From the IMG/VR virus record IMGVR_UViG_3300017780_007785, positions 1-39,560 of that record: 39,560 nucleotides of DNA; one strand, written 5' to 3'. The notes beneath the pieces were generated by a model. It worked only from the letters and a program-made list of their open reading frames with translations. It was not told the DNA's origin and made no database searches. The stretch is from a virus (lineage: Duplodnaviria > Caudoviricetes). The position numbers and the translations under genes are program-made. Below are positions 1 to 39,560 of the stretch, piece after piece (positions within the stretch are counted from its first letter, which is position 1; every line of letters starts with the position of its first letter).

Positions 1-238
1 TAAAGTGATTAAGGAGAACTTTAAGAAAGCCGTATCATTCATTAATGACTTTGAGGAGAACGCATGTGATTATGCTAAGACCGTTCATTGTGATGGTGTT
101 ATATGTGGTCACATTCATATCCCCTCCGTTAAGATTATCGATGGTATAGAATACTACAACTCAGGTGATTGGGTGGAGAACTTCTCCGCTCTTGTTCTTA
201 CTCAGGATAATAAATGGAAACTTGTTATCGTGGAATAA
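1..238 (+). CDS. Metallophosphoesterase (UDP-2,3-diacylglucosamine hydrolase-like), C-terminal part; 5' end outside window
   Basis: DGVICGHIH and YNSGDWVE motifs typical of LpxH-like calcineurin-type phosphoesterases. Confidence 0.75.
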   Translation, partial: KVIKENFKKAVSFINDFEENACDYAKTVHCDGVICGHIHIPSVKIIDGIEYYNSGDWVENFSALVLTQDNKWKLVIVE

Positions 239-284
239 CATCTTATTATAATTTATGCACAACAACTTATTATAATTTATGCAC
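237..284. repeat. 24-bp tandem duplication
   Basis: aacatcttattataatttatgcac / aacaacttattataatttatgcac (1 mismatch). Confidence 0.9.
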
Positions 285-296
285 ATCTGTCGTTGT

Positions 297-328
297 GTGG
301 CTGGCTTTCAATCCCCAACCCCAGCCAC
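297..328. terminator. GC-rich inverted repeat between convergent genes
   Basis: gtggctgg...ccagccac 8-bp stem; no clear U-tract. Confidence 0.4.
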
Positions 329-960
329 TATATTTTCCACGAATCCTTATCATATCCCGTTAAGTCAAAATAAGTTTTGAAAGTTTCATACACATTGTCA
401 GCCATATCTTGTGTATAATATTCTTTTAATGATTTGGTTTCTTGTTTTTTGGCGTGTATCTTCTTCTCACATAACTCATATAGTATACCACTTTTGTTTA
501 AATTAGAGTCTCTGATAAAAGGGATTTTTATATAATCTTCATAAAGATGTTCCATCCTTATAAGGTATTTTGGAGGTTTAATAAAGTTGAAACTATAGTT
601 TAAATTACCCCATCCATAGTTAGATATCTTTGAAAAATATTCCTTGAATGTTTTGGTAACCATACCATCAAGTCCCATAATCTTTTTTTCGTAAAAATAC
701 ATTGAGAGTAATCTTGTGTATGGATTTCTTGTTGTATAGATAACATCATAGTCCTCATATCCTGTTGGTATCTTTTCAGAATGATGATGAATAAAATAAT
801 CATCTTCCGAAATTAATTTCGTAACTTCTCCTCCATAAATGTTTGTTTTGAAATTAAAATGATTAAAAATAAATGTTGCATGTATTGTACCTGTCTTTGG
901 CGGTAAGAAAACCGCCAATCTTTCTTGTTCTGAATGTGTAAAAAAAAACCTAAGGTGCAT
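328..960 (-). CDS. Sulfotransferase family 2-like protein
   Basis: PPKTGT (5'-PSB loop), RNPYTRLLS (3'-PB), IRMEHL, C-terminal YF-DLTGY; start moved to ATG at 960. Confidence 0.75.
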   Translation of the reverse strand: MHLRFFFTHSEQERLAVFLPPKTGTIHATFIFNHFNFKTNIYGGEVTKLISEDDYFIHHHSEKIPTGYEDYDVIYTTRNPYTRLLSMYFYEKKIMGLDGMVTKTFKEYFSKISNYGWGNLNYSFNFIKPPKYLIRMEHLYEDYIKIPFIRDSNLNKSGILYELCEKKIHAKKQETKSLKEYYTQDMADNVYETFKTYFDLTGYDKDSWKI

Positions 961-997
961 AGAGTTAATTATAAATCTATACTCTCTATTGTAAATC

Positions 998-1026
998 AAA
1001 AACCCCCACCGTTATGGTGAGGGTCT
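998..1026 (-). terminator. Rho-independent terminator
   Basis: Stem-loop acccccacc/ggtgagggt next to A-run (U-tract on minus strand); near-identical to 3338-3367. Confidence 0.7.
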
Positions 1027-1031
1027 CTTAA

Positions 1032-1409
1032 TTATTGTTTATCAAAAGTTAGTGTTATATCACCACCTGATTCAAATTCATTCCATGCGAGTAGTGTTTC
1101 ACCACCGTTTGCCGTTTGAGTCCACGACTTACCGTTTGCAACTGCTGTCATAGAGATTGTTTGGTCATCACTTTCCATCCATCCTCTGTCAACATAAACA
1201 CCTGCTTCAGGTCCAAAACTAACTCCACCCTGCATGTACCATTGATTAGGTACTTTCCAAAATCTAATTGATGTTGAATTGTTTGGTTCAGTTGTATTCC
1301 AACTAAATTCACCACCGTCAGGTTGTATTACCTCTTGAGGTGAATAGTTATTTACCGTAGTAATTGTATAATCAGTATTATTCTTAATTGTTACGTTTAC
1401 GTTCCACAT
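1032..1409 (-). CDS. Hypothetical beta-strand-rich protein
   Basis: 125-aa ORF, 14 nt downstream of the lipoprotein gene. Confidence 0.7.
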   Translation of the reverse strand: MWNVNVTIKNNTDYTITTVNNYSPQEVIQPDGGEFSWNTTEPNNSTSIRFWKVPNQWYMQGGVSFGPEAGVYVDRGWMESDDQTISMTAVANGKSWTQTANGGETLLAWNEFESGGDITLTFDKQ

Positions 1410-1423
1410 AATAATATTATTTA

Positions 1424-2125
1424 TTATTGTTTATTTTTTTCTTTCTCCTGAAGTTCTTTACTTAAATTACTAACAGGGACAGGTGTTCCAACAGGATAAG
1501 GGAATCCCTCTTTTGCCGCTGTTATAGATTTCATTCCTGATTTAACAGGGATAGCTTTACGTAATGGAACTGCCGCTTCATTAAGTGGTCCATATACTTT
1601 AGCTAACACAATACCTGTAGATGTTGTATCAAAGACTACACCTGGCATTGCAAACATATTACTCTCACTTGTACTTGCAGAATCAAGGTTTACAATAAAT
1701 GAACGATTTACTGGCGGTAATAATTCCCACTCTTTTGTTGTTGGATTAAATTGAGGTATTACCTTTGTAGAATCATAATACCAAAAGAAAGACCATACTG
1801 TTTTATCCGTTCCGTCAGGAGTTTGGAAGTTTTCACTTACATTGAATTTTCCGTAAGTTCCACTAACTCCTTCCATTGTTAAATTAGCGATAGATGGCCC
1901 ATCTAATACAGGACATATTGCACATCCTTCATCATATTCTACCCCCTGAACAATAATCTTTTTTCCCGTAGGAATTGCCCCTGATGCTCCACAGAAAGCG
2001 AAAGACCCTTCATGTATCTTAACAATTTTATCAGATTTTAAATCTTCTACAGTTTCAGTTTTTGTGCCATTGTTACAACTAAATAACATAGTAGCGGTAA
2101 TAACACTTAATAATAGTTTTTTCAT
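1424..2125 (-). CDS. Lipoprotein of unknown function
   Basis: MKKLLLSVITATMLFSC signal peptide with lipobox Cys. Confidence 0.75.
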   Translation of the reverse strand: MKKLLLSVITATMLFSCNNGTKTETVEDLKSDKIVKIHEGSFAFCGASGAIPTGKKIIVQGVEYDEGCAICPVLDGPSIANLTMEGVSGTYGKFNVSENFQTPDGTDKTVWSFFWYYDSTKVIPQFNPTTKEWELLPPVNRSFIVNLDSASTSESNMFAMPGVVFDTTSTGIVLAKVYGPLNEAAVPLRKAIPVKSGMKSITAAKEGFPYPVGTPVPVSNLSKELQEKEKNKQ

Positions 2126-2213
2126 AATTTTGTTTTATTATAAATAGTTTTGTGATTAATTTATTTTAATAGTAGTTTGAATACTGTTAGATTTTACTTA
2201 GATTAAAAACAAT

Positions 2214-2546
2214 TTAAAGAGAAAAAGATTCACCACATCCACAAGTTCTTGATGCGTTAGGATTTCCCCATTGAAATCCTTTCCCATTTAATCCATCTGA
2301 GTAGTCTAATTCAGTACCATACAGATATAACACTGATTTTCTATCAATAATCACTTTTAATCCTCCATCAATTTCGACGGTTTCATCAGTATCTTCAATT
2401 TTGTTGTCAAAATCCATAACGTAAGAAAGCCCACTACATCCTCCACCTTTTACGCCAACGCGTAAGTGGTGAGAGTCTGGTGTTATGTTAGACTCCATCA
2501 TTAAATTTACAACATGTTGTAACGCCTTTTCTGAAACTGTAATCAT
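2214..2546 (-). CDS. iscA: Fe-S cluster assembly A-type carrier IscA/HesB
   Basis: GGGCSGLSY and CGCGESF motifs. Confidence 0.95.
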   Translation of the reverse strand: MITVSEKALQHVVNLMMESNITPDSHHLRVGVKGGGCSGLSYVMDFDNKIEDTDETVEIDGGLKVIIDRKSVLYLYGTELDYSDGLNGKGFQWGNPNASRTCGCGESFSL

Positions 2547-2854
2547 TAGTTGTATGTTAAATCAAAAAATTTATAATTCTTATGAACGGAAATTTCATCA
2601 CCTGCCTTTATTGCTAAATCCTCATCTTCGTAAATTGCGTTAACAGGACATTCAGGCTCACACGCACCACAATTGATACAAATATCAGGATTGATGTACA
2701 TTTGACCGCCTGGGAATGATGCTCTACCATCCCTTTCAATTTCACCACCAGAGCCTTCAATATCGATAGGTCCATGAATACAATCTACTGGACACACACT
2801 TGCGCAAGCGGTATCCATACAATCAACACAACTCTTCCCAATAATATAACTCAT
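2546..2854 (-). CDS. Dicluster (7Fe/8Fe, FdxA-like) ferredoxin
   Basis: CVDCMDTACASVCPVDC and CINCGACEPECP motifs, with a ~20-aa insertion between them. Confidence 0.9.
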   Translation of the reverse strand: MSYIIGKSCVDCMDTACASVCPVDCIHGPIDIEGSGGEIERDGRASFPGGQMYINPDICINCGACEPECPVNAIYEDEDLAIKAGDEISVHKNYKFFDLTYN

Positions 2855-2873
2855 ACTTTATTTTTTTTTATTT

Positions 2874-3284
2874 TTATACGTGTGAGGCATCGAAGATTAA
2901 TTCTTCTAATCCTTGTTTCTTTCTATAGTCATTTATCGCAGATTTTATTGCGTCTTCCGCTAATACTGAACAATGTATTTTAACTGGAGGTAATGATAGT
3001 TCTTCTACCAACTCCATATTGTCCATTTTAATCGCTTCATCTATAGACATTCCTTTCAACCATTCTGTTGCTAATGAAGACGCCGCTATTGCACTTCCAC
3101 AACCAAATGTTTTGAATTTTGCATCAGTTATGATGTTATCATTAACTTCTATTTGTAATCTCATTACATCACCACATTCAGGTGCCCCAACTAAACCTGT
3201 GCCTACATTAGATTTTGACTTATCCAATGTGCCAACATTTCTTGGGTTATTGAAATGGTCTATCACTTTATTTCCGTATGCCAT
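2874..3284 (-). CDS. iscU: Fe-S cluster scaffold IscU
   Basis: NPRNVG, GAPECGD, FGCGSAIA, LPPVKIHCS motifs. Confidence 0.96.
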   Translation of the reverse strand: MAYGNKVIDHFNNPRNVGTLDKSKSNVGTGLVGAPECGDVMRLQIEVNDNIITDAKFKTFGCGSAIAASSLATEWLKGMSIDEAIKMDNMELVEELSLPPVKIHCSVLAEDAIKSAINDYRKKQGLEELIFDASHV

Positions 3285-3337
3285 AATTTTTGTTTTATTT
3301 GTTTATAATAAATATCATAAGTAAAAATAAGTAAAAA

Positions 3338-3367
3338 TAAACCCCCACCTTTTGGGTGAGGGTTTCA
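3338..3367 (-). terminator. Rho-independent terminator
   Basis: aaacccccacc-tttg-ggtgagggttt stem-loop right after the stop codon. Confidence 0.7.
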
Positions 3368-3370
3368 TTA

Positions 3371-4237
3371 TTATAATTGACTTTCAGCCGTGACTTTAAC
3401 GTTTGATAGTTTCCATCCCGCGAGACATAGTTGGTCACTGTAACAGTTTCCTGTAAACCATGGAGTTGAACCAGGTCCTTTAGGCGAATATCCTTCCCAA
3501 TATGAAGGTGTGAACCACCAACCCACAGACATTGTAGATTTTAATGATGACATATCTATCGTTGTTTCATCGGCACCACCATCAGCTAATACATCATATA
3601 TCACCGCACTATTTCCGTTTTGTGAAACAGAGATAGTCATGTTAGTATAATCAGAATTAAACACTATGGTCATGTCAAATGGTTTAGTAATATCTAACAC
3701 ATCCACTAAACTATGTGTACCTTTGGATGGGTTATCACTCATATTTGCAGGAGTATAACAATTATCATTTAATGCACCACTTGTATATGAATATTCAAAT
3801 CTTTGTTGATTGTTTAAATGAATTGTTTGTTGGAATATTCTATTTCCGTTTGTTTCCATAAAATCAATTTCATTACAATATGGAGAACCAGCGTTTCCCG
3901 CGTCACAATAGTTAGTTCCTTTTGGTTGAATTGCGTTGTTTACCATGTAGAAAGAAGCGTTCAACCAATTGTTCTTTTGTGTACTGTTTGGTGCCAATTC
4001 TGACAAATCAATTGTCGCAGTGATTTTAGATATGTTTTTATATCCATGAGTTGATACAACTCTACCAGGATTAAATGTAACACTTGAATCTGTGATAACA
4101 GGGTCAACCGTTGGAGTACACCAATTACTCGTCCAATCTTTTTCAAATGTGACATCGTAAGTTGTTGATGTTAGTGTTTTTTGTTTACACCCGAATAAAG
4201 ATATCATTAGGGCACTGAAGATTAATAGTTTTTTCAT
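3371..4237 (-). CDS. Lipoprotein, clan GH-B (GH7/GH16-like) glycoside hydrolase
   Basis: Lipobox LFGC; LNASFYMV, NYCDAG, CNEIDFMETN (ExDxxE), DITKPF motifs. Confidence 0.65.
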   Translation of the reverse strand: MKKLLIFSALMISLFGCKQKTLTSTTYDVTFEKDWTSNWCTPTVDPVITDSSVTFNPGRVVSTHGYKNISKITATIDLSELAPNSTQKNNWLNASFYMVNNAIQPKGTNYCDAGNAGSPYCNEIDFMETNGNRIFQQTIHLNNQQRFEYSYTSGALNDNCYTPANMSDNPSKGTHSLVDVLDITKPFDMTIVFNSDYTNMTISVSQNGNSAVIYDVLADGGADETTIDMSSLKSTMSVGWWFTPSYWEGYSPKGPGSTPWFTGNCYSDQLCLAGWKLSNVKVTAESQL

Positions 4238-4274
4238 AAGTTTTTTTATTATAAATACCTTATATTTGATTAGT

Positions 4275-4538
4275 ATGACACAGATAGAAAAGTTAATAGT
4301 TAAGTTTATAGACGATAAGTTTAGTTTTCCCTACCTTTATTATGATAAGACGGAACAGACTTGGGCGAATGAATTCTTCCTGTTCGATATTAAAACGGGA
4401 ACAATGTACGTTAGTGATGAGGTGAAAGAAACTCTTAATAAAAAGTTTGGTAAAGGTTATATGGACCAAGTGTTTGTGACCGTTATTAACTATTGGTTTC
4501 TGAAAGGATATAAGTTGAAAGTTATTTCTGTTGAATAG
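4275..4538 (+). CDS. Hypothetical protein
   Basis: ORF; ATG at 4275 follows TATATTTG (4261-4268). Confidence 0.7.
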   Translation: MTQIEKLIVKFIDDKFSFPYLYYDKTEQTWANEFFLFDIKTGTMYVSDEVKETLNKKFGKGYMDQVFVTVINYWFLKGYKLKVISVE

Positions 4539-4549
4539 TATTTATAATC

Positions 4550-5200
4550 ATGGAGAATCGTGAAAAGACCGTAAACTTACTTGAATCATTTTTATCTGAT
4601 AAACAGGTTGATGGTGTTTGTGGTTATATTGTTGACCCTGATGGTGAGGGTCCAATCCAAGTCATTGTTGTCCTTGATATTGATTACATACAAGAAGCTA
4701 ATACTAAGCCAGGGTTTATCGCTAGAATGATTAAACAAGGTGTGAAACAAGAGATTGAAAAATGGTTAGGTTTTGATGTATATGTTGGCTCAACATCAAA
4801 AAAGTGTGAAGAGAATATAAAAGAATCTAAAAAGACTTATGTTGTAACCGAATCACAATATAAAAACCTTTTAGAGGGAAGTACTGAGGAAGACTCGATA
4901 GAAGACTCTAAAAAGTTTTATAAACTATTCAAAAAAATAATTGATGAGAAGTTTTCAGAATTAACATATGATGAATCTCCTCGTTGGTCAACACATGAAG
5001 ATGATGTCGCTTGGAAAGATTCTAATGAAGATATTGTAAGATACTTCGACTACGCGTTTCTTGTTAGAAGAAACTTCTTTTGGTCTTTAATGGACTATCT
5101 CCCTATATCCCATAACGCAACAAAGATGATGTTTGAGCGATACTTTAAAGAAAGATTCCCTGACAAGTTCTTTTTATCCGTTCACGAGTTCGACGCTTAA
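4550..5200 (+). CDS. Hypothetical protein with internal VVTESQY..LLE motif
   Basis: 216-aa ORF after TATTTATA motif. Confidence 0.75.
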   Translation: MENREKTVNLLESFLSDKQVDGVCGYIVDPDGEGPIQVIVVLDIDYIQEANTKPGFIARMIKQGVKQEIEKWLGFDVYVGSTSKKCEENIKESKKTYVVTESQYKNLLEGSTEEDSIEDSKKFYKLFKKIIDEKFSELTYDESPRWSTHEDDVAWKDSNEDIVRYFDYAFLVRRNFFWSLMDYLPISHNATKMMFERYFKERFPDKFFLSVHEFDA

Positions 5201-5584
5201 CATATTAACGAACGTGTCGATGTCTATCACATAGTCCATACCCTCCACTAAGTTCACAGTCTTTGGTTTACCGTTCTCGATTAAAGACTTAATAACCATA
5301 TAGAATTTACAATCTACTCCTAACTTGGTTTTCATCATAACGGCATTGTAAGCCTTCTGTTTCTGTCTATCACTTCTGTATGTTGTGGTAACATCGATGA
5401 ATACTTTTACACCATCAATTTCTGTGGCAAAGTCGAAGTCAATTAGTTGTTCTTGTCCATGGCAGTTAGTAAAACGCGGCTTATCTTTCTTACGCATCTT
5501 TTGAATACCTGTTCTCTCGGTGAATACTTTCTCGAAGTCGTTCCCGTTCTTTGACCTTGATTGGTTTGATGATTGATGTTCCAT
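5174..5584 (-). CDS. PD-(D/E)XK nuclease / restriction endonuclease-like protein
   Basis: GNDFE helix, DFD...FIDVTTTYRSDR motif. Confidence 0.5.
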   Translation of the reverse strand: MEHQSSNQSRSKNGNDFEKVFTERTGIQKMRKKDKPRFTNCHGQEQLIDFDFATEIDGVKVFIDVTTTYRSDRQKQKAYNAVMMKTKLGVDCKFYMVIKSLIENGKPKTVNLVEGMDYVIDIDTFVNMLSVELVNG

Positions 5585-5641
5585 AGGGCAAATATAATTA
5601 TTTATTCATTAATAACAATTCATTCGTAGTATTTATATCAT

Positions 5642-6055
5642 ATGAAGTATATCCTAACAGAGTCACAATATAATCTTGTATTAGAATCACAAAAGCACGA
5701 ACAGTTTTTTCAAAGCCTTATTGATAGTAATTTAGAGATTATTCGTAAAGAATGTGAGGGTGGCGCAGATGTATATGCAGGTAATTCAAGTGCAGGAAGT
5801 TGTGACCAAATTGAGTCGATTGATAAAGTTAAGGTTACAGATGCAGAATGGGTTACAATTAAGCACAGTAATAGACCTCAGGAAGAAAAATATATGAGTG
5901 TAAAAATTATGATATACTATTCTTCAATAAGAAGAGGTGAATTGGATGCCGATGATTTAACCTATGATTTGGAACGAATGATTCGTATATCAACGGGAAT
6001 GCCATTCATATTAAATTACGAATCTACTAACACCAACACATCCTTTGAGTGGTAG
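5642..6055 (+). CDS. Hypothetical protein with N-terminal MKYILTESQY motif
   Basis: 137-aa ORF after TATTTATA. Confidence 0.75.
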   Translation: MKYILTESQYNLVLESQKHEQFFQSLIDSNLEIIRKECEGGADVYAGNSSAGSCDQIESIDKVKVTDAEWVTIKHSNRPQEEKYMSVKIMIYYSSIRRGELDADDLTYDLERMIRISTGMPFILNYESTNTNTSFEW

Positions 6056-6115
6056 GTGATGAGTTAAGGTTATTATTCTTCCCCGAGATAAACGAACAAA
6101 CAATATTAAATCAAC

Positions 6116-6304
6116 TTACTTCTCTTTCGGAATAATCCTGAATGTCATTACACGTTTACCGTTGATAGTTGGCATACCATACTCGTCTTTACCAATTGTT
6201 TTTACAGTTGTTTTCTTGTTCTTGAATCTTCCTGTGTAAATGGTATCACCAATTTTTAATGGAATATAAATTCCATCTATTCTATTTTCTTTACTCATAT
6301 TCAA
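6116..6304 (-). CDS. Small basic hypothetical protein (KOW/SH3-like)
   Basis: LKIGDTIYTGRFKNK; start 6304 or 6298. Confidence 0.6.
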   Translation of the reverse strand: MNMSKENRIDGIYIPLKIGDTIYTGRFKNKKTTVKTIGKDEYGMPTINGKRVMTFRIIPKEK

Positions 6305-6312
6305 AGATTTTA

Positions 6313-7305
6313 TTAAACCTCAGCAATTAATACTTTAGGAGTCATACCCAACGCAGCTGCAGTACAAAGTCTTGTATTTCCAGCGACCAAGTGATATCTA
6401 TCACCAAACTTTAATATCATAGGACGGCCGTAGTCCCCTTTGAGTAAGGCTTTCTTAAGTTCTGAAGGTAATGATTTGTTATATTGTTTTGCAAGAACTT
6501 CAACCTTTTTCATTTCCCCTTTCTTAATCTGATTAGATTCCGTGTTTTCAAGTTTGGACCAAATGTCTTTAGTTAAGTCAATCTCTTTACCGTTATGGAA
6601 AGCTAACTTAACATTTTTAACTGTAGTTTCAAGGTCTCCGTCTCTACTTAAATCTTGTACAGCTCTCTCAATTTCATCCATTTCACCATCAATGTAGTTA
6701 TCTTTCTTATTTAAGATTTCATCTACTTCATCTAATAACTCAGAGAACTCTTCGTAATTTGCGTCGTTAATATAATCTAACAACCTATTATAGTTTCTGA
6801 ATCCCATTTGGCTCATATACTCAGGATGTTGTTTTATAAATTCTAAGAAATCATTAACTCCTGCAGACTTTGAAGATATCTCAGATAAAACTTCTTCATT
6901 AACGGTTTCACCGTAAGTAACTTCACTAAATTCGGGATATTTCTTTTCGAATTTCTTAATGAATATCCCTGATAATATATTACACATATTTTCTTCAGGA
7001 CCTCCAATATCTTGAATCTTAACATCATCTCTAACTCCCATCTTTTGGTATTGGAATTCGTGAACCCATTCATGTGATATGGTTCTTAGGATGTCAATTA
7101 ATAATCTTCCTTTGGCTAATACTACAATTTCGTTATCAGGCATTCTAACACCTGTGGTCATTGGAATCTCACGGGAGTCAGTAAACGTAATACGAACTTC
7201 TTCATTTAATGGTGCTTGGGATTGTAAAAACTGAAGAAACTTCTTGATGACAAGGACTTCATTCTTTTTTGGAAACTCTCCCGATTTTTTTAAACATACT
7301 TTCAT
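6313..7305 (-). CDS. HExxH zincin-like domain fused to C-terminal ParB/Srx-like domain
   Basis: LRTISHEWVHEFQ; PMIL...YHLVAGNTRLCTA. Confidence 0.6.
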   Translation of the reverse strand: MKVCLKKSGEFPKKNEVLVIKKFLQFLQSQAPLNEEVRITFTDSREIPMTTGVRMPDNEIVVLAKGRLLIDILRTISHEWVHEFQYQKMGVRDDVKIQDIGGPEENMCNILSGIFIKKFEKKYPEFSEVTYGETVNEEVLSEISSKSAGVNDFLEFIKQHPEYMSQMGFRNYNRLLDYINDANYEEFSELLDEVDEILNKKDNYIDGEMDEIERAVQDLSRDGDLETTVKNVKLAFHNGKEIDLTKDIWSKLENTESNQIKKGEMKKVEVLAKQYNKSLPSELKKALLKGDYGRPMILKFGDRYHLVAGNTRLCTAAALGMTPKVLIAEV

Positions 7306-7334
7306 TACGAATAAATATCAGGGTAAAAATGTTT

Positions 7335-8441
7335 CTAGTCTATTTCTTTTAACATTTTCAATGCTTGGGCAATAACTTGATGCATATCGTAGTAAACATA
7401 TGTCGCAAGTCTTCCCCCAAAATAATACGATTTAAGAGACTTTGTTAGTTCTCGGTACATCTCATAGGTCTTGGTGTTTTTGTCGTCTCTAATAGGGTAA
7501 TACGGCTCATTCTCACCATTATAATCCGCAGGGTATTCATAACTAATAATAGTTCCTTTTTGATTCTGAGGGTCAAACCATTTGTGTTCAAGTATTCTTG
7601 TATAAGGTGTATCTTCGTCAGTATAATTAACCACAGGAACTCCTTGGAAGTTGTCAGAATCGAGTATCTTTGTAGACCAAGTAAGACTTCTATAATCTAA
7701 GTTACCGAACCTGTAATCAAAGAACTTATCGATAGGTCCTGTGTATATGATTTTATCTGCTAATGAATCCAAGTATTCTCGTTCTTTGAAATAATCGACC
7801 CCTAATCTAACCTCGGAACCCTCTAACATTTTATCAAATATCTGAGTGTAACCACCTATTGGCATTCCAGTATACTTGTCGTTAAAGTAATTACTGTCCC
7901 ATGTAAATCTTACTGGGAGTCTTTTAATGATTGATGGAGGCAACTCTGAACATAGTTTACCCCATTGTTTCTCGGTATATCCTTTAATGAGTTTTAAATA
8001 GATGTCTTCCCCAACCATAGACATAGCCTGTTCCTCAAGATTGGTTATCTCACCTTTAAATGTTTGGCCCTCTAAAATTTGTTTGGCCTCTGTTTCAGTA
8101 GTACATCCCCATAGTTGATTGAACGTCCACATATTGAATGGTAATGTGAACATATTCCCCTTGTAGTTTGCAATTACATTGTGAGTATATTGTCTAAACT
8201 CAGCGAACTGATTAACGTAATCCCATATAAATTTGTCATTGGTGTGAAATATGTGGGCTCCGTACTTGTGTACATGAATACCATTTACATTTTCAGTGTA
8301 ACAATTCCCACCAATAACATCTCTTTTGTCTATAACTAAACACTTCTTACCTCTCTTGGTAAGTTCGTGAGCACAGACAGAACCGAAGATTCCTGCTCCA
8401 ACTATGAGATAATCATACTTCGGTTTCTTTATTAGTATCAT
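7335..8441 (-). CDS. glf: UDP-galactopyranose mutase
   Basis: IVGAGIFG FAD motif, HKYGAHIFHT, EPYYP, GRLATYVYYDMHQ. Confidence 0.96.
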   Translation of the reverse strand: MILIKKPKYDYLIVGAGIFGSVCAHELTKRGKKCLVIDKRDVIGGNCYTENVNGIHVHKYGAHIFHTNDKFIWDYVNQFAEFRQYTHNVIANYKGNMFTLPFNMWTFNQLWGCTTETEAKQILEGQTFKGEITNLEEQAMSMVGEDIYLKLIKGYTEKQWGKLCSELPPSIIKRLPVRFTWDSNYFNDKYTGMPIGGYTQIFDKMLEGSEVRLGVDYFKEREYLDSLADKIIYTGPIDKFFDYRFGNLDYRSLTWSTKILDSDNFQGVPVVNYTDEDTPYTRILEHKWFDPQNQKGTIISYEYPADYNGENEPYYPIRDDKNTKTYEMYRELTKSLKSYYFGGRLATYVYYDMHQVIAQALKMLKEID

Positions 8442-9589
8442 AAAAAGTCAAAGAATATACTGTCTGAATCTATAATAGGTTCGTTCATCTTTCTCTCAAT
8501 ACGTTCACGATATTCATTTAAAAAGTTACTTGTATTAAGATAACATCTGTCTTCAATTAGGAATGTTCTATTTGGAAACGGATTATTATTCTTACTCATT
8601 ATATCAAGTATTTGAATTATCTCTTCATATCGATTTTGTTTCTCCAAACAATCTGATAAATGTAATAAATGTTCGTTTCTACCTACACAAAACAATTCAG
8701 CGTTTTTATAACAATCCATTGCTTTCGTAACATCACCTATGAAATTATAAGAGTGACCCATCATGATTAACGCGTAATAAGCCATCTCATCTTGTCTTGT
8801 TGGTTGTCCTTCACCGAACCAATTGTGACTAACTTCAAGGAATCTTTCATAATACCAAATAGACCTTCTTGCGTACTCATCAGAGTGTTTCTTACCAAAC
8901 GGTAATTCATGAGGACTACCGTATGAATCTGCATAACTTTTTGCAATGTACCATAAATGATAATGGTCTTCCAATACCGTATTACCAACAACTTTATCCA
9001 TTTCCAATTCAAGAGCGTCTTTAAGGAACTTTCTTGGTACATTCCATGTTTCACCATCTTGTCCAACCAAATGTCTAAAACCGTAAGGCATATTAATTCT
9101 TTGGAAATCTTCTCCTATTTCAGGTAAGTGAATAGTTTCGTGTCTCTTGTCGTGTTGGAAGAACCATGGTAAGTTGGCGTTCCAAAACCAAGTTCTAAAG
9201 TATTTGGTATCACCAGCCTCAGCAACAATATTGTAACTATCAATTGATTTATTATCTAATATAGACCAATCAAAATCCTCATCAACTTGTAGTCTTTCAT
9301 CTGCGTCCATTCTAAGAATCCAATCACATCCGTGGTCAGACTTTAAAGCTTCTTGAAGTGTATGGTCTCTGTTAAAACCAGGGAAATTCCAATCCGTTTG
9401 ATAGGTAAAACCAGGGATGTTTTTTTCTTTAAAAAAGGCATCAATAATCTCTTGGGTGTTATCTTCTTTACCGTTACATTGGATGACGTAATAGTCAATG
9501 TGTGGAGCAACTGACTCCAACATTCTTGTAATAGTCGGAGCTTCATTCCCAACCATCGCATTTAAACAAATTTTTGTTTTCTTATTCAT
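8438..9589 (-). CDS. GT-A (GT2-like) glycosyltransferase with TPR-like C-terminus
   Basis: ICLNAMVGNE, MDADE (DxD), RHE; helical C-terminal repeats. Confidence 0.75.
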   Translation of the reverse strand: MNKKTKICLNAMVGNEAPTITRMLESVAPHIDYYVIQCNGKEDNTQEIIDAFFKEKNIPGFTYQTDWNFPGFNRDHTLQEALKSDHGCDWILRMDADERLQVDEDFDWSILDNKSIDSYNIVAEAGDTKYFRTWFWNANLPWFFQHDKRHETIHLPEIGEDFQRINMPYGFRHLVGQDGETWNVPRKFLKDALELEMDKVVGNTVLEDHYHLWYIAKSYADSYGSPHELPFGKKHSDEYARRSIWYYERFLEVSHNWFGEGQPTRQDEMAYYALIMMGHSYNFIGDVTKAMDCYKNAELFCVGRNEHLLHLSDCLEKQNRYEEIIQILDIMSKNNNPFPNRTFLIEDRCYLNTSNFLNEYRERIERKMNEPIIDSDSIFFDFL

Positions 9590-10829
9590 AAATGTAATTC
9601 ATTACTTCTTCTTCTTCAAAATACTTACGAATTGGAGCACGTGTCTGTAATTTTTGGGAGTGTTCTTCTTCTTCAATCCAATTCCAATCATGGAATCCAA
9701 GTTCAAGTATTCGATTATGAATTGCCGTATCGTAGTAATCACGAATTAAACGGGCTCTTCGGTTTATATCATTCGCATTATTATCAACAGTACTGTTCCT
9801 GTTGTTGTATTGATAATATAACACTTTTTTCACATGAATCATCCGTGTTTTCAAAAAAGTTCTTATAATAATTTCTAAATCATCTGCAACAGGCATATTT
9901 TTGTTATGTCCACCAATCTCATGGTACAATTTTCTTTCCCACATTCTTGCATGATTTGGCATTGAGATGTTAAACCTGATAGTTAGTGGATTAATGTCAG
10001 GGTAATGGTGAGCAAGTATATTGTCTCCGTCTACATTAACCCATGAATGTCCCGCATATCCAAAATCAAAGAAGTTATCGTGTCTTGCATACCAATTACC
10101 TGTCCAATCATGGTCGTAATGTTTGGGTTCCCCATCATCATACATTTCCGAACAGTTAGTATATAAGAACTTGCCGTCAGGGTATTTCTCAATAGCCTCA
10201 TTCGAAACATTCAAACATTCTTTTGTCAGATAGTCATCGTGGTCCAACTCAATCAACCAGTCTCCTTCACATAACATCGCGGCTCTGTGTTTAGCTAACC
10301 CAACATTCCCACCTGTTAAAGGGTAAACTCTATTCAGTTTTACTCGGTAATCTTTACTGGCAATTTCTTTTAATAGTTTCCACGTCTCTTCATCAGGAGA
10401 GTCATCCACTACAACCCATTCCCAATTAGTCCATGTTTGATTCTTAAGTCCTTCATACGTTCTTTTAATCCTTTCACCTGTTTTATATACAGGAGTGAAC
10501 ATTGAGAATCGAGGTCGAATAACCTCACACGCACGGAATACTGATTGACAAACTATTATGTTTGCTAAAATATTATCCTCAACGAACTCATCCAATTGAA
10601 TGTGGATTCTTCTTAATTGATGATGTGGTATGTTAATATCACCACCCATCGATATTATTAGGTCGGGTCTATATTTTGAATAGTCTTCAACTACAGAATC
10701 AGTATAAGGTAAGGAGTAGACAACAACGTCATCAAAGAGTCCCTCTTCAAAATAAACGTCTGAGACTAATAATTCCTCACCTTCTTTATACCATCCGTAA
10801 ACTATTGCACTTGGTTTTTTTGTTTTCAT
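9582..10829 (-). CDS. Glycosyltransferase family 2
   Basis: FSMFTPVY, NQTWTNWEWVVVDDS, LDHDD, IGG...ADD. Confidence 0.9.
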   Translation of the reverse strand: MKTKKPSAIVYGWYKEGEELLVSDVYFEEGLFDDVVVYSLPYTDSVVEDYSKYRPDLIISMGGDINIPHHQLRRIHIQLDEFVEDNILANIIVCQSVFRACEVIRPRFSMFTPVYKTGERIKRTYEGLKNQTWTNWEWVVVDDSPDEETWKLLKEIASKDYRVKLNRVYPLTGGNVGLAKHRAAMLCEGDWLIELDHDDYLTKECLNVSNEAIEKYPDGKFLYTNCSEMYDDGEPKHYDHDWTGNWYARHDNFFDFGYAGHSWVNVDGDNILAHHYPDINPLTIRFNISMPNHARMWERKLYHEIGGHNKNMPVADDLEIIIRTFLKTRMIHVKKVLYYQYNNRNSTVDNNANDINRRARLIRDYYDTAIHNRILELGFHDWNWIEEEEHSQKLQTRAPIRKYFEEEEVMNYIYE

Positions 10830-11171
10830 TTAATAATCTCCATCGGAGTCCCATTCAGCTATAACAAATTCTAACTTTATCCCCGCCACATGACCGTAAC
10901 GGTTCTTCCATGCAGTACCTTTAAGTCCTCCACTTGAAGAAAAGTAATGCTCATTCACAGAAAGTCCATTCTCTTTATCCTTTACTCCCTTCATTGCTGA
11001 ACGGAGTCTTTCTATTGCCGATTCTTTTAAAATTTCAACCGTTGGAACACCTCTACTAAACCATTCCCAATTAAGGGATTCCATCGCATTATGACATTTT
11101 CTAAAATCAAAATGTCTTAATACATCATCAATCATTTTTTCTTCTGACATATGTTGTGACATCCTTTCCAT
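10830..11171 (-). CDS. Hypothetical protein
   Basis: ORF; probable start 11171, just after the upstream stop. Confidence 0.7.
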   Translation of the reverse strand: MERMSQHMSEEKMIDDVLRHFDFRKCHNAMESLNWEWFSRGVPTVEILKESAIERLRSAMKGVKDKENGLSVNEHYFSSSGGLKGTAWKNRYGHVAGIKLEFVIAEWDSDGDY

Positions 11172-11175
11172 GATT

Positions 11176-11541
11176 CTATTTTTTTTGTAACGATTCGTAA
11201 AATTTTGGAGAAGGTAATCCACTGTATTCACATATAGATTCCTCTCTATTCTTTATAAGTTCTTTTTTAATATCTTCAGGGAAACGCACTCCATCAGATT
11301 CCATATCCGCCATGGTTCGGTGCATCGCCTTGTAAATTACTTTCTTTTCTTTTTTTGTCATTTTTTCATCTTCAAATAATTTAGCCATTAAATTAAATAA
11401 ATAAACACGCGGCCCACCTGGTTTTTCATACTTATAAGAATTTTCGTCCACATCTTTAACCGCTCTGTATATTCCTATAAAGAATACAATGAATAAAGTT
11501 GCCACAATAGACGTTAGAATATATATGTCTAAATTTTCCAT
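11176..11541 (-). CDS. Hypothetical protein with N-terminal TM helix
   Basis: IYILTSIVATLFIVFFIGIY; start at 11541. Confidence 0.7.
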   Translation of the reverse strand: MENLDIYILTSIVATLFIVFFIGIYRAVKDVDENSYKYEKPGGPRVYLFNLMAKLFEDEKMTKKEKKVIYKAMHRTMADMESDGVRFPEDIKKELIKNREESICEYSGLPSPKFYESLQKK

Positions 11542-11542
11542 C

Positions 11543-11719
11543 TTAGTTTTTTGTTTTAGAGTTAACATAATTCAACAATCCTATTATCGTTGGTGGCCAC
11601 AATCCAATAAAGATTGCTTTCTCAACATTATTTTGAACAAGGTAGTAATATTCAGATACGAATATTAACGCGACGGTGAATACAATGATTAGTATTTCTG
11701 AGGTTTTAAAATTTTTCAT
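11543..11719 (-). CDS. Small 58-aa two-TM membrane protein (missing from ORF track)
   Basis: Hand translation MKNFKTSEILIIVFTVALIFVSEYYYLVQNNVEKAIFIGLWPPTIIGLLNYVNSKTKN*; TATCTTTG 4 nt upstream. Confidence 0.75.
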   Translation of the reverse strand: MKNFKTSEILIIVFTVALIFVSEYYYLVQNNVEKAIFIGLWPPTIIGLLNYVNSKTKN

Positions 11720-11748
11720 ACCCCAAAGATAGTAAATTTAATTTAAAT

Positions 11749-11774
11749 AAAAAACCCCAACTTTCGTTGAGGTT
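11749..11774 (-). terminator. Rho-independent terminator
   Basis: aaccccaac-tttc-gttgaggtt with A-run. Confidence 0.65.
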
Positions 11775-11782
11775 CGTAAATT

Positions 11783-12175
11783 TTAATCCCAAATTCCTTG
11801 TGAGGTTATTGTTGGTGTACTGTTTCTGTCAATCATCACCCATTCTGCTTTGATAAGTCCCCATGGGTCAAAACATTTCATTACCTGTTCAAGAGTAAAC
11901 TCCTTACAACTGTAGATGTCAAACTGAACCATAGGTGGTTCTGCATTATCCCAAATGTGTATTGATGCGTGTGACGTTGCGAGTGTGACTGTTCCCGTCA
12001 GTCCTTCATTACCAGGGTCTGACACGTAAACACTTGTCGGACCTGCTACAACCTTCATCCCTACCCTCTCAACCAAATACGTAAACCATTTATTCAATAA
12101 TTCCTCTTTCTTAGGAGGGTTTGTTACCCAACACTTAACTAGCAAGTGTTGATGGTAAGGTGTGAATTTTTCCAT
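11783..12175 (-). CDS. speD: S-adenosylmethionine decarboxylase-like pyruvoyl proenzyme
   Basis: GLTGTVTLATSHASIHIW, FDIYSC; start at 12175. Confidence 0.8.
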   Translation of the reverse strand: MEKFTPYHQHLLVKCWVTNPPKKEELLNKWFTYLVERVGMKVVAGPTSVYVSDPGNEGLTGTVTLATSHASIHIWDNAEPPMVQFDIYSCKEFTLEQVMKCFDPWGLIKAEWVMIDRNSTPTITSQGIWD

Positions 12176-12219
12176 TAAAAATATGTACTTTTTTAATAGA
12201 TATATATCACTATAGTAAG

Positions 12220-12250
12220 AAAAAACCCACACTTTAAAGGGTGTGGGTTT
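12220..12250 (-). terminator. Rho-independent terminator
   Basis: aacccacac...gtgtgggtt with A-run. Confidence 0.75.
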
Positions 12251-12258
12251 AATTTATT

Positions 12259-12999
12259 TTACATGGTTCTCAAGATAGACTCTGTCATCCCTGTCCATTT
12301 TTTGATTTGGTTTTTAGGAATCCAAAATTCCATCTCTCCAATCTCCTCAACTCTCTTCAAATAGTCCTCACGGAAACGAGTTGCCTCAGACACATCCTTG
12401 ATGTAAGGAATTTTTAAGTGGGCTGCACATATCTTACCCATTCCTGTTAACATTGAGAACTCATCTGTCAAGTCTCTCATACAAGAGGTACAGATTTTAC
12501 CACGTTTGATGGTCATCTTACCTGCGAATTTTACCGCTTTAACACTAACACCTAACAAACGAGTGATGTCAATCAACGTAGGGTTGAACTCCAATTCGTA
12601 AGTCTCTTTCAACTGTTGGCCAACCTTACGACCTATTACAATTGTCTCACCTGGAGTCGGCCAGTTCATACGGATGGTTTTCTCTTTGTCTTCTTCCTTT
12701 TGAATCTGAACCAAAGCAGCTGACTTTTGTTTCTCAGTCAAAGTACCATACTTTTGGAACTTAGAGGCGATGTCCTTAACGAAGGTGTTCTCACCTTTGT
12801 AGTCGACGATGCGTTTCATGTCTTCAGTCATTTCTTCAGTTTTAACGGTTGCAACCGCGTTAAGACATTTCTCAACAGCAGCTAATTGATTTGGAGTCAA
12901 ACCGCCGTATCTTGATACTGCGTCTTTCATCTTGATGACGAAAGAATTTTGACCTTGGTAGTTACGTACTTTTTCGATTGTGGAGATTGTAGGAGTCAT
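12259..12999 (-). CDS. DUF6011-like zinc-finger protein with N-terminal tandem repeat
   Basis: CTSCMRDLTD.FS..TGMGKIC; YxGxNxFV..YGxLTxxQ occurs twice. Confidence 0.6.
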   Translation of the reverse strand: MTPTISTIEKVRNYQGQNSFVIKMKDAVSRYGGLTPNQLAAVEKCLNAVATVKTEEMTEDMKRIVDYKGENTFVKDIASKFQKYGTLTEKQKSAALVQIQKEEDKEKTIRMNWPTPGETIVIGRKVGQQLKETYELEFNPTLIDITRLLGVSVKAVKFAGKMTIKRGKICTSCMRDLTDEFSMLTGMGKICAAHLKIPYIKDVSEATRFREDYLKRVEEIGEMEFWIPKNQIKKWTGMTESILRTM

Positions 13000-13020
13000 A
13001 GTTTTATCGTTTTGTGAATA

Positions 13021-13051
13021 CAAAGATAGTGAATACTTACGACATTACAAA
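13021..13051 (-). promoter_or_regulatory. Bacteroidota sigma70-type promoter (-33/-7)
   Basis: TTTG-N19-TATCTTTG. Confidence 0.85.
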
Positions 13052-13052
13052 A

Positions 13053-13241
13053 CTATTTTTTTACAATTAATTCCAAATTATTTTCATCAAAACGAATCCC
13101 CACAATCTCACCACCGTTTCCATTCTCATTGGCCTCCACCAATTCCATAAACTTCTTCAAGTCTACCGCTCTGTAGAAGATACCTCCTTGGGCTTTCTCA
13201 CCATCAAAGGTGTCTTTCCAAAATATATTATTCTCAAACAT
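13053..13241 (-). CDS. Hypothetical protein
   Basis: Short ORF; probable start MFENN at 13241. Confidence 0.65.
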   Translation of the reverse strand: MFENNIFWKDTFDGEKAQGGIFYRAVDLKKFMELVEANENGNGGEIVGIRFDENNLELIVKK

Positions 13242-13251
13242 TGTCTTATTT

Positions 13252-13857
13252 TTAATTGTCAAACCAAAATACTATTCTAATCTTCTCATCAAGTTCAGGT
13301 TTTGGTTCATCTCCCCAAACCCAAAACTCATCACGAACTCTCTTGTCCATCTCGTCTATAATAGGTTTTAAGACATCATATCCTTCTTCCCATTCACGTT
13401 TAACCCAAGTGGTGTTTGATGTACTACCACACCATGTATCAGGTGTTTCTATCCCTTCATCAAGCAACTCTGCATCCTCAGGTGAAATAAACCCCTCTCT
13501 CTTAACTACAGGGTGTAAACCTTGATATTCTCTTAACTCTTTAAGAGTTAACCAGCTGTGACTATGACCATCTCCATCCCATCTGTCAGACTCTTTCTTA
13601 GTCACCTCACTGACATCCTCAGGTAATCCACGAGGGTCATCAATACTATCGTTATTATGGTCTCTAACACCCGCAAGAATACCAAATAACTCGTAGTTTC
13701 GTCCACTGTATAGTGACTCAATGTTCAACATTCTCTCCCCTTCATCATTACCTTCTTGGTAATAAGGATTATACCTCCAATTGTCAGCATTCACCCACTT
13801 ATCTTGTGAGTTGATTGACTTCTTAATTTCCGTAAATAAATGAATATCGCATCCCAT
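13252..13857 (-). CDS. Conserved phage hypothetical protein (MGCDIH...RIVFWFDN type)
   Basis: MGCDIH, RNYELFGILAGVR, HSHSWL, RIVFWFDN. Confidence 0.75.
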   Translation of the reverse strand: MGCDIHLFTEIKKSINSQDKWVNADNWRYNPYYQEGNDEGERMLNIESLYSGRNYELFGILAGVRDHNNDSIDDPRGLPEDVSEVTKKESDRWDGDGHSHSWLTLKELREYQGLHPVVKREGFISPEDAELLDEGIETPDTWCGSTSNTTWVKREWEEGYDVLKPIIDEMDKRVRDEFWVWGDEPKPELDEKIRIVFWFDN

Positions 13858-13879
13858 AGTTGTTGATTGAATAGGTTAT

Positions 13880-13904
13880 TAAAAAAATCCCCGTGAGGGG
13901 ATTT
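13880..13904 (-). terminator. Rho-independent terminator
   Basis: aaatcccc-gtga-ggggattt with A-run. Confidence 0.75.
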
Positions 13905-13909
13905 GTGTT

Positions 13910-14368
13910 TTAGTTTTGAGTGAATGCTTTGTCAGCCCAAGTCTTAGCTCCGAATTGAGACCAGATGTTCATGTCACACATGTCAGGGAATGATTGTCTC
14001 ATATCTCCTACAGTCATCACTTCCAAGAACCCTTTGTCGATTGAGTACCATTTACCACCTTTGGTTGTGTAAACGTTCATCCAATGACCAAACTCGTTTT
14101 TTACTTGGATGTTAACAAGAGAATTTTTAGACCATCCTTTCATCATGTCAGATGCAGTACCTTTACTGTCGTGGATGTTAATGAATCCCGCCTGACATTT
14201 GTTTGCAATACGGAACTCGTACTCTTTATTTACATCTTTGATGTGGTTGGAAACCATTACAGAGACTCTCTTGTTCTTTACTGTGGTATCAAAAGAACCG
14301 TAGAATACGTCTCCTGCTAATGTACCTGTTGTTACTTTGATTACTGAAGGGGTAGTGGTGTTTGTCAT
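13910..14368 (-). CDS. Hypothetical protein
   Basis: 152-aa ORF with its own promoter and terminator. Confidence 0.8.
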   Translation of the reverse strand: MTNTTTPSVIKVTTGTLAGDVFYGSFDTTVKNKRVSVMVSNHIKDVNKEYEFRIANKCQAGFINIHDSKGTASDMMKGWSKNSLVNIQVKNEFGHWMNVYTTKGGKWYSIDKGFLEVMTVGDMRQSFPDMCDMNIWSQFGAKTWADKAFTQN

Positions 14369-14390
14369 AGTCTTATCGTTTTTGTGAATA

Positions 14391-14421
14391 CAAAGATAAT
14401 CAATATTTCCTAACTACCAAA
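14391..14421 (-). promoter_or_regulatory. Bacteroidota sigma70-type promoter
   Basis: TTTG-N19-TATCTTTG. Confidence 0.85.
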
Positions 14422-14422
14422 A

Positions 14423-15004
14423 TTATTTTTCATATCCCCAAAATTTAAATTGGTGTTTTGTATACTCATATACTATCTCTTTCATTTCGTCATCGTAAAA
14501 TGGTTCCCAATCCTCAATTTCTTTACCATGACTTGATAACATATCAACTTGAGATTCCGTTAGAACATCTAAAATAAATGGTAACTTCATTAAGTCATCT
14601 TTCATATGTTCCAATCTAATCACATAGTCAAAAGGTTTGTCCCATTTTTCTATAACCACCATAGTCATAGTTTGACCTCTTGGTAAGTCTTCGGTTAAAT
14701 ATTTTCTAAACCCTTCCTTACTCTTGTCTTCAATTGAATGGAAAAAATTTTTAAAGATTGAGTATACTCTACCATATGGATTTCGAGCATTACATATAAC
14801 TTTGTAATCGGTCCCCTCTTCATTCGGTTCAATAGCGTGATTATAGTTATACATTCCAAACGAGTTAAGTGGTTTATTAGTACATTTGAAATCGTAATAT
14901 GCAAGTACTTCGGAAACCTTTCTACTACCAGTTCTTTCAGGAGCAATCCACTGATAATTATATTTTTTTGAAATGTTATTACCCCTATTTTTTGGACTAT
15001 TCAT
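14423..15004 (-). CDS. Sulfotransferase family 2-like protein
   Basis: APERTGSR, RNPYGRVYS, IRLEH, FKFWGY; start at 15004 overlaps the upstream stop. Confidence 0.65.
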   Translation of the reverse strand: MNSPKNRGNNISKKYNYQWIAPERTGSRKVSEVLAYYDFKCTNKPLNSFGMYNYNHAIEPNEEGTDYKVICNARNPYGRVYSIFKNFFHSIEDKSKEGFRKYLTEDLPRGQTMTMVVIEKWDKPFDYVIRLEHMKDDLMKLPFILDVLTESQVDMLSSHGKEIEDWEPFYDDEMKEIVYEYTKHQFKFWGYEK

Positions 15005-15410
15005 TCTTACATCTATTAGGTTGAAAGCACCCTTGTCCGCCACCTTCAACATAACCTTCCCTAAGGTCAATATGTGTTGACATGGTATAAGGACTCTCCT
15101 TACCACATAAAACACATTTGTCATATTGTGTTTGGCCTTCAAGTACGCATTTCAAATGGTCATACCCAACAAGATAATCATAATCAATTTCCGAGGTATC
15201 TTTGTTACAGATAGAACAGGTCCACGACTTATTTACAGACGTAACAAGACCTTCTTCATCTATGGTTAAGGCGAAGTGTTCATCATCAAATTGAGGTCCC
15301 TCAAAATCTCTCCTGGCTTGCCAATATTTACTTCGGGTTAATTTACCCAATTCATTATCATTTGGCGTAGATAATATTTCATCTTCGGTTAGTGTAACTT
15401 TAATAGACAT
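14997..15410 (-). CDS. Hypothetical zinc-finger protein
   Basis: CSIC...HLKC, CVLC...C. Confidence 0.65.
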   Translation of the reverse strand: MSIKVTLTEDEILSTPNDNELGKLTRSKYWQARRDFEGPQFDDEHFALTIDEEGLVTSVNKSWTCSICNKDTSEIDYDYLVGYDHLKCVLEGQTQYDKCVLCGKESPYTMSTHIDLREGYVEGGGQGCFQPNRCKNE

Positions 15411-15473
15411 AGTATTATTATTTATGTTTAAATTATAAATGACCTAAATACAAAAATAAATGTATTTATTATT

Positions 15474-15866
15474 ATGATTAAGGAAGAACTTTTATCGGAG
15501 AAGTTAAAGTATTTGATTACCATGAACGCCAAACCTAAACAGTTTGATGTCATGAAAATACACATTGAATTTGAATATATTACCCCAGGCCATCAAAAGT
15601 TAAGTGGTTACGATATAGACATTACTTTTGATTACGAAGGAGCTTTAGATTTTGATATGTATTCTTTCGCTCACGATATACAAAGAATGTCTGAAAAACT
15701 TAGAGATATACTAAACGAATACGTGATAACTCAAGAAGGTAAAATACTTAGCGGAGCTAATTCAAATTGTTCTTCAACAGAAGCCATGGTTTATAACATT
15801 AGTTATGAAGTCGACAACAAACACGTTTTTAATTTAGGTTATAAATTCCAATACGAACAAGAATAA
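15474..15866 (+). CDS. Hypothetical protein
   Basis: ORF after TATTTAT motif. Confidence 0.75.
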   Translation: MIKEELLSEKLKYLITMNAKPKQFDVMKIHIEFEYITPGHQKLSGYDIDITFDYEGALDFDMYSFAHDIQRMSEKLRDILNEYVITQEGKILSGANSNCSSTEAMVYNISYEVDNKHVFNLGYKFQYEQE

Positions 15867-15867
15867 T

Positions 15868-16719
15868 ATGAATGAAAAATTAAAAAAATTATCGGTAAAT
15901 TTATCTGAATTAATTTCTAAATCAGAAACACCTCAAGAGGTGTATGACGGATTAGTCCCTGTAATGCAAAAACAATCCGATTACTTTAAGTATTTGGGTC
16001 CTGATAATATTGTTAAGTTAACCTTATACGTATATTCATTTAAAACAACAGGTAAATTTAATGTTGGTGACATTATGATTTCATCATTAGGGTTTGCCAA
16101 CGTATTCACAACTGAAGGCACTGAATACGTAAAAGAATGTGACGAATGTGGTGGTGCGGGTGAACTTGATTGTGAATACTGTGATAGAGGTGAGATTACA
16201 TGTGAGACGTGTGACGGTACTGCTGAGGTTACATGTGAAGAATGTGATGGAGATGGTAGACAAATGGGTGACGGAGAATTGGAAGATTGTGAAGCATGTG
16301 ATGGTACTGGTAATGGTAAATGTGAAGAATGTGACGGAGATGGTTATTTAAATTGTGATAACTGTCATGACGGAAAAAATGAATGTTGGGAGTGTAATGG
16401 TAATGGTGATGTTGAAACAACCGAACTTAAATATGATGCATATTTTGTTGCAACATGGAACAGAGACATTAATGGTGACTTCTCACTAAATGAAAATACC
16501 CAATATCCCGCATTATCTGAATTTGAATTTGACAGATTAAGAGACGAATATATAGTATTAACCTATGAAGATGATAATCACGCCGAGTTTCAAAATTGGG
16601 TTAAAATTAATGAAGTGTATTGTACATTCTATTCCGACGAACCAAAATTAAACTTAACTGAAAAAATGAAATTGGATAACAGAGCCGACAGCTACGAGCC
16701 TGATTATTACACAAAGTAA
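15868..16719 (+). CDS. Protein with DnaJ-type CxxCxGxG zinc-finger repeats (no J domain)
   Basis: Eight CxxC repeats, mostly CxxCxGxG. Confidence 0.8.
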   Translation: MNEKLKKLSVNLSELISKSETPQEVYDGLVPVMQKQSDYFKYLGPDNIVKLTLYVYSFKTTGKFNVGDIMISSLGFANVFTTEGTEYVKECDECGGAGELDCEYCDRGEITCETCDGTAEVTCEECDGDGRQMGDGELEDCEACDGTGNGKCEECDGDGYLNCDNCHDGKNECWECNGNGDVETTELKYDAYFVATWNRDINGDFSLNENTQYPALSEFEFDRLRDEYIVLTYEDDNHAEFQNWVKINEVYCTFYSDEPKLNLTEKMKLDNRADSYEPDYYTK

Positions 16720-16720
16720 T

Positions 16721-17218
16721 ATGAGCAATTTAAATAGATTTTTAAAAGTATTAAATAAGGTTGGTTATCCAAATCCTGACTTAGATTCTATTGTTAGAAT
16801 GGTAGACTACAACTTAGAGGACTTTTTACCTGATTTAGTTGAAGAAGTTGGTGAAGAAGGCGCTGATGACTTTATTGAAAGAGCGATAGGTAAAGTATAT
16901 AATGGTGATAAAGGAATTAGAGTTATACTTAACGATGGAGACTATGGTGAATACGTATACATCAAACTTGATGAACCTCATATTTCTTTAGAGAATGACG
17001 ATACCACAGTACTTTCTAGATGGAGTTGGGGTGACACCAAGGTATTATCCACAGGTGAGGATGGTGAAGAAACTTACAAAACCATGGAACAAATATCTGA
17101 TGATACTGACATGGGAGATTGGGCAGAATATGACGAACTTGTTGAATACATAAAAAGTAATTGTAATGACTTTATGTATAGAAATTGTGGGTTTGGTATT
17201 TGGTGGGATGAACAATAA
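16721..17218 (+). CDS. Hypothetical acidic protein
   Basis: 165-aa ORF in plus-strand operon. Confidence 0.75.
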   Translation: MSNLNRFLKVLNKVGYPNPDLDSIVRMVDYNLEDFLPDLVEEVGEEGADDFIERAIGKVYNGDKGIRVILNDGDYGEYVYIKLDEPHISLENDDTTVLSRWSWGDTKVLSTGEDGEETYKTMEQISDDTDMGDWAEYDELVEYIKSNCNDFMYRNCGFGIWWDEQ

Positions 17219-17245
17219 AAAAGGAGAGACCGAAGTCTCCCCTTA
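17217..17245. terminator. Terminator between convergent genes
   Basis: ggagagac-cgaa-gtctcccc, A-run on the left. Confidence 0.6.
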
Positions 17246-17283
17246 GGGCCGTACCGTTTTAGCACAGATTCCACCACCAAGTT

Positions 17284-17583
17284 TTATCTAACTTGGAAAT
17301 CCTTATCTTTCAATACTTTACTGACTAAAGATTCCACATCTTTCCCTGGCATGTATCCAATTACATCATCAGTTGCTTCAGGGTAAAAGAATTTTGTAAC
17401 AAAGTCACCGCTTTCTTTATCAAAAATTGCAACCTCAAAATCATTTATAAAATCACCGTATAACCCTCTTGTTCCACCAACAATAGAGAAACTAACGTTA
17501 TTGTTACCAATTCGTGTTACTCTTCCGCCATTCATTACTGGATGTGGTTTGGATAAATCTATGATGTCTTTAATAGTAATCAT
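17284..17583 (-). CDS. Hypothetical protein
   Basis: 99-aa ORF, coupled to upstream gene. Confidence 0.75.
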   Translation of the reverse strand: MITIKDIIDLSKPHPVMNGGRVTRIGNNNVSFSIVGGTRGLYGDFINDFEVAIFDKESGDFVTKFFYPEATDDVIGYMPGKDVESLVSKVLKDKDFQVR

Positions 17584-17855
17584 TTTTTATTTCTTATTTG
17601 TTTTAACTTAACTTCAAGTAACTCGATATTAAACTTGTCAGTTCTTGTCTTGTTTGGTTTGTCTTTCAACTCTTTAATCAAACCAAGAACTTTTTCCTCT
17701 TCTGTCTCAACTTTAGGCTCTTGAGGAATAACAGGTGGAATAACCTCCTGTACTTTTTGATTAGCATGATATTCACCTAACTTATATGCTCCATATAGAA
17801 GAGCTCCCGCTCCCGCTATCTTTAGGAGATTCCCGAATAATCCTTCTTGTCTCAT
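17580..17855 (-). CDS. Hypothetical protein with hydrophobic N-terminal segment
   Basis: IAGAGALLYGAY. Confidence 0.7.
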   Translation of the reverse strand: MRQEGLFGNLLKIAGAGALLYGAYKLGEYHANQKVQEVIPPVIPQEPKVETEEEKVLGLIKELKDKPNKTRTDKFNIELLEVKLKQIRNKK

Positions 17856-18133
17856 TTTGTTTCTAACGCCTCCATTTTAGATTTATTAATAAGGTGTTCT
17901 GCCAATGTGTAGTTATCAACACTTGTTGTGATGATAGAGCTAACCAAGTGTTTGTGTGGAACGTGAACCAAGAAGTCAGTACCGTTGAAGAACGTTAAAT
18001 CATTCTTAAGTTCAATACATCCTTGAACCATCTTCAAAAACAATTTGAATTGGGTAGAGTTAACGAAAGTTTCGTTTAACAATACTCCGAAGGTCTCGTG
18101 TTGAATCTTGATGTTGTGTTGAGGTAGGTTCAT
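17852..18133 (-). CDS. Hypothetical protein
   Basis: Start at 18133 after the conserved promoter/leader. Confidence 0.75.
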   Translation of the reverse strand: MNLPQHNIKIQHETFGVLLNETFVNSTQFKLFLKMVQGCIELKNDLTFFNGTDFLVHVPHKHLVSSIITTSVDNYTLAEHLINKSKMEALETK

Positions 18134-18154
18134 ATCTTTATCGTTTTGTGAGTA

Positions 18155-18185
18155 CAAAGATAGTGAATTATCACCAATAAACAAA
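18155..18185 (-). promoter_or_regulatory. Bacteroidota sigma70-type promoter
   Basis: TTTG-N19-TATCTTTG. Confidence 0.85.
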
Positions 18186-19139
18186 TTAGTTCTTATATTT
18201 TTCTAACCTTGAGTTATTAAGTAGGTGTTTATATCTTGGCAAATTCTCTACAATCTCTTGGTAAAACATTTTACAGTCACTAATCCTAACCTCTTCATTT
18301 AGATTATACAATACTTTTCTGGTCCACACATGCCACCAATTTAAATTATCTTTAGTTTTGTCGTGGTCTATTTGGTAATAATACCCACAGGCCAATCCAA
18401 CATTAGGGTCATACCCTTCATGGTCTGCCAAGAATACTTTATCTGTTAAAGTTTGTACTTTCGCATTGAATCTTCGTAAAACCTGTCCAAATAACCCTTG
18501 GTCTGTAACCAACCAAAACCATTCAGGGATTTCATCTTTAGTATCAACGGCTTCTATATGGTCTTTAAGATATTCTTTTTGAACCTGGCGATTATTGATG
18601 TATAAAAACGAAGTGTTTGGTATCATCATCTTATATGAATAGTCTGAAGGTGGTGACCAATGTTTTATTTGTGAATATTGTTCCTCAGTAGGATAGTAAT
18701 ACCCTCGTGGTATTTCCCAATATGGTATTGTTACATCAGATTGAAACACCCATTCAGGTAATTTTTCACGAATGATAAAATCTAAATCCATAAAACAAAA
18801 TGGTCCCTGTTCCATCCCAATACAATAGGATTTACCTGAAGTCCAAAACTGTGCAGCGTCGACCTCATTATAATTTTCCAACGTGTTCGTATCTATTTCA
18901 TCCCAAAGGTCTACCATGTTATTTTTAACATAATATTTTAATCCATCTCTGTCTGTAAATAATTTTGTTTTTCCGTTAAACTCTCTCCAATACCCGACAG
19001 ATAGTATTGTAAATAGTAACTCTTCATCAGTAGTAATGTACTCTTCAGATTTTTGTTCTCTTTGCATTTTAAATGCGTGACCTCTTAATCTAGCTCGCTC
19101 TTGGTACGGTTTCGTCCAATTAACAAAAACACCCTTCAT
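18186..19139 (-). CDS. DUF6734-like putative DxD nucleotide-sugar transferase
   Basis: FWTSGK, FMDLDF, NTSFL, DQ; paralogous to next gene. Confidence 0.55.
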   Translation of the reverse strand: MKGVFVNWTKPYQERARLRGHAFKMQREQKSEEYITTDEELLFTILSVGYWREFNGKTKLFTDRDGLKYYVKNNMVDLWDEIDTNTLENYNEVDAAQFWTSGKSYCIGMEQGPFCFMDLDFIIREKLPEWVFQSDVTIPYWEIPRGYYYPTEEQYSQIKHWSPPSDYSYKMMIPNTSFLYINNRQVQKEYLKDHIEAVDTKDEIPEWFWLVTDQGLFGQVLRRFNAKVQTLTDKVFLADHEGYDPNVGLACGYYYQIDHDKTKDNLNWWHVWTRKVLYNLNEEVRISDCKMFYQEIVENLPRYKHLLNNSRLEKYKN

Positions 19140-20040
19140 TTATATCTCGTTTGGAAAGTTTATTAAAAACATTTAATTGTATTTCATCAATAATAACATT
19201 ATTGGTTTTACTAGTACATCGTTCAATTTCATTCATACAAAAATTATCTTTAATAATCATATGTGTTTTGTGGTGCCCATAATGGTAAAAGTGGTGTCCA
19301 CAATTTTCTAAGTTCAACCCGATAGATTTAACTAAATCATCGTTAGTATTAATTGGACAAAAATTGTCAATTAAAAGGTTACATTTTTGATTGTGTTCAT
19401 TTGAAAGTTGTCTTAACATATATTGTTCAACGAACATCATGAATTTACTATTCTCAACTTTACTTAAGTTATTAGGTAATATTTTATAGTTAGACCTCAT
19501 ATAACTAATAGCTAAGTCACAGTAAAGATTCTTAAAACTTTCATTTTTTAAGAAAAGAAATGAAGTATTGAAAGCATTATAATCCCACGGTAATCTCCAA
19601 TCTAAGTACGTATAAGACATCGCATATTGTGGAGTCATATAGAATTCATTTCTAATGTCCTCCATCCATAAACAACTTATGTCCGATTCGAATACATTAA
19701 ACTTTGTAATGTCATCGAATATCCTAAAATCTAAATCCAAAGTTAATGTTGGTCCTTCGATAGACCTTTGAGCAATTATCTTACCTGCAGCCCAATAAAC
19801 AGTTTTATTAATCCCACACTCTTCATCTAATAAAGTTTCATTAACCTCATCAAATAAAGATAAGAATCCAAATTGTTCGTAGTATTTTTTAGTGTATTGG
19901 TCGACAAAGAATATTGTCTTGAAGTTAGGGTAGTAATGTTTAATAAATAACAAACAAGACAGAGTACATAGTACTTCTGCCTTGGTTTGTTTGAACGTTC
20001 CGTCTTTATTAATGTCTTCAGCAACCCAAATTACAGTCAT
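19120..20040 (-). CDS. DUF6734-like putative DxD nucleotide-sugar transferase
   Basis: YWAAGKI, LDLDF, NTSFL, VEQ. Confidence 0.55.
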   Translation of the reverse strand: MTVIWVAEDINKDGTFKQTKAEVLCTLSCLLFIKHYYPNFKTIFFVDQYTKKYYEQFGFLSLFDEVNETLLDEECGINKTVYWAAGKIIAQRSIEGPTLTLDLDFRIFDDITKFNVFESDISCLWMEDIRNEFYMTPQYAMSYTYLDWRLPWDYNAFNTSFLFLKNESFKNLYCDLAISYMRSNYKILPNNLSKVENSKFMMFVEQYMLRQLSNEHNQKCNLLIDNFCPINTNDDLVKSIGLNLENCGHHFYHYGHHKTHMIIKDNFCMNEIERCTSKTNNVIIDEIQLNVFNKLSKRDINEGCFC

Positions 20041-20095
20041 GGGATAAAAATAATCAATACCCTAAGATAAATAAAGGGAGACAGTCTCACTTTAT

Positions 20096-20635
20096 TTATT
20101 CTAAAATTAGTTGACTTGGGTTTCTATCTCCACCGTCCGTAATTAGACGGTATGTTTTTATTTCACCTAAATCAGGGAAGCTAATCTGTTCTACTGTAAT
20201 ACCCCATTTGGAAACTTGTTCATTAACTTCTGGCATAACTATCAATCCTAAGTCAACCAATTCTTCCCACATAGTGTTTTCAACCATATCTCTAATAACA
20301 CCTTGAGTTGTATCAACAAGTACATCATTAGCATGCATTACCCCTAATAAAAACTTCTTAACATCGTGAATGTGATACCTAACAATACTGGTCAATACAA
20401 TCGACTTATCATCGAAAGATGTAACCGTTTGTGGTTTTAAGTTTACCGTTTGAGTAATGACAGGTGTAGTAATAATTTGGTCAAAGAATGGAATCTTGAA
20501 ATTTAATCCAGGTTTCACAATTCTTTTAAACTTACCAGTAGTTAAATGAACCCCTTCTTCCCATTGGTCTACAATTTTGAACGGAAGAATGTCATGAATA
20601 AAAGTTACAAAAAGGTCAATAAATTTGTCGAACAT
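20096..20635 (-). CDS. SPFH / band 7 domain protein
   Basis: PGLNFKIPFFD, QTVTSFDDKSI, WGITVEQI; start at 20635. Confidence 0.85.
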   Translation of the reverse strand: MFDKFIDLFVTFIHDILPFKIVDQWEEGVHLTTGKFKRIVKPGLNFKIPFFDQIITTPVITQTVNLKPQTVTSFDDKSIVLTSIVRYHIHDVKKFLLGVMHANDVLVDTTQGVIRDMVENTMWEELVDLGLIVMPEVNEQVSKWGITVEQISFPDLGEIKTYRLITDGGDRNPSQLILE

Positions 20636-20657
20636 ATATTTTGGGTTTGTTGAACAA

Positions 20658-20689
20658 CAAAGATAGGACTTTTTTGGGACTTGTCCAAA
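20658..20689 (-). promoter_or_regulatory. Bacteroidota sigma70-type promoter
   Basis: TTTG-N20-TATCTTTG. Confidence 0.85.
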
Positions 20690-20690
20690 T

Positions 20691-20720
20691 AAAAAACCCC
20701 GACGTAGAAACGTCAGGGTT
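20691..20720 (-). terminator. Rho-independent terminator ending the large ncRNA transcript
   Basis: AACCCTGACG-TTTCTA-CGTCGGGGTTTTTT on minus strand. Confidence 0.85.
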
Positions 20721-20721
20721 A

Positions 20722-21545
20722 GTTGGCATTCAGGTTGAGAATACACCTTTCAATGAGAGACTTTACAGGAGATTATTTATTTCCTCCGATTTCCACTTCC
20801 TTTTGAGAAGTACCTCTCAGTCACGGTCAATTAGATTAACCAATCCTAAAGTCGTAATATACTCTGTTTTTACTCATCACTCTTCGAGACTGCCGCCCCA
20901 ATTAATCCTTGCGAGACTAGAGAACTTTTAAAACAATCGTATTGGGTTTGGGACCCTTTACGGCCATGAACAACTCATGACTAAGTAGTGACCTGTCTAT
21001 CACGACTGACGAACACTTTTCCTTTGTTTCTTTTATGATTTGTTAGAATCCTTATTTTAACAATAGGGGTTGATAGTGGATGATAAATGTAGCGGTCCGT
21101 CAACCAGCCATCCCATCTTTTGAACGAGACGATACTGAACTACACTTTGAAGTCTCCCGACCTCCATATTTCAAGTCAACTGCTTAACTCCTACCTTGGT
21201 AGATGAAGAGTAAGGAGAACAACAGCACCACCTGTACGAACTCTTACCTTTCGGTTTTAAGCTAACTTTAATATTGAACTCCGCAATTGTATAGTTGGAT
21301 AACCATACTTCTCACAACAGTTCTACAGGTTACTCTTGTTGGTGTTCCCACCTCAACCAAACGACCCACATCGCTCGGTCATCAAATCACTTTCCCTATA
21401 GTGTTACCCTCGGTACTTAAGACTCAATGATGTCCTGCCTGTCTACTCGAGTTCCTTTTCGGAAACCGCAACTCACCCTAATCGAGAGTGAACCACTTTA
21501 TACCACTTTCATGGTTTATTTTATGGACTATAGACCGCCCAATTT
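20722..21545 (-). ncRNA. Large structured ncRNA, GOLLD-like (~820 nt)
   Basis: No credible ORF, raised GC, many GNRA-capped hairpins, long-range helices, AU-rich central linker, next to a tRNA, flanked by promoter and terminator. Confidence 0.7.
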
Positions 21546-21611
21546 CTTTATCTTTGTCTCAGAATCAACCCGAAGGTCTCATCATCAACATATTTTAAGA
21601 AAATATTTTAT

Positions 21612-21622
21612 ATTCAAAGAAC
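21612..21622 (-). promoter_or_regulatory. boxA-like element
   Basis: GTTCTTTGAAT downstream of leader hairpin. Confidence 0.45.
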
Positions 21623-21634
21623 GTATTCAAAATT

Positions 21635-21687
21635 AATGAAGGAGGAGCTGACCTTACCGAAGTAGGATTTCAACCCTCTCCTTCATT
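21635..21687 (-). other. Leader hairpin with UUCG tetraloop
   Basis: AATGAAGGAG...AC-TTCG-GT...CTCCTTCATT. Confidence 0.75.
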
Positions 21688-21694
21688 TGTTTCA

Positions 21695-21726
21695 CAAAGG
21701 TAGATGAAAGTTTTGAGACTATCAAA
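21695..21726 (-). promoter_or_regulatory. Bacteroidota sigma70-type promoter
   Basis: TTTG-N20-TACCTTTG. Confidence 0.8.
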
Positions 21727-21777
21727 TTTTTATGAAACTTTTTTTTGACTGATGATTTTAACGAATTCATTCTTCCT

Positions 21778-21925
21778 TGATAGTATCACCTAACTATCTT
21801 GTTGACCCCCTACTCTCAATAGGACGGGCTAATTCGTCTGTTTGTCAAAGAAACCATCAGTTTTACCTGAAAGTTTGTTTTGGGAGGAAACCTCGATTTT
21901 ACGAACCTATGGTCAACCTTTCCAA
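21778..21925 (-). ncRNA. Candidate small structured RNA
   Basis: GTTGACC/GGTCAAC closing helix (21801-21917) with internal hairpins, directly after a promoter. Confidence 0.4.
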
Positions 21926-21934
21926 ATTGTTTTA

Positions 21935-21966
21935 CAAAGATATGAAGAACTTTTCAATTAATCAAA
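21935..21966 (-). promoter_or_regulatory. Bacteroidota sigma70-type promoter
   Basis: TTTG-N20-TATCTTTG. Confidence 0.8.
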
Positions 21967-22007
21967 TAGTTTATAAAACTTTTTTTTGTGAAATTTAATT
22001 CACGTTG

Positions 22008-22079
22008 TTGCGGGAGATGGATTCGAACCACCGACCTAAAGGTTATGAGCCTTCCGAGCTACCACTGCTCTATCCCACG
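22008..22079 (-). tRNA. tRNA-Met(CAT), initiator type; CCA not encoded
   Basis: CGTGGGATAGAGCAGTGGTAGCTCGGAAGGCTCATAACCTTTAGGTCGGTGGTTCGAATCCATCTCCCGCAA; C1xA72 mismatch. Confidence 0.95.
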
Positions 22080-22092
22080 GTATATTTTTAAA

Positions 22093-22161
22093 TGATTACT
22101 TCCCACTTCCCCACGGTCACCTATCCACGTCATGCGCTGGTTGTACCAGCGGGTGTAATCA
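22093..22161 (-). ncRNA. Candidate 69-nt GC-rich structured RNA
   Basis: TGATTAC/GTAATCA closing stem plus CGCTGGT-ACA-ACCAGCG hairpin. Confidence 0.45.
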
Positions 22162-22170
22162 ATATTTTAA

Positions 22171-22181
22171 TGTTAAAGAAC
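22171..22181 (-). promoter_or_regulatory. boxA-like antitermination element
   Basis: GTTCTTTAACA vs rrn boxA consensus GCTCTTTAACA. Confidence 0.6.
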
Positions 22182-22188
22182 TTCTGAT

Positions 22189-22241
22189 AAAAAATCCCAC
22201 GAGATTAAGAAGTTTTCTCAAACTCCACACTCATGGGATTT
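22189..22241 (-). other. Leader hairpin with U-tract (terminator/attenuator-like)
   Basis: AAATCCCATGAG...CTCGTGGGATTTTTT. Confidence 0.7.
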
Positions 22242-22247
22242 GTTTCA

Positions 22248-22279
22248 CAAAGATAGGAAAGAATTCTCATTCTATCAAA
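22248..22279 (-). promoter_or_regulatory. Bacteroidota sigma70-type promoter
   Basis: TTTG-N20-TATCTTTG. Confidence 0.85.
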
Positions 22280-22359
22280 TCTTTTTTTATTGTGAGTTTT
22301 GGGGGTGTTGACCTTTCGGTCGAGTTATATAAATATATCCTTATTCCCCAAAGGTTTTA

Positions 22360-22390
22360 CAAAGATAAAAAATATTTTTAAAAAATCAAA
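22360..22390 (-). promoter_or_regulatory. Bacteroidota sigma70-type promoter
   Basis: TTTG-N19-TATCTTTG. Confidence 0.8.
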
Positions 22391-22492
22391 ACTTTCCCCA
22401 TTGAGATTTATGTTTATTTTCTTCCGAGATTTTAAATCCCAACCAAATCTCTTTCAATATTGATTTAATTTTTTTCATAGTATTTATTAAGT

Positions 22493-22846
22493 ATGAAGGT
22501 CAAAATTAATGAAAATATCTTTAATGTCAAAACTTTAATTGACAAAAAATCCCAATCAATAGGTATGATGGGTAAAACATTTGACGATGCGTTTAATGGT
22601 TTATTATTCTTAATGGAAGGTAATAAACAATGTTTTTGGATGAAAAACTGTATTATTCCTTTAGATATAATTATTATAAAGAACAATGTTATTGTAAATA
22701 TACATCACGATTGCCCTCCATGTAATGATGAATTTGATTGTCCTTCCTACTGTGGCAACGGTAATATTGTATTAGAAATTGAGGGCGGTTCTTGTGAAAT
22801 ACTTAATATCCAAGCTGGAGATAGTATTACTTACGACCTATCTTAA
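22493..22846 (+). CDS. DUF192 domain protein
   Basis: GMMG, GLLF, FWMKNCIIPLDII, VLEIEGG. Confidence 0.9.
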   Translation: MKVKINENIFNVKTLIDKKSQSIGMMGKTFDDAFNGLLFLMEGNKQCFWMKNCIIPLDIIIIKNNVIVNIHHDCPPCNDEFDCPSYCGNGNIVLEIEGGSCEILNIQAGDSITYDLS

Positions 22847-24255
22847 TCTTCAGAAGAATTCTTAGACTCCGCGATTTTTTCTTTTAATACTTTTTGGAAT
22901 TCGTTTGCAATCATTTTTGTAAACTTGACAGATGGTGAATCATCTTTTTCAGAATCATATCTATACTGTCCTTGTGGTGGCCTCTTTCCTCTACCTAAGT
23001 AGTTAAATCCTGATATGTTAGTAATACATTTGTGCCCACCCGAGTTGGATTGAATAAGGTCCCAAGCATTAATTCCAATTTTGTCCATCAATGAGATTTC
23101 TTCTTCAGATAAATCACTGAATGGTTTCTCCATCATTTCCTCAATTCTACCTAATATTTCTTCTCCCCCATCCATAAACATGAATTTACCACCGTAAAGA
23201 GCATCAAAATCTTTAAAAGTAAACCCAACACTTTCAGGTCCTGTACTTGTCTCACTAACCCACTTCATAGTTGATAGTGGTATCTTTCTCTCCTTTAATT
23301 GGTCTTTCCACTTACCGATTACCTCTTGAGCTATTTCCCCAAGATTAACACCTTTAAGTTCTCTTTCTTTCTTAAATGGATTACAAGAAGCTTGAACAAG
23401 TCCCATCGGCCACGCCATGATGAGAAAGTCTGCTTCAGGATTATTTCTGAATGGTGTATATCTGTCGTAAGACCCAGGTTTAAACATACTACCCCCACCA
23501 TATTGGAAGATAATGTTATCAGACACCGTTGGGTAGTCCTTCATTTTGTCGGCATAATCTTGTGCATTTTTTTGTAGGTCTTCAGGTTTTGCTGCGTTTG
23601 TTCTTGTCATCCAAGTTTTAATGTTATTAAGTATCGACATTAAAGATGGTTCAGAATCCATAACCAAAGACTCTAAGAATCCTGGTTTGTTTTTAAACGC
23701 TAAAAGTAATTTGTTGATTACTAACCCCAATAACATTTTGTTTCTTTGAAGTGAGGAATCTTTATCTATTCTGTAGATGTAGTTAACTACCTCTTGTGGT
23801 GTTATGTCATGTTTGGCATAATCCGCAGAGTCCACAGTATTGATTAGTAAAATATCTGACGATGGGAATAAATCAGTTGGTGACACGACTTGTGAAATTG
23901 TCTCAACGTTTGAACGGGCTCCTCTAAATTGTTTTGATGTTCCCTTCTCAACCCCAACTTGTTTGTCGTGGTGGTCAGTGTGAATTACAAACATTGGCTT
24001 ACCGTGAGCAAAGTCAACGAGGACTGGCATTATATCACCTTGAGCATCATTCTTTTTAACAGAGAACTCTTTGTCACCGTATTGAATGATATGTGCACCT
24101 ACAACATCAATACCATTATCTTCAAGGTATTTCTTCATTGCAATTGCCGTTGTTACACCGTCCAAATCTTGGTGGAAATAAATCTCCGCCTTTTGATATC
24201 TCTCCTTAAGAGCATTGATGTTTCTAAGTCCTGTTTCTGATAATATTCTTTTCAT
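22843..24255 (-). CDS. DHH-family phosphoesterase-like protein
   Basis: HQDLDG, VDF, DHH, SGGH motifs. Confidence 0.75.
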   Translation of the reverse strand: MKRILSETGLRNINALKERYQKAEIYFHQDLDGVTTAIAMKKYLEDNGIDVVGAHIIQYGDKEFSVKKNDAQGDIMPVLVDFAHGKPMFVIHTDHHDKQVGVEKGTSKQFRGARSNVETISQVVSPTDLFPSSDILLINTVDSADYAKHDITPQEVVNYIYRIDKDSSLQRNKMLLGLVINKLLLAFKNKPGFLESLVMDSEPSLMSILNNIKTWMTRTNAAKPEDLQKNAQDYADKMKDYPTVSDNIIFQYGGGSMFKPGSYDRYTPFRNNPEADFLIMAWPMGLVQASCNPFKKERELKGVNLGEIAQEVIGKWKDQLKERKIPLSTMKWVSETSTGPESVGFTFKDFDALYGGKFMFMDGGEEILGRIEEMMEKPFSDLSEEEISLMDKIGINAWDLIQSNSGGHKCITNISGFNYLGRGKRPPQGQYRYDSEKDDSPSVKFTKMIANEFQKVLKEKIAESKNSSED

Positions 24256-24258
24256 TAA

Positions 24259-24609
24259 TTAACTAAGTTTGTCACCAATCCAACTAATGATTTTATCAAA
24301 AATATCTTGGTCTAACCCTAATTTATGTAAGGCTTTATATGTGTCAGGTCCTGCAATTCCATCAGGATTTACTTTTTCAGCCTTTTGAAACATTTTAAGA
24401 CCTTCAACTGTTTTTGGTCCCCATAACGCATCTACAGGTACTTGATATAACTTACCGTTAACCATTACCTTTTTCATTTTAAAATAATCATTAAGAGCCG
24501 TTTGAAATTCAAACACATCCTGTCCACTCATTTGATTTTGTTCCTTAATAACTCTCTTAACAATATTAGTTAAATCAGACTCTGTTAGTCTTATAATTTT
24601 CTTTGCCAT
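24259..24609 (-). CDS. Peptidoglycan-binding (PG_binding_1) domain protein
   Basis: VDALWGPKT..LKMFQ..DGIAGPDTYKAL; N-terminal IIRLTESDL. Confidence 0.85.
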   Translation of the reverse strand: MAKKIIRLTESDLTNIVKRVIKEQNQMSGQDVFEFQTALNDYFKMKKVMVNGKLYQVPVDALWGPKTVEGLKMFQKAEKVNPDGIAGPDTYKALHKLGLDQDIFDKIISWIGDKLS

Positions 24610-24624
24610 TATATATTATTTAAT

Positions 24625-25695
24625 TTACATTCCAGGGATTGGATTCATTTGTCCTGTAAACAATCCTCTTAAAAATTTAGCTAATGGGTCAAGATTTGGT
24701 TCTGAACTTGTGGATGAAGACGTACTTTGTTGATTATTTGTTTGACCTTCAACTTTTTCTGAACCAAATTGGTCTTCAAAGTTTTGTTTAGCTTCAGGTG
24801 TTTGATTATATTCATCAACTTTTTTCATAAAATTTTCATCACCCATTTTTTTAGATAATTCTTCCGCACCTACCCAGTTACCTAAACCAACATAATCAAG
24901 GAATCCTAACCACCATTTTGTAGATTGCATTAAAATTCTTAATCTTCTTTGGGATGGACTTCTAAATAATCTTGGAATCCCCCCAAAAAATACATTTGTA
25001 AAGAATCCTGGTTTAGTAAGAGTGGCGGGATTAAATACTTTTTGAGTTTTAAGATAATTTTTTAGAAGTTCAACATCTTTGACAGCGGCAGTTCCTTTTT
25101 TGAAGTTTTTTGCAAGAACCCCAGCTCTTTTTTGGAACATAACACTTTTTTTACCAGCATTACTTAATAATTGGAAATAACTTTTTATTGTGTTTTTCAT
25201 TCCTTTGAAAGGTCCTGCAGGTATTTCATCAATTGTTTTAATAACTTTCTCGCCGAAAGACCCTCCCATTTTCTGAAGGAAAGTTCCTATTACACCTGGT
25301 TGTTTGGCTAACTGTTCTATAGTTTCAGTGGCTGCTCTATATTCTTTACTACCTACAGCAGCTCCTTTAGAAAGTTTTATTGCAGACTCTAAAGCCTTAA
25401 CAGATGGTCCTCCAACTTTTAGTGCCCCCAATACAGGTTTTGCCACAAAATCACCTGCATATGGTATTGCCCCAACAATTGATAAAACTCCAAAAAGAGT
25501 ATCTCCTTGAATAAAGTATGATGTTGCATTGACAATATCAACAATAGGGGTTGGGTCAATAATACCCAAAATATCCATTACAGTATTGTACCAAGCGGCT
25601 TCGTTAATTAGTTCACCATTCTCATCTGTATGTTCTGAAAGGGTGTTCACCTTAATTAAGGCAAGTTGACGTTCAGTAATTATAATTTCAGCCAT
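24625..25695 (-). CDS. Protein with pre-toxin TG-like hydrophobic domain, possible internal virion protein
   Basis: DILGIIDPTPIVDIVNA..GD..GVLSIVGAIPYAGD; N-terminal IIITERQL. Confidence 0.55.
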   Translation of the reverse strand: MAEIIITERQLALIKVNTLSEHTDENGELINEAAWYNTVMDILGIIDPTPIVDIVNATSYFIQGDTLFGVLSIVGAIPYAGDFVAKPVLGALKVGGPSVKALESAIKLSKGAAVGSKEYRAATETIEQLAKQPGVIGTFLQKMGGSFGEKVIKTIDEIPAGPFKGMKNTIKSYFQLLSNAGKKSVMFQKRAGVLAKNFKKGTAAVKDVELLKNYLKTQKVFNPATLTKPGFFTNVFFGGIPRLFRSPSQRRLRILMQSTKWWLGFLDYVGLGNWVGAEELSKKMGDENFMKKVDEYNQTPEAKQNFEDQFGSEKVEGQTNNQQSTSSSTSSEPNLDPLAKFLRGLFTGQMNPIPGM

Positions 25696-25728
25696 TTATA
25701 GTTTTCTTAATAAATATTCGTATAAACA

Positions 25729-25756
25729 AAAAAAAGGGTCGTATGACCCTTTTATT
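25729..25756 (-). terminator. Rho-independent terminator
   Basis: aaaagggtc-gtat-gaccctttt with A7 run. Confidence 0.75.
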
Positions 25757-26603
25757 ATAAATCTAATTCGATTTGTTTTTTCTTATCTATAAAGACTTGT
25801 ACTCTATCTTTAGCAACTTTCGAATAATTCTCACTTAATTCAATACCAATCCACCGTCTTCCACTAACCTCAGCAGCGACTAAACTTGTACCACTACCTA
25901 CGAAAGGGTCAAGTACCACGTCATTTCTATAGGTTAATATTTTAATGGCTTTCATTGGAATATCCATTGAGAATGTTGCCTTAGTCTGTTGTTTGGTATC
26001 GGCAAAGTATTCCCATTGACCATATACCAAGCTCATAAACTCTTTCTTGTCTTCATCTTGATACATCATTTTTTGTTTGATTGTACCATCCTCTTGTTCT
26101 AAATCAACCAACTCACCTTTCCATTGCGGTTCTCCCTTAACTTTTTTGATTCGGTCTTTCTTGTAGGCTAAAATGACACATTCCTTAGGGTTATATATGT
26201 AAGGACTACTTGGTGACATCCATGAACCCCATGCTGTGGTTTTACTTCTGTGTGGTGAGTTCTCGTCAAGGTCTACAAGTCCGTAGAATTGGAATCCAAC
26301 TTTTTTCATTATGGACCAAAACTCAGACATGAATAGAATTCTACCACCTCTGTCTTGAACGTTAACTTCATAAGGAATGTTAACAGCAATCCTACCATCA
26401 TCTTTTAATAGACGATATGTATTAGATAACCATTTTTCAGTAAACTCCCAATAGTCTTCCATCGTCATTCTATCGTCATGATTATCATAATCGATGCCTA
26501 CATTGTATGGCGGAGAAGTAACCACCAAGTCAACAGTAGACTCAGGGAGTTTTCCCATTTCAATAATACAGTCTCCTTGAATGATTCTATTTGTTTCTAA
26601 CAT
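25755..26603 (-). CDS. DNA methyltransferase, N4-C/N6-A, beta class
   Basis: TSPPY catalytic motif before DPFVGSGT SAM-binding motif. Confidence 0.93.
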   Translation of the reverse strand: MLETNRIIQGDCIIEMGKLPESTVDLVVTSPPYNVGIDYDNHDDRMTMEDYWEFTEKWLSNTYRLLKDDGRIAVNIPYEVNVQDRGGRILFMSEFWSIMKKVGFQFYGLVDLDENSPHRSKTTAWGSWMSPSSPYIYNPKECVILAYKKDRIKKVKGEPQWKGELVDLEQEDGTIKQKMMYQDEDKKEFMSLVYGQWEYFADTKQQTKATFSMDIPMKAIKILTYRNDVVLDPFVGSGTSLVAAEVSGRRWIGIELSENYSKVAKDRVQVFIDKKKQIELDL

Positions 26604-27004
26604 TATAATTTACCTTCTTGTTTTAATTGTTCTCTTATTTTAGTGGCTGAGATATCACTCACCTCTTGTGGTGGTAAATGTTCTATAATATCATATCCAA
26701 CTCCTCTTCCGAAGTTTACCGATTCAACATCAGGTATTACCATTACAATAACTCTTCCCTCGTGAATTAAGTTAAATAATTTAATGGTTATGTTATCATG
26801 TACCTCTTGTGCGGTAAATGGGTTCTGTTCGTTAGGTTCAATGTCTCTAATACAAATTAGAACATTCTTACCTTGTTCAAGTCGTTGGTCGATTAACCAC
26901 CTGTGTCCATCGTGCCATGGTTGCCATCTTCCGATAAACATTGAAAACTGTTTACCAGGATTATTCTTTAATTTAGGGTCTCCCTCTATGTGTATTTTTT
27001 CCAT
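26603..27004 (-). CDS. HxGH cytidylyltransferase-like nucleotidyltransferase
   Basis: FIGRWQPWHDGH, NPF, ISATKIR; start at 27004. Confidence 0.85.
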   Translation of the reverse strand: MEKIHIEGDPKLKNNPGKQFSMFIGRWQPWHDGHRWLIDQRLEQGKNVLICIRDIEPNEQNPFTAQEVHDNITIKLFNLIHEGRVIVMVIPDVESVNFGRGVGYDIIEHLPPQEVSDISATKIREQLKQEGKL

Positions 27005-27005
27005 C

Positions 27006-27437
27006 TTATCTTTTGAATATTTTTTCAACACATTCTGCAACAGTGATGTTATCAGTACACATATCGATATAATTTTCTGTTGGCGGTTCATAATCCTCAA
27101 CAAAGAATTGTTCCCTACCTCTTACTTCTGAGGTATGAACATAAACTTCTTTTATCGCATTTTCAAGTTTAACTTTAAATAATTCTCTTTGTTCTTTATA
27201 TGGTGATACTAAAGAAACTAAAACATTTTGTCCTTTTGAGTGAAGATATTGAGCTAAATGTTGTGCTAATTGTATATTCTTCATCCGACCTTCTTTAGAG
27301 TAATCTTTATTATTGAATAATTCTCTAATATCATCACCGTCAATATGGAACCAATCACTAAAGTATCTTAACTCCATAATTGATTTAGCTAATGTTGTCT
27401 TACCTGAGCCAGGTTGTCCTGTTAACCAATAAATCAT
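27006..27437 (-). CDS. cysC: Adenylyl-sulfate (APS) kinase-like protein
   Basis: WLTGQPGSGKTT, IDGDDIR, LVSP, YEPP. Confidence 0.8.
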   Translation of the reverse strand: MIYWLTGQPGSGKTTLAKSIMELRYFSDWFHIDGDDIRELFNNKDYSKEGRMKNIQLAQHLAQYLHSKGQNVLVSLVSPYKEQRELFKVKLENAIKEVYVHTSEVRGREQFFVEDYEPPTENYIDMCTDNITVAECVEKIFKR

Positions 27438-27658
27438 AATTCTAAGTTTTTAATCTTACGGTCCAAATAGAACGAAGCCTTCTTTAGGTCTTCTAATTCT
27501 TTTGCTTGGTCTTTCTTACCAGCCCTTGCAACATACTTAACTACGTTGAAGATATAGGCATCTTTATCAAGTCCCCAAGCTTCACATACTTTTATTACTT
27601 CGTATGGATTGTTTTCCCCACCATAATGGTTGGGATGGTTTACCATTTTGTTTGTCAT
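27434..27658 (-). CDS. DUF3310 domain protein
   Basis: VNHPNHY, KYVARAGKK, EDLKKA. Confidence 0.85.
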   Translation of the reverse strand: MTNKMVNHPNHYGGENNPYEVIKVCEAWGLDKDAYIFNVVKYVARAGKKDQAKELEDLKKASFYLDRKIKNLEL

Positions 27659-27661
27659 TTG

Positions 27662-27883
27662 TTACTTTATTACTGTTGTGTCTTTTATTTCACTATGGTC
27701 GTATGGATATGACTCCAACTGTTTTTTATAGTACTCCATCTCAAGACTATCTCTAAGATACTTAACTCTATCGTGATTCATTTGTGAGTTACTACCACCA
27801 TCACTTATCCTTGATGAAAACATTATTATTACAAATATTACCATCATAGATACCATAAAAATTGCAAAGGTTCTATTTGTCAT
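27662..27883 (-). CDS. Small membrane protein
   Basis: N-terminal TM segment. Confidence 0.7.
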   Translation of the reverse strand: MTNRTFAIFMVSMMVIFVIIMFSSRISDGGSNSQMNHDRVKYLRDSLEMEYYKKQLESYPYDHSEIKDTTVIK

Positions 27884-28094
27884 TACTTTTCTTTCCTCTC
27901 TTAGTCGTTACTTGTTCGGTTATTTGTTCGGTTTTTTTACCTCTACCTCTACCTGTATAAGTTTTCCATTCTGATTTTGGACAATAAGCCCAAACACCTG
28001 TACTAACTTTTGAGATAGCTTCTTTCTCTTCCGTTCTGATTATCTCTCCAACCTCTCTTGAGTTGGTTTTCTTGATTGTTTTAATGCACTTCAT
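27873..28094 (-). CDS. Small basic hypothetical protein
   Basis: Coupled ORF, WAYCPKSEWK. Confidence 0.7.
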   Translation of the reverse strand: MKCIKTIKKTNSREVGEIIRTEEKEAISKVSTGVWAYCPKSEWKTYTGRGRGKKTEQITEQVTTKRGKKSNDK

Positions 28095-28299
28095 TGGTTG
28101 TTTCCTCCGTGTTTAATTGATTAATAATTATTAGAATTTCTTCATCCGATTTACCTTGGCAATATAAGTCGTGAATGAACGCACTTGTGTCGTCTTCAAA
28201 ATGAAGCATATCACTCTTACCATAATATTGTTTTAGTTTTCCCTCTTTAAGGGCGTCGATACATCTATCAAGTACGACCCATCGTTTGTTGAATCCCAT
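28081..28299 (-). CDS. Hypothetical protein
   Basis: 72-aa ORF MGFNKR. Confidence 0.7.
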   Translation of the reverse strand: MGFNKRWVVLDRCIDALKEGKLKQYYGKSDMLHFEDDTSAFIHDLYCQGKSDEEILIIINQLNTEETTNEVH

Positions 28300-28323
28300 G
28301 GGTAAAGTATAATAAACTTACAC

Positions 28324-29100
28324 TTAAGAGTCAAAATTATTACTTATTTTTTCAAAATTTACTATTTGAAATACATAAGCCATAATCTTTCTTTTCATAA
28401 TTGGTACCATGGTTTCTTCCATTGGGAATTTTTGGGAACATTTAAGTTCAAAGATTGGTAATTCTTTATAAAACTCGGTTGAATTCCATGTTGAGAAAGT
28501 ATCAAGGACACTAGTCATTGTAAGTTCATCAACAGGTCCGTTATAAATTAAATTAAGATAAGTCTTATTGTTTTGCTTATCTGTTTTTGGTTTTCTGATT
28601 TGATATTCCCATACAAATAATGTCTCAGTTTCTTTTTGATAAAAGAAAACGTATCCTGAACCAGACACTAAACCTTTTTTGTTTTTCTTTAATTGTACGT
28701 CAATACTATCATATGCAATATTCCATATTGCTTTAGCCATATTGAAGGTGTCGAACAACTTACTACCTGAAAACTTAATAGTTTCATTCAATTCTTTTTC
28801 CTCTTCCTCAGTAAGTTCTCTTGGTTTCTTGGGTATAAGTTCCTTAACTAGTATTTCGTCATCACATGATTCGAATTTTTTATTAGTAAGTAATAATGTG
28901 TTTTCCTTAACTATTGATTGTAAGTTTGCCAAATGAAGGGATATCTCAACAAAATCAGGATATACTTCCATCTTATCAAAACCTTTTTCGCATTTCTGTA
29001 TGTAATCCAATAAAGTATATTTATTGTATTCAAAATCCAATGGTTCTTTGAACATCCATTCAGGATTTAATTTAAATGCTATTTTTTTCTTTCTACTCAT
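28324..29100 (-). CDS. Hypothetical protein resembling a Bacteroidota conserved family
   Basis: W..PLDFEYNKYTLLDY..YP..H; similarity recalled, not searched. Confidence 0.65.
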   Translation of the reverse strand: MSRKKKIAFKLNPEWMFKEPLDFEYNKYTLLDYIQKCEKGFDKMEVYPDFVEISLHLANLQSIVKENTLLLTNKKFESCDDEILVKELIPKKPRELTEEEEKELNETIKFSGSKLFDTFNMAKAIWNIAYDSIDVQLKKNKKGLVSGSGYVFFYQKETETLFVWEYQIRKPKTDKQNNKTYLNLIYNGPVDELTMTSVLDTFSTWNSTEFYKELPIFELKCSQKFPMEETMVPIMKRKIMAYVFQIVNFEKISNNFDS

Positions 29101-29126
29101 ATTACAATTATAAAATTAATGAATCA

Positions 29127-30881
29127 TTAATCAATTCTCATTACATAAAATAACTTCTCCCCAACATAAACTTCATCGGCAGTTCCATCGTAACTATTAA
29201 TTGTGTGACCATAACCATCAGCGTTAATCACTCCTTCAATAAACTCATCTTTATCTACATATTCTGACCAAGATAACCCGAAGCTCTCCATAAAAGATTC
29301 TGGGTCATATCTAACATCACTAACTAAATCTTTAATTTTATCATCAATTAAATCTTCAGGGAAATCACCATCAGGGTCTTCCTCAATCTCTTCAATTTCA
29401 GCAATATACTCTTCAGATAGTTCATTTAATTCATCTATTTTCTCTTGAATATCATCATCATTCTCACCATCCATTTGCTCCTCTAATCGAGAAATTGTGT
29501 TTGCGTTATATTCAATTCGTTTTCTTAATATTTCAATTGTTTCTTCTTGTTTGTTGGACAACATTCGTTCGCTGTCATCAAAATAAGAGTCAGGACTATC
29601 ATTAACATCTTGATAATATACATCTTCAGCATAACTAATGATTGCCTCTGTGTCTAAGTATTGTCTTGCAAATCCCGCATTGAATCCTTCATATCCAATA
29701 TCATCTATTAAATTTTCAATATAATCCTCACAACTTGATTTCATTTCATCGTCATCACCAACAGCATATTTGTTATTACTAACTGAACTATCTATAACCT
29801 CAAACTCAGTTGTATCATAAAAGTTGCCAACTGGTGTAATATTGTATACATCAATATAGTCAGCATAGTCATCCAATTTGTCTTCAAGTTCACTTATTTC
29901 ATCCAATAAATCTCCTCTTAATTCTTCGTCGGCGTCGTATTCATTATTGAGTCTTTCTATCTCATCATTAATTCTTTGTATCTCTATTCGGTCATCATTA
30001 CTTAATATACTAACCCCCTCGTTATCTACAAGGTATTCAAGTAAGGCGTGTGCTTTCAAACCTTCGTCAGGTGTATTACCATCAAGAGCCCATTCATTTT
30101 CATCTCTTCTATCTTGAGCGTCATTTCTTAGTGATTGAACTCTTTGTTGTTCCCTTAATTTTTCAAGTCTATCTTTTTCTTTTCTTGCGGCTTCTTTATC
30201 ATTGTAAATTTTAAGTTGGTCTGTAAACTCTTGTTGAAGATATCCTGTCACATTATTTAATATTTTATCTAATGTTTCAGTTCCATGAATCCAACCAGTT
30301 CTAACGTACTCGTCCTTTGCATCATAATAGATTTTATCTCCGTCAAACTTTCTTAATAAAGCAACTTTATAGAATGGGTCATTAGTTGGTTTACTTCTAT
30401 CTATGATGTAGAATAACTTACCGTCTTCGTTATATTTTTTAAAGTGAGTATCTGTTTCAGCGGCGGTACACCACTTAGTACCTTTACCATAATAACAAGA
30501 TGCATCATGGTTTAATGGATTAACAACAAAATAATTCCCATCATCATAAACAACATTACCACCTTCAACTTTTTTAATGTCTCTTCTAGATTTTCCTTCG
30601 TAGTTAGTAATGGCGGTAATTAACTCTTCTAAAGTTTGATATTGGGTAATATCTGTTTTAGGTAAATTAGTTGAAATCTTTTCAAATTTCTTAAGGGCTT
30701 CACTTAATTTTATAAAGTTGTCATTGAAGTTAACCCCATCTATCACTTTACCCGCCCATTGAAGGAACTTGGGTGTGATTTCAGAGACTATTCTCCCAAT
30801 CATTTCGGGAGAAAACTTTTGTCCAAACTTATTTTTAAAGTCGTCAACCCTACCTTCCTGTATTAAATTTAAAAAATCCAT
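29127..30881 (-). CDS. Large acidic protein with ASCYYG.GTKWCT (PcfJ-like) domain
   Basis: 584-aa ORF; WCT motif and acidic coiled-coil C-terminus. Confidence 0.7.
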   Translation of the reverse strand: MDFLNLIQEGRVDDFKNKFGQKFSPEMIGRIVSEITPKFLQWAGKVIDGVNFNDNFIKLSEALKKFEKISTNLPKTDITQYQTLEELITAITNYEGKSRRDIKKVEGGNVVYDDGNYFVVNPLNHDASCYYGKGTKWCTAAETDTHFKKYNEDGKLFYIIDRSKPTNDPFYKVALLRKFDGDKIYYDAKDEYVRTGWIHGTETLDKILNNVTGYLQQEFTDQLKIYNDKEAARKEKDRLEKLREQQRVQSLRNDAQDRRDENEWALDGNTPDEGLKAHALLEYLVDNEGVSILSNDDRIEIQRINDEIERLNNEYDADEELRGDLLDEISELEDKLDDYADYIDVYNITPVGNFYDTTEFEVIDSSVSNNKYAVGDDDEMKSSCEDYIENLIDDIGYEGFNAGFARQYLDTEAIISYAEDVYYQDVNDSPDSYFDDSERMLSNKQEETIEILRKRIEYNANTISRLEEQMDGENDDDIQEKIDELNELSEEYIAEIEEIEEDPDGDFPEDLIDDKIKDLVSDVRYDPESFMESFGLSWSEYVDKDEFIEGVINADGYGHTINSYDGTADEVYVGEKLFYVMRID

Positions 30882-30970
30882 TAATCTTTTATTTAATAAA
30901 TATCTTTCGTATACTATTATTGTCCTTAGGAACTATTTATAATAATAAACAATTTAAAAAACATAATTAT

Positions 30971-31129
30971 ATGGGATGCGGATGTAAAAACAACAATCAA
31001 GCTCAGCCACAAACACAACAACAAGTTCAAGCGGCTCAAGTTGTTAAACAACAACAATCTGAGAGTATTAAACAAGCGATTAAGAAGACGGTTGAGAAGT
31101 ACTATAACGTAAATAAAACAAGCAAGTAA
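30971..31129 (+). CDS. Small MGCGCK protein
   Basis: ATG at 30971 after TATTTATA; followed by a terminator. Confidence 0.7.
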   Translation: MGCGCKNNNQAQPQTQQQVQAAQVVKQQQSESIKQAIKKTVEKYYNVNKTSK

Positions 31130-31150
31130 TTGATTCTTAACGAATTTACT

Positions 31151-31179
31151 CAGGGACGATGAAAATTGTCCCTTTTTTT
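31151..31179 (+). terminator. Rho-independent terminator
   Basis: agggacgat...attgtccc-ttttttt. Confidence 0.75.
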
Positions 31180-31192
31180 GTATTTATTACAT

Positions 31193-32191
31193 ATGGACTT
31201 CAATGATTTAGTAGAAAAATTTAATAATGGAGATTTAGACGTTAAACAATACTTTAACGACTACGAAACATTTTTCAATATATTGAAGAAACGAGGTCTT
31301 ATGGGTGAGATTGACCCCAAAGATGCAACTGATGGTGAGGAATGGCAAAACGAATATCTAATATGGTTATATCATAATGATAATGAAGCGTTTACCAAAT
31401 GGGTTTTATCTTTGGTAAATGATGTTGTTTATAAAGATGGTGTTTATTATTTAGATGTTGACGACAGAAGTGAACTATCTAAATTGTTTTGTGATAGAGG
31501 TAGAAATGATATCTCACGAGATACTATCGAAAGCATTCTTAGTGGAGAGAGTGATTGGGAACCTTATTGGGACACAACCGACAATGTTTATAGAGATGTT
31601 GTTGAAGAACTAAATGAGGACAACCTAAAACGTCTTAAAGAATATATTGTTGAATCTCTTGAAGGTATAGGAATTGAACCTGAAACCGAAATCTTATCTG
31701 AAATTGCGGAAGAACAGAGTAATCCTAATGAAGCCCGTATAACTTATGACAACGTTGATAGAGTTGTTAATAGTCAGGAGACAATGGACTATTTATTTGA
31801 AAATGAACTACAGGACCTTAAATCAGAACTTTATTCAATTCATAATAACTCTTATAATTCCGCATACGAAAATGAAATATGGAAAAGTGTCATGAACGAA
31901 CTTGGAACTTATTTTGTAGGATATGGCGAGTTTGTTTCAAGACCTCATAAATATAAAAAAGATACTACTGTTCAAAACTTTATTATACCAATAGCCAATT
32001 TTGAATCAGATATTGTTGGATTTTTAGAAGATGGTAGAGGTTACGGTGGTAGTAGTACTTTGGAATATTGGGGTAGTTATTTAGGTATGATGGAAGACTG
32101 GGCAGATTGTTTAAGTGTTCACTCACCTGACTATCCTGACTTTAGAGAGGTTGATAAAAATATAAATGAAATGTTTAGAGATTATATTTAA
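31193..32191 (+). CDS. Acidic hypothetical protein
   Basis: ATG at 31193 after TATTTAT. Confidence 0.8.
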   Translation: MDFNDLVEKFNNGDLDVKQYFNDYETFFNILKKRGLMGEIDPKDATDGEEWQNEYLIWLYHNDNEAFTKWVLSLVNDVVYKDGVYYLDVDDRSELSKLFCDRGRNDISRDTIESILSGESDWEPYWDTTDNVYRDVVEELNEDNLKRLKEYIVESLEGIGIEPETEILSEIAEEQSNPNEARITYDNVDRVVNSQETMDYLFENELQDLKSELYSIHNNSYNSAYENEIWKSVMNELGTYFVGYGEFVSRPHKYKKDTTVQNFIIPIANFESDIVGFLEDGRGYGGSSTLEYWGSYLGMMEDWADCLSVHSPDYPDFREVDKNINEMFRDYI

Positions 32192-33030
32192 TGATTAAAT
32201 TTTTACCCATATTGTCAAACGTAATATCTGAACAAAAAAGATATCAAATGAATCCCGAGACTCGTTCTAAGTTGAAGGATTTGGCAAGTAGTCTTTGGTC
32301 GATGCGTAACAAAAAGTTTTCCAAAAAAACCATGATTGACCAATTGGACTTTCAAACTGCCGATGGTACTGATGGTTTGGTTAAAATATTTGTTAATCCA
32401 AAATATCCCAACTTCGCTGAAATTGATAGCGACCCTGAAGACTCATACAACCCTAAAGACTTCGTAATGCAACTAAACCCTAAGGATTTTGGTTCAGAGA
32501 AGAATGTCTATCTAACTTTGTATCATGAAATGATGCACGCCATTGACCCCAACTTTACAACAAAACATAATGAAAAGTATTGGGACACTTACGATTCTGA
32601 AAAGGATGAAATGTATTGGGGACACCCTGTTGAATTCTTTGCAATCACAAATGAATTCCTTGAAGGTCTTGTTCTTGAGTTTGAAAGAAGGTCTCAATTA
32701 ATTCAAGACCCTTCAGATAAGAAATTCCTTTTAAAGTCTTTAAAGAATATACTTAACTACTTTGGTAAGAATGAACCCTTAACTAATCAGTCAAAAGACA
32801 TACTACGTAGAATTAACGATGAACATGTTGATGACAATGTTCTTTCAAAACTTGTCTCAGATATTGAGAGTAAGTTCCCTAACGTTAGTGACTTGATTAC
32901 CGACACCAAAGAGATTCCTTACTTCTTATATTACATTGAGTTAATTAAGAAACATAACCCTGAAATTTGGCCAAGGTTCTTAACAATGTTATTCAAAACA
33001 AAAGACGATATTATTAATGTTATTAAATAA
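32191..33030 (+). CDS. HExxH zincin-like protein
   Basis: LYHEMMHAID ... HPVEFFA. Confidence 0.6.
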   Translation: MIKFLPILSNVISEQKRYQMNPETRSKLKDLASSLWSMRNKKFSKKTMIDQLDFQTADGTDGLVKIFVNPKYPNFAEIDSDPEDSYNPKDFVMQLNPKDFGSEKNVYLTLYHEMMHAIDPNFTTKHNEKYWDTYDSEKDEMYWGHPVEFFAITNEFLEGLVLEFERRSQLIQDPSDKKFLLKSLKNILNYFGKNEPLTNQSKDILRRINDEHVDDNVLSKLVSDIESKFPNVSDLITDTKEIPYFLYYIELIKKHNPEIWPRFLTMLFKTKDDIINVIK

Positions 33031-33040
33031 AAAAAGGGGT

Positions 33041-34867
33041 TTAATACCCCTTTTCTGTTACTAATTCTTCAAGTTTTTCTAATTTAGTTAAACTATTATT
33101 TAACATATCTGATTGTTCTTTAATAGCTTCTAAACATATTGCAATAACATCACCATACTTAACCATAAACATAGAATTCTCATCGTCTGTTGATTTAAAA
33201 ACTAATTCAGGAAAAACGTGTTCTATTTCTTGGGCAATAAAACCAATATCTTTATTTGGTGTATTGTTGTTAGATGAATTCCAAATAAACGAAACTCCTC
33301 TCATTTTTTGAACTTTACTAAGTGGTGTTTCAATTTCACGAATATTTTTCTTAAATCTGGCATCGGAAGGTCCAAACGCACCTTTTGAACCACTCGCACC
33401 TTGAGCACCTTGTGCTCCTGTTTCACCACCTGGTCCTTGTGAACCTTGTGGTCCTGTATTACCTTGGGCTCCTGTTGGTGATGGTCCTGTCGCTCCTGGT
33501 CCTCCTTGTGAACCTTGAGCTCCTGTCGCACCTCCTCCACCTTGTGAACCTTGGCCACCTTGTGAACCTTGGGCTCCTTGTGGTGAACCACTTGTAGCAC
33601 CTTGTGCCCCTTGTGACCCTTGACCTGTGGCAGTTCCTTGTGAACCTTGTCCTCCTTGAGCACCTTGAGCACCTTGTCCTCCTGTTGGTCCTTGAGCTCC
33701 TTGAGCACCTTGTGGTGAAGCCCCTATATGACCTTGGGCTCCTGTGGAACCTCCTCCACCTTGTGAACCTTGTCCTCCTTGAGCACCTTGAGCACCTTGT
33801 CCTCCTGTTGGCCCTTGGGCTCCTGTTGCACCTTGTGGTGAAGCCCCTATATGACCTTGGGCTCCTGTGGAACCTCCTCCACCTTGTGAACCTTGTCCTC
33901 CTTGAGCACCTTGAGCCCCTTGTCCTCCTGTTGGCCCTTGGGCTCCTGTTGCACCTTGTGGTGAAGCACCTTGAGCACCTTGTGAACCTGTATTACCAGC
34001 ACCTCCTTGTGACCCTTGTCCTCCTTGAGCACCTTGGGCTCCTTGTCCTCCTTGAGCACCTGTATTTCCTGTTGCACCTGTTGGTGAAGCTCCTGTTGCA
34101 CCTTGTGCTCCTGTAGACCCTCCTCCACCTTGTGAACCTTGACCACCTTGAGCACCTGTAGACCCTTGTCCTCCTGCTGGTCCTGTTGAACCTTGAGCTC
34201 CTGTTGGTGAAGCCCCTTGAGCGCCAGTATTACCCGTACCTCCTTGTGAACCTTGAGGTCCTTGACCTCCTTGAGCACCTTGAGACCCTTGTCCTCCTTG
34301 AGCCCCTTGAGCCCCTTGAGCCCCTTTTGGCCCTTGAGAACCTTGAGCTCCTTGACCACCTTGTGAACCTTGAGCTCCTGTTGAACCTTGTGAACCTTGT
34401 CCTCCTTGAGAACCTTGTCCTCCTTGAGAACCTTGTCCTCCTTGAGAACCTTGTCCTCCTTGGGCACCAGTATTACCTGTCGCACCTTGTGGTCCTAATG
34501 CTCCTTGAGAACCTACTGCACCTGTTGGTCCTACGGTTCCTTGAGCACCTGTATTACCTTGAGCTCCCTGAGGTCCTTGTGAACCTACGGAACCTTGAGC
34601 ACCTGTTGGTCCTGTTGGTTCGAGCGCTCCTTTCCATCCTGTCGAATCTATTAAAGTTCCTGTTGTATTAGTTACAGTTGTACCTATATATAAGTTTGAA
34701 TTACTTGTAATAAATTGAGGAGATGTATTACTTAATGCAAAGTAAGTTGTTCCCGCTCGTTTAAACTTCAATGCACCTGATTCAATTACTAATGTAGTTA
34801 GTGTTGAACCTGAGTCATAGAAATCAATCGTTCCACTACCAGGGGTTATAATTATATTCTCAGCCAC
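33041..34867 (-). CDS. Collagen-like fibre protein with C-terminal peptidase S74 chaperone
   Basis: Long G-X-Y run; [15 protein letters not shown]. Confidence 0.92.
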
Positions 34868-36776
34868 CTATTATTTCTTTTAATTTGTTTATTCTTTCAT
34901 AAATGGAGTCTATAGTTCTTTGTTGTTCTTGAATACTTCCTATACCCAAACTAACTAATTGACCATATTCGACACTTTTATATCCATCATCATCTGTAAA
35001 TACTAATTCAGGAATTACTTTTTCTAAATCTTGTGCAATAAATCCAATAGATTCTCCTGAGAAAGCTGTTGGGAATGCAATTTGTTTATCATTCTTAATC
35101 TTATCATGTTCTGAATCCCATTCGAATCTAACACCTTGTATTTGTTTTGTTTTTTGTAAAACATTTTCAAGTGTTTTTATATTGTCTTTTAATCTTTTAT
35201 CTGATGCAGGTCCTTGTGAACCTTGGGCTCCTTGGGCTCCTGTTGCACCTTGAGGTGAAGCACCTTGAGCTCCAGTACCACCAGGTCCTCCTTGTGAACC
35301 TTGAGGGCCTGGTCCTGGTGTTCCACCTTGTGAACCTTGAGCACCTCCTGCTCCAGTTCCTCCTTGAGAACCTTGAGCTCCTTGTGTACTTCCTGCAGCA
35401 CCTTGGGCTCCTGTTGCACCTGGTCCTCCTTGAGCTCCTTGAGCTCCTGTTGCACCTACTCCTCCTTGAGACCCTTGGGCTCCTGTATTACCAACGTTTC
35501 CTTGGGCTCCTGTAGACCCTCCTTGAGCACCTTGGGCTCCAACAGGTCCTTGAGCACCTTGTGGACCTCCAGTACCTGTGGCACCTTTAGGTCCTTGAGA
35601 CCCTTGGGCTCCTGTGTTACCAACGGCTCCTTGGGCTCCTGTAGACCCTCCTTGAGCACCTTGGGCTCCTTTAGGTCCTTGTGCACCTTGTGGACCTCCA
35701 GTACCTGTGGCACCTTTAGGTCCTTGTGAACCTTGAGCTCCTGTATTACCAACGTTTCCTTGGGCTCCTGTGGACGCTCCTTGAGCACCTTGGGCTCCTT
35801 TAGGTCCTTGTGCACCTTGTCCTCCAACGTTTCCTGTTGCCCCACCGCTTCCTTGGGCTCCTTGGGCTCCTGTGTTACCAACGTTTCCTTGGGCTCCTGT
35901 GGATGCTCCTTGAGCACCTTGGGCTCCTTTAGGTCCTTGAGCACCTTGTCCTCCAGTAATACCTGTAGCACCACCACCACCTTGAGACCCTTGAGCTCCT
36001 GTGTTACCAACGGCTCCTTGTGCTCCTGTATTCGCACCTTGAGCTCCTTGTCCACCTTGTGAACCTTGTGGTCCTGTTGCTCCAACATTACCTGTACCAC
36101 CTTGAGACCCTTGGGCTCCTGTGTTACCTGTTGGTCCTGTATTACCTTGGGCTCCTGTGGACGCTCCTTGAGCACCTTGGGCTCCTGTATCTCCTGTCGC
36201 TCCTTGAGCACCTTGAGCTCCTGTGTTCGCACCTTGAGCTCCTTGACTACCAACTGTTCCCTGAGCACCTGTACTACCCTGAGCACCTGTGTTTGCACCT
36301 TGGGCTCCTTGTGAACCTTGGGCTCCTGTATTACCAACCGCACCTTGTGAACCTGTAATACCTGTTGGTCCTGTAGTTCCTTGAGCGCCTTGTCCACCTT
36401 GAGCACCTTGTCCTCCCGCAGCTCCTTGTGAACCTTGATTACCTTGTGGTCCCTGAGCTCCTTGAGCACCTTGATTACCTTGTGAGCCCTGAGCTCCTAT
36501 AATACCTGATGTTGGTCCAACCCAAACACCTGAGGAGTTAATCATTTGGACACCTCCTACATATAAACTACCAACACCACCATTAGGTGTTATTGTCACA
36601 CCTGTTACTGTTATGTTTGCAGGTCCAATTACAGCTCCACTTGACTGTGTCGCGGAAGAAAGAGAAAGAAATCCGTTTTTAGTATTAAATTGTAACTTAT
36701 TAGTACCGTCATCAAATACAACGTGTGGGTCTGTATTACCTGTATTACCTTGTGGATATATTATTATATTTGCCAT
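34860..36776 (-). CDS. Collagen-like fibre protein with C-terminal peptidase S74 chaperone
   Basis: G-X-Y run; [15 protein letters not shown]. Confidence 0.92.
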
Positions 36777-38908
36777 TACTTAATTTTAGATTTGATATAT
36801 TCCAATTGTTTATCAATATCTTCAATAAATATTTGTTGTTCTTTAATACCTTCCACTAATACGGCATTTAACTTGGAATAATCTATTGAATAGTATCCAT
36901 CATCGTTCATTCTAACCACCTCAGGGAAATACAATCTAACATTTTGGGCAATTAACCCTATAGTATGAAGTTTTTGTTGTTTCTTGAAGTAATCGAACAA
37001 ACTTGGATTTAAATTTTTATTCCAATCATATTCAACCGCATCTATTTTCATAATAGATTCCAAAACATTTTTAAGTGTTTCAATTCCATTTTTTAATCTA
37101 ACATCAGAGAAACCACACGAAAACCCAAATCCAGTCGCACTTCCACAGGTATAATTTAATGGTACACAAGAACTACCTCCATTATAATACGCAGTTTGAT
37201 TCCAATCACAAGTTGAAATTGCACAATTTCCATTAGAAATATACTTGTTAGCATACAGGGAGTTATACGTTGTTTGTTGGTAATAATAATAAGTACTACC
37301 ATTAGTGTAATTACAAGCGTCGATACAACTCGGGTAAAAATAACTATTAAAATAATAACACTCTACCCCTGGAGGTCCTGTTGCTCCTTGAGCTCCTTGG
37401 GCTCCTTGGGCTCCTGTTGCTCCACCACCTCCTGATGCTCCACCTGGTCCTGAACTGCCTGGAGCTCCTGTTGGGCCACCTGGTCCTGTATTTCCTTGAG
37501 CGCCTGTCGCTCCACCACCTCCTTGTGAACCTTGGGCTCCTGTATTACCTGTTGGTCCTACACCTCCTGTCGCTCCTTGAGCACCTACTGGTCCTAAGTT
37601 ACTCGCAGCACCTTGTGAACCTTGTCCACCTGCCGCGGCTGTAGAACCTGTCGGTCCTTTAGTTCCTGTGGCTCCTTGGGCTCCTGCATGTCCTATAACG
37701 CCTGATGGCCCTTGGGCTCCTGTTGAACCTACACCACCCTGAGACCCTTGGGCTCCTTGAGCTCCTGTTGAACCTGCTGGTCCTGTAGTTCCTATTGCTC
37801 CTTGAGCTCCCGCATGTCCTGTATTTCCTTGTGAACCTTGGGCTCCTGTTGAACCTACACCACCCTGAGACCCTTGAGCTCCTTGAGCTCCTGTTGAACC
37901 TGCTGGTCCTGTAGTTCCTGTGGCTCCTTGAGCTCCTGTGTTTCCTGTATTTCCTTGTGAACCTTGAGCTCCTGTTGGACCTGCTGTTCCTTGAGAACCT
38001 TGTCCTCCCTGAGCTCCTGTTGAACCTGCTGGTCCTGTAGTTCCTGTGGCTCCTTGAGCTCCTGTATTACCTGTATTACCTTGAGCACCTTGGGCTCCTG
38101 TTGGACCTGGTGTTCCTTGAGAACCTTGGGCTCCTTGAGCTCCTGTCGAACCTGCTGGTCCTGTAGTTCCTGTGGCTCCTTGAGCTCCTGTATTACCTGT
38201 CGGTCCTGTGGCACCTTGAGAACCTGTTGGCCCCACTGTTCCTTGTGAACCTTGAGCTCCTGTTGAACCTGCAGGACCTGCTGGTCCAATCGGTCCTGTT
38301 GAACCTTGAGCACCTGTGTGTCCTGTTCCTCCTGTAGCACCTTGAGTTCCTGTATTTCCTACAGCACCTTGAGCACCTGTGTGTCCTGTTCCTCCTGTAG
38401 CACCTTGTGAACCTGTGTTACCAATTGCTCCTTGAGCACCTGTGTGTCCTGTTCCTCCTGTAGCACCTTGTGAACCTGTGTTACCTTGTGCACCAGTTAA
38501 ACCTTGTGAACCTGTATTACCTTGAGCACCTGTATTACCTTGAGCCCCTGTTGTGACACTTGCAGCTCCTTGGGCTCCTGTATTTCCTGTTGGACCCGTA
38601 AATCCTGTATTTCCTTTATTACCTTGAGCTCCCTGAGCCCCCGCAATATTAGTTGTTGGCCCAATCCAATTGTTTGTACCATCAATAACCTGACTTCCAC
38701 CAACTGCCATGTAATTAATTACATTTATACTTGAACCAACAGAAATAATTGCATTCGATGGTTGTATAGATAAAACTCCTACCGAAGTTCCATCAAACGT
38801 GATTGTTGCCCCTGATAAAACTCTTAACTCAATAACCCCTGTGTTCTCAAAATCGATGAACGGGATGTCAGTTATTGGTATAGGGACTATTAATATGTTT
38901 TTAGCCAT
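36776..38908 (-). CDS. Collagen-like fibre protein with Cys/Tyr-rich tip and peptidase S74 chaperone
   Basis: G-X-Y run; ~85-aa Cys/Tyr domain; [15 protein letters not shown]. Confidence 0.92.
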
Positions 38909-39032
38909 GGATGTTTTTTTTCTCTTACTTTATAAATACAACTAAAGTTGTTATTTACCACAAACTTGTATTCGTTTTATTTTTAAAATTTACTATAATT
39001 CAATCAACAATAAACATTTATCAGTTTTATTA

Positions 39033-39560
39033 ATGAATTTAAAAAAAATAGGAAGTAAGTTATTCACAACAAACTTATTCGCAGATTTTATATTATCTAA
39101 AATTCCTAATAACGAAGAATCAATCATCAAAGTAATTGATTGTAAAAACTTTCTAATAATTAAAGGTAAGACCAGTTATAACGATGTATTAGACTTAGTA
39201 ACCTTAACCTCAGAATTTGAACAGAAGTATTCAAAATTAATTGGTGATATTAAAATCACACATACTATCGACCTTATTGAATACGCGTGTACTATCCCGC
39301 ATCAAGAAGAATTAACTTATACATATCATTTTAGTGACAACTGCTCTTATACCCAAAAACAAATAGATTTATTTAAGTCAGAAGAGGAATCTTATGGGTT
39401 TGATTTTGTACCTAAAAAAATAGAAGATACTGACTTGGTTTCAGTATCTGAGTTCCCCCATGGTTATTCGTTGAATCAAGGAAGATTGTTGTATTACTAC
39501 GGTAAACACTTATTCTATAGTGTACCGTCAACGTATCCATATTATCCCCTCACATTTAAA
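39033..39560 (+). CDS. Hypothetical protein, runs off window (weak MetK N-terminal resemblance)
   Basis: Hand-read open frame MNLKKIGSKLFTTNLFADFILSKI...; not in ORF track because it has no stop in the window. Confidence 0.7.
   Translation, partial: MNLKKIGSKLFTTNLFADFILSKIPNNEESIIKVIDCKNFLIIKGKTSYNDVLDLVTLTSEFEQKYSKLIGDIKITHTIDLIEYACTIPHQEELTYTYHFSDNCSYTQKQIDLFKSEEESYGFDFVPKKIEDTDLVSVSEFPHGYSLNQGRLLYYYGKHLFYSVPSTYPYYPLTFK

What the first reader, a model, noticed from the sequence alone, without database searches (positions are those of the whole stretch)
20722..21545. ~820-nt ornate ncRNA (GOLLD-like) encoded by a Bacteroidota phage
Seen: a GC-richer block with no credible ORF, between a promoter (21695-21726) and a strong terminator (20691-20720). 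On the minus strand it forms GNRA hairpins (ACCAT-GAAA-GTGGT 21502-21515; ACC-GAAA-GGT 21246-21255; GGTG-GGAA-CACC; GAGGTC-GGGA-GACTTC; a GCAA-capped stem at 20903-20919). It also has long-range helices (AGTCGTGATA 20998-21007 with TATTACGACT 20850-20859; GACGGAC/GTTCGTC; CCTGTA/TACAGG) and an AU-rich linker (~21015-21065) splitting two domains. Known: GOLLD RNAs are ~800 nt, two-domain, found in phages and lake metagenomes, usually near tRNAs, function unknown. Inference: this is a GOLLD member or a new relative.
Basis: partly seen in the sequence, partly recalled or inferred. Interest (0 to 1): 0.85.

Follow-up and report, generated by a model that had tools for sequence, protein, structure and literature searches.

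The report
Known GOLLD RNA in lake phage
This gene-free stretch of a large freshwater phage is an ordinary full-length copy of GOLLD, a known giant phage RNA that is predicted to build hollow RNA-only cages, and it sits behind a signal matching the one its likely hosts use to transcribe ribosomal RNA.

Summary
Confirmed, and a known family. Rfam GOLLD (RF02032) matches 21147-20732 (minus) over the whole model at 327 bits (cut-off 150). Rfam does not model the 5' domain (21542-21148), but it is conserved and covaries in 50 homologues under 90% identity: 46 of the 50 top-covarying column pairs are canonical, against 2% background. Nucleotides matching all ten inter-chain bridges of the env-38 14-mer cage are present, with the donor side only checked for four. 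Freshwater metatranscriptome contigs cover about 20724-21590 far more deeply than a flat comparison run, a weak hint of a discrete RNA. Corrections: the CCTGTA/TACAGG helix is not conserved, and the AU-rich linker lies inside the 3' region, not between the domains. Added: an rRNA-type boxA follows the promoter in 46 of 48 homologues (1.3 expected) and in 11 of 14 host-phylum rRNA leaders. I found no paper on this, but the scan noted it before on other DNA. Function is untested; best guess is a cage supporting phage translation.

The parts
21695..21726 (-). Bacteroidota sigma-A-type promoter (TTTG ... TACCTTTG); start site predicted near 21690
   Evidence: consensus and -12 to -5 position from PMC9723704. 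A TAnnTTTG lies within 250 nt upstream of boxA in 46 of 46 homologues.
21636..21686 (-). Strong hairpin right after the promoter, in the place of the rRNA boxB; sequence variable among homologues
   Evidence: Fold z -5.05, 0 of 200 shuffles as stable; homologues seen
21613..21622 (-). boxA-type antitermination element GTTCTTTGAA
   Evidence: 46 of 48 homologues, 1.3 expected by shuffling, 31 of 497 control windows; same motif in 11 of 14 16S leaders of the host phylum
21543..21590 (-). Variable leader hairpin between boxA and P1; absent in some homologues; possibly part of the accumulated RNA
   Evidence: boxA-to-anchor distance 27-130 nt; RNA contigs reach 21586-21587 in runs X3 and X5; weak on its own (z -0.3)
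21148..21542 (-). GOLLD 5' (cap) domain, long env-38 type, with bridge elements B1 (21510-21507), B2 (G21409/C21403), B3 (21348-21345), B4 (21299-21297 with 21157-21155) and B5 (21229-21227 with 21200-21197)
   Evidence: z -3.96; 62 of 103 consensus pairs compensatory in 17 sequences
20732..21147 (-). GOLLD 3' (ring) domain, with B6 (21122-21118), B7 (21022-21021 with 20951-20950), B8 (GC 20912-20911), B9 (GC 20893-20892) and B10 (20804-20801)
   Evidence: Rfam RF02032, 327.1 bits, E 3.8e-93, model positions 1-416
21025..21084 (-). Variable AU-rich linker J13/15, which faces the cage interior in env-38; no embedded tRNA here
   Evidence: 40-64 nt in 50 homologues; no tRNA inside any of the 50
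20724..20731 (-). Short 3' tail; possible mature 3' end near 20724
   Evidence: Adapter junctions at 20723 in runs X4 and X9, contig end at 20725 in X2; weak hint only
20690..20720 (-). Intrinsic terminator (11-pair stem and U tract)
22007..22079 (-). tRNA-Met(CAU), initiator-like (C1.A72 mismatch), upstream neighbour with its own promoter (22255) and boxA (22181)
   Evidence: a CAU tRNA-like gene adjoins 22 of 50 homologues, 15 upstream and 7 downstream

Best explanation
This is a full-length GOLLD RNA gene of a large phage; it is likely transcribed by the host polymerase in rRNA fashion, is predicted to assemble into a hollow 14-copy RNA cage, and most likely serves the phage's protein synthesis by sheltering or presenting tRNA or ribosomes. 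Shown here: family membership, the two-domain covarying fold, conservation of the cage-contact nucleotides, and the promoter-hairpin-boxA-RNA-terminator layout. Inferred: (1) host sigma-A polymerase starts near 21690, and boxA recruits the host NusB-NusE antitermination complex, which protects an untranslated 1-kb transcript from early termination and may help it fold (about 0.7); (2) the leader and terminator are trimmed to leave about 820-870 nt (about 0.6); (3) the 3' domains form rings, the 5' domains cap them, and two half-shells join through the self-complementary GC loops, as in env-38 (about 0.85 for a cage, lower for exactly 14 copies); (4) the cage supports translation (about 0.35, untested).
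For: Rfam 327 bits, full model. Covariation in both domains. Bridge nucleotides of env-38 (Supplementary Table 2 of PMC12286853) map onto the window and are kept in 41-50 of 50 homologues. The B7 pair 21021/20951 was found by blind covariation and is G-C 25, C-G 22, A-U 3 of 50. The B8 loop shows the published GC-to-CG switch in some homologues. boxA in 46 of 48 homologues and 11 of 14 host-phylum 16S leaders. No RNA polymerase beta and no NusB in 5 of 5 related large records, 4 of them at least 90% complete. RNA contigs of 7 freshwater runs lie on the gene at contig depths of tens to hundreds, while run X18 is flat at 4-7 and continues into both flanks. CAU tRNA on either side in 22 of 50. 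Ribosome pull-down and tRNA-in-linker cases are reported second-hand in 10.1101/2024.12.08.627333.
Against: No bench data for this copy. The RNA evidence is assembled contigs from runs chosen because they hold this stretch, so it shows no strand, level or true ends; adapter junctions in X3 (20756) and X11 (20769) fall elsewhere. Only 3 of the 5 B4 Watson-Crick pairs are kept in the window. Receptor sides of the A-minor bridges B1, B3, B6 and B10 were not checked. The boxA 9-mer is near background genome-wide (for example 31 against 22 control hits in G044), and the 642-kb record L301 has no strict boxA in the 410 nt read before its GOLLD. 28 of 50 homologues have no CAU tRNA nearby, and none has a tRNA in the linker. 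tRNA adjacency may only reflect shared stable-RNA promoters, as PMC5737381 notes.
Confidence: 0.6

Rival explanations
1. Decoy: the RNA folds and assembles, but its use is to soak up host factors, either antiviral ribonucleases or, through strong boxA-bearing promoters, the Nus complex needed for host rRNA synthesis.
For: Three promoter-hairpin-boxA units lie within 700 nt; the phages lack their own NusB; RNA contigs over the gene are deep.
Against: RNA contigs in X3, X5 and X9 do not cover boxA itself (21595-21672), so the accumulated RNA may lack it. A sponge would not obviously need ten conserved inter-chain bridges.
Confidence: 0.2
2. The RNA works in the cell as a protein-bound particle or a smaller oligomer; the empty 14-mer is one state, or mainly an in vitro one.
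For: GOLLD stoichiometry varies (10, 12, 14) with sequence (PMC12990946). Here P11a is short, as in 36 of 50 homologues, while env-38 has a long one; B4 is shortened.
Against: B7 and B8 covary as inter-chain pairs; env-38 cages persist at 12.5 nM. Downstream neighbours differ among homologues, so no fixed partner gene is evident.
Confidence: 0.13
3. GOLLD is a ribozyme or processing machine, for example acting on tRNA precursors.
For: Size, pseudoknots and many invariant unpaired nucleotides; tRNA neighbours.
Against: The invariant loops I checked are accounted for by cage contacts; the passages read report no catalysis.
Confidence: 0.06
4. A new ornate RNA family that merely resembles GOLLD.
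For: Rfam models only the 3' half, so the 5' half has no model hit.
Against: 327 bits over the full model; the 5' domain matches env-38 motif by motif.
Confidence: 0.01

Closest known systems
GOLLD RNA env-38 (Rfam RF02032; 14-mer cage, PDB 9MEE; PMC12286853 and 10.1101/2024.12.08.627333)
   Same: Length (811-nt core against 833), two domains, downstream of a Met-tRNA, P11a-c and P21b present, nucleotides for bridges B1-B10
   Different: Short P11a; B4 keeps 3 of 5 pairs; B7 is G-C/G-C here where env-38 has A-U/G-C; freshwater rather than marine source
Streptococcus agalactiae GOLLD (700 nt, 12-mer; as reviewed in PMC12990946)
   Same: Conserved 3' domain and its kissing loops
   Different: That RNA lacks P9, P11a-c and P21b; the window has the P11a-c and P21b elements, so it is the long type
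Mycobacterial GOLLD in tRNA arrays (PMC6582537; PMC12990946)
   Same: 3' domain; tRNA neighbourhood
   Different: Those carry a tRNA or pseudo-tRNA inside the RNA; the window's 60-nt linker has none
Bacterial rRNA operon leader, boxB-boxA with the NusA/B/E/G-SuhB-S4 complex (PMC10250234)
   Same: Promoter, hairpin, boxA, then a large structured RNA; same boxA motif as host-phylum 16S leaders
   Different: Product is not rRNA; no boxC or leader-trailer helix was tested; Nus binding not shown
ROOL and OLE RNAs
   Same: Large ornate bacterial or phage RNAs forming RNA-only multimers
   Different: No Rfam match to either at E up to 10 in 20000-23000

Membership tests
GOLLD (RF02032) | Conserved 3' domain above the curated cut-off | tested here: met
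   327.1 bits against 150, model 1-416
GOLLD (RF02032) | About 700-850 nt with a structured, more variable 5' domain | tested here: met
   Core 811 nt; homologues 770-874; 62 of 103 5' pairs compensatory
GOLLD (RF02032) | Long-range helices and pseudoknots kept by covariation | tested here: met
GOLLD (RF02032) | Non-coding | tested here: met
   53 of 551 indels are multiples of three; only short opposite-strand ORFs
GOLLD (RF02032) | Phage context, often near tRNA | tested here: met
   Virus record; tRNA-Met about 460 nt upstream
GOLLD (RF02032) | Expressed as a discrete RNA | tested here: inconclusive
   Contigs of 7 RNA runs cover the gene deeply and the flanks little, but contigs give no strand, ends or level
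GOLLD, env-38 14-mer type | Nucleotides of bridges B1-B10 | tested here: met
   Pairing bridges B2, B5, B7, B8, B9 met; B4 three of five pairs; donor loops of B1, B3, B6, B10 met, receptors not checked
GOLLD, env-38 14-mer type | Assembly into a D7 cage | not testable with these tools
   Needs mass photometry or cryo-EM
rRNA-type boxA antitermination leader | boxA motif between promoter and RNA, matching host rRNA leaders | tested here: met
   46 of 48 homologues; 11 of 14 16S leaders
rRNA-type boxA antitermination leader | NusB-NusE binding and read-through | not testable with these tools
   Bench assay needed
rRNA-type boxA antitermination leader | boxC and leader-trailer helix | not tested
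   No dedicated test was run
ROOL / OLE / HEARO | Rfam model match | tested here: not met
   No hit at gathering or at E up to 10

The most novel reading that the evidence does not exclude
These phages run a ribosomal-RNA look-alike factory: three promoter-hairpin-boxA units make an initiator-like tRNA, two uncatalogued small RNAs and GOLLD with the host's rRNA antitermination complex, and the cage captures initiator tRNA because its near-invariant UGGU loop (21230-21227; 77 of 77) can pair with the tRNA's ACCA end in place of GOLLD's own ACCA loop, making the cage a tRNA-sensing store. The boxA part alone is about 0.7 likely; the tRNA-capture part is a guess, weakened because the Streptococcus GOLLD lacks these loops and other bridges are also invariant.
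Probability: 0.08. Interest if true: 0.8.

Novelty: new member of a known kind. Interest (0 to 1): 0.3.

Why it matters
The RNA itself is ordinary for its family, and close relatives are common (about 480 stored stretches in IMG/VR match one 5' motif). Its value is practical. It gives a deep alignment that includes the 5' domain Rfam lacks, three-way covariation supporting the inter-chain bridge B7, and a testable handle on biogenesis (boxA) for an RNA whose function is an open question. If boxA proves functional, GOLLD would be a phage RNA made and folded by the host's rRNA machinery.

Tried and rejected
1) CCTGTA/TACAGG helix: present in the single-sequence fold, not conserved. 2) A tRNA-like CCA 3' end as a family feature: the window reads CCA at 20726-20724, but only 10 of 50 homologues have CCA within 19 nt of the last conserved loop. 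3) tRNA inside the linker: 0 of 50. 4) Overlap with the downstream SPFH gene: the mechanical ORF starts at 20746, but homologues are about 179-180 aa, so the start is ATG 20635 behind its own promoter at 20665. 5) Annotated relatives: only two unannotated huge-phage records match in the phage collection, none in plasmids. 6) Pattern was loose: 50 of its 66 loci had no GOLLD and were dropped. 7) Host from genome bins: three GTDB hits (Flavobacterium, Bacteroidetes, Woesearchaeota) are short contigs in metagenome bins, probably misbinned phage DNA, so they are not used as host proof. 8) Generic sigma-70 scan: 31 sites against 28 expected, uninformative. 9) Genome-wide boxA enrichment: near background. 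10) Lack of RNA cover at boxA and in the flanks cannot prove absence. 11) Weinberg 2009 and Morgado 2020 were not held, so a mention of boxA there cannot be excluded; bioRxiv supplements, and one picture-only and one oversized supplement of PMC12286853, were not seen.

Full report
Identity. A scan of the whole window against Rfam gives two hits: GOLLD at 21147-20732 on the minus strand (327.1 bits, cut-off 150, E 3.8e-93, model positions 1-416) and a tRNA at 22079-22008. At E up to 10 nothing else passes its cut-off in 20000-23000, and ROOL, OLE and HEARO do not appear. The window is a whole IMG/VR virus record, 13% complete by CheckV, which implies a genome near 300 kb. It carries collagen-repeat tail-fibre-like genes, Fe-S and sugar genes and a methylase. 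Related GOLLD-bearing records are 269-321 kb.

Homologues. Four pattern scans of viral contigs and one of genomes gave 222 loci. With the window's own, 173 of 223 matched a profile of the RNA, 118 were full-length and 78 distinct. After dropping one truncated sequence, 77 were aligned and reduced to 50 below 90% identity, 61-88% identical to the window. Of 33 loci sent to Rfam, all 33 passed the GOLLD cut-off. Conservation starts near 21542; core lengths are 770-874 nt, 811 in the window.

Structure. Mutual information over all column pairs, with no structure supplied, ranks canonical pairs first: 25 of the top 25, 46 of 50 and 107 of 170, against 2.1% for random variable columns; 18 of those 46 lie in the 5' domain. 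In a 17-sequence alignment of the 5' domain, 62 of 103 consensus pairs show compensatory change (shuffles 32, slid partners 11-18). These controls are not tree-aware, and the consensus was derived from the same alignment. Indels ignore reading frame (53 of 551 are multiples of three).

Cage contacts. Supplementary Table 2 of PMC12286853 lists the bridge residues of the env-38 14-mer, and Table 4 its sequence. I mapped them to the window by motif, by eye, and counted them in the 50 homologues. B1 loop 49-50 of 50; B2 G-C 50; B3 adenines 50; B4 three core pairs 50 each, outer two 14 and 4 and mismatched in the window; B5 three pairs 50 each, including the G.A pair; B6 adenines 50; B7 50 and 50, the second pair being G-C 25, C-G 22, A-U 3; B8 GC 41, with CG-type loops in several others; B9 GC 47, CG 3; B10 adenines 50. 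Receptor sides of the A-minor bridges were not checked. The window has P11a-c and P21b, which the 12-mer Streptococcus GOLLD lacks (PMC12990946), so it is the long type. Assembly is predicted, not shown.

Transcription unit. The promoter fits the Bacteroidota sigma-A consensus TAnnTTTG (PMC9723704). It is followed by a strong hairpin (z -5.05), then GTTCTTTGAA at 21622-21613. I first saw this motif. It lies within 200 nt upstream of the first conserved motif in 46 of 48 homologues (2 of the 50 dropped for lack of an anchor; both misses have one mismatch); shuffling predicts 1.3, and 31 of 497 control windows have it. 41 of the 50 loci were fetched after the motif was noticed. boxA is necessary and sufficient for the rRNA antitermination complex in E. 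coli, which has been proposed to chaperone folding (PMC10250234). Five large relatives encode neither RNA polymerase beta nor NusB. Against: the 9-mer is near background genome-wide, and record L301 lacks it before GOLLD. That a similar boxA occurs in other phyla is recalled, so it does not identify the host.

Expression. 17 freshwater RNA runs from 17 studies hold 0.43-0.67 of the words of a 1.8-kb stretch of which GOLLD is 46%. Seven were laid. Listed contigs over the gene have depths of about 95-960 in six runs and about 40-75 in X11; flanking contigs are mostly under 15, except upstream pieces in X1 (21649-21884, depth 465) and X9 (depth 69). Run X18, of unrecorded kind, is flat at 4-7 and runs on into both flanks. 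Contigs stop at 20723-20725 in three runs and at 21586-21587 in two. These are contigs from runs chosen for holding the stretch, so this is a hint of a discrete RNA, not a measurement.

Context. A CAU tRNA-like gene adjoins 22 of 50 homologues, 15 upstream and 7 downstream; the window's has a C1.A72 mismatch, an initiator mark by recalled rules. env-38 also lies downstream of a Met-tRNA. No homologue has a tRNA in the linker.

Mechanism. I commit to: host-polymerase transcription with boxA antitermination, trimming, assembly into a hollow cage, and a role supporting phage translation through tRNA or ribosome handling. The first three steps rest on conservation and homology. The last rests on tRNA linkage and a second-hand report of ribosome pull-down and is about 0.35 likely. 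Decoy, protein-bound and catalytic rivals remain open.

Literature seen. 10.1101/2024.12.08.627333: parts 1-3 and 6 of 7 and passages. PMC12286853: passages and supplement 1 part 2; no occurrence of boxA or antitermination in its main text. PMC12990946, PMC10250234, PMC9723704, PMC6582537, PMC5737381: passages only. Searches: GOLLD; boxA, antitermination, phage, tRNA, GOLLD, at least 4 of 5 terms (none of the 19 papers holds both boxA and GOLLD); boxA with jumbo phage; RNA nanocage, GOLLD, function from 2025; listings only. Weinberg 2009 and Morgado 2020 were not held. Earlier notes of this scan report GOLLD with a boxA leader in other genomes; I looked them up after my own tests, and they are not independent support.

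Verdict. Interest 0.3.

Noticed in passing
window 22093-22161 (-): About 70-nt conserved element between boxA (22181) and tRNA-Met; its 25-nt core is exact in 41 viral loci, with compensatory changes in the closing stem in one variant (L230); absent in some close relatives; no Rfam hit; fold z only -1.2.
   Followed up: partly
window 21760-21838 (-): Small RNA candidate behind its own promoter (21942) and a boxA variant (21853-21845): a conserved hairpin in a variable closing stem, always after boxA in this clade; 36 pattern hits, a few unrelated; RNA contigs cover it in X1 and X9; no Rfam hit.
   Followed up: partly
window 21600-22400 (-): Four tandem TAnnTTTG promoters (22367, 22255, 21942, 21702); the last three each lead through a hairpin to a boxA-like site, forming an RNA-only island.
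   Followed up: partly
window 20096-20635 (-): SPFH/Band 7 protein of 179 aa with its own promoter right after the terminator; 345 homologues; not a constant neighbour of GOLLD.
   Followed up: partly
L021 and L064, 5' domain: GOLLD with a long AU-rich insertion (roughly 150 nt by eye) early in the 5' domain, in a 330-kb record.
   Followed up: no
L052, upstream of GOLLD: A tRNA-like gene interrupted in the anticodon loop by about 200 nt that looks by eye like a group I intron.
   Followed up: no
L088, L094, L110, L137: Phage tmRNA genes next to GOLLD, in L088, L094 and L137 also tRNA arrays.
   Followed up: no
L100, L126, L029, L142, L110, L116, L138, L170: Atypical CAU tRNA-like genes with odd D arms beside GOLLD, several missed by ARAGORN.
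   Followed up: no
window 2214-3284 (-): Fe-S cluster trio (IscA-like, ferredoxin, NifU-like) in a phage.
   Followed up: no
window 33041-38908 (-): Three tandem collagen-repeat tail-fibre-like genes, each ending in an S74 chaperone domain.
   Followed up: no
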